From a virus, in the IMG/VR virus record IMGVR_UViG_3300028800_000087, positions 5,828 through 69,827 of that record: a stretch of DNA of 64,000 nt; one strand, given 5' to 3'. The notes beneath the pieces are model-generated. The model worked only from the letters and a program-made list of their open reading frames with translations, searched no databases and was not told where the DNA came from. Numbering within the stretch: the stretch's first letter is position 1; each line of letters opens with the position of its first letter. The translations under genes and the position numbers were made by a program. This document shows, in pieces, positions 1 to 64,000 of this stretch.

Positions 1-139
1 GCGGGTGGAGCAGGATCGCGCTAACCAGCGCAAGGCCAGCCAATGACCCCCCATCGGTTCCCGCCGCCGGTCCGCTATCCGCCCGTCCCCGCGCCTATCC
101 CTGGGGACGGGCCAGCCCAGACTGGGGCCTAACCAAAGC

Positions 140-170
140 AAAAGGGGCGCCTGATTATGGCGCCCCTTTT
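140..170. terminator. Intrinsic terminator (possibly bidirectional) downstream of capsid operon
   Basis: AAAAGGGGCGCC-tgattat-GGCGCCCCTTTT perfect inverted repeat just past the stop at 175. Confidence 0.8.
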
Positions 171-174
171 CATA

Positions 175-708
175 TCAGCAATCCTCGGTGCGCGATCGAC
201 CCCGCTTGCGGAGTCTGGGTTGCGCCCGCTTGACGCCACTGGCCGCCAGGAACCAGTGATCCGCCAGCCGCTCCGGGACCTCATTGGCGCCGGCCGGGAA
301 GTGGATGCGCTGGTGACCGCGATCATCGGTCAGCGTCACATCCTTGGGGAAGTTCATCAGGACGCCGGGCTCATCCTTGTCGAAGGCATCCTCGCCCTCA
401 ATGACCTGCCCCGATGGCGTCCCCGGCCCAACCTTGAGTGCGGCGCGGCGGGCCTCATCAGCCATTGCCTCCCGCGCTATCCGCTGAGCATCCGCAGTAT
501 CTGCCGTATCGGGATGCCTGGGCAACGCAGCGCCAGTGCCCGATGCACCATTGTCCTCCTGACGCATAGCGCCTGGACTGCCCTGGCCAGCCAATGCGCC
601 ATCACCTGTTGCGTTGGCGCCTTGCCCCTTGGTCTGATCTTCATCCGTATCTGCCTTTGCGCGGGCGCCACGCGGTCGCAGGGCCTCCTTGTCGTCATCC
701 ATGATCAA
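175..708 (-). CDS. Hypothetical phage protein following major capsid gene
   Basis: 177-aa ORF directly downstream of the capsid gene; C-terminal F.AG.NEVPE.LADHWF segment resembles small head-associated phage proteins. Confidence 0.65.
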   Translation of the reverse strand: MIMDDDKEALRPRGARAKADTDEDQTKGQGANATGDGALAGQGSPGAMRQEDNGASGTGAALPRHPDTADTADAQRIAREAMADEARRAALKVGPGTPSGQVIEGEDAFDKDEPGVLMNFPKDVTLTDDRGHQRIHFPAGANEVPERLADHWFLAASGVKRAQPRLRKRGRSRTEDC

Positions 709-784
709 TGCCTCGGTTGGTTGTTTGCAACGCCCCAGGCGCCAAGTAAACCGGGATAGCGCCTGGGGTTTGACCTATACCCGA

Positions 785-1933
785 TCAGATACCGTCGAAA
801 TACCCGCCGGTCAGGACGTAGACCCACTCGACAACACCCAGCCGACCGAAGTAGGTGGTCTTGTGCCAGATGCTATCATACTGGACGGGGGTCCGCTGAA
901 GCAGGGTCATTGGGAAGCGGACGCGGCGCTTCTCGTTGGTGTAGACGATCATGCGGTCAACCGTGCCGGTGGTCCCGATGGTGCCACCCTGGCCGGCGCC
1001 GATCGCCCACTTGAGCGGCTGGATGTTCAGCTTGCCCCGGCCGGCTGCGGTCAGGACGTTGTTCTCCTCGATGTATTTGAGGACCGAGACGTTGCCGGCT
1101 TGGCTGACGAGCTGGGTGGACAGATAGCCGAACTGGAACGGCGGGATCAGGACATCCTGCGGGATGACAGCCCACGCGCTGTTGGCCCAGACCGTTGTGA
1201 TCGCAAAGTTGAAGTCAGCCAGGATTTCATTGGGGGTCTTGTTGACCCAGTTGGGCGAGGACTGGCTGCCGTTGGGGACGTTGGTATGACTGACGCCGGT
1301 GTTGTTGATCAGGCCGGTGTCGCCCATCTCGGTGTTGCCGACATAGACCTGCTGATCGGTATCCATCTGATGCGCCAGCCGCAAGCCTTCATGCTTCTGG
1401 TCATCGATCGGGCGTCCGACCTTGGCAGCCGATTCCAGCTCAAAGATCGTCCAGGCAACCTCCTTGCCCCAGGGCCGCAACGGATGCGGGACCTTGGCAA
1501 TGTCCAGGTCAATACGAGTGATCTGGGTGGTGTTGCGGCCGATCCAGGAGATGCCGGATGTGGTCGAAACGCCGGTGCCCAGCGACCCAGGCGTGGCGTA
1601 GGTTGACAGGCTGAAGCTGGTCACATCGTCCGCGATCGTCACATCCTCGCGAAGTTCGATATCGCGGAGGTAGCTGACCTCGGCCAAGGGCATATGCAGC
1701 TCTTGGTCCAGGCGTTCCAACTCGCCGACCAGGAATGCGCCGGTGCTGTCAACGGTGCGCCCATCATGGGTCTGGTAACCGCCGGCAGGAAACTTCTTGC
1801 CGATCATGTTACCCGCGCTGTCGTGGGTCTGATAGGCGGCGGATGCGCCGACGCTGTCGAAGGTCAGCATGCCGTCGCGTGTGCGGAAGCGCCCGAGAGG
1901 CCGGCCGCTCCTGGGGATACCATCAAAAGGCAT
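785..1933 (-). CDS. Major capsid protein (DUF2184-like)
   Basis: 382 aa; DSTGAFLVGELERLDQ and TYFGRLGVVEWVY motifs; follows the protease/scaffold and decoration genes. Confidence 0.9.
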   Translation of the reverse strand: MPFDGIPRSGRPLGRFRTRDGMLTFDSVGASAAYQTHDSAGNMIGKKFPAGGYQTHDGRTVDSTGAFLVGELERLDQELHMPLAEVSYLRDIELREDVTIADDVTSFSLSTYATPGSLGTGVSTTSGISWIGRNTTQITRIDLDIAKVPHPLRPWGKEVAWTIFELESAAKVGRPIDDQKHEGLRLAHQMDTDQQVYVGNTEMGDTGLINNTGVSHTNVPNGSQSSPNWVNKTPNEILADFNFAITTVWANSAWAVIPQDVLIPPFQFGYLSTQLVSQAGNVSVLKYIEENNVLTAAGRGKLNIQPLKWAIGAGQGGTIGTTGTVDRMIVYTNEKRRVRFPMTLLQRTPVQYDSIWHKTTYFGRLGVVEWVYVLTGGYFDGI

Positions 1934-1999
1934 AACTTTGGTACTCCGTGGATTGCATTGGTTGCGGGAGCGGCGCGGTTCTAGGCGCCGGTAGACTGG

Positions 2000-2548
2000 T
2001 TAGGTGCCGGCGCCGCCGACAAAGCCGACGCTGATTTCAACGTTGCCATTGCTGTCGGCCGGGCCGTTGAACTGATAGAGTTCGGTATCAAGCGCCGCGG
2101 TGTTACCGCCCGATGCCGCGCTTTCGAAACCGCCCTGGATATGCGCGCCGGATGTTGCGGCGCACCAGACGAAGACCGCGCCGCCTTTCTTGACCGCAGC
2201 GCTGCCGGCCGGCAGGACCGTCATAATGTAGCCCATTCGCAGGATATCGATCGCGCCTGATGTCGGGGGCGCTGCCGATCCAAAGCCGATGGCGCCGTAG
2301 TCCTGATTAGTCTGCGGCTGCTGGATCGGGTAGGGGCGGACGGTCACGCCCCAAGGGGCAGTGATCGCGGTATCGCCGGCAGCAAACGGGCGGACGCCGT
2401 TGCTGGCCTGATCGATCACCACCGCCTGCCCATAAGCTGTGGGCGGGCTGCTGGCATCGATCAGCGCAGGCTCAATCGACGCAAAGTGGCGCCCGACATC
2501 GCCGGGGAAACCTGCCCCCATGCGAAAGGAAAAAGCTGTTCCAGACAT
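2000..2548 (-). CDS. Capsid decoration/cement protein
   Basis: 182 aa; FRMGAGFPGDV...GVTVRPYP...GPADSNGNVEI; lies between scaffold and capsid genes. Confidence 0.75.
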   Translation of the reverse strand: MSGTAFSFRMGAGFPGDVGRHFASIEPALIDASSPPTAYGQAVVIDQASNGVRPFAAGDTAITAPWGVTVRPYPIQQPQTNQDYGAIGFGSAAPPTSGAIDILRMGYIMTVLPAGSAAVKKGGAVFVWCAATSGAHIQGGFESAASGGNTAALDTELYQFNGPADSNGNVEISVGFVGGAGT

Positions 2549-2595
2549 TGCTCAGTTAACTCCGTTTGGTATGGGGTGGGGGCAGGCGCCGCCGG

Positions 2596-4089
2596 TTAAT
2601 GCGCCCAGGCGTTGTTCTTCTTCATCTCCTTGGCAATCTTGTTGAGATCGCCGGGCGTTGTGACCTTGCCGCGCACGCCCATGCCGCCGCCTGCGCCTTC
2701 CTGGGCCTGCTTGCGACCAAAGGCGAGGTCGTTGGCCTGCTGGGTGCGGGAGCCGCCGCCGACGTTGTTGGCAGCCGCCTTGTCACGGACCACCATGGAC
2801 AGCATAAGGCGTGCGGACTGGCAATCCATGGTGGCGAACGTTGGCATGCGGCCGCCGTTCAGTTCCATCATGGTCTTGGAGGCGCCGGGGTCCATCTTGA
2901 ACGCGGTCTCCAATGCCTCGCGCCGCATGGTGCACATCGCATCATAGGTCTTGGCCGGGCGCGCATCGCGCGTGAAGGTCGGCAGCTTGGCTCCGGGCAG
3001 CAGGACCTCGATCTGGCTGACCAGCTCTTGGTAGCTATCTTCCAGATACATGCTGTCCTTGGCCTTGCGCGCCTTGTCGCCGGTCCCAGGCGGGGATTCC
3101 ATCTCGAGTGCGCCCTCGATGGTCTCATCATCCTTGGACTTCTTTGCGTCCTTGGACTCCTTCTTGTCCTTGTCGTCCTCGTCCTCATCTTCCTTGGCAT
3201 CGCCGGTCATGCCCAGCTTCTTGAAGACCTTGTCGAGGCCCTTGGTCAGCCGGTCCACTGCATCGATCACCGAGGCGTCCAGCGCCTTGCGGTCTTCCAT
3301 TTCCTTCTTCTTCATCTTCTCCTCTTCCTCGTCCTCGTCGGGGTCCTTCTCGTCCTTGGACGCTTTCTTGTCCTCGCCGCCGGCGTGGATGTGGATGTGG
3401 CTTTCGTTGGCGCCGCCCTTGACCAGCTCCTCAGCCTCCTTGGCTGCGGACTCCGCATCGGCGACCTTATGCTTCGCCATGAGAGCGCGAAGCTTGTCCA
3501 GGGTGCTCATGTCATCGCATTCCTTACAGTTACAATCAGCGTCGTGGGGTTTGGCATCGCCAATGGAACAACGGTGACCACATCGGCCTTGGCTGACCAG
3601 CGCGACATGGTTAACGATGATGTTTTTCTGAACAGCCTCGCCGGGCGCAATCTGTTCATAGTCGGCATCATATCCAACCGAGACCTCAATCTTGTCGTCG
3701 GCAAGGATCATCTCGATGGCGTCCCGGTCATAGACCATGACCGTCCCGACGATTACATCACTGTCAGGGCCGTCGCCGCGCCTGGGGTCCATGATGGTTC
3801 CCATCGCAAGCAGGCGCCAGGTATCGGGGGTTACATCATCCTCTGGATGCTCATCGACCAAAGGCTTGCCGGAGAAGCTGGCCAGGGTACGCGGGGCAAA
3901 CACTTCCTCTGGATGCCGATGGACCTTGATCATCGGCTCGCCAACCTTGGGCTGGACGATCGGCAGCTCCAATGGATGGTATTCCTGCATGCCTGTGCGC
4001 GCCAGAGGCACATCAAAGCAGATAAGAAAGCCTTCCTTGGTCATGCGCCGGCGGGGGCTGACCTTTGAAGTTGTCAGATAGGTTTGCAT
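2596..4089 (-). CDS. Prohead protease/scaffold protein (DUF2213-like)
   Basis: GFLICFDVPLARTG, FSGKPLVDEHP, EVSVGYDADY and NHVALVSQGRCG motifs plus an acidic/lysine-rich scaffold tail; start placed at the ATG of MQTYLTT. Confidence 0.88.
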   Translation of the reverse strand: MQTYLTTSKVSPRRRMTKEGFLICFDVPLARTGMQEYHPLELPIVQPKVGEPMIKVHRHPEEVFAPRTLASFSGKPLVDEHPEDDVTPDTWRLLAMGTIMDPRRGDGPDSDVIVGTVMVYDRDAIEMILADDKIEVSVGYDADYEQIAPGEAVQKNIIVNHVALVSQGRCGHRCSIGDAKPHDADCNCKECDDMSTLDKLRALMAKHKVADAESAAKEAEELVKGGANESHIHIHAGGEDKKASKDEKDPDEDEEEEKMKKKEMEDRKALDASVIDAVDRLTKGLDKVFKKLGMTGDAKEDEDEDDKDKKESKDAKKSKDDETIEGALEMESPPGTGDKARKAKDSMYLEDSYQELVSQIEVLLPGAKLPTFTRDARPAKTYDAMCTMRREALETAFKMDPGASKTMMELNGGRMPTFATMDCQSARLMLSMVVRDKAAANNVGGGSRTQQANDLAFGRKQAQEGAGGGMGVRGKVTTPGDLNKIAKEMKKNNAWAH

Positions 4090-4104
4090 GATTATTAGGG
4101 GATA

Positions 4105-4150
4105 AAACGGAAAGACCCCGGTCAGGTGGTTGCGTTCCTGCCGGGGTCCT
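4105..4150 (-). terminator. Stem-loop followed by U-rich tract on the minus strand
   Basis: GACCCCGG(T)CAGG...CCTG-CCGGGGTC stem; minus strand continues TTTCCGTTTT. Confidence 0.55.
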
Positions 4151-4296
4151 CGTTCCAAGAGCCGATTTGGTTATATGATACTATGCGATAACGCATAGGC
4201 CCCTCCTTCAAAACAGCAGGCGATCGATCTCGGCCAGGGCGCAGAACAGCGCAAGGGCCAACAGCAATATACCAAACTGAATTGCGATCCAGCGCT

Positions 4297-4590
4297 TCAT
4301 TTTGTCGGCCGCTCGGCCATGATCTCCGGTGGCGGGTCCTCGACAAACTCAATCTTGAGGACGCGATGCCTGGGAAAGACAACCCGGCGCAGGCGTTCAG
4401 AGGAAGAATAGGGCTGATAAGGCTGGTCAATGCCGTCGATTGAAACCCAGTTATCTGAGCCAGCATCGACATCAATATCCTTGCCTTCATATTCCCGGGT
4501 CTCAACGCCGTTGCTTACCGTGACGAGCGTTGGTCCCTGCTGTTGGGCAAAAGCAGGCATGGGGGACAGCGTTACTACGACTTTATTCAT
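4297..4590 (-). CDS. Hypothetical protein
   Basis: 97-aa ORF co-oriented with the operon; AAGG RBS. Confidence 0.6.
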   Translation of the reverse strand: MNKVVVTLSPMPAFAQQQGPTLVTVSNGVETREYEGKDIDVDAGSDNWVSIDGIDQPYQPYSSSERLRRVVFPRHRVLKIEFVEDPPPEIMAERPTK

Positions 4591-4602
4591 AGTCAGGAAC
4601 CT

Positions 4603-5034
4603 TCAATGGATGATCTGCTGATGCGCGGCCTTGGTGACCGGGCTGGCGCCCATCGCGTCCTCGGCGAACTCGGGCTTATAGTCGGGGAAAGCCTGATGGA
4701 CCGCCATTGCGATCTCGGCCATGCTGACGCGCGGATACTTGACGGTCAGATTGATAACCAGTTGCTCAACCGATGCGCGGTCATAGCTGGCGCGGACAAA
4801 CTCAAATTGGGGGACCGATGGTAAGGCCACAACGGTCATGCGTGGGAACTCAACGCCCCATCGATCCTTGCAGCGCTCGCGCATCATGCGGAACAGATCG
4901 CGGTAACCCTGTAACTGATCGCGCCAGGGGGCGTTCTTGAGCGCAAGGTCGAGGCGCAGCTTGTCCATCCGGTCGCGCAGATCGGTCAGGATGGTTGCGC
5001 GATGTTCGCTTTCTTCAAGATCGATCAAAGCCAT
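4603..5034 (-). CDS. Hypothetical protein
   Basis: 143-aa ORF; GAGG RBS. Confidence 0.7.
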   Translation of the reverse strand: MALIDLEESEHRATILTDLRDRMDKLRLDLALKNAPWRDQLQGYRDLFRMMRERCKDRWGVEFPRMTVVALPSVPQFEFVRASYDRASVEQLVINLTVKYPRVSMAEIAMAVHQAFPDYKPEFAEDAMGASPVTKAAHQQIIH

Positions 5035-5183
5035 GTCAGGAACCTCATTGCATCCCCACCAGATCGGGGTAGGCTGAGCCGGGACTACCCCGATCTGGCC
5101 TCAGACGGGAAGGAAACAACAGCGATAGTCCCCGCAATCTTATCAGCCCGGCTTTCTAATCAGATTGCGAACATGGATATATA

Positions 5184-5609
5184 CTAGACCTTCTGCAGCA
5201 CGCCTTCCAACGCGGTGATGGTCGATGCCGCGCCCGCGCTGTTGATCAGCGTCAAGCGGCCGGCGCCCCATGCCTTGCCATCGTTGATTTCAATGGTTGC
5301 TGCGGTCGCTGCGGTCAAGGCTTGGCTGATCGTTGTCCCGGCCGGGAAGGCGATGTCAGGACCGATGTAACGATCGAACAGCAGGGTCCCGGCATGGGAC
5401 ACGTTGATGCCGATCGATGCATTGCACAGCCCATTGCTTGGGAAGACCGCGGAGACAATCGATCCGCTGGCTGCCAGCGTTGTGCCAACCGCAAACGGGG
5501 TGCCTGATTGGCTGATCGGGATGGTCCCCGGTACGCTGACCGATCCCGAGTTGAGAAACTGTTGCAGGCCGGTGTAAGATGGCGGATAGGAATAGGGAGG
5601 GGCAGCCAT
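5184..5609 (-). CDS. Hypothetical protein, possibly virion-associated beta-rich protein
   Basis: 141 aa, S/T/G/A-rich; AAGGA RBS. Confidence 0.65.
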   Translation of the reverse strand: MAAPPYSYPPSYTGLQQFLNSGSVSVPGTIPISQSGTPFAVGTTLAASGSIVSAVFPSNGLCNASIGINVSHAGTLLFDRYIGPDIAFPAGTTISQALTAATAATIEINDGKAWGAGRLTLINSAGAASTITALEGVLQKV

Positions 5610-5723
5610 TGACTTGTCCTTTGGTTAGGCAATCAAGAAAGGCGACGGTCCGCGTTCCCTCAGACCTGACCGGCTGGCGCCGGATCGCCTTTCCTGATCC
5701 CTACATCAATATACCCAGGCGGA

Positions 5724-6365
5724 TTACTGCTCCAACCACTCAACCGTGACGGTCAGGACCGCGCCGGCAACCAGCGATGATCCCAGGCCGGACAAGGCGA
5801 GCTGCTGGGCAACGCCACGCAGGGTCAACGCCTGATCGTTGGTGCTGCTGAAGTCGAAAACCAACTGACCGCCCGCTGCCGAGGTAGCCGCGACCGATGT
5901 CCGCAAACGTCCGCCAGCCACGATACCGACCGCTGTCCCCGTTGTCGGGTTGGCGCTATAGGCAACAACCGTTGCCGTTGCCGCCGCATTGGCGCTGTCC
6001 AGCGGGACAAGCTGACCACCAGCGGTTGCTGATGGGGTGATGGGCGTCCCCAAGGTATCGGCGGTGCTGCGCTTGATCAGCGCAACAGAGCTTGTGCCAT
6101 CGGCCGTTGAGATGCCGCTGACCGTCATGCGCTTGACAAAGATCGTCTTGGTGGCGGAGCCGCCGACCACAACGATGTCGGTTGCGGATGCTGCCGCCGT
6201 CACCGCCTGATAGGTCGCCTGGTATGTCTGGAAGCGCGCGGGAGCAACGATGTTGGGTCCGCCTGCCGGGCTGACGGTCTGGGCATGAAGCTGCCCCAAG
6301 ATGCCGGCAGTAATAGTCAGGCCAACGAAACCTGACAGCAAACCATATTTGAACTTGTTACGCAT
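5724..6365 (-). CDS. Hypothetical protein with N-terminal signal-peptide-like segment
   Basis: MRNKFKYGLLSGFVGLTITAGILGQLHA-Q; T/A-rich body; AGGAG RBS. Confidence 0.7.
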   Translation of the reverse strand: MRNKFKYGLLSGFVGLTITAGILGQLHAQTVSPAGGPNIVAPARFQTYQATYQAVTAAASATDIVVVGGSATKTIFVKRMTVSGISTADGTSSVALIKRSTADTLGTPITPSATAGGQLVPLDSANAAATATVVAYSANPTTGTAVGIVAGGRLRTSVAATSAAGGQLVFDFSSTNDQALTLRGVAQQLALSGLGSSLVAGAVLTVTVEWLEQ

Positions 6366-6374
6366 GGGTATCTC

Positions 6375-7238
6375 CTAGTTGCGTTCGGGCAGGATGACTT
6401 CTGGCCAACATCGGCAGTTGTAGATGCAACCGGGATGCGACCGTTCCCCCTGCTCGCCCGAGATTGGGGGGTCGTTCCAATAACAGAACTTGCCTTCAAG
6501 CTTGCGATGCAAGGGGCGCACATCGCGATCCCTTGCAGTCCGCCAGATGTAGCCGTCCGATCCCACATGCTTTGCGCGAGCCTCGGTCAGAACAGCGGCG
6601 GTCCTTGCGGTCTCGGTCCTGGCGATCAGCGTTGCGTGGTTCTTGCTGACCAAGCCTGTCCGCATGATCAGCTCAACGATATTCTCGCCACGCGTTGACT
6701 CGCTGATGCTATTGAGCGCCAGCTCTTGGACGCGCTTGGCAGCATCCAGGGGTAGGCTGGTTATCAGGTCAACCTGTTCATCCAACAGGGCGCGCATTAC
6801 TTCACCCGTGGGGGCGTTGGCGATCTCTTCCGCTAGGCCAGCGCCGATCTCCCTTGATCGCTCCCGCCACGCCTTGTAATCGCGCCGCGCAACATCGGCA
6901 ATCATCTTGGTGGCAACGTTGCGCGCCCACGGCGCTATGATCTTACTGTAAGCGCGCAAGGCGTCTTCAAGGATGGTTGTCGCCATTGGGGCTACCGGAT
7001 CGTAAAGGTGTTCGGTCAGCGCCCCGATCTGTTGGCTGATCTTGCGGAGTTGGATGGAATACCAGGTCTCAGCGTTGCGCGCATAGATGAAGCGGCGCTG
7101 CTGATTGCGGTAAGCCTTGGCAGCTTCGGACCTAAGTGGCGCGTCCCCGATTTGCAATCGTAAGATGCCGTCGCTGTTGCGTAAGGTGGTAAGTCCGCTT
7201 TGCCCCGGAGGCAAGGGCCGCAAGCCGGCCATGATCAT
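6375..7238 (-). CDS. Head morphogenesis protein (SPP1 gp7/Mu gpF family)
   Basis: LIARTET, YIWRTARDRDVRPLH and HPGCIYNCRC motifs; true start uncertain (possibly TTG at 7157). Confidence 0.9.
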   Translation of the reverse strand: MIMAGLRPLPPGQSGLTTLRNSDGILRLQIGDAPLRSEAAKAYRNQQRRFIYARNAETWYSIQLRKISQQIGALTEHLYDPVAPMATTILEDALRAYSKIIAPWARNVATKMIADVARRDYKAWRERSREIGAGLAEEIANAPTGEVMRALLDEQVDLITSLPLDAAKRVQELALNSISESTRGENIVELIMRTGLVSKNHATLIARTETARTAAVLTEARAKHVGSDGYIWRTARDRDVRPLHRKLEGKFCYWNDPPISGEQGERSHPGCIYNCRCWPEVILPERN

Positions 7239-7611
7239 CTGCCCTTCTGATATGCTCCTGCGGGGTCAATCCGGTTTCTGGCATCGGATCGGACATCAGC
7301 GGTCGATGCGCTGGACCGGGGGCGATTGGCTGACCAACTGACTTTGGCGGGGGATGAATGATCTGGCCCGTTATATCCGGTTGGATTTCCGGTGCAACAA
7401 ACACCGGCTTATCGCCGGGGGCGCCGGTAGTCTTAGCTGCCGGCCGGATAATCTGACCTGTTACATCAACCTGCTTTTCAGGTACAAGGAATATCGGCTT
7501 ATCGCCGGGGGCGCCAGCGCCGACCGTTGGGGCGGGGGGGTCGATGCGCTTGCCTTCCCTGATCCAGGGTCGGCGCCGGCTGACAATGCGGGTGGAGATG
7601 CCCACAGTCAT
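7132..7611 (-). CDS. Proline-rich hypothetical protein with internal 30-aa repeat
   Basis: 159-aa ORF; ATGA overlap with the upstream gene; two GAPGDKP.F..PE.Q.D.TGQII.P units. Confidence 0.6.
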   Translation of the reverse strand: MTVGISTRIVSRRRPWIREGKRIDPPAPTVGAGAPGDKPIFLVPEKQVDVTGQIIRPAAKTTGAPGDKPVFVAPEIQPDITGQIIHPPPKSVGQPIAPGPAHRPLMSDPMPETGLTPQEHIRRADDHGRLAALASGAKRTYHLTQQRRHLTIANRGRAT

Positions 7612-7811
7612 AGCGGTGTCACATCAAACTTAATAGGAACCTGGGGGCGCCCATTCATGGCAATCAGTTCCATCGCGTCCGCCATGCGGCACATCTGGAT
7701 CACGGCAATCCCGGCAAGCTGCCAGATGCATTCATCGGTCAGGCGGTCATCGCCGGTATGGATGCTTTCGCGCAGCGCCGCCATAACACCCACAACATCG
7801 CGCTCACTCAT
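7608..7811 (-). CDS. Hypothetical protein
   Basis: 67 aa; ATGA overlaps on both sides. Confidence 0.6.
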   Translation of the reverse strand: MSERDVVGVMAALRESIHTGDDRLTDECIWQLAGIAVIQMCRMADAMELIAMNGRPQVPIKFDVTPL

Positions 7812-7933
7812 TCTTTGATGACCTTGTGCGTATCAGACGCAGGTGGCGGTGGCGGCTTAGGGTTACCGCATGACGCGCAATGCGCCCAGATCGCCAGATT
7901 CCGCGCATAACCGCAGGCGCATTTCCAAGTCAT
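7808..7933 (-). CDS. 41-aa zinc-ribbon microprotein (not in ORF track)
   Basis: MTWKCACGYARNLAIWAHCASCGNPKPPPPPASDTHKVIKE; ATGA overlaps with both neighbours. Confidence 0.65.
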   Translation of the reverse strand: MTWKCACGYARNLAIWAHCASCGNPKPPPPPASDTHKVIKE

Positions 7934-8109
7934 TGGGATACCATCTTGGGATGACCGCTACCGCGCCCTTCCAGGCAATCGGGGCAAGAGATCACATTCG
8001 CAGTATGCGCGGCAAACCAGTATTTGCATTGCCCGCATTGAACCTTGACCATCCCAGGTGGCGGCTCCCAAGGCTGGGCGTTGATTTCCCGCGCATTAAC
8101 GTTATTCAT
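7930..8109 (-). CDS. 59-aa zinc-ribbon microprotein (not in ORF track)
   Basis: MNNVNAREINAQPWEPPPGMVKVQCGQCKYWFAAHTANVISCPDCLEG...; start overlaps the portal stop (ATGA). Confidence 0.65.
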   Translation of the reverse strand: MNNVNAREINAQPWEPPPGMVKVQCGQCKYWFAAHTANVISCPDCLEGRGSGHPKMVSQ

Positions 8110-9653
8110 TCCCCAACTGCCTTCAGCTTGGGGACGCCGCCAGTCGCGCCCCCTTCCATGCCGGGAAGCTTGGGGGCAGGGCGCGGGATGGCGCCGCCGC
8201 TGCCCTGGAAACCGCCGCCACCTGGGACCTTGGGGTTGAGTTCCTGGGTCTCCGCCATCGCATCGGGCGCCGGCAGGTCCTCCGCCTCTTTGATGTCCTT
8301 GTCGGTGATGTTGGTAAAGGTGCCGGTGTCCCGCCCGATCTGGCGCAGCTCGCGCAAGACCCCAGAAGGCTTGAGGACGGTTGCGCCGGCTTCTAGGACC
8401 GCGTTGGTCCGGGTGGACGCAACAGCCGCCTTCTGCTCAGGGGTCATCTGCCACAAACTGTTGAAGGTGATGCGGAAGTCCTTAGGGATCGGGATTCCCT
8501 CGCTGATGGCGATCATCTTGTATAGCTGCAACAGGAAGACGCCCAGATCGGACTTCTGGCGCTGCATGATGCCATCGTAGTAGGTCCGCAGATCGCTATC
8601 GCCAGAACTGTTGAGCCCACCTGGGGACTGCCCAAAGAGCCGCGTCAGGGGTATCTGCAAGGCGCCGGCAAGCTGCTGGCCAAACTGATTGAGCGCGTCT
8701 GCCAGTCCGCTGAATGCCGTTGCCTGACTGACCTCAAACTCATCGCGGCTATCGATCAGGGACATGCCCTCAATCGACTGAAAGCGCCGCATCATTTCAA
8801 AGTAACGGAAGATACCGGAGACCGCAAATGTGTTGCCAAGGCCGGACTCTGCGATGGCTTCGCGCAGGCTTTCAACCTTAATGGTGCGGAGATGGGCGCG
8901 ATAGACAAGCTGCGCTGCGCCGGTTGTGGCGCTATCGAACGCGATCATGCGGTCATATAGCCGCTCTATGACAGACTCGCCCCACATGTTTTCCGCAACA
9001 CGCTGCCAATATGGTAGGCGGATGCCTTCAAGACGCAGGACCCGGCTATGGTGGATCGTCATGTTGGGGATAGCTGGGGCTGATATGCTGACCTTGTAGA
9101 ACTTTGGCAGGCCCAATGATGGGCCAAGTTCCGTCACAAGGTTGTTAAGCGAAGGCTCAACCATCCAGCGATCGAGAACGATCAGACCCTTGAACTGGCC
9201 TTTGCGTAGGCGATCGGGATAGAGCGGGGTCGCCATATCCTGACCGTCGATCAGCGGGGCAGCAATGCATCCACCATATAGGCGCGACCACTTAATGGCA
9301 TCGTTGATCGATGGCCAAACTGCCAACCGATCGGCCGATGCATGCAGCTCCTCGCCATCCTCGGGCTTCATGGTGGATGTAAAGTCAATGCCGGCGCGGG
9401 TCATATCATCGGCAACGAGATCGACCGCAACGCCACCAAGCCATGATCCGCGATGCACCCATTCCAGCAACGTGTGGTTGCGGGTGATAGGGTTGAAGCC
9501 ATAGGTCGAGGATGAGGTTGGGTTCGCGGTCCCAACGCCCATATTGAACAAGAAGTTCTGGAAGCTGTCGGCGGTCTTGCCAGACTGCAACTGATCCCGC
9601 TCAACACGCTGAGCAAGGTTACGCGCTGCAATGACTGACCGGCGACGGCTCAT
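8106..9653 (-). CDS. Portal protein (DUF1073-like)
   Basis: 515 aa; VDLVADDMTRAG, IHHSRVLR and IPLTRLFGQSPGGLNSSGDSDLRTYYD motifs; downstream of terminase. Confidence 0.92.
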   Translation of the reverse strand: MSRRRSVIAARNLAQRVERDQLQSGKTADSFQNFLFNMGVGTANPTSSSTYGFNPITRNHTLLEWVHRGSWLGGVAVDLVADDMTRAGIDFTSTMKPEDGEELHASADRLAVWPSINDAIKWSRLYGGCIAAPLIDGQDMATPLYPDRLRKGQFKGLIVLDRWMVEPSLNNLVTELGPSLGLPKFYKVSISAPAIPNMTIHHSRVLRLEGIRLPYWQRVAENMWGESVIERLYDRMIAFDSATTGAAQLVYRAHLRTIKVESLREAIAESGLGNTFAVSGIFRYFEMMRRFQSIEGMSLIDSRDEFEVSQATAFSGLADALNQFGQQLAGALQIPLTRLFGQSPGGLNSSGDSDLRTYYDGIMQRQKSDLGVFLLQLYKMIAISEGIPIPKDFRITFNSLWQMTPEQKAAVASTRTNAVLEAGATVLKPSGVLRELRQIGRDTGTFTNITDKDIKEAEDLPAPDAMAETQELNPKVPGGGGFQGSGGAIPRPAPKLPGMEGGATGGVPKLKAVGE

Positions 9654-9655
9654 TC

Positions 9656-9901
9656 CTATATCCTGCTGCCGGCCGGGCTATGCTGCGCGGCGTTGATGTC
9701 ATGCATCTTCTTCATGACACAAAGGGGATTGCAGAAGTGCATGGGACCGACAAAGGTGGCGGTCGGTTGCGGGGAGGTATCAGGGCTGGATGTCCGATCG
9801 CGCCGCATCCATTCAAAGTTAACGACAATGCGGCCCCGCTGGACTGGGGCCGTTGTCAGGTCAGCTTGGCAGGCATCGCAAATGTAACTAGTCGTCTGCA
9901 T
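9656..9901 (-). CDS. Small Cys-rich hypothetical protein
   Basis: MQTTSYICDAC...HFCNPLC, 81 aa. Confidence 0.6.
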   Translation of the reverse strand: MQTTSYICDACQADLTTAPVQRGRIVVNFEWMRRDRTSSPDTSPQPTATFVGPMHFCNPLCVMKKMHDINAAQHSPAGSRI

Positions 9902-10154
9902 GGGCTGCAATCCAGTTTTGAATATTGCGTGCGGCGTCGATGTAGGCAGTGCTGGGGGTCTTGGTGACCTCCTGGCCGGGCCGATAGGTTGCCCAAATGC
10001 GCTGCCGCAAGGCCAGGGGCAGCTTATACCAGTGCTTGCGACAGCCCCACATGGCCGCTGGCACGATCTGGCTGCAACCCGGCCAATGGCACGTGTGCTT
10101 GCCGTCACCGGGCTGGGCGCGAACGTAAGCGGCTTTATCGGCTATGGTTGGCAT
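9888..10154 (-). CDS. Small Cys/His phage protein
   Basis: HTCHWPGC...AMWGCRKHWYKLP...IWATYRPGQE motif. Confidence 0.75.
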   Translation of the reverse strand: MPTIADKAAYVRAQPGDGKHTCHWPGCSQIVPAAMWGCRKHWYKLPLALRQRIWATYRPGQEVTKTPSTAYIDAARNIQNWIAAHADD

Positions 10155-10282
10155 CAGATTGGGAGCTCCTAGGGTTGAGACCAACCTATACGATCATGCT
10201 ATCCCCGCGCCGGACCAACCAAGGGAAAAACGGCGCGGGGATCGCTGACCAGGGACGGACCGGGTTCCTGCTCAACCCGTCC

Positions 10283-10387
10283 CTAATTCCATGGCGGACG
10301 GCGCAACAGCCGATCCAGGCAGATCGCACCAAGGAAGACGCACTGGATGAGGTTGAAGCCAATAATGGCATATTGGTATGGAGTCAT
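10283..10387 (-). CDS. 34-aa membrane peptide (not in ORF track)
   Basis: MTPYQYAIIGFNLIQCVFLGAICLDRLLRRPPWN; ATGA-coupled to the upstream gene. Confidence 0.5.
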   Translation of the reverse strand: MTPYQYAIIGFNLIQCVFLGAICLDRLLRRPPWN

Positions 10388-10554
10388 TGCAACAGATCAT
10401 CCAGCTTGCCGTGCCGCCGCTCTGCTTCTGCAACAAAGTTTTCGGCCTCAACAAAGTAATCCGCATTGCTCCAACTCTTATTGCCGAATATCTTCAATCC
10501 GGTTGCAACAATGATGGAAAGCAACTTGCGGGCATCATCTTTCTTCTGGGTCAT
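10384..10554 (-). CDS. Hypothetical protein, 56 aa
   Basis: MTQKKDDARKLLSII...; AGGAG RBS. Confidence 0.6.
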   Translation of the reverse strand: MTQKKDDARKLLSIIVATGLKIFGNKSWSNADYFVEAENFVAEAERRHGKLDDLLQ

Positions 10555-10641
10555 CGCGCCATCGCTCCTATGCGAATGATGGAAAGCAACTCTTGCGGGC
10601 ATCATCTTTCTTCTGGGTCATCTCGCCATCGCTCCTATGCG
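10510..10641. repeat. Tandem duplication, 65 bp + 67 bp
   Basis: aatgatggaaagcaac(tc)ttgcgggcatcatctttcttctgggtcatc(g/t)cgccatcgctcctatgcg occurs twice head-to-tail. Confidence 0.95.
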
Positions 10642-12120
10642 GGACCAAAGGCTTGTCCCGCCATCATATACAATGCCAAAGGCGCGCGAGCAGGCATCGA
10701 TCTGATCCATGGTGACGCCTACCGGGAAGGCGCGCGCCTCCTCAATGAACGGGGCGTTCCAATCGCCAGCAACCATCATAACGTTGCCCACATTGACCTG
10801 GGATGCAAAGGGGCCAGCGCGCGTTGCTTTGTCGCCGGTCTCGGGGCTGCTATCGACGGTAAAGCCTGACAGCATCTTGACGAACACTTCAACCTGGAAT
10901 TTGCCGGCCTGCCCTGGGTCCTGCGGGATGCTGATGCGAACCCCATGCCCATCCAGCTTGGCAGTATTCTCAAGGTTCCTGGTAAGCTCTTCAGGCGCCC
11001 AACGCTGGCGGATCATATGACCAATGATGTATTTGCCGTCCATCGTCTTGCCAATCTTGGCGCCAGCGCTGTAAGCCTGATTAAGCGTCCCCTGATCCTT
11101 GGTGGCGGCAAAGTCCCAACCGCGTCCCCATTGCACGCCTACCGGGATTTCAGATGGCGGGATGATGCGATCGATAAGGTTCTGCACCTTGAAGATCGAC
11201 CCCTCAGCCGGCTTGGGGTCCTGCTGATAAAGGCTGGCCCACTCAAGCGCTGCGCCTGATGTCTCCAACTCCTTTTGAATGGCGCGGAGCGATGCGCCAT
11301 AGCCGTAATCGTCATCGTCCCATAGCAGATCACCAGGGGCGCGGCCTAGTGGATCATCGAGGCCCGTCGCAATGGCAGGCAGGCAGATGACCTTCCAGCG
11401 GCCGGGCTGATATTTAAGCAAGCGACCAGCCAGATCATCTTCATGCCAGCGCGTATGCATGAGAACCAAGCGGCCCTCGGGCTTTAATCGACGCGCCAGA
11501 TCGCCGTGGAACCAACGCCAGACCTTGTTTCTAAAGTTCTCACGATCCGCTTCGTCACGCTTGGGCACCGGGTCATCGATGATGGCCAGATCAGCGCGGA
11601 AGCCTGCAATGCCACTATCAACACCAGCAGCAAGATAATCGCATCCCTGGTAGGTCTTATCGGTCCCATCGGGTTGCTTGATCACCTTCTCTGTTGTGCG
11701 CCAGCGGCCAGTATTCTCGGTCTTGAGTTGCAGATCGAGAAACTGTTCATACTCTTGAATATAGCGGATCGCGTAGCTGCTGTTCTCGAGCGCAAAGTCA
11801 ACCTTGTGGGATGCGCCGATGATCGACCAGCCGGGCTTGCGCTGCATGATCCAGGGTATCGACAGGCGGCTGACATAGGTGGTCTTTGCTGACCCAGGCG
11901 GGGCAAAGATCATCACGCGTTGCCCTGGGGGACCATCTACAATGTTCTGGATGGCCTCGCAGATCAGTTGGTGATGCTTGCGCGGTCCCCAGCCATAGGG
12001 GCGCAGCGCATGCTTGCACCAAGCTGTATAACTATCGAGGCAGTCGCGTCGCCAGCGCTCGCGATGTAGCGACAGTATCCTGCGCTTCTTTGAGCCAGTT
12101 GAGTTCAGAGTCGAGCTCAT
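10618..12120 (-). CDS. terL: Terminase large subunit
   Basis: APPGSAKT Walker A, IIDDP Walker B, TRWHEDDLAG, WDFAAT and DQIDA nuclease motifs. Confidence 0.95.
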   Translation of the reverse strand: MSSTLNSTGSKKRRILSLHRERWRRDCLDSYTAWCKHALRPYGWGPRKHHQLICEAIQNIVDGPPGQRVMIFAPPGSAKTTYVSRLSIPWIMQRKPGWSIIGASHKVDFALENSSYAIRYIQEYEQFLDLQLKTENTGRWRTTEKVIKQPDGTDKTYQGCDYLAAGVDSGIAGFRADLAIIDDPVPKRDEADRENFRNKVWRWFHGDLARRLKPEGRLVLMHTRWHEDDLAGRLLKYQPGRWKVICLPAIATGLDDPLGRAPGDLLWDDDDYGYGASLRAIQKELETSGAALEWASLYQQDPKPAEGSIFKVQNLIDRIIPPSEIPVGVQWGRGWDFAATKDQGTLNQAYSAGAKIGKTMDGKYIIGHMIRQRWAPEELTRNLENTAKLDGHGVRISIPQDPGQAGKFQVEVFVKMLSGFTVDSSPETGDKATRAGPFASQVNVGNVMMVAGDWNAPFIEEARAFPVGVTMDQIDACSRAFGIVYDGGTSLWSRIGAMAR

Positions 12121-12568
12121 CGTCAGTCAGTTCCGCCGCTTCTTTCTGCTCATTGGGATTATCTGCTGGCGCCTCCTTGGGGATCACCCAACCGGCATGA
12201 ATTGCCATCCACCACATCAGGACCTTGGTATCGCCCTTGATGATCGCCTGCTGACAGAACTTGGCATTGCAGGCGATGGCGATGGCGTGACCATCATCCA
12301 GCACATCTTGGAGATACTTATGCAGAGTGGCAATGCTGGTCCCGATCAGGCGCGCAATGTGGATATGCGGGACGCCAAGGCCAGCAAGCTCCCGCGTCAG
12401 GTTGACCTGTTGCTCGCTGGGAACAAATGGCTTCTGATGCATCTCATTCCCACGCTGATGCCAGTTGCCTTCATACCAATAGCCGCCTGGATCATCGTTG
12501 TCCGGCGGCGGCTGGGAGGCTTGGTGCTTGGGGTCAAGCTTGTCAGGATCGATGTGGACTTTCGGCAT
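12032..12568 (-). CDS. Terminase small subunit (putative)
   Basis: HTH-like IARLIGTSIATLHKY; immediately upstream of and overlapping terL. Confidence 0.75.
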   Translation of the reverse strand: MPKVHIDPDKLDPKHQASQPPPDNDDPGGYWYEGNWHQRGNEMHQKPFVPSEQQVNLTRELAGLGVPHIHIARLIGTSIATLHKYLQDVLDDGHAIAIACNAKFCQQAIIKGDTKVLMWWMAIHAGWVIPKEAPADNPNEQKEAAELTDDELDSELNWLKEAQDTVATSRALATRLPR

Positions 12569-13193
12569 TAGGAACCAGTTCCAGGTCTTTCAGATAGAAC
12601 TCAATGGGGCTATCGCGGCCAAATATTTTGATCACAACCTCTGCGCGCTCGGCATCTGACCAGTTAACCAAGGCGCCGCGATCATCAACCAACCTACTTA
12701 ACGGATGATCATCGCGCACCCGCACATGGCAACCGGCATCGATCACCGGTATGGGGGCGGCCAGGGCGATGCTGGGCAGGTTGCGCGGGATGCCCCGCTG
12801 CCTGACATCCAGGTTGGCCGCGACCTGCTGCAAGGTAGCGATGGCGGCTGATCCGGCCGGGCTGGGCATATCATAGTCGGCGAGGTGCGGTCGATGCAGC
12901 AACAGGTGCGAGATGCCGGCTGTCCACCTGATCTGCGGCCACTTGCTGGGATCATCCAGATGCACAAACACGTAGCGATGAAACAGCAGCTTGGCGACCA
13001 GATGATAGTGGGTGGCCTTGTCGCATTTCAGATAGACCGGCAGCATGCAGGGGATGCCGCGTTGTATCAATCGCTGCCTGACCTGCCACTCCTGGTTGTT
13101 ATGCACAACCGCACAATACCATGTTGGGAGCAGCTTATTGAGGTCGGCTTTGAAACGCGGCATCGGCAAAGGTCCTATGAATTGCTGCCGCAA
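12543..13193 (-). CDS. NusG-family transcription antitermination protein
   Basis: WYCAV...N.EWQV, LFHRYVFV and IRWTAGISHLL NGN motifs; KOW-like C-terminus IFGRDSPIEF...LE. Confidence 0.82.
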   Translation of the reverse strand: MRQQFIGPLPMPRFKADLNKLLPTWYCAVVHNNQEWQVRQRLIQRGIPCMLPVYLKCDKATHYHLVAKLLFHRYVFVHLDDPSKWPQIRWTAGISHLLLHRPHLADYDMPSPAGSAAIATLQQVAANLDVRQRGIPRNLPSIALAAPIPVIDAGCHVRVRDDHPLSRLVDDRGALVNWSDAERAEVVIKIFGRDSPIEFYLKDLELVPNAESPHRS

Positions 13194-13234
13194 GGGCAGC
13201 CGGGTTTGCCGGCGCTTACAAGGTCAAGGCGCCG

Positions 13235-13264
13235 GGTATAACATCCGCGCGATCGATTTGGCAA
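13235..13264 (-). promoter_or_regulatory. Sigma70-type promoter for the nusG-terminase operon
   Basis: Minus strand TTGCCA-N18-TATACC with TG extension. Confidence 0.5.
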
Positions 13265-13283
13265 GCCTCTTATTTGCAGGCGC

Positions 13284-13691
13284 CTAGCGGGGCGGTAAAC
13301 CCTTGCGCAAAGCAGGATGCAGAAAGGTCATATCATTAGGATCGCGGCGGGGATCATCTCCGGGATGCGCATCAGTTGGCGTCGTCGCCTTTACCAACGC
13401 CACGTAGGCATCAATCAACTCTTGGAACGCGGTCTCCTTGGTCAAGCTCTCATGCAACCATAATAGGGTCAGCGCCTCATCACTGGTCTGCCAGTAAACG
13501 CGCCGATAGGCATGGCGCCCCACCATGCCTGCAATCATTTGCAGGTCTTCCGCGTGGGTTGGGAACAACCGATCCAGTCCAGCTCGGGCTGGGATCGCCT
13601 CCTGATGAATGAACACCTCAAAGCTAATGGCATGCTTGGGCGGCGGCTGACCTGCCAGCGGACCACCTATGCATATGCTGACCTGCTTCAT
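13284..13691 (-). CDS. Hypothetical protein
   Basis: MKQVSICIGGPLAG...; ATGA overlap; GGAGG RBS. Confidence 0.6.
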   Translation of the reverse strand: MKQVSICIGGPLAGQPPPKHAISFEVFIHQEAIPARAGLDRLFPTHAEDLQMIAGMVGRHAYRRVYWQTSDEALTLLWLHESLTKETAFQELIDAYVALVKATTPTDAHPGDDPRRDPNDMTFLHPALRKGLPPR

Positions 13692-13999
13692 GGATATGAC
13701 CTCCCAGCGCATCCATCCTTGCAGAACTGGGGATGCGCGCAACCGTTGAGTGGATATAGGGAGCAGCTAGGTCCGCTTGGTTGGATAAATGTTCTGTCTC
13801 TGTCTCCCCATGCATAGACCCGGCATGTCCCAACAGGCGCCACGTAGTTGATGACCGGCTGGCGACCATGCAACGGCATCCCATGGAACACATGCAGGTA
13901 GGCGCGGGTATGGGGATAGCGCTGGCCATCCCGTTGCAATCGATAACCCAACCGACGGCATCGATATGCGAGAAACAATTGTTTTATCGCGGCAAACAT
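13688..13999 (-). CDS. Hypothetical protein
   Basis: 103 aa; AAGGA RBS. Confidence 0.55.
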   Translation of the reverse strand: MFAAIKQLFLAYRCRRLGYRLQRDGQRYPHTRAYLHVFHGMPLHGRQPVINYVAPVGTCRVYAWGDRDRTFIQPSGPSCSLYPLNGCAHPQFCKDGCAGRSYP

Positions 14000-14034
14000 T
14001 GGTTAATCCTTATGAAAGGTTTTATCTACCTACG

Positions 14035-14487
14035 CTAGTTGTGGAAACTAGGACTGTCATTGGGGCGCGGCTTGGGTGGGGGTAGCGAGGCGCGCGGCAT
14101 CCTTGATCTTATCTTCATCAGCAGCCATGGCTTGCGCCATTTGAAAGCATTGGCAATGCGCCACTCTAGGAACTTCTCGGCGAGGCGCGCGGCATCCTTG
14201 ATCTTATCTTCATCAGCAGCCAGTTTCTCGGGCTGGGTGCGTTCCAAGCGCGCATAACGATAACGTCCCCACCTACGCAAGGTACTCGGGGCATCGGGGT
14301 CGCGAGCAAGTAGAACAAAGAACGGCTCGCCATCGATGCGGGAGGCTAGGCATGGATTGCTTAGCAGGTCGATCAGTTGGCTGAGCATGTCGCGAGCAAG
14401 GTTGGCGTCCTGCGCTGTTATTGGGTCACCAAGCACCCAGGCGCGGAGCGCATCCCGGACTTTACTGATCTGTTCAACATCAAACAT
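14035..14487 (-). CDS. Hypothetical phage protein
   Basis: AAGGAG RBS before MFDVEQ; GEPFFVLLARDP.AP motif. Confidence 0.7.
   Translation of the reverse strand: MFDVEQISKVRDALRAWVLGDPITAQDANLARDMLSQLIDLLSNPCLASRIDGEPFFVLLARDPDAPSTLRRWGRYRYARLERTQPEKLAADEDKIKDAARLAEKFLEWRIANAFKWRKPWLLMKIRSRMPRASLPPPKPRPNDSPSFHN
14085..14222. repeat. Perfect 43-bp direct repeat (14085-14127 and 14180-14222)
   Basis: gcgaggcgcgcggcatccttgatcttatcttcatcagcagcca occurs twice. Confidence 0.95.
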
Positions 14488-14789
14488 GGTTTTCAAACTC
14501 CTTGGGTGGATTGACGCTAGCATGCATATACCTGGCAGCCAAAAGGCAACGATGGCACCGGAGCACTTGCGGAGGTGACATCTGCGGCGCGACAGCGCCG
14601 CCAATGCTGGCATGTTGTTTTCAATCTGTCGATTATTTCGGTTTAATACTCCTAACTTTGGCATACTAACATCGCCTCCCCCCTAACACCATCCCCCTTT
14701 AGGGGGGTGGTTAGGGGATTTTATATCGCGCGCGCGAGGGCAGCGGGCGGGTATAGATTGGCAGGATGTTTGAATAGGAGATACAAACC

Positions 14790-14999
14790 ATGCTGACCCT
14801 GGCCACCAGTTGCATGTGCCGGTTACAGGAAGGGATCGACAAGGCTGAGGGGGACTTCTGCCTTGTCAGGGCGTCCGATCTGCGCGGACTGATTGAGGAA
14901 TATCTGCAAGCGGTATCGGTGGTCAACGCGATCAGCGTATATGGCGCTGGTGAGGCTTGGTCGTTGAAGGCGGCGCGCAAGAGGAGATTTGAACGATGA
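14790..14999 (+). CDS. Hypothetical protein, first gene of the rightward arm
   Basis: 69 aa; AGGAG RBS. Confidence 0.6.
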   Translation: MLTLATSCMCRLQEGIDKAEGDFCLVRASDLRGLIEEYLQAVSVVNAISVYGAGEAWSLKAARKRRFER

Positions 15000-15108
15000 T
15001 TGTAAGGGATTGGATTGCCGCTGGCTTGGTCAGGCTGGCGATCCTGTTGAGCAAGGAGCGCGATCGCAATCTGTTTCTTGCTCAGTTTGTGCAACTGCGG
15101 GGGCTCTG

Positions 15109-15504
15109 ATGACGCCGGAGCAACTGATCGGGATTGTAGAGGCGCGCATCCGGCATGCCAAGTCCATCAGCACCTCGCATGGCTTACAGCCGGTGGTCCT
15201 AGCACAGAATGATGTCACCGCGATGGTCGATCATTACAAACAAATGATGGACTATGCGCGCGGTCTGGCGGGCAGGTTGGAACAGGCGCTTGCGTCACCT
15301 TGGCATTATCCAACCGAGAACAAGCCCGATATCGATCGATTTGTGATCGTTGAATGGGTGCAGGATCAGATCGGGACGCGGACGCCTGGGGTGCCGCCGC
15401 GTATGGAGCTGATGATGATGGGCCAGGTCATGCTTGAGAACTGGGAGGATCGATCCAACTGGATCAAGCGTTGGTGTTATTGCCCCATGCCAGGAGAAGG
15501 TTGA
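15109..15504 (+). CDS. Hypothetical protein
   Basis: MTPEQLIG...; PWHYPTENKP and WCYCPMP segments resemble DUF551-type phage proteins. Confidence 0.6.
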   Translation: MTPEQLIGIVEARIRHAKSISTSHGLQPVVLAQNDVTAMVDHYKQMMDYARGLAGRLEQALASPWHYPTENKPDIDRFVIVEWVQDQIGTRTPGVPPRMELMMMGQVMLENWEDRSNWIKRWCYCPMPGEG

Positions 15505-15692
15505 TGTCTGAACATCGCAAACCTGAAACCACCGCCGCCGCGCCGTTTCCGGACAAACTGACAATTCGACGCGTCGCGAACGGCTGGATAATTCAGCCGG
15601 GGCCGGGCGGTGACGAATACACGCACATCGCGGCGACGCCAGACGATCTAGCGAAACACGTCAACCTATGGGCAAAGGCGCAGTTGAAATGA
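15504..15692 (+). CDS. Hypothetical protein
   Basis: TGATG coupling; IRRVANGWII motif. Confidence 0.6.
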   Translation: MSEHRKPETTAAAPFPDKLTIRRVANGWIIQPGPGGDEYTHIAATPDDLAKHVNLWAKAQLK

Positions 15693-15898
15693 GCGATGTA
15701 AAATCCCCAACCACGCTGCCGACTTATCGTGTGCTATTCACGAACAACGACGCAGCGGATGCGCAGCAAGCCATCGTCCGCGTCATCGCTTCGGTGTGCA
15801 GCGATGGAAACTCAGATGTCAGCCGTGTGGCGCGTGATGTGGTCACATCGCTCGCTGCGGCGGGCTTTAGCATTGTAAGGATCAACCTCGATGCCTGA
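15689..15898 (+). CDS. Hypothetical protein
   Basis: ATGA coupling; 69 aa. Confidence 0.55.
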   Translation: MSDVKSPTTLPTYRVLFTNNDAADAQQAIVRVIASVCSDGNSDVSRVARDVVTSLAAAGFSIVRINLDA

Positions 15899-16061
15899 AA
15901 CCACCGCGCCCGCTAGCGGCTGGGTGATCATGCTGTTCCCGAGCAGGGAGGATCGTCCGCAAGAACCGGATGCGCCGCCAGAGGACTTTGATAACGTTGT
16001 CCCCTTTCCAACCGATGATGGCGCATGATTATTGCGTGCTTGCGATAACGATATTTTGCGA

Positions 16062-16090
16062 TTGCCAAATACTATGGGCTCCCATATATA
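16062..16090 (+). promoter_or_regulatory. Sigma70-type promoter
   Basis: TTGCCA-N17-TATATA, 6 nt before the ATG at 16097. Confidence 0.6.
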
Positions 16091-16096
16091 GCATTC

Positions 16097-16570
16097 ATGG
16101 ACCATGCTGCGTTCATTGCTGGGCTATCGGCTGCCGATCGGGCAGAGCTGCTTGCGCGGCTCGCGCGGGATGATGGCAAGGCGCGCGCTGGCGGCAAGGG
16201 CTATCCGGCTGACCAGCTTGAGCTTTGGGATATGCTGAACGAGGTCTGCGGCAAGCTGCCGATGCCGATGGGCGTTTTCATCAAGCAGTATGGCGTGGCC
16301 AAGTTTGCCGCCGCTGCTGCGATGCTGGATGCCTTCGTCATGGAGGCAACACCAGACTTGACGCGCAGGCCGGTTACAAGGGCCGTCAAGGCGGTCTGCC
16401 TGGAATGCATCGGGGATTATCTGCGGGGGCGGCGGATCGTCGCAGGCCCGTCTGTAATCCTTGGTATGATGTCGATCGTCAGGCAATGCGTCGATCAGGC
16501 GTTTCCGGGCTACGCGGATGCCAAGCTGTTGCATCATGTGGCGAGGGCCAGCGGCAAGCTTGCGGCCTGA
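16097..16570 (+). CDS. Hypothetical protein
   Basis: 157-aa ORF; CVDQAFPGY motif. Confidence 0.7.
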   Translation: MDHAAFIAGLSAADRAELLARLARDDGKARAGGKGYPADQLELWDMLNEVCGKLPMPMGVFIKQYGVAKFAAAAAMLDAFVMEATPDLTRRPVTRAVKAVCLECIGDYLRGRRIVAGPSVILGMMSIVRQCVDQAFPGYADAKLLHHVARASGKLAA

Positions 16571-16759
16571 GGCCGTATATCTGGGTAGGTTCCAGAAAAG
16601 GCCCGCTCTCTCATGATTCCACAATCTTGTTGCTGCCAACGTTGTCAGGATGCATGCAAAAGAAACCCAGGATGGTTTCTACCAGAGGAAGCAAGGATGG
16701 CGATCCTGGCGGGCCTTGCCCAATTTGCTAAGTTAACAAAGCAGAGGGAAAAGTTTCAT

Positions 16760-16927
16760 ATGACGACGCGTGACAGGCCGGTAGGCGCAGGCAAAGGGAA
16801 AGACCTAGAAATTTTGGCATCAGAGGCAGGGTGCCCAATTTTCAAAGTCGGAGAAACGATTGCCGTCTACGATGGGAAGACGACTCTTACGATCGTGGTT
16901 ACGAACCAAAATCTCCATAGCTTATAG
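16760..16927 (+). CDS. Hypothetical protein
   Basis: 55 aa; GAGG RBS; AT-richer segment. Confidence 0.4.
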   Translation: MTTRDRPVGAGKGKDLEILASEAGCPIFKVGETIAVYDGKTTLTIVVTNQNLHSL

Positions 16928-16934
16928 ATGCTGC

Positions 16935-17201
16935 ATGCAACGCAGATCATTCATCACGGGTCTAGTCAGCCTGGGGGCGCCGGCCATCATTCGGACCCCT
17001 GGGTTGCTTATGCCTATTTCCTCCCGGCTGTTGTCGCAAGCAGAGGCAGTCGCATGGCTTGATCAAGAGATACAAAAGGTCCTCTATAAAATGCTGGCGA
17101 CCGGCGAGGTAGTTGCTGTCCCGGAAGAGCTGGCTCGCATCATCAGCCCCATAGTCGGTATCCCCATCAGGTATCTGCGCGGCGCAGTCTGCGCGAAATG
17201 A
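16935..17201 (+). CDS. Hypothetical protein with RRxF-type N-terminus
   Basis: MQRRSFITGLVSLGAPAIIR...LMPI. Confidence 0.6.
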   Translation: MQRRSFITGLVSLGAPAIIRTPGLLMPISSRLLSQAEAVAWLDQEIQKVLYKMLATGEVVAVPEELARIISPIVGIPIRYLRGAVCAK

Positions 17202-17500
17202 CCCGTAAGATTGGTAGGTGGCGCAAGCGCAAGCTGGGCGCCAACGACAAGGCATGGCATGAGGCCATGATGGCGCAGGGCTCATATATTGGCCGCGACA
17301 ACCAGACCGGCGCCCCGGTCTTTGCGCCTTGGGACCACTTTGAACTGCTTCAGATGGCGCTGCTATCTTTCCCGCAACCTGACCTGGACCTTGGCCGCGA
17401 CATCATGGCGCCGGACTGGCGGGAAATGCGCCAAGAGGCCAAGCGGCGCAATGCGGCAATGGGCTTTATCATCTCGCGGTTGTATGGCTTGCCGCTCTGA
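17198..17500 (+). CDS. Hypothetical protein
   Basis: 100 aa; coupled on both sides. Confidence 0.6.
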   Translation: MTRKIGRWRKRKLGANDKAWHEAMMAQGSYIGRDNQTGAPVFAPWDHFELLQMALLSFPQPDLDLGRDIMAPDWREMRQEAKRRNAAMGFIISRLYGLPL

Positions 17501-18471
17501 TGCAAATAGACTGGCGCAATCTACTCAAGACGCTGAACGTCGAGTGGCGGGATCGCGGCCCCAACACATCAAACGGTAACGTGAATATATGCTGCCCGCA
17601 GTGCGGCAATGCCGACAGCGGCTTTCATCTTTCCATATCCGAGACCAAGGAAGCCTATTACTGCTATCGTCGGCCAAACGAGCATAGCGGGTCTAATTTC
17701 CGCTACCTGCTGATCGGGCTGGGCATGGATCGGATCGCTGCCGTTGAAACGCTAAATGCGTTCATGGATATGCGCGGCAACCGATCGCAGATTGAAGAGC
17801 GCGTTATCGACAAAACCAAGCTTGCCAAGCAATGGGGGTTCTTTGAGCCGGCCGATCTGTCCCACGATGTCCGCTGGTACATGCAGGATCGCGGCATAGT
17901 CGGGGAGTTGGATGCCGCCAATGTTGTAGCGGAGTTTGGTTTGCGTTACTCGCAACACGGCCAATGGTCGCGCCGCCTGCTGATCCCCTATCGCGACCCT
18001 GACGGCAAGCTGCAATCCTGGTCGGGTCGCGCCATCCGGGTTGAGATGCAGCCGCGCTATCTGACCCAGACCAGCGATGCTGGCCTGATCTATGTACCGA
18101 CCTGGGACCTTTACGGCAAGACCGACCTGATCATTGTTGAGGGACCGATCGATGCCCTCAAGATCGCCATCGCAGCCAGGGGGACCAATGTTGCCGCCGC
18201 CGCGCTGACCGGCCTCGCCATCAACCACGCCAAGCTGCTGCGGCTGCGGCGCCTATGCAATGAGTTTGATCGCGTTCATCTGACCCTGGATGGCGACGCA
18301 GATTTCATGACCAACCGCCGCATGCAAAACGAACTTGCATCGGCGCTTGGCGCTCGCTATCCTGCCAATCTTACCCTGCCCGGCCAATACAAAGACGCGG
18401 GGGAGATGTCTATTGAGGAGATTAAACGATGGCTAGGGTGCAGGTCGATCCTGACAAGATCGCGCCAGTAA
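17500..18471 (+). CDS. DNA primase (zinc finger + TOPRIM)
   Basis: CCPQC...H...YYCYR zinc-binding domain; IIVEGPIDA and LDGDA TOPRIM motifs; YKDAGEM. Confidence 0.9.
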   Translation: MQIDWRNLLKTLNVEWRDRGPNTSNGNVNICCPQCGNADSGFHLSISETKEAYYCYRRPNEHSGSNFRYLLIGLGMDRIAAVETLNAFMDMRGNRSQIEERVIDKTKLAKQWGFFEPADLSHDVRWYMQDRGIVGELDAANVVAEFGLRYSQHGQWSRRLLIPYRDPDGKLQSWSGRAIRVEMQPRYLTQTSDAGLIYVPTWDLYGKTDLIIVEGPIDALKIAIAARGTNVAAAALTGLAINHAKLLRLRRLCNEFDRVHLTLDGDADFMTNRRMQNELASALGARYPANLTLPGQYKDAGEMSIEEIKRWLGCRSILTRSRQ

Positions 18472-18998
18472 GGCGCGGGCGTTACCAACCCAGCTTTGAG
18501 TGGGGCGGGGTCTTTGAGGCATGGGCGCGCAACTTCATCCGCCGCAATCATTGGCGCATCCGTTACATCTATGGCGGGGAAGATGACGCCTTGCAGGAGT
18601 GCGCCATCGTTTTCCTGCGGATCAGCCGCAAATATCCGGGGATCATTGAGCCCCGGCATATGATGGCGCTGTTCAAGCTGGCGGTCATCAACGACTTCAA
18701 CACCGCATCGACCAAGGATAGCAAGCAGCGCCCGGTTGCGCTGGTCGATCCTGATTTCCAGGTCCAGCCCAACGATAGCTATTTCCGCGCCGCAATGGCG
18801 TTCCTGTCGGGGGAGGCGCGGACGGCCGTTGATGCCATCATGAGCGCGCCGGCTGAGTTCCTGGACCTGCTGACCGCCGGGGCGTCGATCGCGGATGAGG
18901 CCGGCGCGGCACAGTTTAATGCCCGATGCAAGCGGCTGTTGCGCCTGGACAAGAAGGCGGATATCGCGGCGGAGATCAACGACCTACTAAGCCTTTGA
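18429..18998 (+). CDS. Sigma-factor-like protein (putative)
   Basis: EDDALQECAIVFL...KY...F..AV.N resembles sigma region 2. Confidence 0.5.
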   Translation: MARVQVDPDKIAPVRRGRYQPSFEWGGVFEAWARNFIRRNHWRIRYIYGGEDDALQECAIVFLRISRKYPGIIEPRHMMALFKLAVINDFNTASTKDSKQRPVALVDPDFQVQPNDSYFRAAMAFLSGEARTAVDAIMSAPAEFLDLLTAGASIADEAGAAQFNARCKRLLRLDKKADIAAEINDLLSL

Positions 18999-19093
18999 TT
19001 TCCCTGCTGTAATCTTTTCGCTTGCTTTGCCCAAAAGAAACGCTTATGCGCTTACTTGTTCCCACAACCGGGGCAATAACCAGGAGACCAACC

Positions 19094-19837
19094 ATGACGA
19101 CCAAGGATCAGCTCACAACCTCGACCGCCATCCCGGCGCAGGCAGCGCGCGGCCCGGCACCGGCCAAGAAGAGCGCCGGCAAGGCAGCCAACAGCGACTT
19201 CGGCGCCAAGATGAAGGAGGCCAAGGCCAAGAAGGCAGCCGAGCGCGCAGCGGCGGCATCCAACCCTGCGCCGGCCGATGAGGCGAAACTGCCGCTCGAA
19301 GATGATCAGGCTATCACCGTTTACGACGAGCTGCTGGACCTGACGCGCGGCACCGACCGGGGCTTTGCCAGCCAGTCGATCCGCGAGAACGACAAGGACT
19401 ACCTGCGGCGGATGTTCGGCGTCATCGCCAAGGCGACCATCCCCGAAGGCCAGGATGACCCGTTCGACAGCATGTCGGCGGAGGCGCAGGACTATTACAA
19501 CGCGACCGTCCAGAAGGTGCAGGACGGCGAGGACTGGACCCCGCCCCCAGGCTTTGTCAGCAAGTTTGGCAAGAAGGCGGACAAGCCGGCTGCTGGCGCC
19601 AAGGGCGAGAAAGCGCCCAAGGTTGCCAAGGAAAAGGCGCCACCCAAGGTTCGCGCGCCGGGCGTCTCCGTCGCGGTCCGCACCATGGTCCTGAAGCACC
19701 CATCGTGGACGGTCGATGATCTCAAGGCCGGACTGGTCAAGGCGGGGCATATCGTAAAGGATGCAACGGTCACCACATTGCGGTCCGATGTCAACGCAAC
19801 CCTGGCCGTCATGCGGTCCCTCAAGCTGATCGACTGA
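19094..19837 (+). CDS. Lys/Ala-rich hypothetical protein, possibly DNA-binding
   Basis: AGGAG RBS; strongly biased codons; basic linkers; own terminator. Confidence 0.75.
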   Translation: MTTKDQLTTSTAIPAQAARGPAPAKKSAGKAANSDFGAKMKEAKAKKAAERAAAASNPAPADEAKLPLEDDQAITVYDELLDLTRGTDRGFASQSIRENDKDYLRRMFGVIAKATIPEGQDDPFDSMSAEAQDYYNATVQKVQDGEDWTPPPGFVSKFGKKADKPAAGAKGEKAPKVAKEKAPPKVRAPGVSVAVRTMVLKHPSWTVDDLKAGLVKAGHIVKDATVTTLRSDVNATLAVMRSLKLID

Positions 19838-19863
19838 CCGCCGGCAAAACGAGGCAAGCGTAT

Positions 19864-19897
19864 AAAGGGGCAGGGGATTTCCTGCCCCTTTTATTTT
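19864..19897 (+). terminator. Intrinsic terminator
   Basis: AAAGGGGCAGG-ggattt-CCTGCCCCTTTTATTTT. Confidence 0.85.
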
Positions 19898-19907
19898 GGA
19901 GGTCAAT

Positions 19908-21158
19908 ATGTGCTCAATCTTTGGGGCGTTCAGCCAGGTGCCGATATCTGACTATGAACGCGCCATGCTTGGCCAGATCGCGGAACGCGCCAAGGATCGG
20001 GGACGGGATGGCGGGCGCATGCTCGATTACAAGCTTGCTGGCGGGCGCTTTGCCATCCTTGGCAACTGGCGCGCAACCCCGACAACCGAGCCGCCTGGGG
20101 CGCCCCCACAGCCGTTTGATGGCGTTGTCCACAATGGGGTGATCGCCAATGACAAGGAGCTGGGCAACGCCCCCGGCGCCGTCGATAGCCTGATCCTACC
20201 TAAGGTGCTGGTGCGCGATCAGGGCTTGGTGGCATTTGCCGAGAGCCTGGATCAGATCAAGGGCAGCTATGCCATAGCCGCCATCGGGACCGATACCGTC
20301 TACCTGGCAACGAACTTCAAGCCGATCTATGTATGCCGGATCGGGCAGGTCTTCTATTTTAGCAGCATGGAACGCCATCTGGCCCCATTGCTGGCTGCTT
20401 GGGAGCGGCCGGCGCGGATCAATCCCTACACGGCTGTTGATCTCGCCAGGATGGGGCAGGGCGGCGTTGCGGTCATACCCCGCCAATATGATCACCGGGC
20501 GCTGGTCATCGCCTCTGGCGGGCTGGATAGCACCGTTGCCGCGTGGGCTCTCAAGGCTAAGGGCATGACTGTTGATCTGATCCACTTTACCTATGGCTGC
20601 AACGCCCAGAAACGAGAATTGGATCGGGTGGTCCGCATTGGATGGGCAGGGGAGATGCGCGGGCATATCGTCCCGATCGATTATAGCCGCATGTTGGGTG
20701 CAAGCGGCATCATGCAACCCGGCCAGATCGCCCCAGGCATTGCCGGCGCAGAGTTCGCGCATGAGTGGGTGCCAGCGCGCAACCTGATGATGATCTCGCA
20801 TGCGGTCGCGTTTGCTGAGGCCAATAACTATGGGTTTGTGGCGCTGGGCAACAACCTTGAGGAAGCCGGTGCCTATCCCGACAATGAGGAAGAGTTTACC
20901 AACCTACTGGATCAGGCGCTCGACTATGCGGTTGGGCCGCATCGGCAGGTCAAGCTTCTTGCGCCGGTCGGCAACCTGATGAAGCATGAGATCGTCAAGC
21001 TGGGCTTGCAACTTGGCGTCCCGTTTGAGCATACCTGGTCTTGCTATCGGGACGGGGACGCGCATTGCGGCGAGTGCGGACCGTGCTTCATGCGGCGGGA
21101 GGCGTTTAGGCGCAATGGCGCTGTTGATCCGGTCTTCCCGCCATCACCTGTTTATTAA
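19908..21158 (+). CDS. queC: Gat-QueC: class II glutamine amidotransferase fused to 7-cyano-7-deazaguanine synthase
   Basis: N-terminal M-C nucleophile, RGRDG and VHNGVI; then SGGLDS, VPARN, YPDN and TWSCY...HCGECGPC. Confidence 0.93.
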   Translation: MCSIFGAFSQVPISDYERAMLGQIAERAKDRGRDGGRMLDYKLAGGRFAILGNWRATPTTEPPGAPPQPFDGVVHNGVIANDKELGNAPGAVDSLILPKVLVRDQGLVAFAESLDQIKGSYAIAAIGTDTVYLATNFKPIYVCRIGQVFYFSSMERHLAPLLAAWERPARINPYTAVDLARMGQGGVAVIPRQYDHRALVIASGGLDSTVAAWALKAKGMTVDLIHFTYGCNAQKRELDRVVRIGWAGEMRGHIVPIDYSRMLGASGIMQPGQIAPGIAGAEFAHEWVPARNLMMISHAVAFAEANNYGFVALGNNLEEAGAYPDNEEEFTNLLDQALDYAVGPHRQVKLLAPVGNLMKHEIVKLGLQLGVPFEHTWSCYRDGDAHCGECGPCFMRREAFRRNGAVDPVFPPSPVY

Positions 21159-21170
21159 AAGGAACATAAC

Positions 21171-21749
21171 GTGGCAACAAGAGCCGATGCGCTGGCTGCG
21201 GTCAGGACCATTCTCGAGTATATCGGGGAGGACCCGTATCGCCCCGGCTTGGCGGAGACGCCTGACCGCTATATCCGCGCCTGGGAGGAAGATCATGGCC
21301 GGTTCTATTTCGTCAAGGAAACCGAGCGGCTGGTCAAGCTGTTCCCTGCCGAGCTTGGGGAAAACGGTTGCTATGACCAGATGGTGACGGTCCGCAACAT
21401 TAGCATCACATCGACCTGTGAACACCATCTGGCGCCTTTCTTTGGCCGGGCGCATATCGCCTACCTGCCATCGGCTGCCGGCATTGTCGGGATCAGTAAG
21501 CTTGCCAGGGTCGCAACGCACTTTGCCAGCCGGTTGCAGACCCAGGAGCGGCTGACCGAGAATATTGCGGACTTCCTGGAATTGAAGGTCGCCAATGATG
21601 TTGCGATCATGTTGGAATGCGAACACACCTGCATGATGACGCGCGGGGTTCGGCAACCGGAGGCGGTCACTATCACAACCGGATTGCGCGGCATCTTCCG
21701 CGATGATCCCGGCGCCAAGTCAGAATTCCTGCGGACGATAGGCAAATGA
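21171..21749 (+). CDS. folE: GTP cyclohydrolase I
   Basis: GEDPYRPGLAETPDR, STCEHHLAPFFG, GISKLAR, RLQTQERLT and HTCMMTRG motifs. Confidence 0.96.
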   Translation: MATRADALAAVRTILEYIGEDPYRPGLAETPDRYIRAWEEDHGRFYFVKETERLVKLFPAELGENGCYDQMVTVRNISITSTCEHHLAPFFGRAHIAYLPSAAGIVGISKLARVATHFASRLQTQERLTENIADFLELKVANDVAIMLECEHTCMMTRGVRQPEAVTITTGLRGIFRDDPGAKSEFLRTIGK

Positions 21750-22807
21750 AACTCAACTGCATTGTTGACAGCGGCGCCTACTCCGCGTGGCGATCCGGCA
21801 ACAGCATCGACCTGGACGCATATTGCGACTTCATCAAGGATAACGAGGATTGGATTGGGCACTATGTTGTCCTCGATGAGATCAATCCCCGCGACCCAGA
21901 GGCCGCAGCCTCCGCCAGCTTTGAGAACCTTAAACGCATGCGCAAGCGCGGTCTCAACCCCATGGCAGTTTACCACGCTGCGGAGGGCATCGACTGGCTC
22001 TATAGGACGCTGGACGCGGGATGCGATTACATAGGTCTGGCGGGGCTCTCCCTTGACACCCGCAAGTCAGCAGACGACTGGTACGATCTGGTCTGGCAGC
22101 ACCTTGTAAACGCCAAGGGGGAGCCGGTTGTCAAGGTCCATGCGCTTGGCGAGGGCAGACCTAACCTGCTATGTCGGTTCCCCTGGCAGTCAGCAGATAG
22201 CACCAGCGGCATTTACTCCTCGCAACTGACCGGCAAGCTAGATCTTGGCAATGGGATCAATCTTGGTATGCGAAATGATTTTCAAAGCATGCCAGGAGCG
22301 CGGGAGATCGGCGCGCTATCAGGCCAGGAGCGCGCGGCTGTCAACCAACTGTTGCGGGCCAAAGGCATCGATCCGAAGTTCTTAGACGTGGCGCGCGGCG
22401 TCAAGTCGGAACAGCGCAGCGCGTTGGTTATGCGTACCTATCTTGCTGTTCTCAAGCATTTGGAGATCGAGGACAAAGTCAGAACAGCATGCGTGACGCG
22501 CTTTAGTGCGCAAGGCTTGTTCAAAGCTCCACCGCAGAAGGCGCCTGGGGCAAAGCTATCCGTTTTCGATTTCTATATGGTCGTCATGAGTTATGCAGGT
22601 CTTAACTTTGCCAGCGTCCCCTCCATGGCGCAGCTTGGCGGGCAATCGATCCTAACAAGTTTCTTCTATATGATGTCGCCAACTCCTAAAATACAAAGGG
22701 AGGTAGAGCTTCTGCGCCGTATAGTTCTCGACCCCACCGACGCCCTTAACAATCCCCCTGCCAACTGGTTGGATACGGTAGACATCATAAAGGAACATCG
22801 TCTATGA
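21746..22807 (+). CDS. dpdA: DpdA/TGT-like deazaguanine DNA transglycosylase (putative)
   Basis: VDSGAYSAW, VVLDEI, AVYH, KVHALG and FPWQSADSTS TGT-barrel motifs; coupled to folE. Confidence 0.75.
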   Translation: MKLNCIVDSGAYSAWRSGNSIDLDAYCDFIKDNEDWIGHYVVLDEINPRDPEAAASASFENLKRMRKRGLNPMAVYHAAEGIDWLYRTLDAGCDYIGLAGLSLDTRKSADDWYDLVWQHLVNAKGEPVVKVHALGEGRPNLLCRFPWQSADSTSGIYSSQLTGKLDLGNGINLGMRNDFQSMPGAREIGALSGQERAAVNQLLRAKGIDPKFLDVARGVKSEQRSALVMRTYLAVLKHLEIEDKVRTACVTRFSAQGLFKAPPQKAPGAKLSVFDFYMVVMSYAGLNFASVPSMAQLGGQSILTSFFYMMSPTPKIQREVELLRRIVLDPTDALNNPPANWLDTVDIIKEHRL

Positions 22808-23886
22808 AAGCTGGCCTGATCGCTGAATGCCTGGAACCGTTTACGCTGGTTGCCAGCAAATATGCATTGTCGCCCGAGTTTGGCGTTGTTGAGATCGGCC
22901 CCAAGCTGATCCGCGCATGCGCCCCCTGGGGACTGCTTGAGGCAGATATGGAGATCGGGATCGACGCAACGATCTGGGCCGATATCGCTGTGTTTGTTTC
23001 CGTCATGAAGTCGTTGCCTGATCAGGAGGTCGAGTTCAAAGTCAAGTCGGGCGTCCTGGCTTGGCAATGCGGCTTTTCCGATGGCAAGCTGGCGACGCGG
23101 GAGGAGATCAAGCTGCCGGCGCTGACCAAGCCCAAGGGCCTGACCCTATGGCCGGTCACGCAAAACTTCCTGGATGGCTTGGAGCTGGGCGGTCTTTCTT
23201 GCGGCAACAAGGGCATGCAGTCGGCGGGGCTGTATGGAGTCGCGATCGACAACCGGGACAGCCTGACGGTCTGTTCAAGCGATAGCGCGACAGTCAGCGC
23301 CTACATGGTCGATGCGGACGGGATCGCGGCGTTCCCCAAGATGACCGTTGTCGATCCCGAAGTGATCCGGTTGCTGGTCGCAATCGTTGATGGCAACGTG
23401 CATAAGGAAAAGAGCAAGCCGGAGGAAGCGGCGCAGCTTGCCATAACCCCCGATGCGATCTACTGCGAGAACAAACCGTTCCGTATGCTATGCCGGCCTC
23501 GCGCTGCGCTCAAATGGGACCTGCGCGAGATCATCAACAAGTATAGCGCGGCGGAGACCTGCGCTGAAATCCCGCAACAGGCCATCGCCGCGTTCGTCAA
23601 GCGCGCAACCGCGATGGCGGACAGCAAGACCAAGACAACGGTTGACCTGTCAGCGGCAGAGGGCGCGCTGTCCCTGGCATTCGAAGAAGGCGTTTCATCC
23701 AGCGTTGAGTATTATATCGCGCAAGGGCTGGACATCCCGGAGACGCCGCCCATTCCACTTGATGCGGCGCGGCTGGCGCGGGCCTTGTCGCATGTCACCG
23801 AGGTCGTGTTGGATCACATCGGCGATGGCGCGATCGTCCTGCGATCCGACAAGTTCACTTACATCATCAGCAGGCGGGAGAAGTAG
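22804..23886 (+). CDS. Sliding clamp, DNA polymerase III beta-like (putative)
   Basis: 360 aa; VMKSLPDQEVEF, LYGV, SSDS and C-terminal YII segments parallel DnaN; lies next to polymerase and clamp loader. Confidence 0.65.
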   Translation: MKAGLIAECLEPFTLVASKYALSPEFGVVEIGPKLIRACAPWGLLEADMEIGIDATIWADIAVFVSVMKSLPDQEVEFKVKSGVLAWQCGFSDGKLATREEIKLPALTKPKGLTLWPVTQNFLDGLELGGLSCGNKGMQSAGLYGVAIDNRDSLTVCSSDSATVSAYMVDADGIAAFPKMTVVDPEVIRLLVAIVDGNVHKEKSKPEEAAQLAITPDAIYCENKPFRMLCRPRAALKWDLREIINKYSAAETCAEIPQQAIAAFVKRATAMADSKTKTTVDLSAAEGALSLAFEEGVSSSVEYYIAQGLDIPETPPIPLDAARLARALSHVTEVVLDHIGDGAIVLRSDKFTYIISRREK

Positions 23887-23892
23887 GATCAG

Positions 23893-26454
23893 ATGGGCTT
23901 CTTCGTCCCTGATGAAGACCTGGATCGGCTTACCAAGCGCAAACCCATAACACCCAAGCCGGCCAAGGAACGCCGGCAACTGGACCCAGCATTGCGAGGC
24001 TGCAATCATTGCAGCCTTCGCCATGAATGGCGTTTCATCAACAGTCCAGAGATGCGGATCAGCGGCAATGTCCGCGATCCCGATATCCTGGTGCTGGGGG
24101 AGGCGCCGGGGGAGGAGGAGGACTATGCCGACAAGGCATTTGTAGGCCAGTCTGGCAAGCTGATCCGCCGCGTTATCCCAGGCCGGGAGCTTAGCCGCTG
24201 CGCCTTCCAGAACGTTGTAAGGTGCCGTCCCCAGGACAATCAGACCCCATCGCCTGCCGATGCCCATGCGTGTAGCATCCACCTTGAGGATGATGTCGCG
24301 GACTTTGACTTTCGCGCCATCCTTGGCGTTGGATCGGTCCCGCTGGCGCGCTATCTGCCAGGGCAGGCGATCACCCGCGTTCATGGTTGCCATTTCCCGG
24401 TGCAGATCGGGGACCGCGTTATGTGGTATATGCCGGTCCTGCATCCCAGCTTTGTCCTGCGATCCGGTGGCGATGGTGGACCGCATTTCCCGCACCTGAT
24501 GGCGGATACCAAGCGGCTGTTTGAGGGCCTGGACAGTTGGGGCAAGCCGCAGATCATCCGCCCCAATCCCGACGATGTCCTATATCCCAGGTCTTACAAC
24601 GATGTCCTGGCCATCCTGGCGGCTATGGACCTATCAGCGCCCCTTGGCCTGGATATCGAGACCACCGGCCTTTACTTTGCCCATAGGCAAGCGGAAATAC
24701 TGACAGCAGCGGTCAGCGATGGCACAATCAACATGGCATGGCCCATCATGCACCCAGAGGGCCGCACCGATTGGGGCCTGCGCGCGCTGTTGCATATAGC
24801 CGAGGGCAACGGGTGGGTCGCGCATAACGCGGCATTTGAACTTATCTGGATGATCGACCAAGCCGCGCGCGCCGGCATCCCATTTAAGCCGGCGCCCTTC
24901 CACGACAGCATGGCATGCGGTCGCATCTACTATCAGCGCGCGACCATCCTCAATCTTGAAGTGATGTCGCATCTGGCCCTTGGCCACAGCTTCAAGGAAG
25001 AAGGCGCCAACCTCAACAAGAACCGCATGGCGGAAGAACCGCTGGATCGGGTCTTGACTTACAACGGGATCGACGCACAAGCGCCCAACCTGATATGGCG
25101 CAAGCTGCGCCCGCTGGTCGATGATCGGCACTATGAACGTATCATCGAGACAATCGAGAGCTGCGTGGGTATGCAGCTCCTCGGCCTACCAATCGACCGT
25201 GATCTGAACGATGAGTTGGCGGATCATTGGCAAGCCAAGATCGATGCAGCGGTCAAGACCAGTCAAACAATCTACGAGGTCAAACAGTTCCAACGCGATC
25301 GGCAAGCAGAGTTCAACATCGGCAGCAATAAGGATGTGGGCATTGCGCTATCCGAGTATGGCCGCGTCCGCCTCGAAAAGATGGCCAGCGGTCAGCTCAA
25401 GACTGATGACCAGGAACTAAGGCTCAAGGCGCCGGATCATCCCTTGGTCCCGATCATCGTTGACTATCGCGAGGCCACCAAGGCCAAGTCCACCTACATC
25501 GACAGTCCGCGCAAGCTGGCTGACCTTGCGATCGATGGCAACATTCATCCAATCTACAACGCAATGAAGGTGGAGACCTGCCGGCTATCAAGCGAGATGC
25601 CCAATCAACAGAACTGGCCCAAGCGCAACGCGGAACAGGCGCCGATGCGGGCGCAGGTGATCCCGCCCAAGGGCATGATCTTCCTTTCGTTCGATTATGG
25701 CCAGATCGAGGCGCGCGGCATTGCTATGGCCAGCAAGGACCGCGCATTGTGCGAGTCAATAATTGATGGCGGGGATATTCATTCCAAATGGCTTAAACGC
25801 GCATTGGAAATATATCCGCCCTATTGGGACAACATGATCAAGCGTACCAATGAGACCAAGGATGATAAGATATTCAAAGGCGCACGTGACATCATAAAGA
25901 CTGACTTTGTATTTGCATCGTTCTTTGGATCAACGGCAGAGGCTTGCGCGGACCGATCCGGCCTTCCTTTGCATATTGCTCGTGACCTGCTGGCAGAGTT
26001 CTGGCGCGAGTATCCCGATGTCCTAAAGTATGTAAAATCCAAACAAGCCGAGTATGAGAAGACCGGCTCGGTGTCGCTGCTGACTGGCTTTATCCGGCGC
26101 GGGATCATGGAAGGCAACGAGTATATCAACACGCCAATCCAGGGTTCAACCACCGGCCATCTGGTGGTTGAGGCGCAGAACGATTGCGCCAAGCTGTCGC
26201 GGGAAACCGGCGACATCTGCCTGCATCCGCGCATGAATATCCATGATGATCTGACCTTCATAGTGCCGGACAATGAAGATGCGATCATGGGGTATATAGA
26301 CCAACTGGCGCCGATACTCCTCAAGGTCCGCTATAACTGGCAGATTGTCCCGCTGATGATTGAGGCGCGCATTGGCAAGAACTTCCGGGACTACGAAGAG
26401 ATTACCAAGATAACAGGAGACTACATCGATGCCGGATTTGGACAACGACGATAA
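23893..26454 (+). CDS. Family A DNA polymerase with N-terminal uracil-DNA-glycosylase domain and 3'-5' exonuclease
   Basis: CNHC, GEAPGEEED, FVGQSG, VRCRP and HPSF (family 4 UDG); LDIETTG, AHNAAFE and YNGID (exonuclease); DYGQIEAR, R...K..F and NIHDDL (Pol A motifs A/B/C). Confidence 0.95.
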   Translation: MGFFVPDEDLDRLTKRKPITPKPAKERRQLDPALRGCNHCSLRHEWRFINSPEMRISGNVRDPDILVLGEAPGEEEDYADKAFVGQSGKLIRRVIPGRELSRCAFQNVVRCRPQDNQTPSPADAHACSIHLEDDVADFDFRAILGVGSVPLARYLPGQAITRVHGCHFPVQIGDRVMWYMPVLHPSFVLRSGGDGGPHFPHLMADTKRLFEGLDSWGKPQIIRPNPDDVLYPRSYNDVLAILAAMDLSAPLGLDIETTGLYFAHRQAEILTAAVSDGTINMAWPIMHPEGRTDWGLRALLHIAEGNGWVAHNAAFELIWMIDQAARAGIPFKPAPFHDSMACGRIYYQRATILNLEVMSHLALGHSFKEEGANLNKNRMAEEPLDRVLTYNGIDAQAPNLIWRKLRPLVDDRHYERIIETIESCVGMQLLGLPIDRDLNDELADHWQAKIDAAVKTSQTIYEVKQFQRDRQAEFNIGSNKDVGIALSEYGRVRLEKMASGQLKTDDQELRLKAPDHPLVPIIVDYREATKAKSTYIDSPRKLADLAIDGNIHPIYNAMKVETCRLSSEMPNQQNWPKRNAEQAPMRAQVIPPKGMIFLSFDYGQIEARGIAMASKDRALCESIIDGGDIHSKWLKRALEIYPPYWDNMIKRTNETKDDKIFKGARDIIKTDFVFASFFGSTAEACADRSGLPLHIARDLLAEFWREYPDVLKYVKSKQAEYEKTGSVSLLTGFIRRGIMEGNEYINTPIQGSTTGHLVVEAQNDCAKLSRETGDICLHPRMNIHDDLTFIVPDNEDAIMGYIDQLAPILLKVRYNWQIVPLMIEARIGKNFRDYEEITKITGDYIDAGFGQRR

Positions 26455-26818
26455 GAAGCGCGACGATGGTTACCCCTGGGGCCATATCAGCTCGGAAGGC
26501 GACTGGGTTGCGCTACCCAAAGGCCCAATGCTGAAGGCCGGGTATGGACCGCCGCCGTTCGATCTGATCATGCCAGATGGGTCAACCCGGCATGTTGTCC
26601 ACCAGCCCGGTCATGGTCCCGGCGAGAAGCCGGCATGGGCCGCGCATATGGCAGCGCCCATGCCCAGCGCGGAAGTCAAGGATGGCAAGCTTTACAAGCT
26701 GACCGCGCGCTTGCGCTGGACTACCTATGCCTCCGGTCCATCGACCTTGGAACAAGCCTGGATCGCTGACGATGGCTCCATTGATTGGCGCGAAATCCCA
26801 GTTGAGCGCCAGCCATGA
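26429..26818 (+). CDS. Hypothetical protein
   Basis: 129 aa; AGGAG RBS; LEQAW...DG..WREIP. Confidence 0.65.
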   Translation: MPDLDNDDKKRDDGYPWGHISSEGDWVALPKGPMLKAGYGPPPFDLIMPDGSTRHVVHQPGHGPGEKPAWAAHMAAPMPSAEVKDGKLYKLTARLRWTTYASGPSTLEQAWIADDGSIDWREIPVERQP

Positions 26819-28800
26819 GCGATGGCGCGCTCATCACGAAGTATCGTCCCGCAGAGTGGGATGAGGTTGTTGGCAATGGGCGCGCGATCGACCATCTGCG
26901 CCGCGCCCTTGCCGCCGCAAGCAGCATGCCGCATTCGTTTCTGTTTACCGGGCCATCTGGGACCGGCAAGACAACGCTCGCGCGCATCATCGGCAAGGAG
27001 CTGAAGGCGGACATCGTTGAGATCGATGCGGCCAGCAATGCAGGCGTTGCCGATGCCCGACAGATCGTTGAGTTCGGCGAGCATGCATCCCTACATGGCG
27101 ATGGCAAGCGGCTGATCATCATCGATGAATGTTTTGCTGCCGGCAGTTTAGTGGATACCCCAAAAGGTGCGGTTCCAATAGAACAGCTACAAAAAGGGGA
27201 CGCAATCCTTGGCGCTCAAGGCGAAGCAAACATTGGGAAAATTATCAAAACGCGCGTCGAGTTGTCACGCATTGTCCAGTTGCGCTTGGCAACTGGACAG
27301 ACTATAGTTTGCTCCGAAGACCATCCTTTTCTTACGCCCCAAGGATGGATAGAGGCAAAAAATGTCCAATCAATATCAACACTTCGAGCCCAGCTATCAA
27401 CACCAGTGCTGCAAATGTGGGATAGCATTTATGAGCAACGGCGGTGGTTCCCGATGCTGTCAAACTTGCTCACGCAAGACTTGCCCGGTTTGCGGCGGGG
27501 GATATTGGAGTCGGGCAAACACCTGTTCCCGGATATGCGGCAACAAGATCGCGGCCAACAAACGAACTGGCCCGCGACCCGAGGACTGGAAACAATCAAT
27601 GCGGGTAGCGCAACAGAAGCGAGCGGCCAGCCCGAGGGGCAAAGAGTTAGCAGCTATGCATTCCGCGCGCATGACGCAAAACAATCCAATGCGCTTCCAA
27701 GCTGTTATACAAAAGATGATGGAAACCAAAAGCGCCAATGGAACATTGCGGCCCGTCAAACCCTGGCAAGGGGGCAACGGGCGAGGACCGACCACCCAAC
27801 AAGCTGCGATCCAAGCGGCGTTCCCGGGCAGCATTATGGAACTTGCTATTCGCACCGCGATGTTGGGTCCTCGCAAAACAACAGGATATCCCCATGCTTA
27901 CAAAGCAGACATAGCCTTTCCGGATATCAAGCTTGCGATCGAGATAGACGGGAGCACTCATCGATCAGCGGAAGGCCGCGTCCTCGATCAAAAGAAGGAC
28001 CAATGTCTTCAACAATTAGGGTGGAGAGTGTTGCGCATCTCCAACCGGCAGATATCCAGAGACTTCGACAAAGCGGTCAAACGCATCAAATCGGTGATAA
28101 GGAGTATGCGGACTTCTATGATCTTACAATCGACGGGCACCCATCCTTCTCAATCGAAGGATGCATAGTTCATAACTGCCATACCCTATCAAAGCCGGCA
28201 TGGCAGGCGTTGCTCAAGATACTCGAGGAACCGCCCCGCCATCTGTTCTTTGCGCTATGCACAACCGAGCTGGACAAGATCATCGAGACGGTCCGACAGC
28301 GCTGCTATCACTGCATCCTCAAGCCAGTCAGCCGCGAGGATACCCAAGACCTACTAGACGCAATCATTGCTGCTGAGCATATGCAGGTCAAGCCCGATGT
28401 GATGCAGATGATTGTGCAGGAATGCAACGGGTCACCGCGCAAGGCCATTTCCTTGTTACAGGTCGCGCATGATGCGCCCAACAAGGCCGAGGCGCAGCGC
28501 ATCATCAGCTTACAGGATGCATCCGACCCGCTGAAGGAACTGTTGCAGCTCTTTGTATCAGGCCGCAAGACATGGCCATTGGTCCGCGATCTGCTGCTCA
28601 AGATCAAGGAGCAGGACAGCTTCGAGGACTCGGTCATGCAGGCCGGCGGGTATATGGCTGCGGTCCTGATCAACCAGGAGGACGAGAAGCGGGCGCGCAT
28701 GGTCTGGCAGTTGTTGGATGCGCTGTTATTCCCGGTGACAACCTTTGACCGCAAGCAGCAGTTCATCGCCGCTGTTGGTCGCATGATGTGGGGAGGCTAA
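26815..28800 (+). CDS. Clamp loader (DnaX gamma/tau-like AAA+), intein-containing precursor
   Basis: KYRP.W.EVVGN, GPSGTGKTTLAR, EIDAASN, IIIDE|...|CH.LS..A..ALLK.LEEPP and GSPRKA motifs. Confidence 0.93.
   Translation: MSDGALITKYRPAEWDEVVGNGRAIDHLRRALAAASSMPHSFLFTGPSGTGKTTLARIIGKELKADIVEIDAASNAGVADARQIVEFGEHASLHGDGKRLIIIDECFAAGSLVDTPKGAVPIEQLQKGDAILGAQGEANIGKIIKTRVELSRIVQLRLATGQTIVCSEDHPFLTPQGWIEAKNVQSISTLRAQLSTPVLQMWDSIYEQRRWFPMLSNLLTQDLPGLRRGILESGKHLFPDMRQQDRGQQTNWPATRGLETINAGSATEASGQPEGQRVSSYAFRAHDAKQSNALPSCYTKDDGNQKRQWNIAARQTLARGQRARTDHPTSCDPSGVPGQHYGTCYSHRDVGSSQNNRISPCLQSRHSLSGYQACDRDRREHSSISGRPRPRSKEGPMSSTIRVESVAHLQPADIQRLRQSGQTHQIGDKEYADFYDLTIDGHPSFSIEGCIVHNCHTLSKPAWQALLKILEEPPRHLFFALCTTELDKIIETVRQRCYHCILKPVSREDTQDLLDAIIAAEHMQVKPDVMQMIVQECNGSPRKAISLLQVAHDAPNKAEAQRIISLQDASDPLKELLQLFVSGRKTWPLVRDLLLKIKEQDSFEDSVMQAGGYMAAVLINQEDEKRARMVWQLLDALLFPVTTFDRKQQFIAAVGRMMWGG
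27130..28176 (+). mobile_element. Intein, 349 aa, inserted in Walker B region (DE/CH)
   Basis: Block A CFAAGSLVDTPKG, block B CSEDHPFLT, block F FYDLTIDGHPSF, block G IVHN followed by Cys+1. Confidence 0.93.
27362..28168 (+). CDS. Zinc-finger + DUF559/Vsr-like endonuclease nested in the +1 frame of the intein
   Basis: 268 aa; CCKC, CQTC, CPVC and CSRIC motifs; NNPM; ADIAFPDIKLAIEIDGSTH...DQKKD..L...GWRVLR; GAGG just upstream of the ATG. Confidence 0.85.
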   Translation: MSNQYQHFEPSYQHQCCKCGIAFMSNGGGSRCCQTCSRKTCPVCGGGYWSRANTCSRICGNKIAANKRTGPRPEDWKQSMRVAQQKRAASPRGKELAAMHSARMTQNNPMRFQAVIQKMMETKSANGTLRPVKPWQGGNGRGPTTQQAAIQAAFPGSIMELAIRTAMLGPRKTTGYPHAYKADIAFPDIKLAIEIDGSTHRSAEGRVLDQKKDQCLQQLGWRVLRISNRQISRDFDKAVKRIKSVIRSMRTSMILQSTGTHPSQSKDA

Positions 28801-28801
28801 G

Positions 28802-29338
28802 TTGCCCATTTATATCTTTCACGAAGAAGACTATGTCCGGCTGCGCGATGGCCTCAAGAAAGGCATCGATGAGCTGCGGCTGGATGATGAGCTATTGCGA
28901 CAACCGGCATCCATGCAGGAGGTCGCGGAACACTGCGCGGGCGCGGTCAGGGATCGCGACATCTGCAAGCATGACCTGATCCTTGCGGAAGCGGAGGAGG
29001 CCAACAAACTCCGCCGGCTGACCGATGATAACGATAAGCCATTCTCGGAAGCCAGGGTCAACCGGGAACTGCCGTTGACCAAGTCAGTCCAGAAGGCAAC
29101 CGCCGTCATGGAGGATGCAGAGCATAGCGTCCGCATCTGGTCAGCGCTTACCGGCGCTTACAGCGACCTGGGCAGCGCTATCAGGCGCATCGCGGACCTA
29201 ACGACCGCCGGCTATCTGACGCCGTCCAGCGCCATGCGTGACCGGCGCGATGATATCAACGAGCTGCGCCAACAGATGAAGGAAAAGGAGGACCCCGATC
29301 CCCCCCTCAAGCAACGGGGCAGCCGTCGCAATGGATAG
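28802..29338 (+). CDS. Helical hypothetical protein, possibly a recombination mediator
   Basis: GGAGG RBS + TTG start; helical character; located before SSB and RecA (function inferred from position only). Confidence 0.6.
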   Translation: MPIYIFHEEDYVRLRDGLKKGIDELRLDDELLRQPASMQEVAEHCAGAVRDRDICKHDLILAEAEEANKLRRLTDDNDKPFSEARVNRELPLTKSVQKATAVMEDAEHSVRIWSALTGAYSDLGSAIRRIADLTTAGYLTPSSAMRDRRDDINELRQQMKEKEDPDPPLKQRGSRRNG

Positions 29339-29498
29339 TGCGCTCTCAGTTTTGAGCAGCGCTATCAGGCTGGGTCTGGGGGGTCTGGCCGCAATCCTAC
29401 TGGCGCTTCTATTGGTATATGCAGTCGTGCGCGTCGCGGGCGCTGCATGGAAGCGCAGCGTTGACCGCGACAATAACCCAAGGAGTGGAAATGGCTAA
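29331..29498 (+). CDS. 55-aa membrane protein (not in ORF track)
   Basis: MDSALSVLSSAIRLGLGGLAAILLALLLVYAVVRVAGAAWKR...; fills the gap, overlapping both neighbours. Confidence 0.5.
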   Translation: MDSALSVLSSAIRLGLGGLAAILLALLLVYAVVRVAGAAWKRSVDRDNNPRSGNG

Positions 29499-30792
29499 AG
29501 GGCGTTTTGAATATCGCGAGCGCGATGACAAGGACTGGGAGGATCGCGCCAATAATCAGGGGGCCGGTTTTACCAGCTTCATGAGCAATGAGTTCCGGAC
29601 CTATAGCCCGCAGAAGGGCGATAACTGGGTCCGCTTCATGCCGCCGACGTGGGAGGATGCGCGGCACTTCGGCCTGGATATCTTTGTCCATTACGGCATC
29701 GGCCCTGATCGCGGCGCAGTGCTTTGCCTTGCCAAGATGGGCGAGGAGGCAGAGAAGCGCGGCTTCGGCAACCGTTGTCCGATCTGCGAGGCCAGGACCA
29801 AGGCCAACCGGGCAGGGGATGAGGAGCTTGAGAAAGAACTCAAGTGGAATTACCGCGTCCTTTGCTGGGTTGTCGATATGAAGGATGAGGAACGCGGCCC
29901 GCTGCTCTGGTCCATGCCGCCCAGCCTGGACAAGAACTTCACAAAGCTGGCCAAGGACCGGCGATCTGGCCGGCTGCTGGTCATTGATCATCCCTGGGAC
30001 GGTTACAACGTCAGCTTTGATCGGTCAGGGGAACGGGATAGGACGCGCTATGAAGGGGAGCGCATCGACCGCGACCCATCCAGCGTCAATGAGGCCGACA
30101 TGGAATTTGTCGAGGATCATCCGTTGCCGGAGGTCCTGGTCTGGCGGGACTATGATGCGGTCAAGAAAATCTTCGACGGTGGGGTGCCACAAGATGATGA
30201 CGATAAAGATGCGCGGTCAGGAGGTGGTCGGCGCGATGCGCGTTCTCGCGATGATACTGATCGGGATCGCGGTTCCACTCGCGCTCGTGATAGCGGTGGT
30301 CGGGATGATGCTCGCTCTCGTGATGATGATGCTCGCAATCCCCGTGATCGCGATCGTACAACTCGCGATCGGGGTGGTGACGCTGACAGCCGGGACCGCG
30401 GTTCTGCTGATCGCCAGGGCGGTGACCGCGATCGGGGCGAGGATAGGTCGCGGGATCGGGAGGAAGCCCCCAGGGACCGCGCCAGCGGCCGGGACAGGGG
30501 CGATGATCGGGACCGGGAGACCCGGCGCGGTCGTGACGATGATCGGGAGGAGGCCAAGCCCAAGGAAGAGCCCTTGAAGCAACGGGGGGCCAGGGCGCGG
30601 GCAGCTGAGGAAGATAAGGCCAAGGATGAGCCGCCACCGCCCAATGATGATGATGCACGCGCCGGTCCGGCTGATGATGATCGCGGCCGGGATCGGGACA
30701 GGGGCCGAGATCGCGATGATACCCGCGACAGCGCCCGGTCGACATCCGCCAATCTCCGCGAGCGGTTCGGTAACCGCAACCGGGACCGCTAA
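29491..30792 (+). CDS. Single-stranded DNA-binding protein (T4 gp32-like) with long Arg/Asp tail
   Basis: GDNWVRFMPP, VHY, C...CPICE and IDHPWDGYN motifs; AAGGAG RBS; next to RecA. Confidence 0.75.
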   Translation: MAKGRFEYRERDDKDWEDRANNQGAGFTSFMSNEFRTYSPQKGDNWVRFMPPTWEDARHFGLDIFVHYGIGPDRGAVLCLAKMGEEAEKRGFGNRCPICEARTKANRAGDEELEKELKWNYRVLCWVVDMKDEERGPLLWSMPPSLDKNFTKLAKDRRSGRLLVIDHPWDGYNVSFDRSGERDRTRYEGERIDRDPSSVNEADMEFVEDHPLPEVLVWRDYDAVKKIFDGGVPQDDDDKDARSGGGRRDARSRDDTDRDRGSTRARDSGGRDDARSRDDDARNPRDRDRTTRDRGGDADSRDRGSADRQGGDRDRGEDRSRDREEAPRDRASGRDRGDDRDRETRRGRDDDREEAKPKEEPLKQRGARARAAEEDKAKDEPPPPNDDDARAGPADDDRGRDRDRGRDRDDTRDSARSTSANLRERFGNRNRDR

Positions 30793-30814
30793 CCACTAAA
30801 GAAGGGTTGACCAG

Positions 30815-31816
30815 ATGCCACGCGCCAGATTTGTCGAGCCGGAAGCGCCTCCCGCAGTTGAGTTCATAACAAGCGGAAGCTTGTTACTGGACCTGATCTT
30901 GGGAGGCGGCTGGGCGGTCGGGCGCGTGGCAAACATTGTCGGGGATGCAAGCAGCGGTAAGACGCTGCTTGTCATCGAGGCATGCGCCAACTTTGCCCAA
31001 CGCTGGGCGCCGGGCAATATCCGTTACGCGGAGTCAGAAGCGGCGTTCGATGTCGCCTATGCCGAAAGCCTGGGGATGCCCAAAGGGATCAGGCTTAGCA
31101 GCGAGGAAGAAACCACAACGCTGCGGACCGTTGAGGATTGGCACAACGACCTGAAAGCCTTTCTCAAAGATGCCGATGAGGGGCCAAAGCTTTACGCGCT
31201 GGATAGCTTCGATGGGCTGTCCGATGCGGCGGAACTGGCGGCTGACTTTGGCGCGGCCAGCTATGGCACCGGTAAGGCGCGGGATAGCTCCAAGATGCTG
31301 CGCCTTGTCACCGCCGATGTCAGGGATGCGCAATGCGCCATGCTGGTCATATCGCAGACGCGGGAAAACATTGGGGTGACGTTTGGCGAGAAGAAGACCC
31401 GATCGGGCGGCAAGGCGCTGCGGTTCTATTGCAGTCAGGAGATATGGCTGGCAGAGACCGGCAAGATTTACAGGGAATGGGATAAGGTCAAGCGGCCGAT
31501 TGGCGTTGAGGTGCTGGTCAACAATAAGAAGAACAAGATCAGCCTACCTTATCGGCGCGCGGAGATCAGCATCCTATTCGGCTATGGCGTCGATGATGAA
31601 ACCAGCAACGCGCAATGGTTGCAGGATAACAACGGCAAACTGCCATTCAAAAACATCACCGAGACCAAGGCCGAGATTGCGCGGTTTCGCCGCAATCAGG
31701 ACCGCGATGGGTTGCTTGATCTGGCGCGGGAACTGCGGGACAGCGTCAAACATCGTTGGGGCGATATCGAGGATGCGATGCGCCCGACCATGCGCAAGTA
31801 TCAGGCGGGGGGTTGA
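30815..31816 (+). CDS. recA: RecA/UvsX-like recombinase
   Basis: FITSGSLLLDLILGGG, GDASSGKT, ISQTR and SGGKALRFYCS motifs. Confidence 0.93.
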   Translation: MPRARFVEPEAPPAVEFITSGSLLLDLILGGGWAVGRVANIVGDASSGKTLLVIEACANFAQRWAPGNIRYAESEAAFDVAYAESLGMPKGIRLSSEEETTTLRTVEDWHNDLKAFLKDADEGPKLYALDSFDGLSDAAELAADFGAASYGTGKARDSSKMLRLVTADVRDAQCAMLVISQTRENIGVTFGEKKTRSGGKALRFYCSQEIWLAETGKIYREWDKVKRPIGVEVLVNNKKNKISLPYRRAEISILFGYGVDDETSNAQWLQDNNGKLPFKNITETKAEIARFRRNQDRDGLLDLARELRDSVKHRWGDIEDAMRPTMRKYQAGG

Positions 31817-31817
31817 G

Positions 31818-32381
31818 TTGCGCAGCGGCGGTGGGCACGCAAAGGGATCGGCCTGGGAGCGCGAGGTCGGCAAGCGGCTGTCCCTCTGGCTGACCAACAA
31901 TCAGCGGCCGGATATCTTCAGCCGCAACGTCCTGTCGGGCGGCTCGTTTACCATCACAGCCCAGCAAGGCAAGATGTCATCGCGCATGCCGGGCGATCTG
32001 ATGGCGGCGCACCCGCTGGCCTTCAACTTCCTGTCCAAGTATTCAATCGAGTGCAAGCATCTGGCCAGCCTGGGGCTTGAACAGTTCATTTACGATAGCC
32101 GGGGCAGCTCCATCCTCTATCAGATCAATTCCCTGGCCGATGGTCAGGCGCAGGCAATCGGATGCCGTTACCTGCTGATCGCCAAGCAGAACCATAAGGC
32201 GCCGCTGCTGATGTGCGGCGCGCGGACCGGGCAGCTCATCATGGATTGCTTTACCCTGGCAGCCAACAACAGCCGGCGCGGGGTCATCATGCCGCGCCAT
32301 CTGATCGTCAACCGTTGGTGGTTCATCATGGCGCTGGATGACTTCCTGCGTATAAACCCTGATGACTTCCTGAAGGTTTGA
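31818..32381 (+). CDS. Holliday junction resolvase-like PD-(D/E)xK nuclease
   Basis: KGSAWEREV, SGG, PGDL and SIECK motifs; TTG start right after the recA stop. Confidence 0.8.
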   Translation: MRSGGGHAKGSAWEREVGKRLSLWLTNNQRPDIFSRNVLSGGSFTITAQQGKMSSRMPGDLMAAHPLAFNFLSKYSIECKHLASLGLEQFIYDSRGSSILYQINSLADGQAQAIGCRYLLIAKQNHKAPLLMCGARTGQLIMDCFTLAANNSRRGVIMPRHLIVNRWWFIMALDDFLRINPDDFLKV

Positions 32382-32385
32382 CCCC

Positions 32386-33408
32386 ATGCCCATATTGACT
32401 GCCGACTGGCATCTGACCGATGCCCCAGAAGATGAATATCGCTGGCAGGTATTCGATCATCTGGCCAGACTGGTCAAGGATTACAACGATACCGAGGTTT
32501 GGGTTCTCGGGGACCTGACCGACCGCAAGGACAAGCATGGGCGCTTGCTGGTCAATCGGCTGGTGCAAGAGCTGGCCCAACTCCCGGCTTATGTTGAAAT
32601 CCTAATGGGCAACCATGATATGCCCTTGGATGGGACGCCATTTTGGTCATTCCTCAACAAGATCAAGAATGTAGAATATCATCCAAAGCCCCGCGCGATC
32701 CGCAATGATGCGCTGATGCTGCCCTATAGCGCCAACCCCAAGGCAGATTGGGAGGGCATAGACTTCAAGCGTTACAAATGCGTCCTGACGCATCAGACCT
32801 TTGCCGGCGCAACCGAGAACGGGCAGGAGTTTGGTACTGACAAGTTCGATGAGATCAGTTTCCCGCGCGGCGTCCAGTATTATGCCGGCGACATCCATAC
32901 AACCCAGCGGGTCAAGCTTGGCAACGCGGGCGCCAGCCTGCTCTATGTTGGCGCTCCGCATGTCATCAAATATGGTGACAGCTATCCGCCACAGATGGTG
33001 GTCATTGATGACCAGTATAAAGTAGTCAAGCAGGTCCCGATCCGGGGCATCCGCAAATGGATGATCCGGCTGGATGATCTGGCAAACCTGGACGCTATTA
33101 AGGTTTACAAAGGGGATATGGCCAAGGTCATCTATAGCCTGCCGATTGATCAAATGGACCGCTGGGGCGCCATGCAGGATCAAGTAACGGGCTGGGCGCG
33201 GCAGCATGGCGTTATCCTGGCATCCATCGAACCATCGATCCAGGCGACCAGCGTCCTCGGCGAGCGGCCGGACTTTGAAACAATGACCTGGGTGCCGGGC
33301 GGGCCAACGGAAACCTTGCGGGACTTTGCAGCGGCGGAAGAGATCGATGGCGCCACGCTGGACCTGGGGCTTGCGATGATTGAGGAGGCGCGCGGTGCGA
33401 CGGATTGA
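32386..33408 (+). CDS. Mre11/SbcD-like metallophosphoesterase nuclease
   Basis: ADWHL, LGDLTD, GNHD, THQ and GDIH motifs. Confidence 0.9.
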   Translation: MPILTADWHLTDAPEDEYRWQVFDHLARLVKDYNDTEVWVLGDLTDRKDKHGRLLVNRLVQELAQLPAYVEILMGNHDMPLDGTPFWSFLNKIKNVEYHPKPRAIRNDALMLPYSANPKADWEGIDFKRYKCVLTHQTFAGATENGQEFGTDKFDEISFPRGVQYYAGDIHTTQRVKLGNAGASLLYVGAPHVIKYGDSYPPQMVVIDDQYKVVKQVPIRGIRKWMIRLDDLANLDAIKVYKGDMAKVIYSLPIDQMDRWGAMQDQVTGWARQHGVILASIEPSIQATSVLGERPDFETMTWVPGGPTETLRDFAAAEEIDGATLDLGLAMIEEARGATD

Positions 33409-35194
33409 CCTTGCCCAAGTATCCATGCAGCGGTTCCGGTCGTTCCATGCGGCAACCATCGACCTATCCGTGGCGCCCGGCCTCAAGTTCATCGGGGGCG
33501 ATAACAAGACCCAGCCGCGCCTGGGGGCCAATGGTGCCGGCAAGTCAACGCTGTGGGATGCGGCGGTCTTCGCGCTGACCGGGCGCAGCGTCAAGGGCCT
33601 GCGCGCGGCTGATCTTGTTACCTGGGGCGAGAAACAACCCCAGGCCGGCGCCTACCTGATGATCGATGATGAACTGGTGGACGTCATTCGCCAAGGCTCC
33701 CCTGATCGCCTGACCTTGCAGGGCTTGCAGGTCGAGCAGGCAACCGTTGACCGCGCAATGGGGCTGACCCGGCTGCGCCTATTGCATGCCGTCATCTTTG
33801 GTCAGGGCGTCCCGCTGTTCATCGATCTATCGATGCCTGAGCGCGCCGCGCTGCTTGATGAGGTCTTGGACCTGCAAATATGGCTTGACCTGTCCGCCCA
33901 TGCCGCGCGCAAGGAAAAGGATGCGCGGGCGGATATGGACAAGATCGACAACGACATCAGCTTTGCAGAAGGCAAACTGGCCGGCATGCCATCGGCTGAC
34001 AATCTGCAAGCCAGGGCCGATGAATGGGATACCCAGCAGGATCAACGCGTTGAGCGCGCGATTGATGATGTAGAGAAAGAGGAAAAGCGCGCGGATGATT
34101 TAAGGCTCAAGGACAAGATGACAGAGGCTGCCTATGCAGCGACACCAAAGCTGGACCAGCGGCGCAAGGGCCTGGATCGCATGCGGGAAGACAAGGCGCG
34201 ATTGGAAGCTGATTATCGCGCGCTATTCAAAGCCAGGACTGAGGCAGAACAAGTCCTGGCCTTCTATAAGAAGAACAAGGTCTGCCCAACCTGTCGGCAG
34301 AAGATTGATGCCAACAACATTGTTCAGCATGTCCGCAAACATGGGGCAGACCTGGACCGCATCCAAGCCGATCTTGCCTTGAGCAACAACAACACCGTGC
34401 GCCTGACCGAAAGCATCAACCGCGAGGAAAACGACTACAACAAGGAACTGCGCAAGGTTGAGTTCCTGCGCGACAAATGGCAGCGCGAGAAAGCAGAAGC
34501 CGAGGCACAAGATCGGGTTATCCAGGGTGCGGCTGCCGTCGTTGAGCGGCTGGCTGATGAGCCCAATCCGTTCCTTGCTGACATTGAAAAGCTTGAGGCC
34601 GATCGCGCGGCGCTGACCAAGGCAATCCGCGCCTTGCACAGCCAGAAGCGCCGCGCCGGCAGTGCGGTCCTGCAATATGAATTCTGGGTGGCAGCCTATA
34701 AGCGCGTCCGGCTATTTGAGGTCCGCCGCGTCCTACAACAGTTAGAGATAGAGTCAGCTGCCGCTGCGCTATCGCTGGGCTTGGTTGGCTGGCGCATTGA
34801 GTTTGCGACTGAGACTGAGACCAAGTCGGGGACGTTGCGGCCTGGGGTGCAGATCATCGTTCATAGCCCGCAGGCGTCCGCAATCTGGGAGGCATGGTCG
34901 GGTGGGGAGGCGCAGCGGATCAAGCTGGCGGTCGCGATCGGCATGTCAAACATGATCCAGCGCGCGGCGGGGGTCCAGTTTGGGTTTGAGGTCTGGGATG
35001 AGCCGACCGCTTGGCTCTCCGACCTGGGTATAGAGGACCTGTTGACCATGCTTAAACATCGCGCCGATATCACCCAGAAGTCCATCTGGGTCTGCGATCA
35101 CCGGGCGCTGGCGCATGGGGCGTTCGATGAGGTCTGGATTGTCAGCAAGACGGAACAAGGATCAGCGATGGCGCTGGTCAGCAAAGCGGAGTAG
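33395..35194 (+). CDS. Rad50/SbcC-like ATPase
   Basis: NGAGKST Walker A, coiled coil with CPTC hook, WSGGE signature, WDEP, DH. Confidence 0.93.
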   Translation: MRRIDLAQVSMQRFRSFHAATIDLSVAPGLKFIGGDNKTQPRLGANGAGKSTLWDAAVFALTGRSVKGLRAADLVTWGEKQPQAGAYLMIDDELVDVIRQGSPDRLTLQGLQVEQATVDRAMGLTRLRLLHAVIFGQGVPLFIDLSMPERAALLDEVLDLQIWLDLSAHAARKEKDARADMDKIDNDISFAEGKLAGMPSADNLQARADEWDTQQDQRVERAIDDVEKEEKRADDLRLKDKMTEAAYAATPKLDQRRKGLDRMREDKARLEADYRALFKARTEAEQVLAFYKKNKVCPTCRQKIDANNIVQHVRKHGADLDRIQADLALSNNNTVRLTESINREENDYNKELRKVEFLRDKWQREKAEAEAQDRVIQGAAAVVERLADEPNPFLADIEKLEADRAALTKAIRALHSQKRRAGSAVLQYEFWVAAYKRVRLFEVRRVLQQLEIESAAAALSLGLVGWRIEFATETETKSGTLRPGVQIIVHSPQASAIWEAWSGGEAQRIKLAVAIGMSNMIQRAAGVQFGFEVWDEPTAWLSDLGIEDLLTMLKHRADITQKSIWVCDHRALAHGAFDEVWIVSKTEQGSAMALVSKAE

Positions 35195-35197
35195 CAG

Positions 35198-35737
35198 ATG
35201 AAAGCGTTTAGCCTGACCGAGTTGTTGACCGACCATCCCTATGCCAACGTCATGGTGATGGATGCGTTCGGCAACAAGGTAGAATGCACCGCCAGCCTTG
35301 AGGCCGGCGGCAACATGGTCGTCATCCGCCCAATCATGCAGGCATCGACCAAGGACCCGCTTACGCTTAACGGCTACCAGGACTATGCATGGGCCGAGGC
35401 TATCTACCCGGCGCGGGGGTCAGGGGCGCCTAGCAGCATTACAATTGCCTTGGCGGGGCTGGCAGGCGAGGCCGGGCGGGCGCTGCAAAAGCATCACGAC
35501 GTGATGATCGGTCTTGCGCCGGTTACTGCCGACAACAAGCAGGCAATCGCAACCGGGTTGGCGCATTGCATGTGGTATCTGGCGGCAACAGCGCGCGAGG
35601 TCGGGGTAACCCTGTCCGACCTGGGCAGGCAGAGCATCATGCAGGCCCGCGCTTGGCGCCGGCAACACGACCTGACCTTGGCGCAGGGGGATATGGGCGA
35701 GACCAAGCGCGGACGGCAGGCAGCGGAGCCACGATAA
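35198..35737 (+). CDS. MazG-like protein with degenerate acidic motifs
   Basis: LNGYQ..A...AIYP, GLAGEAG and MWYLA..A..VG..LSD match the MazG-like fold. Confidence 0.7.
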   Translation: MKAFSLTELLTDHPYANVMVMDAFGNKVECTASLEAGGNMVVIRPIMQASTKDPLTLNGYQDYAWAEAIYPARGSGAPSSITIALAGLAGEAGRALQKHHDVMIGLAPVTADNKQAIATGLAHCMWYLAATAREVGVTLSDLGRQSIMQARAWRRQHDLTLAQGDMGETKRGRQAAEPR

Positions 35738-36174
35738 TGATCACGGCAACAAGGTTTCATGACTTCTCATACGGGCACCGGGTAGTTGGCCATGAGAATA
35801 AATGTAGGGGATTGCACGGACACAACGGCAGGGTTCACTTTGAATGCGCTGCCGAGCGCCTCGATATCGTCGGCCGCGTGATCGACTTTGGCGTTATCAA
35901 GTCCCGGCTCTGCCAATGGCTTGAGGACAACTGGGACCATAAGATGCTGTTGTGGAACAATGATGTCGTTGCATCAGAATTACTAGGCGGACTGCTTGAG
36001 CCCGCATGCCTGGACTCCATCTATTTGGTTCCATTCAACCCAACGGCCGAGAACATGGCGGAGTATTTGCGGACGGTCATTGGTCCGCAGCAGCTTGCCG
36101 GAACGGGGGTATATCTGCGGCGGGTGCAGGTCGATGAGACCCGCAAGTGCAGCGCAGTTTCGCAAGCAGACTAA
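35737..36174 (+). CDS. queD: 6-carboxytetrahydropterin synthase
   Basis: HDFSYGHR, C..LHGHN, VIDFG, WDH, NPTAEN and ET motifs. Confidence 0.93.
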   Translation: MITATRFHDFSYGHRVVGHENKCRGLHGHNGRVHFECAAERLDIVGRVIDFGVIKSRLCQWLEDNWDHKMLLWNNDVVASELLGGLLEPACLDSIYLVPFNPTAENMAEYLRTVIGPQQLAGTGVYLRRVQVDETRKCSAVSQAD

Positions 36175-36183
36175 ACGGAAAGG

Positions 36184-36924
36184 TTGGGGGCAATGTTCGG
36201 TAAGAATGCTATTGCGTCGCGGGTGCCTGGGGCGGCTGGCTTTAGGGTCCACTCAATGTTTCCGACAATCCAAGGCGAGGGGCCGTATGCGGGGGTGCCG
36301 GCGATCTTTGTCCGGCTGGCTGGCTGCAATCTGCGCTGCTGGTTCTGTGATACCCAGTTTGAGACCCCGGTAACCCAGATGAAGCACGGGGAACTGCTAT
36401 ATGCCATGCTGGAATCAGCGGAGCGCAATAACTGTCGGTTCTTTGTCTTCACCGGCGGGGAGCCCATGTTGCAGGAGATCGGCGCGCTGTTCCGCCATGA
36501 GAAGTTGGCCAAGATGCTGTTCCAGGTCGAGACGGCGGGATCGGTCTGGCCGCGCGAGGATATGCGGGTCGATGGCAGGGTCTCGATTGTCTGTTCGCCC
36601 AAGACGCATGGGGTGGCGGCGGAAATCAGGCATATGGCGAGCGACAGTAACCCTTATTTGTTCTTCAAATATCTGATCAGCTCCACCGACAAGATCGATG
36701 AGGAGACCGGTATCCCGATTGTTGATACCCAGAAGGGCGGCAAGCCCCTGATCCTATATCATCCGCCCCAGCTCAAGCTGGCCAAGCGGCGGATATATCT
36801 GCAACCGATGGATGAAAACGACGACGCCAAGAACGCGGCCAACGCCAAGCGCGCGGCGGAGCTTTGCATGCGCTATGGATACCGGTTGTCGTTACAGCTC
36901 CATAAGATCGTCGGCCTGGATTGA
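36184..36924 (+). CDS. queE: 7-carboxy-7-deazaguanine synthase (radical SAM)
   Basis: TIQGEG, FVRLAGCNLRCWFCDT, TGGEP, SPK and LSLQLHK motifs. Confidence 0.95.
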   Translation: MGAMFGKNAIASRVPGAAGFRVHSMFPTIQGEGPYAGVPAIFVRLAGCNLRCWFCDTQFETPVTQMKHGELLYAMLESAERNNCRFFVFTGGEPMLQEIGALFRHEKLAKMLFQVETAGSVWPREDMRVDGRVSIVCSPKTHGVAAEIRHMASDSNPYLFFKYLISSTDKIDEETGIPIVDTQKGGKPLILYHPPQLKLAKRRIYLQPMDENDDAKNAANAKRAAELCMRYGYRLSLQLHKIVGLD

Positions 36925-38339
36925 AGGAAACACTTAGGGGCGCAAACGAAGCCAACGTTCTGACGCTCCTGTGCACATCCGATGACCACGCGCCGCGACT
37001 GGTCCTTGAGATAAGCGCAAGCATATTCTCCTCGCGGAGTTATCGACGCATTGCTGAGGTGGCGATTGATTATGTAGAGCGTTTTGGCCGCGCGCCGGGT
37101 CCCCATCTGATCGACCTACTTGAGCCCGATATGCGGCGCGGGGAGGAAGGCAAGCTGATGGAGCGCATCGTTGGCGACATCCAAAAGCTGGCGCCGGCCC
37201 TGCAACCCGAGTATGTCCTGGGGGAACTCGGGCAATGGCTCGATTTACGGCATGTTGCCAAGGCTGCGGAAGCTGCCCTGGATGCAGTTGACGCCGGCAA
37301 CCTTAAAGCCGCGCAGGACGCCTTACATCGGGCAGAGATCAAGGGGGACCAGACCGAGGGGATATTCCTGCATGACCCCGATGCCATGCTATCGTTCATG
37401 CAAGAACGCGAGGAAGACTATTTCCCGTTGGGGATCGACGTTCTTGACCGCATGGGGGTCAGGCCGCAACGCAAGGAAATGATGGTAGCGATTGGCAACA
37501 AGAAGATCGGTAAGAGCTGGTTCCTGATCCAGGCTTCCAAGATGGCGCTGATGCATCGCCAATCAGTGCTTTATATCACATTGGAGATGCGGCAGGAGAA
37601 GGTTGCGCGCCGGTTCATTATGGCGGTCCTTGCCATGTCAAGCCGGGAGGTCGGCAAGATCAGGGTCCCGGTGTTTAAGAAAGACAAAGCCGGTAAGATG
37701 ATCGGGCTGGACTGGGATGAGCTGACGCCCGACGCCATCAACCCGGATCGCCGGGCGGCAATCGCCAAGCAGCTTGCGCGCTTCAAGGCGCGTCCGCCGT
37801 TGCTGATCAAAGAGTTTTCATCGGGCAGCCTGACCGTGCCGCAGCTCCGCGCATATCTGCGCTATCTGGAAAAGACCAAGAACTTCAAGCCCGATCTGCT
37901 GGTAGTCGATTATGCCGGCATCATGCAGTACGATGAGCAAAACGCGCGGCTATCGATGGCGCGCAACTTCTTGGGGCTGCGCCAGCTATGCCAGGATTTC
38001 AACATGGCCGGGTTGACAGTCTGGCAGGGCAACCGGACAACGGATACCGCCAAGACCGTCACATCCAGCATGGCATCGGAAGCCTATAAGATCGTGCAGG
38101 ATGCGGATGTCGTGATAACGATCAGCAGGACCGGCAAGGAACGCCAGCTTGGCCTTGCACGCATACTGGTCGATGCAGGCCGCGATGTTGAAGACAAGGT
38201 TATGGTGATGATCACGCAGAACTATTCAACCGGCCAGTTCTGCCTGGATAGCGTTTACATGTCAAAGTTTGTCGATGCGGAAGTCAACCGCATAACTGGC
38301 GACGGGGAAGAGGGAGGCGACGATCCCGACGAATCCTGA
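36921..38339 (+). CDS. Replicative helicase (DnaB-like)
   Basis: GNKKIGKS Walker A, YITLEM, VVDYA, QGNR and QDADVVI motifs. Confidence 0.85.
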   Translation: MKETLRGANEANVLTLLCTSDDHAPRLVLEISASIFSSRSYRRIAEVAIDYVERFGRAPGPHLIDLLEPDMRRGEEGKLMERIVGDIQKLAPALQPEYVLGELGQWLDLRHVAKAAEAALDAVDAGNLKAAQDALHRAEIKGDQTEGIFLHDPDAMLSFMQEREEDYFPLGIDVLDRMGVRPQRKEMMVAIGNKKIGKSWFLIQASKMALMHRQSVLYITLEMRQEKVARRFIMAVLAMSSREVGKIRVPVFKKDKAGKMIGLDWDELTPDAINPDRRAAIAKQLARFKARPPLLIKEFSSGSLTVPQLRAYLRYLEKTKNFKPDLLVVDYAGIMQYDEQNARLSMARNFLGLRQLCQDFNMAGLTVWQGNRTTDTAKTVTSSMASEAYKIVQDADVVITISRTGKERQLGLARILVDAGRDVEDKVMVMITQNYSTGQFCLDSVYMSKFVDAEVNRITGDGEEGGDDPDES

Positions 38340-39900
38340 AGCCATAAAGCGGTTCCTTGATAAGCCGGCGCCATATCTGCCGGCATTCAAGGGGGAGTCC
38401 GCATCACAGTTGCGCCGGCTGATCTATGATAGCACCGGCAGCCAGTATGATGAAAAGACGGTAAGCCGGCCGCATCAGTTGGAGGGGACCGCGTTCGCCC
38501 TCTATAAGCGCCGGTCCCTGTTGCTCTATTGGATGCGGCTGGGCAAGTCCAAGATGGCGCTGGACTGGTCAATGCATCTCCGCCGCGCCGGTTTACTTGA
38601 CCGGGGACGCAAGGGACTGATCCTCGCCCATGCCCCGATAGCCTGTCAGGTCTGGCGCACCCAGGCAGCGTTACATTCGGACCTGGATATCAGGACGGTT
38701 GAAAGCTATCAGGATGACAGCCGCGAAGATCAGCTACTCGATGCGCTGGATAGCGATTGCGATCTCATCGTCATGCCGCCAACAACCGTTCAGTTGCTGT
38801 TTACGATCAAGAAGCTAAGCCGCAAAGAAGAGCCCAAGCTTTACCCCAACCGGGACTGGCTCAAGATCGCGGCGCACGCGTTCAGCCACGCCATCATCGA
38901 TGAAATCCATATCTATAGCAACCCTTGGGCGCTGCGGACAGAACTCGTGCGGCTGCTGATTACCGAGTGCAAGCAGCGCGTAGGGCTGACCGGCACGCCA
39001 ATAGGCCGCAACCCGTTTGACATCTGGGCGCAAGCCGCGCTGATCGATGATGGCGCGACGTTTGGCTACAATTTCCCGTTCTTCCGCGAAGCCTTCAGCA
39101 CCAAGAAGAAGGGCTTCAAAGGCTTCACCGAGATGGTGTTCGATAAGCGCAAGATGCCGGCCTTCCAGGACAAGCTGGGCGGGCTGGCGCTGGCCTATGG
39201 CAAGGATGAGGTCAGGTCGGCTGAGGTATTTGCCGGGGATGTCGCGCTGACCATGCCGGAGGAACAGGCTGCCGCGTATGAGGAGGTCATCGATAAGGCG
39301 GTCAACCTTGACGGCTACGATGAGATTGAGATCAAGGCAACGTTCCATCGGCTGCGGCAGGTCGCGGCTGGCTATCTGCCATTCGATCACGACAAGCATG
39401 GACGGATGACCGTTCATTTCGATGGGTCGGTCAAGCTGCGCTGGCTGGCTGAGATGCTGGATACCCTGCCGGCCGGCATCCAGTTATTGATCTTCCACGA
39501 GTATACCCATAGCGGGGAGCTGATCTGCAAGGCGCTGGCGCAGGCCAAGCTGACCCATGCATGGCTGCGCGGCGGGGACGATCGGCGCGGGGACAAGGTT
39601 GCGGCGTTCCAGTCCGGGGAGGCGCAGGTCTTGGTCGCCCAGAGCCGGGTTGGCGGGACCAGCCTTGATCTGCCCCAGGCTGACTATGTCCTGATGTTCG
39701 AGTGCCCGGTCAGTCCCAGGGACTATGAGCAGGCGATCGCGCGGCCGATGGCGCGCGGGGACCGGCCGCTGATGCTGGATCACCTGATCGCGGCGCCGGT
39801 CGATCGCAAGATATTGGCCTTCATCAAGGAGGGGCGGGACCTGTCGGATGAAATAATCCGGTCGGGGCGCAAGTTTTTCAGCGATCTGCGCGCAAAGTAG
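38323..39900 (+). CDS. SNF2-family (SF2) helicase
   Basis: HQLEG, MRLGKS, IIDEIH, LTGTP, GTSLDL and QAIAR motifs; start uncertain (ATC 38323 after GGGAGG, or TTG 38410). Confidence 0.88.
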   Translation: MPTNPEAIKRFLDKPAPYLPAFKGESASQLRRLIYDSTGSQYDEKTVSRPHQLEGTAFALYKRRSLLLYWMRLGKSKMALDWSMHLRRAGLLDRGRKGLILAHAPIACQVWRTQAALHSDLDIRTVESYQDDSREDQLLDALDSDCDLIVMPPTTVQLLFTIKKLSRKEEPKLYPNRDWLKIAAHAFSHAIIDEIHIYSNPWALRTELVRLLITECKQRVGLTGTPIGRNPFDIWAQAALIDDGATFGYNFPFFREAFSTKKKGFKGFTEMVFDKRKMPAFQDKLGGLALAYGKDEVRSAEVFAGDVALTMPEEQAAAYEEVIDKAVNLDGYDEIEIKATFHRLRQVAAGYLPFDHDKHGRMTVHFDGSVKLRWLAEMLDTLPAGIQLLIFHEYTHSGELICKALAQAKLTHAWLRGGDDRRGDKVAAFQSGEAQVLVAQSRVGGTSLDLPQADYVLMFECPVSPRDYEQAIARPMARGDRPLMLDHLIAAPVDRKILAFIKEGRDLSDEIIRSGRKFFSDLRAK

Positions 39901-39960
39901 CTTGCGTTTGTGGCGGCTCGCGCGTATAAAATCCGGGTTAACCAAGGAGACCAACCAATG
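39847..39960 (+). repeat. Copy 1 of ~114-bp promoter/RBS cassette
   Basis: Near-identical to 40507-40621; contains TTGCGT-N17-TATAAA (39902-39930) and AAGGAG-ATG. Confidence 0.93.
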
Positions 39961-40248
39961 CCCCGCGCAACCGTCGATCCCGCGCTGATCGCGCCGCCTG
40001 CCCCGCCCCCGCAGCTTTCGCCGCTGCAACTGATGATCGCCCGCCTGGACAGCCTGCCGGTCGATGGCAAGGCCGATCAGGTCGAACTGCTGATGACCGC
40101 CCTATCTGCCGTTGAGACCTGGGCGATGGGGACCAACCCGGCCGATGTCTTCATCCGCAAGGTCGCCCAGCATGCCCGCGAGCGCGTCCTGGCCACCCAA
40201 GCGCGCGGCAACAAGGGAACGGTGATCGTCGGCCGGGGGACCAACTGA
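39958..40248 (+). CDS. Hypothetical early protein
   Basis: AAGGAG RBS; downstream of a promoter; 96 aa. Confidence 0.7.
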   Translation: MPRATVDPALIAPPAPPPQLSPLQLMIARLDSLPVDGKADQVELLMTALSAVETWAMGTNPADVFIRKVAQHARERVLATQARGNKGTVIVGRGTN

Positions 40249-40436
40249 TGGCCATGACAAAAGTTAAAATCATCGTTGAGCAAATGGGCAAAACAGCTTG
40301 GACATGGGAATTGCGTGATGCTGTGCCGCCAAGGTTAGGCGGAACTGGTCGAATTGCGCTTTCTGACCAATGTTTCGCTACGGCCGAACGTGCAATGGCT
40401 AATGCAATTGAAATTAAAGACCGATATGTAAAATGA
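40248..40436 (+). CDS. Hypothetical protein
   Basis: 62 aa; TGATG coupled; AT-richer. Confidence 0.55.
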   Translation: MAMTKVKIIVEQMGKTAWTWELRDAVPPRLGGTGRIALSDQCFATAERAMANAIEIKDRYVK

Positions 40437-40591
40437 CACCAGAACAGCTAGCCAAATCTGGTAGCGAGGATGCCGAGCAATCGGCATTCTTCGCGTACGC
40501 CCTACAGATGAAATATAATCCGGTCGGGACGCAAGTTTTTCAGCGATCTGCGCGCAAAGTAGCTTGCGTTTGTGGCGGCTCGCGCGTATAA
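40433..40591 (+). pseudogene. Truncated gene remnant (N-terminus resembling phage VRR-NUC-type nucleases)
   Basis: MTPEQLAKSGSEDAEQSAFFAYA then runs into repeat copy 2 and stops; family resemblance is from memory only. Confidence 0.45.
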
Positions 40592-40621
40592 AATAGGGAC
40601 CAACCAAGGAGACCCCCAATG
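40507..40621 (+). repeat. Copy 2 of promoter/RBS cassette
   Basis: TTGCGT-N17-TATAAA at 40564-40592; AAGGAG; ATG at 40619. Confidence 0.93.
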
Positions 40622-40885
40622 GCCAAGTTTCGCGCGCGTTTCCCAAATCATCATCATCCCAAATCGTTTACCGAAATAATTCAGGCATTGGACGCTGGTA
40701 AACTGTTTTGGAAATTCACCAACCATCCCACCCTGTGCCCGGTAGTACGGCGCGCTAATGAACCGCGTCGGGCAGGTATGGTTGCCATCGCGGTGCAAGG
40801 CGGTCCTGGCCCCGGCGTCGCGATGTGGCACACCACCAGCATGACTGATGCCCGCCTAATGTACATCCCAGTCGTGGAGGGCTGA
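40619..40885 (+). CDS. Hypothetical early protein
   Basis: 88 aa; promoter and RBS upstream. Confidence 0.7.
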   Translation: MAKFRARFPNHHHPKSFTEIIQALDAGKLFWKFTNHPTLCPVVRRANEPRRAGMVAIAVQGGPGPGVAMWHTTSMTDARLMYIPVVEG

Positions 40886-41100
40886 TGATGGCCAAGCATG
40901 CAATACTTATCAAGCATCGGGCGCGCAAGGCGCTAGCGTCCGGCTTTGTCAACACCGCTGTTTACCCGCAAGGCGTTGGCGGGATCGATGGCCACGAATG
41001 TTGCATCGGTCTGGAGGTTAACGGGGTCCGGCTGATCATGCCACGATCGACCTGGGAGGAGGCCAACAAATCGCTGGAAAGATTACTGGCTGATATCTGA
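40885..41100 (+). CDS. Hypothetical protein
   Basis: 71 aa; GGAGG RBS; TGATG coupling. Confidence 0.65.
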   Translation: MMAKHAILIKHRARKALASGFVNTAVYPQGVGGIDGHECCIGLEVNGVRLIMPRSTWEEANKSLERLLADI

Positions 41101-41107
41101 TCCAATT

Positions 41108-41133
41108 AGGGGCGCCTTCGGGCGCCTTTTTTA
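41108..41133 (+). terminator. Intrinsic terminator
   Basis: GGCGCC-TTCG-GGCGCC-TTTTTT (UUCG tetraloop). Confidence 0.9.
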
Positions 41134-41134
41134 T

Positions 41135-41163
41135 TTGCCTTGTGGCGCGGCATCCCGTATATA
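41135..41163 (+). promoter_or_regulatory. Sigma70-type promoter
   Basis: TTGCCT-N17-TATATA; spacer shares TGTGGCG...CG with the duplicated promoters. Confidence 0.7.
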
Positions 41164-41197
41164 TCGCCGGTCACCAACCGACCTACGGGAGAACCCA

Positions 41198-43012
41198 ATG
41201 GCATCCGAACTTCGCTTTCGCGGCAAGCGCGCCCATCTGTTCCAGACCTCAGCGATCGTCGCGCCGCCCGCCCCAACCGCCCAACTGCCCGCGCTGTCCC
41301 CGCGCCAGATCATGCTGGCCAACCTCGAGAAGCGGGAGCGCGCCTTCGACGCCGAGCAGGCCGCCAAGCCGGTCTTCGTCCCATCGCCGCAGCAAGCCGC
41401 CCTATTCGACTGGGTTGAAACCGGGCACGGCAATGCGGTCCTGCTCGCGGTTGCCGGTGCCGGTAAGTCAACCACGCTGATCCAGGCGCTATCCCGGATG
41501 CAGGGAAAGATATTCCTGGGCGCCTATAACGCCAGCGCCGCCAAGGACCTCAAGGCCAAGGCGGGGGCAGAGGGCATCGGCAGCAACGTCTACATTGCAA
41601 CCATGCATAGCGCCGGCTACAGCGAGTTCCGCAGCGCCTTCAAGGGCGTTGTCGTTGAGGAGACCAAGGTCGCCAAGCTGATCGATGATCTGGGCAAGGC
41701 AATGCCGGCGCGGCGGGAGGAGATCGATAGCGCCTACAGCTTCATCCGCAAGATGGTCAGCTTCGGCAAGCAATATCTGATCGGCTGCAAGGGCAAGACC
41801 GCGATCGATGATCTGGCGACTTGGCGCAAGCTTGTGGATCATTTCAGCGCGGACCAGGACCTACCCGAGACCTATGACGTTGAGGAGGTCCTGGGTTGGG
41901 TCCAGACGATCTACAAGCGCAGCGCGGATCAATGCCCCAAACTGATCGACTTCGACGACATGCTGTTCGCGCCGATCTACTATCAGACCCGGCCATTCCA
42001 GAACGACTGGTTCCTGGGCGATGAATGGCAGGATGCCAATCCGGCAAGGCTTGAGATGGCGCAGCGCATGGTCAAGCGGACCGGGCGGGCGCTGTTCGTT
42101 GGCGATCGGCGCCAGTCGATCTACGGCTTCACCGGAGCCGGCGGGGATAGCATGGACAAGACTATTGAGCGGTTTAACGCGATCGAGCTGCCCCTGACCG
42201 TCACCTATCGCTGCCCCAAGGCGGTTGTAAGCTTTGTCAGGGGCTTTGCGCCGGAGTATGACATCATCGCGCATGACCGCGCGCCAGAGGGCATCGTTCG
42301 GCCTGTAAACGTTGCTAATGTCGTCCCCTGCCCAACATGTAAGGGTACCGGCAAGGCGGGCGAGCTGGTTGGCAAGGTGGAGTGGCCATTTGCCGAGAAG
42401 CCGATCTGTCCCGATTGCCAGGGCAAGCCATTGCCGGTCAAGCCTTGGTTCATGCAGGACGCGCCGGACGCGACCAGCGCGGTCATCTGCCGGTTTACCC
42501 GCCCCCTGATCGCGACCGCCTACCGGATGATCCGCGAGGGCGTTGCCTGCAAGGTTGAGGGGCGCGACCTCGGCAAGGGGCTGGTAGCGCTTTGCCGGCT
42601 ATGGAAAATCCGGTCGATCAAGTTGCTTGAGGAGCGGCTGGCCAAGCATCTGGAACGCGAGATCGCCAAGGCGCGCGCTGCCAAGTCTGAGCGCCGGGAG
42701 CAGGACATCACCGACAAGGTCGAGACCATCCGTATATTTATCGATCGCTGTCGGCAGCAGGGTAAGACCCAGATCGATGAGCTGGTGGTGGAGATTGAGT
42801 CGCTGTTCCAGGATGATGTTACTGGCATGATAACCCTATGCACCGGGCATAAGTGCAAGGGCCGCGAGTGGCAGCGGGTCTTCTGGCTGCGGACGGCAAC
42901 CACCATGCGGCTGCAAAAGGAGTGGGAGGAGGAGCAGGAGGCCAACGTAAGAATAGTGATGGGCACCCGATCCAAGTTCGAGATGGTGCTCGTTCCCGAT
43001 AACCTGATCTAG
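41198..43012 (+). CDS. UvrD/Rep-like SF1 helicase with zinc-finger insertion
   Basis: AVAGAGKST, IDFDDM, DEWQD, VGDRRQSIYGF, TYRCP and TGHKCKGREW motifs; GGAG RBS. Confidence 0.92.
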   Translation: MASELRFRGKRAHLFQTSAIVAPPAPTAQLPALSPRQIMLANLEKRERAFDAEQAAKPVFVPSPQQAALFDWVETGHGNAVLLAVAGAGKSTTLIQALSRMQGKIFLGAYNASAAKDLKAKAGAEGIGSNVYIATMHSAGYSEFRSAFKGVVVEETKVAKLIDDLGKAMPARREEIDSAYSFIRKMVSFGKQYLIGCKGKTAIDDLATWRKLVDHFSADQDLPETYDVEEVLGWVQTIYKRSADQCPKLIDFDDMLFAPIYYQTRPFQNDWFLGDEWQDANPARLEMAQRMVKRTGRALFVGDRRQSIYGFTGAGGDSMDKTIERFNAIELPLTVTYRCPKAVVSFVRGFAPEYDIIAHDRAPEGIVRPVNVANVVPCPTCKGTGKAGELVGKVEWPFAEKPICPDCQGKPLPVKPWFMQDAPDATSAVICRFTRPLIATAYRMIREGVACKVEGRDLGKGLVALCRLWKIRSIKLLEERLAKHLEREIAKARAAKSERREQDITDKVETIRIFIDRCRQQGKTQIDELVVEIESLFQDDVTGMITLCTGHKCKGREWQRVFWLRTATTMRLQKEWEEEQEANVRIVMGTRSKFEMVLVPDNLI

Positions 43013-43027
43013 AAGGGGGTCACAATT

Positions 43028-43141
43028 ATGATAATTCTGTTGGTTCTGATCCTGGGGGCGCTGTTGTTCCCAGGCATAATGCGGGGCGCAGTTTACATCA
43101 TCCTGATCATGCTGGCGGTCGCAGCGGCGGGGGCAGGCTGA
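43028..43141 (+). CDS. 37-aa hydrophobic peptide (not in ORF track)
   Basis: MIILLVLILGALLFPGIMRGAVYIILIMLAVAAAGAG; TGATG coupled to the next gene. Confidence 0.5.
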   Translation: MIILLVLILGALLFPGIMRGAVYIILIMLAVAAAGAG

Positions 43142-43557
43142 TGCCGTTTACATGGCTCTGCGCGCCGGTCCTGATCCGCACCATTGCGCCAGTCGCAAAG
43201 CTGGCAGCCAAGGGCGCCAGCATCGCGGTAAAGCCCATTGCTGCGGGGGTTGGGGTCGGCCGGCGCATCATCCATCACTGGCATAAGCCCCACGCCGTCG
43301 CGGCAAGGCGCATCATTCGCCACAAAGCGCTGGTCGCCTTTGTATGCTTTGCGGTCCCGCTAGGCGGGCTGGCAGGCGGCGGGGCGCTCCTTTGGGGACC
43401 TGGGGGACTATCAGGCGGGGGCAACCTTGAGGCGATCCCAGGCGCGTCCCAGGGCAGCAGCGCGGAGGCATCACCGGTCAATATCCCGGAGCCTTCGTCC
43501 ATGCTGATCTTGTTGGCGGCAATCGGCGCATTATTGATAACAAAGCGCAATGATTAG
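43141..43557 (+). CDS. PEP-CTERM sorting-domain protein
   Basis: C-terminal VNIPEPSSMLILLAAIGALLITKRND: PEP motif, hydrophobic helix, basic tail. Confidence 0.78.
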   Translation: MPFTWLCAPVLIRTIAPVAKLAAKGASIAVKPIAAGVGVGRRIIHHWHKPHAVAARRIIRHKALVAFVCFAVPLGGLAGGGALLWGPGGLSGGGNLEAIPGASQGSSAEASPVNIPEPSSMLILLAAIGALLITKRND

Positions 43558-43564
43558 GGTCAAT

Positions 43565-43603
43565 AAAAGACCGGCCGGGAGGTGGGTCCCGGCCGGCTAG
43601 TTT
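43565..43603. terminator. Stem-loop between convergent arms
   Basis: AAAAGA-CCGGCCGGGA-ggtggg-TCCCGGCCGG; T-run on the minus strand. Confidence 0.65.
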
Positions 43604-43699
43604 GCATGTCTATTGAGAGACCAGGGCAAATCCCAGGTGATGGAGTTGCCCCGCGCCTATATGGGACTTGCGCCCCTGATTGCAATCAAGCCTACGTTA

Positions 43700-44515
43700 T
43701 CAGGGGTTCTTCAATCCGGCCCGCGCAACGTCGGCCGATGTGCCGCTTGCCGCTGCGCTGGCGGCCGGGATCATATTGACCTCCATCTCAATGACCGGCA
43801 ACAGGACATCGGCAAGCTGGACCGCCTGCAATGCCTTGGGCGGCAATCCGGGGATACTGCCGGCAGCCGCGACGATCGCGTTGATGTCGGCCTCAACGCG
43901 CTTTACAACGGTCTGCTGCGCCGCCTGACTATCCGCCGCCGCAAAGGCCCCCGCCTCTGCCTGCAAGTCCGCCAGGGCGCTTGTAACCGCTGGCGGGACG
44001 CTAACCCCTGGCATGTTGCCCAGCGCCGCCTGCAAGCCGCTGGCGGCTAGGCTGATGTCCTGCGCGGCCTGGGATGGTGTTTGCTTGCCACAGGCTGCCA
44101 GGGTCAGGGCAAAGCCGATCGCGAACAGTAGGGCGATCACCTTGGTAAGTGGGGTGCTGCCCTGCATGGCGGCGGTCGATGCAGGGGCAGCGGTAAAGAT
44201 GCCGGTGATCGGCTGGCCGGTCAGCGCGCGGAAGATCAGCGTTGCCACCATGACGATTGCGCCGGTCACCATTGCGCTGGTGTTGGCGTCCCAGCCAAGG
44301 CCATAGCGGGTAACAACCCAGGAGACCACCAGCGCGATGGCATTGCCCCAGACCGACTTGGAGGCGAGCAGGGCCTTACCGGTGAACATGCTGGCAAGGT
44401 CGGGATCGACCGCCTGCGCCTTGCGGATCAGGTCAGGTAAGGACTTGGCATCGGCGATCAGGTCATTACGGGTGACAAGGTTGGGATTGGATGCGGCGGG
44501 GTTGGTCGTTGACAT
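43700..44515 (-). CDS. Membrane protein (holin-like N-half, lipobox-containing C-half)
   Basis: Two hydrophobic helices after SKSVW; third helix ends in LAAC; last gene of the tail operon. Confidence 0.6.
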   Translation of the reverse strand: MSTTNPAASNPNLVTRNDLIADAKSLPDLIRKAQAVDPDLASMFTGKALLASKSVWGNAIALVVSWVVTRYGLGWDANTSAMVTGAIVMVATLIFRALTGQPITGIFTAAPASTAAMQGSTPLTKVIALLFAIGFALTLAACGKQTPSQAAQDISLAASGLQAALGNMPGVSVPPAVTSALADLQAEAGAFAAADSQAAQQTVVKRVEADINAIVAAAGSIPGLPPKALQAVQLADVLLPVIEMEVNMIPAASAAASGTSADVARAGLKNP

Positions 44516-45034
44516 TTATACCTCTCCTTTGGGTGCGCGGTATCGGACAGTATGTTCTGGCTGGTTGTAGGAGCCGGCAAGTCGATCGATCTGTTCAGCC
44601 AGTTGATTGCGCGTCACCATGATTGCGAGCATGTTGGCGCGGTCAACTGCGGCAGCCTTGCGGTCATCTTCAAACTTGACTTGTAGGCCCTCCAACGCCC
44701 GCCATATACGGTCGTCGGTTTTATCCCGTTGACTTAGCGCCTCGTTGCGTAGGCTATCCAGCTTTGTTTCAAGCTGTCGCATGGCGTTGGTGATCGCCAT
44801 CGCAGCCTCCTTGTTGCCCGCCTCTACCCGATCTCGGGCCGTATCCAAATCACGACGAAAGGTTTCATCCATTTTATCGAGCCTCCCATGTAGGGCGCGC
44901 TCAACCCGGTCGATCCTTGCATGGGTGTAAACCATGATGCCGCCCAGAATACCAGCCAGGACAGCGGCGGCCCAATCGATGATAGAGGTTAAAACTTGGA
45001 ACCATGAGCCAGGGTCTTCTGGTCCGGTCGCCAT
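44516..45034 (-). CDS. Membrane-anchored coiled-coil protein (lysis module candidate)
   Basis: N-terminal TM WAAAVLAGILGGIMVY followed by a coiled coil. Confidence 0.6.
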   Translation of the reverse strand: MATGPEDPGSWFQVLTSIIDWAAAVLAGILGGIMVYTHARIDRVERALHGRLDKMDETFRRDLDTARDRVEAGNKEAAMAITNAMRQLETKLDSLRNEALSQRDKTDDRIWRALEGLQVKFEDDRKAAAVDRANMLAIMVTRNQLAEQIDRLAGSYNQPEHTVRYRAPKGEV

Positions 45035-45040
45035 GATGAA

Positions 45041-45766
45041 TTATGCGACCCCAACTTTTAGTACCGTATTCAAGAATCCTTTTATTGATCCATAGAGCGT
45101 CTGAAGCGCGGTCAGGTTCAGCGCCTGCCCTTGTATAATGGCCTCAAAGTTAGCGCTTGGATGCAAGCCCGATACCGGGCGCCCACCATTGACGCCCGCG
45201 AAGATATCAACGGGGTCGGTGTTGTTGGCCAGATTTTCCGTAGCGGTTACTGAGGCCCCTGATGCCACATCAAACAGGGTAGCCAGTTGCCCATTGCCGC
45301 CCCCTGACATCGCATACATGCGAGGCACCCGCGTATCAGGAACCGTCAGGGTTGTTGGGAACAAATTGCCAACGCCACCAAAGATTGTCGGCTGATTGGA
45401 GTTGCCGGCGAGGGCTTGGTTGAGAAGGAAGTAGCGCTGCTGACAGCCCATCAGGAAGTTGGTGGTCCCTGCACCCGGCCCCTTGCCTACGAATATCATG
45501 GTCCAGGGTTGGGAATTATCAGCTTGCAGTGCAATTTGGGTGGAATAACCGGCTCCGGTGGTTCCAGTTGTCCCAACAATGGCGTTGGAAGTAATTGTTG
45601 GGGCGGAGCAGCCTGCGGGGACAACGAGCGCCGGCTGGCCTACGATCTGATTCTGCCCTAAGCCTGTTCCAAAGAACACCCAGGAGACCGATCCAATGGG
45701 GAGGTCAGGAAAAGTGACCGGAGACAGCGGGAATATATCATCCCCAAGACGTTTCTGACTTGCCAT
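45041..45766 (-). CDS. Tail-associated beta-sandwich protein (putative)
   Basis: 241 aa, G/T/N-rich; follows the spike gene. Confidence 0.55.
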   Translation of the reverse strand: MASQKRLGDDIFPLSPVTFPDLPIGSVSWVFFGTGLGQNQIVGQPALVVPAGCSAPTITSNAIVGTTGTTGAGYSTQIALQADNSQPWTMIFVGKGPGAGTTNFLMGCQQRYFLLNQALAGNSNQPTIFGGVGNLFPTTLTVPDTRVPRMYAMSGGGNGQLATLFDVASGASVTATENLANNTDPVDIFAGVNGGRPVSGLHPSANFEAIIQGQALNLTALQTLYGSIKGFLNTVLKVGVA

Positions 45767-45778
45767 GCGTATTGCCCC

Positions 45779-48700
45779 TTATGCAGAGAAGTCCTGAACA
45801 GCAATGACCGGACGCCCGATCAGTTCCCCCCATCGGCTGCTGGGGTGAGCTGGCGACCCGCCGAAAGCCAGATCGGCATTGGTATCCTGAATGCCCCGCG
45901 CTTCCCACACCGTTAGGCTAGGGGTAAAGGGCATGATGGCGTCCACCCAGCAGCGATCCAGGGTCAGCGTTGCTGAAACGGCCGGGGTAAGCAGCGGATT
46001 AAAGTAACCGCCAAATCGCTCTATCACCCCACTATAGGCCACCGGAACCTCATTCATAGTTGATGCATGGGAACCGATAGCATAGCGCACGATGACCTGA
46101 TCGCCTTTGAACGAAAAGCCAATCCACGCACCGGGGTTGGTATCGGTTGTGACCGCAATGCCGGTATCGGTCTCGGGGAGGCTGATGCGCCCAACAAACA
46201 CATCCAGCGTCAAACCTCCGCTGAGATCGCGCGGGAATGGATCGGCCAGCGTGACATGCTGCGCATCGGTATAGCCGGTGATTTTAGTCCGGAACGCGGT
46301 GCCGTCGCTGAAGAAGAAAACGATATCACTCTGCGCTGTGGCATCAAACGGAACAAACTGATGCGCTCCGATGGTAATTGTTTCCGTCACCCCCAAAGTA
46401 TCAATGGTGTTGTTGGGGACATCGCCCATCCATGCGACTTGATCCGATGCATGTTCCCGCAGGAAGAACCGCTGCAACGATTGGTTGTAGCCGCCATTTG
46501 GGACAAGGATCGATTTGAAGTCGGTCGTGGAGTCAAACGGTCCCGATCCTGATACGGGGGTAGCGACTATGTATCGATAGTTGGTGCGCCCGCCTAGGAC
46601 GATACTGCCATTAAAAGTGACGGTAGGGGCCGCAACAGCAAGGCTTGTGCTGCCAAGACCAATGGTGCATGGGGTCGATATGCGCATGCCCCAGGTCTGG
46701 GCGTAAACCGTCAGATGACCGGCGGCATTGCATCCGATCCGGAAGATATTCTCCTGTTGAGTGCTAACCTGGAAGTCGAACTGTTGACCGCCAGCCCAAC
46801 CAGCCGCGCCGGTTGACCCAGGCAGGTTAATGTTGCCACCAAAGTCTCGGCATCGGCAGGGCCAGGAAAGGGGCAAGGTCGGGCTTATAGTGGCGCTGAA
46901 AGACGGCAGCCGCCGTTCCCAACGTCGGATGGCATCAAATCCCCAGGTAGTTTGTTGCTGGGTGGATGCAAACTCCATCACGCCAAACTTTAGTTTCTTG
47001 CCAAGGCTGCGGATCACCCCATTACCGTATTCATCACCAGCCAGTTCCGTCGCCTGACCGGGGACGGAACTTATGCCGAAGGCATGGATGAAGTCGGTCA
47101 TCAACACAACATCGGTGGGTGGCCCGCTGCCATGCGTTATGGCCCTGATCTGATTGATGACCGACATCACATCCAGCGGATGGAAGTTAAAGTCATCATT
47201 TCCCTGCGACATCATAATCAGCACGCCATCAGGCGCCAGCGGCAGGATGAAGTCGCGCAACCAATTTTTCGATGTATCAGTCATCCAGAAGTATTGCTGG
47301 TCCTGATTAGCCGCGATACTGGCAATCGACCCGGCGTAGTTGAGACGGCTCCATGTCCCGCCACCCCAACCGCGCAAGATGAAATTGATAGTTTTGTCCG
47401 GGTTCTGCGCTCGGATATATTCCATCAACAATGCGGCGCGACCCCACATCGGGGACTGCCGCTGCGGGTCCATCTCCGAGAGGCTGTCGCCAGTAAGGAC
47501 AAAGGTATAGGTCGATAGGCTGGCGAGCCGGGGCAACTGCTTCCATCCCACGATGCCCTTGACCGGCGGGAGCGGAGGGGATGATCCAACCGGGCTTGGC
47601 TGGCGAGGATAAGGCTGCCCGCCACCATCAATTGTCAGCGCCTCAACATTGTCCCCCATCCAAATAGTATTGTTGAGTGCAATGGTAGGGTCAACGCTCG
47701 TCTGGCCGTTGAAAAGTGGGGTCCAGGCGTCGCCAATGATAAGCGAGTTCAAAAGGAACTTCTTACCATTGCCCCGGAAGTATAGGAACCGGGCATTGGC
47801 CGCCGCCGCAGCCTGACCGGACAGCGCAACCGCTGCGCTGTCATCCGTCCCCCAGGCCGTCCTGTAAGCAGTGCCAGCCTGACTTGCCAACGGGAAAGCC
47901 AGACTAACCGTGATCTGGTTGGGCGCTGTTACCGCACTAATGCTGGCCATATAAGCATTCTGGCCATAGGTCAGCGTCGCATCGATAACGCGCGCAAGCG
48001 TGATCGGGGCGCGGTAGATGCGGGGGTAGGCGCCATCAATGTAAAGAGTCTTGCCTACATCCTGGGGAGCGCGCCAGCATGGCCAAAGAAGGTTGATGTT
48101 GGCGTTGGTGAGCGGGGTTATGCTGGCGGCAGAAACAATCATGTTCTGGCCATCAACATATTGAAGCATCAGCGCCACTAGATCAGCGCTGGCGGGTCCT
48201 CCTCCGGGGACATGAATATATCCCCCCACATCATCCGGTTGGAATGCAACGCCGGACCCATAGGTTGCCCCCACAAGGGTGACCAGGGCCGTCCCCGAGG
48301 CTGCGCCCGCCGCAAGCGTTGTCGATCCAGAATACCGATAGGCGGTTACCGTTGTGCCTGATGCGCTGAAAGTCAGATAGAGGAAGCTCCTTTGCATATC
48401 GCCAACCGCGCCATACGTAGGATCGGTTACATCGATAGCATTCGACGGCGCAGGCGCGGAAGATATTCCAGAGCTTAGAGAGCCGGTGACCACCAGATTG
48501 CCGATAAAGTACCAGCTATCCTTGCCGGGAAAATAGAACATCCCGACCTTGTCATTCACATCCCCAATATTCCAACTTATTGGCAGGGATAGGGGCAATG
48601 GCCCATCTTGATCATCTGATATGGTGATCGCAGTTGCGCTTATAGGGTTTTCAAACGAGGCATCAATCAGATATGCTTGATTGACCCACAACACCCCAGC

Positions 48701-49306
48701 TCCAAGCGGGTGCTGCGCGTTGGTGATACCATATGATATATTTGCCGGGGAGCTGGAATCCGTCACATAGTAACCATATCCAGGGATGGGCGGGGATAGC
48801 ACCGCGCGGTTCTCTGTGCCATCAGCAGTACCGAGCTTTGTTTGTCCGGTGGTAAAGCCGGCGGTGACCTGGACATTATCAGCAAACTGAACCGCCATCG
48901 TGCCGAAGCCAGATGAAATCTGGACGCGCTGCCAGATGGTGCCAGAGTTGACAATCCAATCGCCGGCAAGCCAAGTCGTCAGGCCATCGATCGCGGCGGA
49001 AGTCCCGCTGTTGTTGACTACGAAAAAGTCGTTCTTTGAGCCGCCAACGCCCCCCGAAAACAAGGATGGTCCCGCGCTTCCATTAAGCAGGATGGAGGTA
49101 TTGGCGACCGGATTCCAAGAGCCAAGCCGGTTGAAAGTAATGGTCGGATTGAGGATATTCTCGCCGGAGGGGACCGCCACGCCGTTGACATAAAGCTGCC
49201 CTGAAATATTTACATCGCCATCCTGCATGCCCCCAGGAACCGGGGCCGGATCGCCAACAACAGTCTGCCGAAGCCTGGGGGCGGGAAAATCTGCTACGTC
49301 CGTCAT
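45779..49306 (-). CDS. Tail spike/receptor-binding protein with SGNH/GDSL esterase-like domain
   Basis: About 1175 aa; IDVTDPTYGAVGD tailspike motif; GDSL, GWGG, GNDD and terminal HP blocks. Confidence 0.75.
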   Translation of the reverse strand: MTDVADFPAPRLRQTVVGDPAPVPGGMQDGDVNISGQLYVNGVAVPSGENILNPTITFNRLGSWNPVANTSILLNGSAGPSLFSGGVGGSKNDFFVVNNSGTSAAIDGLTTWLAGDWIVNSGTIWQRVQISSGFGTMAVQFADNVQVTAGFTTGQTKLGTADGTENRAVLSPPIPGYGYYVTDSSSPANISYGITNAQHPLGAGVLWVNQAYLIDASFENPISATAITISDDQDGPLPLSLPISWNIGDVNDKVGMFYFPGKDSWYFIGNLVVTGSLSSGISSAPAPSNAIDVTDPTYGAVGDMQRSFLYLTFSASGTTVTAYRYSGSTTLAAGAASGTALVTLVGATYGSGVAFQPDDVGGYIHVPGGGPASADLVALMLQYVDGQNMIVSAASITPLTNANINLLWPCWRAPQDVGKTLYIDGAYPRIYRAPITLARVIDATLTYGQNAYMASISAVTAPNQITVSLAFPLASQAGTAYRTAWGTDDSAAVALSGQAAAAANARFLYFRGNGKKFLLNSLIIGDAWTPLFNGQTSVDPTIALNNTIWMGDNVEALTIDGGGQPYPRQPSPVGSSPPLPPVKGIVGWKQLPRLASLSTYTFVLTGDSLSEMDPQRQSPMWGRAALLMEYIRAQNPDKTINFILRGWGGGTWSRLNYAGSIASIAANQDQQYFWMTDTSKNWLRDFILPLAPDGVLIMMSQGNDDFNFHPLDVMSVINQIRAITHGSGPPTDVVLMTDFIHAFGISSVPGQATELAGDEYGNGVIRSLGKKLKFGVMEFASTQQQTTWGFDAIRRWERRLPSFSATISPTLPLSWPCRCRDFGGNINLPGSTGAAGWAGGQQFDFQVSTQQENIFRIGCNAAGHLTVYAQTWGMRISTPCTIGLGSTSLAVAAPTVTFNGSIVLGGRTNYRYIVATPVSGSGPFDSTTDFKSILVPNGGYNQSLQRFFLREHASDQVAWMGDVPNNTIDTLGVTETITIGAHQFVPFDATAQSDIVFFFSDGTAFRTKITGYTDAQHVTLADPFPRDLSGGLTLDVFVGRISLPETDTGIAVTTDTNPGAWIGFSFKGDQVIVRYAIGSHASTMNEVPVAYSGVIERFGGYFNPLLTPAVSATLTLDRCWVDAIMPFTPSLTVWEARGIQDTNADLAFGGSPAHPSSRWGELIGRPVIAVQDFSA

Positions 49307-49316
49307 TGCGTTTCCC

Positions 49317-50204
49317 TTAGTAGAGTAAGATTGCGCCAGGAGCCCCCAAGCCGCCGGTGCCGGCAGTGCTGGCAGTCGAACCGGCGCCAGACCCCCCAGC
49401 ACCATAGCCAGTGCTATCTGCCGCGCTGCCATTAGTGCCAGGAGTCCCGCCGTTGCCCCAGAATCCTTTACCTTGCGCGCCAGTCCCGGCAGAGCCAGTC
49501 AGACCCGTATTCATTTGAGTAACCCCAATAATGAATACGCTGGTTGTTGGGATCAGCGAAGTCCCACTGACCATCGTATTAAAGCCGGCGCCAGTAGCGC
49601 CAGTGACTACAATGCCCGCGTTGCCTGACGTAGAACCTTGTCCGCCTAGACCGCCTTTAGCGGTTAGCGTTCCGAAAGTTGTATCGCCACCCGTTCCGCC
49701 CGTTCCGCCCGTATTTGCTCCGCGCGCCCCGCCTGCCCCATTTGCATATGCGATAACTTGTCCGGGTGTAACCACCATTACGAACGAAATCAAAACTCCT
49801 GCCAAACCATTCCCGGCTGTAGCTGCCGCCGCTGATACACCGCCGCCGCCGCCACCCGCTCCGGTCATGGCGCCGCGCAGTCTGGTAACGCCCGCCGGAA
49901 CGGTGAAACTGCCGCTGGTAGCAGTCAACAGTTGCGGGGACGCCAGGGAGACGATGGCTGCGCCGGTCACCCGCCCCTTGGAGTCAACAGTCAGGCCGTT
50001 ATAGGTGCCGGCGGCAACGCCGGTGGTGCTTAGGACTGCGCTAATAGTTCCAACATTGTTGAGGCCGGTCACATCGCCAACCAACTCAATGACGCCACCC
50101 TCAACCGGAGTAACCGCGCCAAGGATCGCAACGCCAAAAGCATTCAGATCATCGGCGGTGATGGTCTGCCCTGGCTGAAAGAACGCTCCAATAGAACCTG
50201 ACAT
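49317..50204 (-). CDS. Glycine-rich tail fibre protein
   Basis: TVDSKGRVT, FTVPAGVT, GAGGGGGG and GYGAGGSG motifs. Confidence 0.8.
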   Translation of the reverse strand: MSGSIGAFFQPGQTITADDLNAFGVAILGAVTPVEGGVIELVGDVTGLNNVGTISAVLSTTGVAAGTYNGLTVDSKGRVTGAAIVSLASPQLLTATSGSFTVPAGVTRLRGAMTGAGGGGGGVSAAAATAGNGLAGVLISFVMVVTPGQVIAYANGAGGARGANTGGTGGTGGDTTFGTLTAKGGLGGQGSTSGNAGIVVTGATGAGFNTMVSGTSLIPTTSVFIIGVTQMNTGLTGSAGTGAQGKGFWGNGGTPGTNGSAADSTGYGAGGSGAGSTASTAGTGGLGAPGAILLY

Positions 50205-50216
50205 CAGCGGCGCTCC

Positions 50217-51284
50217 TTATGCATACTGTCCGCCCGATGCGACGGACCCGGCGCTGCCGCCCGGGAAGTAGGTGCCGCCACCACCATTGGTATTTATCAC
50301 GCCGTTAATCTGCGCCAGATAGCGCGGGCCGGTTGCAGCGCCGGAATAGGGCGATGTGTTTTGAACGGATTGGATGGCACCAACAGCGGAGGCGATGGCA
50401 AAAGCAGTACTAAAAGCGGGCGTCCCGGTTAGAGTGACCGTGTTTCCGCTGGCAACGTTGATGCTGCCCCCGGTCTGCGCGAACAGATGGGATGCGCCCC
50501 CGCCGGTGATAGTGTAAGGACTGGTGCCGGCCTGAATAACGCCAGAGCTGCTTGCCACAAGCTGATTGCCGCCGGACGATCCAAAGGTTGTGGCCTGACC
50601 AACCGTAAAGATTGATCCGCTCTCCGATCGGACGGTATCAAAGCCGGTACCGGAAGTCATGGTCAGCCCTTGGGTCTGAACCTTGGCCCCCTGTGCGCAA
50701 TCGATTGTGACCGCCCCTGTGGTTTGCAGGATAACGGTGCCAGGGGAGGAGACATTGCCCAGCAGGGTGATAGGATTACCGAATACCCCGGGGGCCGGGC
50801 CGTTAGCAAGAAGCAGCGATGAGCCGGTTGCCGCATAGGTCCCCGCCGCAATGTTTATGAAGACATTGAAGCCGTTGACATCATAAGCAGCCTGCACATA
50901 GTTGTATGCATGCTGGATGGTCAGGAACGGCGAGCCGATGGTGAGACCGGTGTTGAGACTATCGCTCCCGGTTGTTGCCACATAGATATTCAGATCGGCA
51001 ACCAGCTTAATACGCTGAAGCTGGTTCAATGCTGCAATAAACAACGCCTCAAGCGTTGCGGTTGTGCCATCATCAACCGCGTTCTGTCCGGTTCGATCAA
51101 CGATGAACTGCGCGATCATGCTGGAAATAATCGATGCCTGCCTGATTGGCTTGTTGATCCAGGCCGAGGGCAGGATGCCGCTGGTCCAGCCAGTCGATAG
51201 CCAGGACTGAACCGCGTAGAGCGCCTGACTGATGACATTTGCCCCGCCTGCGCCGGCAAACACCTTGAAGTCATTTGTTGGCAT
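50217..51284 (-). CDS. Tail fibre protein
   Basis: MPTNDFK.FA...ANV.SQ, NK.IRQAS and YVATTGSD...PFLTIQ.A motifs. Confidence 0.82.
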   Translation of the reverse strand: MPTNDFKVFAGAGGANVISQALYAVQSWLSTGWTSGILPSAWINKPIRQASIISSMIAQFIVDRTGQNAVDDGTTATLEALFIAALNQLQRIKLVADLNIYVATTGSDSLNTGLTIGSPFLTIQHAYNYVQAAYDVNGFNVFINIAAGTYAATGSSLLLANGPAPGVFGNPITLLGNVSSPGTVILQTTGAVTIDCAQGAKVQTQGLTMTSGTGFDTVRSESGSIFTVGQATTFGSSGGNQLVASSSGVIQAGTSPYTITGGGASHLFAQTGGSINVASGNTVTLTGTPAFSTAFAIASAVGAIQSVQNTSPYSGAATGPRYLAQINGVINTNGGGGTYFPGGSAGSVASGGQYA

Positions 51285-51294
51285 TTATCGTTCC

Positions 51295-51987
51295 TCAGGT
51301 TGGCATATCTATTTCAAGCGCGCCGACATCCAGCCCGCTCACATATTGGTTCTCAACGTCAAGGCCAAAGATCGGGGCACTGGGCACGGAGGTCACAAAG
51401 TAAAACGCCTCAATCCCTGCTGGCTTTAAGTTGAGCAATCCCTGCGAAAGTAGCGCCATGTAGACCGGCGGCGGGACAACGCCTGAGATCGCAAAGAACA
51501 TGCTCAGGTCACAGTTGTCCTGAATGAAGATGTTTGAACCCGGCGAGACGTTATCAAATAGCTCTTGCAGCGCCACCACAGCACCAGCAACCGTCCCGTC
51601 CCAACTGTTGGCGATGATCTTGGCCTTGATCAGGAACCGATAGGTCGCATCGTTAAGGCTTACAAGGCCCTCCAACGGGTCAAACGGTCCCAGGAGATAG
51701 CCTTGATCCAGTCCCAGGCCCTCGATGTCCAGCGAGAAGTAAACGTTGGTTAGCGGAACCGCGATCGTCCGGCTGATCCCAACCCACTCGCCAATGGTGT
51801 CAAGCTGATCACCAACCGCGACATCGACATCGAACAGCGCCGGCATCGATAATGCCGCATTGGCCTGATCGACCATCGGCTGACAGGACAGCGCAACGGT
51901 TGCAACGAACTTGGGCTTCTGATTATGCTCAGAGGTGATCAACCCGAGATAGCTGTCAAGGATCACCGGGCCATTGGGGGCCGCCAT
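51295..51987 (-). CDS. Baseplate wedge protein (DUF2612-like)
   Basis: ITSEH..KPKF, AVGDQLD.IGEWVG.SR and N.WDGT motifs. Confidence 0.85.
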   Translation of the reverse strand: MAAPNGPVILDSYLGLITSEHNQKPKFVATVALSCQPMVDQANAALSMPALFDVDVAVGDQLDTIGEWVGISRTIAVPLTNVYFSLDIEGLGLDQGYLLGPFDPLEGLVSLNDATYRFLIKAKIIANSWDGTVAGAVVALQELFDNVSPGSNIFIQDNCDLSMFFAISGVVPPPVYMALLSQGLLNLKPAGIEAFYFVTSVPSAPIFGLDVENQYVSGLDVGALEIDMPT

Positions 51988-53201
51988 TATAGCACCGTAA
52001 GGGTCACTGTTCCGGCAACGGCAATACTGTCAAAGCCGATGCCGATGTCAACGGTACCCGGACTGGCGGGATGGATGGCAGCCTTGACCGTCCCCACGTT
52101 CAGGTCATAGGTCAAGGCATCATCGGGGCTGGCCGGGCTGGCGCTGGGACCTGATAGCAGGGCCGGAGCATAGAGCCGGCTGATCAGGACATCATCACCG
52201 GCGGTCAGCGTGTTGATGTAGGTCGTCATGGCGTTTACAATTTCATCGCCGATTGCGCTCTGATAGTTGTCCAGCGCGGTGATCGTCAGACTGGTGTCGA
52301 TGGTCTGCTGCTGCGGGATGCTGAAATTGATGGCATGGTCAATCCCATAGGCATCCACATAGATGCCTGATGTATTGCCATAGGTCTGCGTTCCGGGCGG
52401 CTTCTTTAAGCCGATGGCGTTCACTATGGACTGGATGCTGCCGCCCTGGACAACGATGGCAAACGAGTGGGGCGGCAATCCATCGAGGTCCGTTGTCCCC
52501 TCATCGTTCTCCAACGCCTTGACGCTTTGCACGCCCGTTACATTGGCAACAGCGCCCGCAATGGCGGACAGGGCATCTTGCGCCGGCAGGTTGGTTGAGA
52601 TGCGCTGGCGCGCGCGTAACTGGGCGTCGTTCTCGGATGGGGCGCCTAGGGTCGCGGCCTCGGGGTTATCGGATGCCTGCCAGCCGGCCACAGGGGTTAG
52701 GATGTTGACCAGGGTATGCGCGCTGGCTGGGATTGCGCCGGGCGTTGTGCAGGTGCCGGTGACCGTTATCGACCCGCCGCCTGGGATTGTGATCGTCCCC
52801 GGCATCAGCCATTGGGTGTTAAGGTTCTGGTTATCCCCGACAATCCCGTTGACGATGCCCTTGCCCGCTTGGCCGGTCAGGGTGATGGGGGCGGTGCTGC
52901 GGGTCGGGACATCGCGGTTGATGCCGTTAATTTTCACGTTGATGCTGAGGCCGGCGCCCTGCGCTGTTGCTGGCGACTGGTTCTGATAGGTCGCAACGAT
53001 GGCCATGTTTTCATCGTTGATGGCCTTGGCCTGGATCGCGATCCATTGGCCGTCCTGGGTGTCGGGGGTCAGGACCGCATCGGAACCGTAGACCTGCTGA
53101 TAGGATGCCTGCAAGGATAGCAGCACATCCTCAAAGCTGGGGATGGTGATCCCGCTGGCATCGATCGTCGGAGCGAGGGTGGGTAGCGGATAGGTTGTCA
53201 T
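51987..53201 (-). CDS. Baseplate J-like protein
   Basis: DGQWI, GA..ENDAQLRARQ, LPPHS and KKPPG..TYG motifs. Confidence 0.88.
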   Translation of the reverse strand: MTTYPLPTLAPTIDASGITIPSFEDVLLSLQASYQQVYGSDAVLTPDTQDGQWIAIQAKAINDENMAIVATYQNQSPATAQGAGLSINVKINGINRDVPTRSTAPITLTGQAGKGIVNGIVGDNQNLNTQWLMPGTITIPGGGSITVTGTCTTPGAIPASAHTLVNILTPVAGWQASDNPEAATLGAPSENDAQLRARQRISTNLPAQDALSAIAGAVANVTGVQSVKALENDEGTTDLDGLPPHSFAIVVQGGSIQSIVNAIGLKKPPGTQTYGNTSGIYVDAYGIDHAINFSIPQQQTIDTSLTITALDNYQSAIGDEIVNAMTTYINTLTAGDDVLISRLYAPALLSGPSASPASPDDALTYDLNVGTVKAAIHPASPGTVDIGIGFDSIAVAGTVTLTVL

Positions 53202-53644
53202 CCGAGGATGATGCTCCCGAGGGCGTTGCGGCCGTCTAGGTTGAGGACCAGGACCGGCAGGGCCGCTGGGGCGCCGCCCGATATGCCGGGCTGGCCGGGT
53301 GGCCCAAGCGATACTTGACCGAACTGGGTGGTCAGCGTCGCCTGGATGGTCAGGACGCGGGTCTCGCCATCCAGGCTTGAGGAATAGCTATCGAGCTGGA
53401 TGACGCCTGGGGTGCCCAGCAGGACCGCCTGGATCGCAGCGTCATAGAGCGGCTGCGTATGGCTGCCGAGTATCTGGGTCGGATATGGCGTCCCCTGGGT
53501 CGTGTCCAGAAACCATTCGCCCTCCCATAGCAGCAGGCGGGTCTGGCAAAGCTGGCGGACGGCAGCGGGGCTATTGATGAGGAAATTGGCGCCGGACCCG
53601 CCGAACGTCATGTCCCCATTGGCATCCATCGTCCTGACGCGCAT
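53198..53644 (-). CDS. Baseplate wedge/sheath initiator protein
   Basis: MRVR.MD.NGD.TFG, TRL.LW.GEWFLDT..G.PY and L.TPGV motifs. Confidence 0.8.
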   Translation of the reverse strand: MRVRTMDANGDMTFGGSGANFLINSPAAVRQLCQTRLLLWEGEWFLDTTQGTPYPTQILGSHTQPLYDAAIQAVLLGTPGVIQLDSYSSSLDGETRVLTIQATLTTQFGQVSLGPPGQPGISGGAPAALPVLVLNLDGRNALGSIILG

Positions 53645-53653
53645 GGGTAAATC

Positions 53654-54343
53654 CTATGAGTTGGGGATCGGGGGCGTTGTAGCCTGCTCGCTGTCCCCAT
53701 GACTATCGGCCGGCTGATTGTGGTCATGTGTCAACAGCCCAACGGTTGCGCCGCTATCAGCGCCGGCTGTGATCTCGCCCGTCACAAACAGGTCGCCAAA
53801 TATCTTGACCTGATCGGATACGTGGATGTTGACGAAGCCGGTCGCCTTGTCGATCTCGATGTAGTTGGTCCCGGCATCATCCCTAAGCTGGACCGTTGTT
53901 GTGGATATGCCGGACAGCTTGCGCGGGACCGATCGGAAGCCGGGGATCGCAAAGCCATCGGACAGATCATGCGCGCGGAAGTCAATCGCATTGCCGACCC
54001 CGCCATTCTGCCACCAAGCATCGATGCAGCGCGAACCGAAGACAACCAAGACCTCATCGCCATCCGCGATCGGCATGGTCAGGTTATAGCCGCCGCCGCC
54101 TGGGAACTGGACCGGAACCTTGATGAGCTGCGGCAGTTGAACCCATTGCTGGACCTGCTTGCCAGTCTTGGGATCAACGACAAGGATCAGGGACCGGATT
54201 GCGGGGGTGCAGGATATGGTCTGATCCGCCCCGATGCCGCCATTGACCAGGGCCGGGGTTGCCGTCCAGATGCCACGCTGCCAGCCTTGCAGGGCTTGCT
54301 TGAGGCCGGCTGTATGATCGGCAGAGCGTTCTTTCTGGTCCAT
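53654..54343 (-). CDS. Baseplate central spike (Gp138-like)
   Basis: VPVQFP.GGG, GDE.LVVF..RCID.WW, HDLSDGFAIPG and C-terminal H.H motifs. Confidence 0.85.
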   Translation of the reverse strand: MDQKERSADHTAGLKQALQGWQRGIWTATPALVNGGIGADQTISCTPAIRSLILVVDPKTGKQVQQWVQLPQLIKVPVQFPGGGGYNLTMPIADGDEVLVVFGSRCIDAWWQNGGVGNAIDFRAHDLSDGFAIPGFRSVPRKLSGISTTTVQLRDDAGTNYIEIDKATGFVNIHVSDQVKIFGDLFVTGEITAGADSGATVGLLTHDHNQPADSHGDSEQATTPPIPNS

Positions 54344-55467
54344 TAACCCAATCCGCCACCTGTCGCGCCGCCGGTTGCGGTCCCGCTGGGATATAGCGGG
54401 ACTGACTGGCCTGGGGCCGCACTGCTATCCAGCGCGAGGCAGATCAGCTTTGCGTACCAGGGGTTGCCGCGACTATCGCCTTCGAAGTCCTGCACGATGA
54501 CCCGATAGAACCCATCATCGACAACCGAGGCATAGGCGCCGGCGAAGGGGTTGTCATAGGATGGCAGAATGTTGCCGTCCTTGTTCTGGGTCTGATTGAC
54601 CAGAGCATTGTTGATCTGTATCCGCGTTCCCACCATGATCTTGGGATTGATCAGGATAGTAAGCTCGATGCCTTGCTGGGTGGACTGCGGGACCCCGACC
54701 AGACCAGTCTGGCTTGTGATGACCGGGACCTCGTTGGGCAGATAGCCGGTCAGCGGCACCATGACGATCTTGCCGTTCTGGACCACCCAGGTCGTGCCGG
54801 TAGTCTTGGCGACAGTATCGAGATGCTGCATCGCCATCCCAAACAGGACCCGACCGCGCGGCAAGGTCCCGCCGATGAGGTCGTTGCTCTCGCCGCTGGC
54901 AGGGTCGTCAGGGGGCGGGACAACCGGGAAGCCATATGGTCCCAGGACCGCGCTCAAAGCCGCCAGCACGTCTTTCTGCGAGGCCCCTGGGGCTAGTGTT
55001 TGGTTGACCACCGAGAAGTTGTAAGGGAGATCGCCTTCAGTCGCCATGATGTCGAGGAAGCTATCGACATTACGCTCGCGGCCGATGCGCGTCTGAACGA
55101 TTGTCCCATCAAAGATGATGCCAAAATTGGTGTTCTCGTACCCGGCCTGGACAACGACGCGCGTGAACTCCTGCTGTATCTGCTTGGCGGTCCGGTTAGC
55201 CAGATTGTAGACGCGGATCACGGCGGTATTGGGGCTGCCGGCATCCTGCTGCCTGATCTGGAAAGTAAACCGGAAGGCGGACAGGTCAAGCGCGGGCTGG
55301 GTGGTCGATCCGCCTGGACCGTTGGGACTGCCGACAATCAGCGTCCCCTTGCGTATCCATTGCAGGCCGCTTTCAGCGGTCTGGGACGCTGCCGCAATGT
55401 TATCCGAGGTTAGGTTGCTGAAGTTGACCTGCGCGCCGCCCTGCCCAGCTGTAACCGCCGCGCTCAT
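54343..55467 (-). CDS. Baseplate hub protein
   Basis: PNTA.IRVYNL, AGY...G.IF.G, TGLVG.P and GDSRGN.WY motifs. Confidence 0.8.
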   Translation of the reverse strand: MSAAVTAGQGGAQVNFSNLTSDNIAAASQTAESGLQWIRKGTLIVGSPNGPGGSTTQPALDLSAFRFTFQIRQQDAGSPNTAVIRVYNLANRTAKQIQQEFTRVVVQAGYENTNFGIIFDGTIVQTRIGRERNVDSFLDIMATEGDLPYNFSVVNQTLAPGASQKDVLAALSAVLGPYGFPVVPPPDDPASGESNDLIGGTLPRGRVLFGMAMQHLDTVAKTTGTTWVVQNGKIVMVPLTGYLPNEVPVITSQTGLVGVPQSTQQGIELTILINPKIMVGTRIQINNALVNQTQNKDGNILPSYDNPFAGAYASVVDDGFYRVIVQDFEGDSRGNPWYAKLICLALDSSAAPGQSVPLYPSGTATGGATGGGLG

Positions 55468-55553
55468 GGCCATACCACCCAGATGCCATGCAGCATGAGC
55501 AGCAGGCTAGCGCCAAACAGACCAACAACCAACCAGAACAACCAGCGCGGCAT
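55464..55553 (-). CDS. 29-aa membrane peptide (not in ORF track)
   Basis: MPRWLFWLVVGLFGASLLLMLHGIWVVWP; TGATG and ATGA coupling. Confidence 0.5.
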   Translation of the reverse strand: MPRWLFWLVVGLFGASLLLMLHGIWVVWP

Positions 55554-55864
55554 CACGGTAATGGGGCCAAGAGGCAGCCCACTCCCCATATGTTTTGGAT
55601 CAGGTCAGCGCTTGCGCCAACTGCTTTCAGCTTTGCCCGCAGTCGATGAAGATGAACGCGCATTGCGTTGATAGGTCTTTCCGGTTCGTCCTCCGGCGGA
55701 GACCATACTGCGCTGATCAGCGCATCAAGCGTGACAAGCCGCCCGCGCCGAAGGGCCAGTTGGGTCAGCAAGTCGTGCTCCCTGCGCGTGACCCTGGCGA
55801 AGCCTTTTGGCCCAACCAGAAGGCGGCGGTCCGGATCATATGCGGCGGGCGGCAATGCGATCAT
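55553..55864 (-). CDS. Stand-alone OmpR/PhoB-type winged-helix DNA-binding protein (CtrA-like)
   Basis: T.RE..LL..LALRRG, DEPE, RVHLHRLRAKL and IQNIWGVG motifs; no receiver domain. Confidence 0.8.
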   Translation of the reverse strand: MIALPPAAYDPDRRLLVGPKGFARVTRREHDLLTQLALRRGRLVTLDALISAVWSPPEDEPERPINAMRVHLHRLRAKLKAVGASADLIQNIWGVGCLLAPLP

Positions 55865-56169
55865 GTCGTCACATAATAGAGGTTGCCTTGCGACCCCAGG
55901 TTATAGAAGGTCGGGACCGCCTGGGGGTCGTTATCGGTCTGGCAGACCAGTTGCCCTGTAAATCCCAGATAGTCGTAAGCAGAAAGCAGGTTGGCGCCGG
56001 TTATGAGCGGCAGGCCGTTGACGATCGGGACATTGTTGACATCCGCAATGTCAAGGACCCAGCATTGGGCAAATGTGTTCCATTTCAGGTTCATGTTATA
56101 GATGATGCCGCTGAGCGGGATGCTCAGGCGTTGCGGTGCGGCGATCAGGGGGACGCGGTATGCGGTCAT
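55861..56169 (-). CDS. Baseplate plug-type protein
   Basis: WN....WVLDI.D, GLPLITGANLL..Y.YLG and PT..NLG motifs. Confidence 0.78.
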   Translation of the reverse strand: MTAYRVPLIAAPQRLSIPLSGIIYNMNLKWNTFAQCWVLDIADVNNVPIVNGLPLITGANLLSAYDYLGFTGQLVCQTDNDPQAVPTFYNLGSQGNLYYVTT

Positions 56170-56891
56170 GCTTCCAACGTCGCATCTTGTGGGTTGAACT
56201 TATCCCCTGGCTGGACCTGTTGCTGCCCGGTCTGTTGAACGGGCGTTGTCGCCTGGGGCTGGGCCTGCGCCGCACTGTTGATCGGGGCCTGGACAACGGT
56301 TGTCCGAGCAATGAATAGTTGGCGAAACTGGCCTTGGATAATCATGGCGTTTTCCAGCGCCTCATCCGTTCGGATCGTCAAGCCCTGGATCAGCATATTG
56401 TCGTAAGTGCGCTTGCCCGTGTAGATTTGCAGCAAGGTGCGCGTTGCCTGCAATGCAAGGAACCGTTGGTAAACCTGCTGTAGGAAACTGCTGTTGCCTT
56501 GCGGGAAGAACCCGGCAAGCGTCGGGATCGGGATGATGCCGGCAATGGTCGGCAGGCCGGATGCAAGGGCGCTGGATGTTGTGTATCCAAGGTCCATATG
56601 CAGCAGCGACGGCAGCTTGAATGCATGATCGCTGATCACTGACCCCTGTTCAACGGGATGGTCGGTGATGATCATCTCATCGTGATGTTCCTCAACCAGC
56701 GCCACATAGCCTGATATCCCCTGCTGGCGCCCGATCGGATTGGTTGTAATCGTCGGGGCGCCATCCGGTCCCTGGACCATCGTTGATGATGGAACCGGCC
56801 AAACGATCTGGCGCGTTGGCTTGGCGACAATAGAGCTGATGATCGACCGGACATAGCCGGCGCCCGAGAAGGCAGTTGCAAAGCCGCTCAT
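56166..56891 (-). CDS. Baseplate/tail tube initiator (Dit-like)
   Basis: E.H.D...ITDHPVE.G..ISDHA and TGKR.Y.NMLI motifs. Confidence 0.8.
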   Translation of the reverse strand: MSGFATAFSGAGYVRSIISSIVAKPTRQIVWPVPSSTMVQGPDGAPTITTNPIGRQQGISGYVALVEEHHDEMIITDHPVEQGSVISDHAFKLPSLLHMDLGYTTSSALASGLPTIAGIIPIPTLAGFFPQGNSSFLQQVYQRFLALQATRTLLQIYTGKRTYDNMLIQGLTIRTDEALENAMIIQGQFRQLFIARTTVVQAPINSAAQAQPQATTPVQQTGQQQVQPGDKFNPQDATLEA

Positions 56892-58729
56892 GCAAGGACC
56901 GCTGTGCGGAAGTCCCGCACCATTGATGCATTAGCCTGTTCCAGAGATCGCCTGACATTGTGGCCGGTTTCAGTGCCGGTGCCGCCCGGCTGGACGGTCA
57001 CGTTGTTGTTGTTATGAATGGTCACGTGCTTATCGCCCCCGTTATTGGTCGTTACCGGGGCGCCAGCGCCGAGCGGGGTTGCATGGCCGGACTGGTTCAT
57101 CATGCGCTCGATCTTGCTGATGTAGTTGGAAGTCTCGCGGGGAAGGTGATCGCGCCACTTATCGCCAAATTGTTGAATATCCTTCATCACATTGCCCTCG
57201 CCCCAATTATAGCCGGCAAGGGCTTGGGCAACATTGCCCTTGAACATCGTCAAAAGATCATGCAGGTAATCCGATGCGCCACGCGCAGCCTGCTTAAAAT
57301 CAAAGGGGTTGCCCACGCCATAGCGGCGCGCAGTCCCAGGCATAAATTGAAAGTCGCCTTCCGCACCTGCGGGGGATCGGGTATTGCGCCCGCGACCTGA
57401 TTCGGTTGCCCAGACCGCATCAAGAACGCCGCCCGGCAGACTGCGGGTGCCTTCTAGAAAGCGGAAGAGAGAGGCAGAGGTCGCGGATGTTGCCGCATCG
57501 GGCATAGGACCGGGCGCTGATTGCTTTTGCACCCCGCCTGGGGCGGCGCCACCGGGGGCAGTTGATTTGCCGCTACCGAACCCAAACAAACCAAGGAACT
57601 TGTCGATCATATCAGGCGTCGATGGGATGTTCTTGTAGGTATCCTTGTTTGGCTTCATGCTATCGCCGGTGATCCCATGCGACTCCAACAGCGTTATGAG
57701 CTGGGTCAGCAGTCCATAGACCAAGCCCAGCGGGCCAAACATCCGATACAGAATAATGTCGGCAATGGCCTCAAAGACCAGCCGCCACTTGTCGGTCTGG
57801 CCGGTCAGCTTGGCGATCAGATCAAACAACGGGTTGAGGTCGTTGATGATAAGCTGGACGCCGCTGGCCATCTCCTTGAAGACCGCCAGGATATCCTTGC
57901 CGTGATCCAACAGGAACTTAGTGATCTTTTCCGCCCAATCCAGGACGGTGTTGGCCATCTGGATCAGCGCGGCGGTGATCTGATCGCTGTTAGCCAGCAA
58001 CCACTTTTTGAGGCTATCAAGTTCCGGCCTCAACCGCGTCTCAATAGCGGTTGAAATTTTGATCCACATCAACTCAACGACTTCGCCCAACGAGCGAAGT
58101 GACCGCATAAACTCAACGCCAGTCTTGGCGGCATCGGTCAGGTTGACCCCGACCTGACGCGCCATATCGCGCCATTCCTGCTCGCGCAGTTTGACCTGAT
58201 CCATGTTCTGCAGAAGCTGATACAGCGTCCGCGAACTGATCCCAAACATTTCGCCATACTGCGCGGCGATATAGAACGGCATCTTACGAAGGCGCTCAAG
58301 CAGATCGCCTTCAATCTCAACCGTGTCCCGCAGATTGCCTTTCAGGTCGCGGGTCGCAACGCCAAGATGGCGCAGCAAAGCCTCATTGCCAGGATTGGTA
58401 CGGATGGCGCTGGCAAGGCTTTCCAACGCGCCGGCTGCATCGCCAGCCGATAACCCGACCTGTCGAAATGCATATTCAAAGGCTTTAAGTGTTTCAACAG
58501 CAGCGCCGGACCGCTGGGAGATATAATAAAGCTGCTCCATCGCGGACGCGGTTGCAATGACGGCAGCCTTGATCGCCGCGGCTGCTGCCTGCAAGGACAG
58601 GACCAGTTTGCCGGCAGCCTTGGTCATCCCATCGATTGTTGAGAAGAACGAGCGCACATCGTTCTGATGGACATCGACGCCCAGACCGATCAGGAACTCG
58701 CGAATGGTCGAGCGGCTGGTGCCTGACAT
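56888..58729 (-). CDS. Tape measure protein with lytic transglycosylase domain
   Basis: Helical N-terminus; TES, GAEG.FQFMPGTA, ALAGYNWGEGN and PRET.NY SLT motifs. Confidence 0.88.
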   Translation of the reverse strand: MSGTSRSTIREFLIGLGVDVHQNDVRSFFSTIDGMTKAAGKLVLSLQAAAAAIKAAVIATASAMEQLYYISQRSGAAVETLKAFEYAFRQVGLSAGDAAGALESLASAIRTNPGNEALLRHLGVATRDLKGNLRDTVEIEGDLLERLRKMPFYIAAQYGEMFGISSRTLYQLLQNMDQVKLREQEWRDMARQVGVNLTDAAKTGVEFMRSLRSLGEVVELMWIKISTAIETRLRPELDSLKKWLLANSDQITAALIQMANTVLDWAEKITKFLLDHGKDILAVFKEMASGVQLIINDLNPLFDLIAKLTGQTDKWRLVFEAIADIILYRMFGPLGLVYGLLTQLITLLESHGITGDSMKPNKDTYKNIPSTPDMIDKFLGLFGFGSGKSTAPGGAAPGGVQKQSAPGPMPDAATSATSASLFRFLEGTRSLPGGVLDAVWATESGRGRNTRSPAGAEGDFQFMPGTARRYGVGNPFDFKQAARGASDYLHDLLTMFKGNVAQALAGYNWGEGNVMKDIQQFGDKWRDHLPRETSNYISKIERMMNQSGHATPLGAGAPVTTNNGGDKHVTIHNNNNVTVQPGGTGTETGHNVRRSLEQANASMVRDFRTAVLA

Positions 58730-58962
58730 CAGTCCTTACCATCGTTGATGCGCTGGCGGTTTTCATCCGCCATGTCGATGATGTCGTTCATCCGCGCGAT
58801 ATCGACAAGGCGCAGCGGGCCATACTCAATGTCGGTGTAACTACAAAGGCCGCGTTCCGCAGGTCGGTAAAGCCAGTCCTCGCCCTCGGGATGCCCGATC
58901 AGCTCAACAGTCAGCCCTGGACGGCTGCGCCGTTTGATTGGCCAGGGCTCGCGGGAAAAAAA
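58729..58962 (-). CDS. -1 frame extension of tail assembly chaperone (gpGT-like)
   Basis: Open from the T7 run with no upstream start of its own; PEGEDWLYRP...C.Y....G.L.L.DIA.MND; stop overlaps the tape measure ATG. Confidence 0.8.
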   Translation of the reverse strand, partial: FFSREPWPIKRRSRPGLTVELIGHPEGEDWLYRPAERGLCSYTDIEYGPLRLVDIARMNDIIDMADENRQRINDGKD

Positions 58963-59360
58963 TCAGCATAGTTCTCCCGTAGCACATAAAAGACCAGTTG
59001 CATCTGCTGCGGGATGCGGATGTCCTGAAACATCAAATTACCATTGGCGCCGGGCGGGATGATGGCCTGCGATCCGGTTGGGGTCCGGCGGCGAACAACC
59101 GCCAGACAGGTCTCGATCACATAGTCGCTGTCGTCATCCGTCATAGCCGCGAGCGCCTTGGCCAGCGGGCCAACCTTCTCAAAGAACTCATCGGAGGCGC
59201 CGCCCAGCTCATCCTGCAAGGCGGCAACCAGGGCTTGCGCCGATGCCATCCCATCAGTCAGTAAAGGCAGCAGGCGGCGCAGGACGTTGCGGGCGGGGCG
59301 CGGGCGCAGCTCCCCGATCAGATACTGGTTGCCGTTGACTTCCACTTCGGCCTCAGACAT
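58911..59360 (-). CDS. Tail assembly chaperone
   Basis: 149 aa between tube and tape measure; ends ENYADFF at the slippery site. Confidence 0.82.
   Translation of the reverse strand: MSEAEVEVNGNQYLIGELRPRPARNVLRRLLPLLTDGMASAQALVAALQDELGGASDEFFEKVGPLAKALAAMTDDDSDYVIETCLAVVRRRTPTGSQAIIPPGANGNLMFQDIRIPQQMQLVFYVLRENYADFFPASPGQSNGAAVQG
58955..58964 (-). other. Programmed -1 frameshift slippery site GAT TTT TTT C
   Basis: A7 at 58956-58962 on the plus strand; -1 frame has TGA immediately before the run and is open after it. Confidence 0.8.
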
Positions 59361-59416
59361 CAGGAACCCTTTCTTGGTATATAGGCTGGTCTATCAACCC
59401 AGGAGCAAAGCAAACT

Positions 59417-59743
59417 ATGAAGAAAGCCACTATCGTTCATTACACGGCGGTCGCCCGCAAGACCTATGCACTGGGCCTAAGTGTCGGGGCAGAGGATGGC
59501 TATCAGCAAGGATACGAAGCAGGCTTGAAGGTCGGAGCCAATGAGACGCAGACTGCTTTGGCCGAGATCGCCAACGCGGACAACCTGATCAGCGAAACCA
59601 ACCTCAATACCCTGCGAGACCTCCTGCATGCAGTCGGCGGGGTCCCCAACGTCTACCCGCTGATCTGCGCCTGGATGCGGGGCGATGGCAGGTCCGACCC
59701 AGAAGAAGACATGCGCCTACTGCGCGTCTGGGCCTACGCCTAG
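59417..59743 (+). CDS. Hypothetical protein on the opposite strand inside the tail operon
   Basis: 108 aa; AGGAG RBS; G...GY..GY.AG repeat; fills the tube-chaperone gap. Confidence 0.65.
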   Translation: MKKATIVHYTAVARKTYALGLSVGAEDGYQQGYEAGLKVGANETQTALAEIANADNLISETNLNTLRDLLHAVGGVPNVYPLICAWMRGDGRSDPEEDMRLLRVWAYA

Positions 59744-60201
59744 ATCGAGGTAACGCCGGCCCCTAGCAGCATGTCCACCTGACCAGCATCCCAGGTCCAT
59801 TCCAGCATTGGACCTTCCTTGTCATAGGTCACGGTTGGCTGTTGCAGGAAAGCGCAGCCTTGCGTTGTGATTTCATCCAGGCTGGTCAGCTGGTTTACCT
59901 GGATGATGTTCTGACCATGCGCGGATGGGTTGCTGGTATCCGCGTTGTACATAGCCGATAGCAGGGCATTGGTCGGGCTGTTCTTCAACAGCCTGACCGT
60001 GACCTTGCCACCCTTGCCTGCATGCAGGCTATGCATCCAGGTCCCATCGGCGCCGATCTTCATCGTGTTCTTGGGTTCCCGCATCTCAACGGTGATGCCC
60101 CCTTCATCGACGCCAGCGCCTTGCCCCAGGGGGAAGGCTCCATTGGGACCAATGATGGTGCAGACCGTGTCCAGGAAGCTGTAAGTGTAGGGCAGGGGCA
60201 T
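59740..60201 (-). CDS. Tail tube protein (DUF3277-like)
   Basis: YSFLD, NTM.IGADG..MHSL and LLK.SP.N..LS motifs. Confidence 0.88.
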   Translation of the reverse strand: MPLPYTYSFLDTVCTIIGPNGAFPLGQGAGVDEGGITVEMREPKNTMKIGADGTWMHSLHAGKGGKVTVRLLKNSPTNALLSAMYNADTSNPSAHGQNIIQVNQLTSLDEITTQGCAFLQQPTVTYDKEGPMLEWTWDAGQVDMLLGAGVTSI

Positions 60202-60212
60202 GTCAGGGCTCC

Positions 60213-62039
60213 TTATTGGTTGATGGTGACCGAGATATCAGCCTCATGGACCGCGCCGGCCAGCTTGGCCGCGATCTGGAAGGGGACGCTGACCCGGCGC
60301 GCTCGGTCAGCCGGGGACTGACTGGCGACGGGCGGCTGATAGATGTAGTAGCCCTTGGATAGGAAGGTGCCGTTGGTGATCGCACCGAAGCCGGTTGTCT
60401 GCCAAGTCCCAGGCGCCAGGAGGCCGTTGTTGACCGCCGCGACGCATGCCGCCTGGATCGCTGCGTTCAGGATGTTCATCCCGGCATCGGTCTGCGGAAT
60501 CTTGGTCGGTGTTGTATATAGCGCGTTGAAGACGTTGGTCTGAATGGTGATCGCAAACCAGTCCGCGCCGATGATGGTATCAGTATACTGGCCGCTGACC
60601 GATGTCCCATATTGGATGATGATCGTGCCGTTGTTATAGTCAACGAACACGTTGCAGTTGATCGCCTTGAGGGCATTGGCCTGGGTCTGCGACAGGTTCT
60701 CGCCAACAACCCCCGGCTCCTGCTTGTACATCTCGGTGATCGTTGTGTTGTTGCCGGCCCAATTTGTGGTCAGGATGCGGGCAAGATAGCTGACCACCGC
60801 GTAGGGGTTGCTATCGCTGAACTGGCAACAGGTCTTATTGTAACCCAAGGTGGACAACTGATAGGGAAGGCTGGTCTGGTCATTGGGGACCAGCGCGGCG
60901 GCCTCGTTGCTTGTCGCACCATAGTAATGCTTAACAACGGTCCCCTCGATATATTGGGCAATCGATAACACATCAGCATCGACAAGCTGAGCCGCGACAA
61001 CCGACAACCCATACCATTGATTAGAATAGAGGTTGTCCAGGGAGATGACCGCAGTCAGCGCGGTTTCCGCCGCAACGCCATTGGCCGTGTAAGCCCCGCT
61101 GCTGGTGGTTGCCATCCCTGATAGGGTCGCAATCGAGCTGGTCTGACCGCCCGCCAGCGTCGCGGCGGAAACCGCGAGATTGGTGCCGGATTTGGCCAGG
61201 GTCAAAGCGTTACCGCTGGTCCCCGCAGTTGCCGCCTGCACCCAAACTTTCAAATTGGGGCTATCGATGTAATACTTGAACTTGACAAGCTGGGTATCGG
61301 TAGATGCAAGCAGGAATGCGTTGAGGTTGGCCAGGGTGTTCGCAGTGCTGCCGCCGATCTGGACCTGATTGCCGGATGGCGCGCCGGACACAAAGGTAAC
61401 GACCGTTCCGTTGAATGTGAACGTATCGGCGGGGGATGGCTGGCCGGAAAGGATAACCGCCCCTTGCGCGGTCGGATCGGACATCAGGCTGATTGTTGAG
61501 GTCAGCCCAGGGGTGCCGCCCAAAGTAACAAGGAACTGGTGGTTGCTGCTATTCCAGACAACGGTAGCGCCGGATGCGAAAGTATCCAACCCCGTCTGGA
61601 TAACAGTGGCAACGCCATTCAGGTTACTGACGCTGGCAAAGTTGAGCCCATCCACAACAACCGGCAGACCGTTGATCAGGATGCTAAAGCCGGCTGAGGT
61701 CAACACCGTCCATGCGCTGATGAGCTGGCTGGCCCCTGGCAGCGCCGCCCCGATAAGTTGGGCGGTTGTGGCGGTCGCGGCCCAACGTCCAATGTTGAGG
61801 GACAGCGGTTGCGGCGACTGGCCAAACCATAGCGCCGCTGCCAGATACTCGGGCGAGGTGGTAAGGAAGTCAACGGCAACAGCGTTCAGCGAAGTATAGG
61901 TCCGCATACGCTGGACAACATCGATCACGTTGCTGCTGCCAACGATCAACATGGTATCAATATTCTGACCTTGCGCGGGGGTCTGCGACAGGCTGACCGA
62001 CACGTTGACAAGGTTAGAAACCGGCAAGCCTTGTGCCAT
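60213..62039 (-). CDS. Tail sheath protein (DUF3383-like)
   Basis: SPEY.AA...FGQ.PQP, YKQEPGV, KIPQTDAG and KLAGAVH motifs. Confidence 0.9.
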   Translation of the reverse strand: MAQGLPVSNLVNVSVSLSQTPAQGQNIDTMLIVGSSNVIDVVQRMRTYTSLNAVAVDFLTTSPEYLAAALWFGQSPQPLSLNIGRWAATATTAQLIGAALPGASQLISAWTVLTSAGFSILINGLPVVVDGLNFASVSNLNGVATVIQTGLDTFASGATVVWNSSNHQFLVTLGGTPGLTSTISLMSDPTAQGAVILSGQPSPADTFTFNGTVVTFVSGAPSGNQVQIGGSTANTLANLNAFLLASTDTQLVKFKYYIDSPNLKVWVQAATAGTSGNALTLAKSGTNLAVSAATLAGGQTSSIATLSGMATTSSGAYTANGVAAETALTAVISLDNLYSNQWYGLSVVAAQLVDADVLSIAQYIEGTVVKHYYGATSNEAAALVPNDQTSLPYQLSTLGYNKTCCQFSDSNPYAVVSYLARILTTNWAGNNTTITEMYKQEPGVVGENLSQTQANALKAINCNVFVDYNNGTIIIQYGTSVSGQYTDTIIGADWFAITIQTNVFNALYTTPTKIPQTDAGMNILNAAIQAACVAAVNNGLLAPGTWQTTGFGAITNGTFLSKGYYIYQPPVASQSPADRARRVSVPFQIAAKLAGAVHEADISVTINQ

Positions 62040-62072
62040 AGGATGAATCCCTTTCTGGTGCCGCGATTGTGG

Positions 62073-62444
62073 TTATGAGCTGCAAACAGTATTTTCGTTG
62101 TTCCAAAGCTGGCCGGAACCAGCGGGTCCTGCGGTCAAGGGTAGGTTGCCGCCGCCCAATGCCAGAAGTTGGGCCGCGGTAACTTCGCCAAAGAAAACAA
62201 GCGGGGCGGCGGGATCGGGCGTTGCGCCAGGAGCTATCCCAATCGAGATGCCATTGTCCCAAAGATCGCCGGGCGCCAACCCATCGGGGGAACTTGGATA
62301 ATTCTCGCCCAGCAACAGCGCCAGAAACCCGTTATCGTTCCAAAGCAACGACTCTGGTGCGGGGGTCGGGGGCGCGCTGGCAATGATCTGGGGGCTTAAC
62401 GCGCCAAGCTGATCGAATGGCAGTCCCGGCTTTGCATTGGTCAT
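62073..62444 (-). CDS. Hypothetical virion-associated protein
   Basis: 123 aa; repeated LWN.NG/G.LWDNG motifs. Confidence 0.65.
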   Translation of the reverse strand: MTNAKPGLPFDQLGALSPQIIASAPPTPAPESLLWNDNGFLALLLGENYPSSPDGLAPGDLWDNGISIGIAPGATPDPAAPLVFFGEVTAAQLLALGGGNLPLTAGPAGSGQLWNNENTVCSS

Positions 62445-62450
62445 AGGAAT

Positions 62451-63062
62451 TCAAGCCGCTATGGTTTGGGTGATCCAGGGCACAGGCGGCTCTCCGCCAT
62501 CGAACAGGATGGTCCCCTCTGCCTGGATGATGGTTTCAATCGGGTAGATGCGCTGGACCATCCGGCGCATGCGGACCTCAACATCAACGCGATACTGCCA
62601 GCGCATCTTGAACAAGACCGGGGCAGGGGTTGGGGGGCCGCTATCAACGACCGCATACCCGGCAAGCTGCAAGACCTCGCGGTTCTGTCCAATCTGCAAC
62701 TGATCGACCAGCAACCCAGCCAGGGCGTCCGCCTGCCCGTTAACGCCCAGATCGTAAAACATGCAGCGCAGCAGTAACCCTTCATGCCGGATCAGGGTAC
62801 TGGTGCCAGGATTGGGCGATGGATTGTGATGCAGGTCCGCAATATAAGTATCAGGGGTGCGACTATGAATGCCGAACGCAACCCACGCAATCCCCGCATC
62901 TGGGATATTGGCCGGCTCGCCTTGCCAGATCGGGCGGACCAGCGTTGCCGGCATATTGAGGATACCAACCAGCCAAGGTTGCAGGAACTCAAGAAGCGCC
63001 TGACCTTCAAGCGGTCCGGAGGTTGGCTGGATTGGGCCGCCGGTCGCGGATGTATTTACGAT
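62451..63062 (-). CDS. Neck/tail terminator protein
   Basis: NTSATGG...PLEG, LVRP.WQ..P, W.AFG and Q.GQNRE.L motifs; frame extends 36 codons upstream of the annotated ATG to an ATC after GGGGAGG. Confidence 0.75.
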   Translation of the reverse strand: MVNTSATGGPIQPTSGPLEGQALLEFLQPWLVGILNMPATLVRPIWQGEPANIPDAGIAWVAFGIHSRTPDTYIADLHHNPSPNPGTSTLIRHEGLLLRCMFYDLGVNGQADALAGLLVDQLQIGQNREVLQLAGYAVVDSGPPTPAPVLFKMRWQYRVDVEVRMRRMVQRIYPIETIIQAEGTILFDGGEPPVPWITQTIAA

Positions 63063-63083
63063 GGCCCGGTCCTCCCCGCGCTG

Positions 63084-63998
63084 CTACTGCTGTCCAAGCC
63101 ACTTCAACCGGAGCACAGTAGGCGCCACGCCCGGCTGGAACTTCTGCGCCCCAATGTCCCACCGCGGCGACCATGTTTGATTGATGATGTCAGACACCGC
63201 CGTCGGGCTGCTTCCATCAGCTAGTGTCGCCTGAATGGTCGAGTAGTTGGCCCCAGCCCCATAGATATCCGCCGAACTGGATTTGATCCTCGCGTCAAAC
63301 GAACCGCCAATCGTTGGATTGACCAGTTGATTTGCCGCCGTCAGCCCGGAGCAAGGTGAGGCCAGACCAGCACCGCAGCCTGACGAGGTATTCACACCCG
63401 GCATTTGCGCCGATGTGGCGGTGATGCCGACAGAAGTGTATGTGCCTCCATAGCCAGAAGCTGGCGCGTCAGTCGCATTGTTCGCCGCATAGTCGGGGGC
63501 ATTAAAAGTGAGGCCGCTTGAAACTCCCCACGGAAACGGAAAACCGACGCACAGATTGTTATAGAACGTGACGTGCTGACTGCTCCCGAAGTTGGCCTGA
63601 TTGAAGGCGCACGTCGCGTTGGTAGTGCCATTCCCAACCACAACATTGTTCGCCATCACTGCTTGCCCGTATCCAAATTGGATAGCCGCGTTGCCCGTCA
63701 CCGTCGAGCCGTCGATGATAACATCGTTCAGAAGCGCACAGTCGGCGTCGCAAAAGAACACGCCGTTACCGCCGGCGCCCGACTGCAAGATGCTATTCTG
63801 AATTGTCAGATAATTGCCGTGGCCGTTACCTGGGAAGAGGCCGTTACCGCCTCCGCCATGCCACGGCGCCACGGTGCCGTTGGTCGATAAAAGCTGAAGT
63901 CCGTTGATGATGCCATTGTTGTCGGAAGATGCAAAAGCCTCGCCCGCCGTTCCGTTCCAGAATGACGAAGAAGTGGTTGATGTAGTGTTCGTTATCGT
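63084..63998 (-). CDS. Beta-helix-like virion protein, 5'-truncated by the window end
   Basis: Frame open to the window edge; N/G-rich repeats (NNVVVG, FYNN); C-terminal WDIGA. Confidence 0.65.
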   Translation of the reverse strand, partial: TITNTTSTTSSSFWNGTAGEAFASSDNNGIINGLQLLSTNGTVAPWHGGGGNGLFPGNGHGNYLTIQNSILQSGAGGNGVFFCDADCALLNDVIIDGSTVTGNAAIQFGYGQAVMANNVVVGNGTTNATCAFNQANFGSSQHVTFYNNLCVGFPFPWGVSSGLTFNAPDYAANNATDAPASGYGGTYTSVGITATSAQMPGVNTSSGCGAGLASPCSGLTAANQLVNPTIGGSFDARIKSSSADIYGAGANYSTIQATLADGSSPTAVSDIINQTWSPRWDIGAQKFQPGVAPTVLRLKWLGQQ

Positions 63999-64000
63999 AA

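Follow-up and report, generated by a model that had tools for sequence, protein, structure and literature searches.

The window, by which we mean the whole stretch of viral DNA analysed (64,000 nucleotides, positions 5,828 to 69,827 of IMG/VR record IMGVR_UViG_3300028800_000087), carries on its plus strand a 661-amino-acid open reading frame (26815-28800) that encodes a clamp loader interrupted by an intein. The N-extein (26815-27129, +) has the Walker A motif of a phage clamp loader of the AAA+ ATPase type (GPSGTGKT), matches PF00004 (AAA) at amino acids 43-106, bears the PHROG label 'clamp loader of DNA polymerase' and ends in the Walker B residues IIIDE. The C-extein (28177-28800, +) opens with CHTLSK and matches DNA_pol3_delta2 (1.2e-8). 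The insertion point is the Walker-B junction DE/CH, where the slash marks the insertion; in three intein-less clamp-loader alleles (L166-L168) the junction reads FIIDE/CHGLS. The host frame runs uninterrupted through the intein, with 0 frame-0 stops over 26815-28797. Judged from these sequences, the host protein is known both with and without an in-frame insertion at a conserved site. A blastn search with window positions 26000-29500 gave 0 matches among 50,697 phage records.

The intein (27130-28176, +, frame 0) is of the class-1 type, has 349 amino acids and runs from CFAAGS to IVHN/C. A first-pass annotation of the letters had described a clamp-loader intein with intact splicing blocks, and that description holds. 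Cys1, the block-B His (intein amino acid 65), His348-Asn349 and Cys+1 are all there; among 60 related inteins C1 and N349 never vary, and H65 and H348 are nearly invariant. Pfam Hint_2 matches at amino acids 1-46 with 33.3 bits (cut-off 28.4), and Intein_splicing scores 32.1 bits, under its cut-off of 35.8. In the AF2 model the N-terminal Hint lobe (27130-27390, +; amino acids 1 to about 87, blocks A and B) has pLDDT 94-98 and the C-terminal lobe (28012-28176, +; amino acids 295-349, blocks F and G), which follows the consensus of related inteins, has pLDDT 87-98. Foldseek returned 35 PDB matches to the model at E<=1e-3, and those listed are nearly all inteins or other Hint domains. The top match is the gp41-1 intein (E 1.2e-6), which we take to come from the Dassa 2009 loci considered below. 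By its residues, profile, fold and insertion site the insertion is a Hint-fold intein, and it is predicted to splice.

The frame-0 linker between the lobes (27391-28011, +) is open, and its protein sequence is not conserved. Amino acids 91-145 are predicted helices of moderate confidence, and amino acids 151-270 (pLDDT 38-48) are predicted to be disordered. LAGLIDADG and HNH families are absent from the five Pfam families listed for the intein at E<=1. These results bear out the initial impression that the centre of the intein lacks both motifs and reads like off-frame filler.

A second reading frame within the intein

A nested open reading frame of 268 amino acids, encoding a putative homing endonuclease, lies on the same strand in the +1 frame (27362-28168, +; (27362-26815) mod 3 = 1). 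The first reading of the sequence had reported it as uninterrupted, with its own ATG and an upstream GAGG, and we verified its coordinates and frames: frames 0 and +1 are both free of stops for 807 nt. The GAGG Shine-Dalgarno-like core (27352-27355, +) lies 6 nt 5' of the nested ATG (GAGG-N6-ATG), and a TAG at 27350-27352, three codons ahead of that ATG, shuts the +1 frame upstream.

The N-terminal part contains two CxxC...CxxC(x) clusters (27407-27538, +; nuclease amino acids 16-59). These had been called Cys4 zinc-finger repeats. The CxxC pairs stand, and their columns are partly conserved, but they match no family and AF2 confidence is low; from the sequence we infer a zinc-ribbon-like DNA-binding module. 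A motif S-x-R-M-x3-N-P-M follows in a helical region (27662-27691, +; amino acids 101-110; helices at pLDDT 86-93). Alignment A1 shows its residues S101, R103, M104, N108, P109 and M110 to be nearly invariant, and the NNPM segment picked out earlier is part of it. The Vsr-like/EDxHD (DUF559) catalytic domain occupies 27827-28111 (+; amino acids ~156-250), with its key residues on the same strand at 27941-27943 (E194), 27947-27949 (D196), 27959-27961 (H200) and 27986-27988 (D209). Across the 10 relatives in A1, E194, D196 and D209 are invariant and H200 is nearly so. The EDxHD motif is used here as defined in the part of Taylor et al. 2011 (PMC3239194) on which we draw.

Profile and fold agree with the DUF559/Vsr-like assignment made at first sight. 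Pfam gives DUF559 at amino acids 180-246 with 41.3 bits (cut-off 20.6; E 1.6e-10); its matches at E<=1 include no NUMOD family, the protein having the CxxC clusters and the SxRMxxxNPM motif instead. A profile of the nuclease finds 3hrl (3.4e-10) and 3r3p (7.7e-6) in the PDB. The best Foldseek match is 3r3p, the catalytic domain of I-Bth0305I, with a modest E of 3.6e-3 (probability 1.00, TM 0.65 on the target), followed by 3hrl and then Vsr (1vsr). The AF2 model has a mean pLDDT of 76.5; the 10-residue blocks of amino acids 70-260 mostly average 79-97 but fall to 55-73 near amino acids 121-140, and confidence is low in the Cys-rich N-terminus. Structure prediction on both frames, which the first-pass annotation had proposed, yields a nuclease fold in +1 and confident Hint lobes in frame 0. 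By profile, fold and the conserved E, D, H and D, the +1 product is a Vsr-like/EDxHD nuclease, with cleavage predicted.

The overlap extends into folded parts of both proteins. The DNA at 28012-28111 encodes the beginning of the C-terminal Hint lobe and also the nuclease domain's final strand and helix, amino acids 217-250 of the nuclease being modelled at pLDDT 94-97; the bases that read GWRVLR in +1, for example, read RVESV in frame 0.

The overlap is not an assembly error. Three contigs of one sequencing run (X2) over 27078-28160 and contigs of a second (X3) over parts of it reproduce the sequence with 0 differences and 0 gaps. Four contigs of a third run, X1, which may be the source sample, span 26700-28700 save for a 37-base gap, again with 0 differences and 0 gaps. 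No RNA runs containing the stretch were listed. A promoter and terminator scan of 26300-29000 gave 4 promoter-like sites against 1.6 expected, none of them positioned for the nested frame. The window has a strong stem at 27272-27300 (z -3.95); an upstream hairpin as a conserved regulator was rejected, such a hairpin being weak in relatives L007 and L008 and not found in L004 and L086. Internal initiation within a frame that is itself translated may be inefficient.

Selection, recurrence and mobility

The double openness is not due to chance. When the overlap was shuffled synonymously so as to keep the +1 protein, frame 0 was open in 0 of 3000 shuffles under each of four schemes, the mean number of stops expected in it being 8.1-13.8, with about 8.7 as the summary figure. 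Frame +2 and the three reverse frames contain 6-13 stops each over the same stretch. The codons of the overlap tell a similar story: a T-ending codon precedes none of 57 stop-prone positions against 46 of 210 other positions. In 98 relatives the corresponding counts are 1 of 7310 and 4765 of 18052, with a mean of 11.6 stops expected.

Divergence follows the codon phase of the nuclease. Between the window and its nearest relative, L004, the differences at nuclease codon positions 1, 2 and 3 are 0.34, 0.33 and 0.54, and the same bases give an amino-acid identity of 57% in +1 and 33% in frame 0; in all 15 pairs compared the differences follow the nuclease codon phase likewise. In five close pairs the flanks differ at 230, 129 and 651 sites on frame-0 positions 1, 2 and 3, and the overlap at 100, 57 and 53 (chi-square p 1.6e-24 against the flanks). 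This phasing points to purifying selection over the time since the window split from its relatives. The comparison of selection per frame across homologues, another of the checks suggested at the outset, indicates that the +1 protein is under purifying selection and that frame 0 in the overlap is under selection only, or almost only, for the avoidance of stops.

The relatives were the top matches to a profile built around the window nuclease. The profile search returned 657 clusters at E<=1e-30 (a word-index protein search found 9 proteins), and 115 viral and metagenomic loci were taken in; 45 of 80 metagenome loci (L118, L120-L122, L125-L165), most of them short matches confined to the catalytic domain, were left out. 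The first-pass annotation had named stops in the +1 frame among homologues as evidence that would count against it; the nuclease is nested in a longer same-strand frame at 111 of the 115 loci, in +1 every time, a figure that covers near relatives rather than all Vsr-like nucleases because the loci are the best matches to a window-based profile. Both intein junctions are visible in 96 of 100 non-redundant spanning frames. The first residue is Cys in all 96 of these inteins and the end is HN in 89; the insertion follows DE in 83 and DExH in 8. Their hosts are clamp loaders and SF2 helicases, grouped by Pfam counts on the C-exteins; single-linkage BLAST grouping was rejected in favour of these counts when it placed 99 loci in one cluster because of intein remnants left in the extein sequences. 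The layout is identical in all three GenBank phage helicases examined (of 40 phage records matched), where only 'helicase' is annotated across the nested nuclease.

Expression signals recur with the layout. A start codon precedes the first CxxC in 98 of 99 non-redundant nested frames (ATG in 93), and a Shine-Dalgarno core of at least 4 nt lies upstream of a candidate start in 61 of the 99, against a background of 6.4% per start-like triplet; the other 38 lack such a core. At most loci among the relatives the +1 frame is shut 0-15 codons before the nuclease start. The nucleases closest to that of the window are 55% (L004) and 47% (L086) identical to it. Other arrangements exist: L075 and L082 are fractured, with split inteins; L114 is free-standing, directly upstream of an intein-less helicase that reads DECHH; L101 is free-standing with no intein nearby; and in L087 the nuclease has decayed, with an internal stop, and the intein frame is open.

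In three phage pairs the intein is far more similar than the exteins: 98-100% against 81-93% identity for L026 and L033, 91-99% against 63-87% for L027 and L030, and 89-99% against 77-96% for L039 and L069. The block of high identity ends at the intein boundaries in all three, a pattern that in these sequences carries the signature of recent homing. Because the window lineage has no close relative, the evidence of recent transfer belongs to these relatives and not to the window copy. No intein-less joint was seen in contigs of four sequencing runs, contigs being prone to drop rare variants.

Known systems

The idea that an intein nuclease can be encoded out of frame has already been published, as the caution about novelty in the first-pass annotation foresaw, and the same-strand +1 Vsr-like layout is a variant of it. 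In the parts on which we draw, a survey of actinobacteriophages (bioRxiv 10.1101/2025.01.02.630785) describes non-canonical inteins whose homing endonucleases are encoded out of frame or antisense, and a second preprint (bioRxiv 10.64898/2026.09.14.751524) describes a cyanobacterial dnaX intein with an out-of-frame nuclease; both cite Gorbalenya 1998. Their nucleases comprise a +2-frame LAGLIDADG enzyme (dnaX), antisense LAGLIDADG and antisense VSR-like enzymes, and a frame-3 endonuclease-VII-like enzyme. As in the window, the nuclease frame lies between the splicing lobes and differs from that of the intein, the frame-0 stretch is predicted to be disordered and purifying selection acts on the alternative frame; the origin proposed for both is a free-standing nuclease gene invading a mini-intein. 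The cyanobacterial dnaX intein also lies in a clamp loader, beside Walker B, according to the portion consulted of PMC4760082. Unlike those in these portions of the preprints, the window nuclease combines a Vsr-like/EDxHD domain with a Cys-rich N-terminal part and is encoded in +1 on the intein's own strand; it also extends over the folded C-terminal Hint lobe; and its layout is common to more than 100 loci, in clamp loaders and SF2 helicases. We did not find the same-strand +1 Vsr-like version, or its scale, in the literature searched, and such cases may appear in the actinophage survey's supplementary tables.

The 'fractured genes' of Dassa et al. 2009 (PMC2677866; here and below, the part used) have split inteins whose halves flank a free-standing endonuclease gene of the Vsr-like or GIY-YIG kind. 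They share with the window the Vsr-like nuclease family, phage replication genes as hosts, the order N-extein/IntN, nuclease, IntC/C-extein on one strand, and a nuclease 3' end that runs into the beginning of the C-terminal intein part; the same paper models a 'gp41-1' structure, gp41-1 being structurally closest to the window's splicing domain. They differ in that the fractured-gene nuclease lies in an intergenic gap of 27-51 bases whereas the window nuclease frame is wholly overlapped, and in that the window host frame has no stop and its intein is in one piece and has to splice in cis; contiguous overlapped forms were not found in that part of Dassa et al. 2009. The window locus is not a fractured gene, since frame 0 lacks a stop and stop avoidance is selected; L075 and L082 do qualify.

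I-Bth0305I (PDB 3r3p), the prototype of the EDxHD homing endonuclease family in the part used of Taylor et al. 2011 (PMC3239194), resembles the window nuclease in fold (the best structural match), in profile (E 7.7e-6), in its composite E, D, H and D residues, in size (266 against 268 amino acids) and in having an N-terminal DNA-binding region and a C-terminal nuclease; sequence identity over the aligned fold is 18-19%. According to that source its gene lies within a group I intron in phage recA, and its N-terminal motifs are of the NUMOD/HTH type, whereas the window protein lies inside an intein and has CxxC clusters and the SxRMxxxNPM motif. The ShiLan insertion element (PMC11855218, the part used) hides an HNH endonuclease, encoded out of frame, in a phage methylase; it too is inserted in frame in a phage gene and conceals an out-of-frame homing nuclease. 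Unlike that of the window, its nuclease is HNH, and its abstract states that the element could not be assigned to the inteins.

Proposed mechanism and alternatives

We regard it as very probable that the window holds a mobile phage intein at DE/CH whose homing endonuclease is a separate gene, overprinted in +1 on the linker and the start of the C-terminal lobe; its initiation, splicing, cleavage and cut site are what we infer. Ribosomes in frame 0 would make the 661-amino-acid precursor, and the two Hint lobes, joined by a linker of ~200 amino acids (its central 120 residues predicted to be disordered), would splice it to an active clamp loader of ~312 amino acids. Part of the ribosomes would initiate at the internal GAGG-N6-ATG and make the 268-amino-acid protein, with its presumed Cys-rich and helical DNA-binding part at the N-terminus and a Vsr-like/EDxHD nuclease at the C-terminus. 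During co-infection the nuclease may cut an intein-less allele near a GAY GAR/TGY CAY core, and repair off the intein-bearing genome would copy the whole element into the cut allele. A composite selfish element of this kind, in which the intein frame is kept open over an overlapping Vsr-like nuclease, had been put forward in the first-pass annotation, and every computational test run agrees with it.

Among the alternatives the best, an unlikely one, is that the window nuclease is a fixed and inactive passenger late in the homing cycle, the intein remaining because it must splice and the +1 frame being open by inheritance. The distance of the nearest nucleases, which leaves recent transfer of the window copy beyond demonstration, the decayed relative L087 and the failure to see an intein-less joint in the runs compared, as contigs only, would all fit such a history; against it, 268 codons are intact with start and Shine-Dalgarno sequence kept, neither the four catalytic residues nor the conserved motifs have been lost, and the divergence in nuclease codon phase indicates purifying selection over that time.

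Somewhat less likely again is a nuclease that is made but serves mainly in another role, such as marker exclusion of competing phage genomes or an action on host DNA, the overlap being genome economy. Phage homing-type nucleases do mediate exclusion of competitors, and the free-standing relatives L114 (beside an intein-less helicase) and L101 are in keeping with such a role; yet 111 of the 115 relatives are inside inteins at one kind of site, and in three pairs the identity block coincides with the intein boundaries as homing predicts. Exclusion and homing can, moreover, coexist.

It is very improbable that access to the nuclease depends on the A6 run at 27357-27362 (GCAAAAAATG), where ribosomes would make a programmed +1 (or -2) shift or transcription would slip, yielding a fusion of N-extein, N-intein and nuclease. 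Although the run sits exactly at the nested start, the TAG three codons before the ATG leaves 9 nt for the shift, the run is missing at that place in L004, L086, L007 and L008, and among the relatives the own start codon (98 of 99), the Shine-Dalgarno core (61 of 99) and the closure of +1 0-15 codons ahead of the start at most loci argue for separate initiation. An artefact, through two compensating assembly errors in what is a metagenome-assembled virus record or through a chance open frame, is refuted as far as computation allows by letter-identical, gap-free contigs (X2, X3 and, over nearly the whole stretch, X1), by a +1 layout common to 111 independent loci, by the 0 of 3000 open shuffles and by the 6-13 stops in the other four frames.

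Returning to the overprinted homing element, a wider reading is tentative, and we place it slightly below an even chance. The window may belong to a large, apparently uncatalogued phage intein lineage that targets the Walker-B/motif-II junction (DE/CH) of P-loop ATPases, and in which a Vsr-like/EDxHD gene, its phase fixed at +1, is permanently overprinted on the linker and the first strands of the C-terminal Hint lobe. If so, the overlap would lock the nuclease to the intein, because deletion of the nuclease would take out part of the splicing domain, and the shared core GAY GAR/TGY CAY would permit extein switching among unrelated ATPases, such as clamp loaders and the DEAH and SNF2 helicases. 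Once the C-terminal part had acquired a start of its own, nonsense mutations in the host frame would convert the contiguous form to a split-intein 'fractured gene', and the contiguous overlapped form would be the missing intermediate toward natural split inteins of the gp41-1 type.

The nested gene is missed by gene callers and annotators, and intein censuses that seek in-frame nuclease domains would call such elements nuclease-less. A fixed-phase overlap at more than 100 loci offers a clean natural case of overprinting: selection maintains the protein in one frame and, in the other, little more than freedom from stops. A single nuclease lineage occurs in contiguous, fractured, free-standing and decayed forms, and their presence side by side opens to testing the proposed route by which a free-standing nuclease would become intein-borne and the intein would then split. 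Relatives of gp41-1-like splicing domains and of EDxHD nucleases also have practical appeal for ligating proteins and targeting DNA.

A putative nuclease frame inside a clamp-loader intein

The virus record is 69,827 bases long and is judged complete; the window is part of it. Its replication module includes a gene of 853 aa (23893-26454, + strand) in which a uracil-DNA-glycosylase domain (superfamily match at aa 58-192, E 1.6e-15) is fused to a family A DNA polymerase (E 3.1e-46), and a clamp-loader gene of 661 aa (26815-28800, + strand; Pfam DNA_pol3_delta2 1e-14, AAA 5e-10; PHROG 'clamp loader of DNA polymerase' 3.9e-54). The related locus L004 has the same polymerase too, with a small ORF between it and the clamp loader.

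Between ...IIIDE and CHTLSK... the clamp loader is interrupted by 349 aa that start with CFAAGS and end with IVHN (27130-28176, + strand). The first-pass annotation had called this insertion an intein and the call holds: it matches Hint_2 (33.3 bits against a curated cut-off of 28.4), and folding with an alignment of 60 relatives gives two confident Hint lobes, the intein splicing halves, at aa 1 to about 87 (pLDDT 94-98) and aa 295-349 (pLDDT 87-98). The lobes have 35 matches in the PDB at E<=1e-3, nearly all of them inteins or other Hint domains, the best being gp41-1 (1.2e-6). In the +1 frame relative to the clamp loader (frame 0) lies the uninterrupted ORF of 268 codons that had also been reported (27362-28168, + strand), with its own ATG, a GAGG 6 nt 5' of it and an in-frame TAG three codons upstream.

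The product of this ORF is a putative Vsr-like nuclease, as first proposed. Against DUF559 it scores 41.3 bits (cut-off 20.6, E 1.6e-10), and an AlphaFold2 model based on an alignment of ten relatives has a mean pLDDT of 76.5, with aa 70-260 mostly at 79-97 per 10-residue block, falling to 55-73 near aa 121-140, and with poor confidence in the Cys-rich N-terminus. Among PDB structures the model best matches that of the I-Bth0305I catalytic domain, from a homing endonuclease (3r3p; E 3.6e-3, probability 1.00, TM 0.65 on the target), followed by the DUF559 protein 3hrl and then by E. coli Vsr, and the alignment profile finds 3hrl (3.4e-10) and 3r3p (7.7e-6). Structure prediction on both frames, a check suggested at the outset, thus places a nuclease fold in +1 and Hint lobes in frame 0. 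Three residues, E194, D196 and D209, do not vary among the ten relatives, and H200 hardly varies; the four fit the composite EDxHD motif described for the I-Bth0305I family (PMC3239194). Encoded 5' of them are CxxC pairs, a GGNG motif and an S-x-R-M-x3-N-P-M motif that hardly varies and contains the NNPM segment picked out earlier, for all of which we infer a role in DNA binding; the Cys4 zinc-finger repeats once read here survive as CxxC pairs in a poorly modelled N-terminus rather than as a confident fold. Another ORF of the same phage (locus L006, about 56728-56916, - strand) weakly matches the Cys-rich region at aa 20-82 (E 7.9e-5, 34% identity).

Double openness and selection

The two frames are not open together by chance. 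When the nuclease protein was kept constant and its synonymous codons were resampled or permuted under four schemes (3000 trials each), frame 0 was open in 0/3000 shuffles per scheme, with 8.1-13.8 stops expected. Within the overlap a T-ending codon precedes 0/57 stop-prone positions versus 46/210 other positions, and in 98 relatives 1/7310 such sites versus 4765/18052 others; the other four frames have 6-13 stops over the overlap. Frame errors are unlikely because contigs from three sequencing runs agree with the window with zero differences and zero gaps, those of X2 over 27078-28160, those of X3 over parts of it, and those of X1, which may be the source sample, over 26700-28700 apart from 37 uncovered bases.

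Among the window and five relatives from the clamp-loader group, differences concentrate at nuclease codon position 3 (0.34/0.33/0.54 at positions 1/2/3 for the window versus L004), and all 15 pairs have both this excess and a better-conserved +1 translation. In five closely related pairs, differences at frame-0 positions 1/2/3 number 230/129/651 in the flanks and 100/57/53 in the overlap, where frame-0 position 1 is nuclease position 3 (chi-square p 1.6e-24 for the two distributions). Over the same bases the window and L004 share 57% identity in the +1 translation versus 33% in frame 0, and the intein centre is modelled at a pLDDT of only 38-48 (aa 151-270), in keeping with its original description as filler. 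By these codon-position and identity patterns the nuclease is under purifying selection, and the linker is under selection almost only for staying open. At 28012-28111 confidently folded parts are encoded in both frames, nuclease GWRVLR coinciding with intein RVESV.

Distribution of the nested layout

A tblastn search of GenBank phages gave 40 records with a match; in the three that were examined an annotated helicase covers the nuclease match, which reads in +1 to that helicase and lies within an intein at DE|CH(H), the bar marking the intein position. Vibrio phage CP-T1, Pseudomonas phage MR14 and Vibrio phage 1.088.O have the helicase alone annotated over nested nuclease ORFs of 249, 241 and 261 aa.

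Viral and metagenome contigs were scanned with the nuclease alignment, the best 80 loci being kept from each, and 115 loci (all 80 viral ones plus those 35 from metagenomes whose matches were longer) were examined as the best matches to a profile built around the window nuclease. In 111 of the 115 the nuclease is nested in a longer same-strand ORF, always at +1. Profile searches found both intein junctions in 96 of 100 non-redundant spanning ORFs; these inteins follow DE (83) or DExH (8), start with Cys (96), end with HN (89) and are succeeded by CH (73). The C-exteins of 95 non-redundant loci include clamp loaders (39 DNA_pol3_delta2) and helicases (30 Helicase_C, 8 ResIII, 7 SNF2-related). 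A start codon precedes the first CxxC in 98/99 nested ORFs and a Shine-Dalgarno core accompanies 61/99, the background rate being 6.4% for each start-like triplet. Stops in the +1 frame, looked for among these homologues, occur in the nested locus L087, a decaying nuclease (2800-3459, internal stop 3178-3180) in an intact intein (open frame 2166-4637).

Four loci are not nested. Two are fractured genes with split inteins (L075:1926-4415, L082:1983-4415), in which a stop ends the helicase N-part with its N-intein, the nuclease reads in +1, and the C-intein and C-extein have an ORF of their own, back in the original frame, which overlaps the nuclease 3' end. The nuclease relative is free-standing in L101 and in L114, where it (124-741) immediately precedes an intein-less helicase (689-2431, motif II DECHH), with a slight overlap, and looks like a homing gene beside its likely target. 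Among 1.84 billion representatives, in a library that carries no genomic context, the profile matched 657 clusters at E<=1e-30.

Similar alternate-frame architectures had been mentioned on first pass, and as a concept out-of-frame and antisense intein nucleases are already in print. An actinophage survey describes antisense LAGLIDADG, antisense VSR-like and frame-3 endonuclease-VII-like examples (bioRxiv 10.1101/2025.01.02.630785), and a cyanobacterial dnaX study a +2-frame LAGLIDADG nuclease (bioRxiv 10.64898/2026.09.14.751524); both cite Gorbalenya 1998. The cyanobacterial dnaX intein adjoins Walker B (PMC4760082), as does that of the window, and a 2009 study described split inteins with a Vsr-like nuclease between their halves (PMC2677866). 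Our full-text literature search found no same-strand +1 Vsr-like nuclease overlapping a contiguous intein, and no report of the scale of the layout or its spread over clamp loaders and helicases, though supplementary tables may hold such cases.

Proposed expression, homing and target

Very probably, the precursor would cis-splice around a linker consisting largely of unstructured filler, a separate Vsr-like nuclease would be made by internal initiation at a low level, and this nuclease would drive homing into intein-less alleles in co-infection; translation, splicing and cleavage are here predicted from sequence. A frameshift fusion is an unlikely route to the nuclease, since a stop closes the +1 frame three codons 5' of the ATG and the relatives L004, L086, L007 and L008 lack the A-run that the window has at the nested start. 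About 60 nt 5' of that ATG, where the N-terminal Hint lobe is encoded, is a hairpin (27272-27300, + strand) with a perfect 11-12 bp stem, TGTCCAGTTGC/GCAACTGGACA, and the 103-nt stretch that bears it has a folding z of -3.95 in the window; the stem was not found in L004 or L086 and is weak in L007 and L008.

Three pairs of related phage contigs have inteins far more alike than their exteins: 98-100% versus 81-93% (L026, L033), 91-99% versus 63-87% (L027, L030) and 89-99% versus 77-96% (L039, L069). Dual coding alone does not explain this, because the high-identity block extends over the non-overlapped N-terminal lobe. Between L026 and L028 the intein is 98-100% identical except in its last 300 nt (L026 3458-3757; 90-95%), which suggests a recombination breakpoint inside the element. 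Intein-less clamp loaders were found with the junction uninterrupted (FIIDE|CHGLS). The 79 loci with the intein after DE have in common the DNA core GAY GAR|TGY CAY, a plausible shared target of the nuclease, and the core is preceded by NTN codons.
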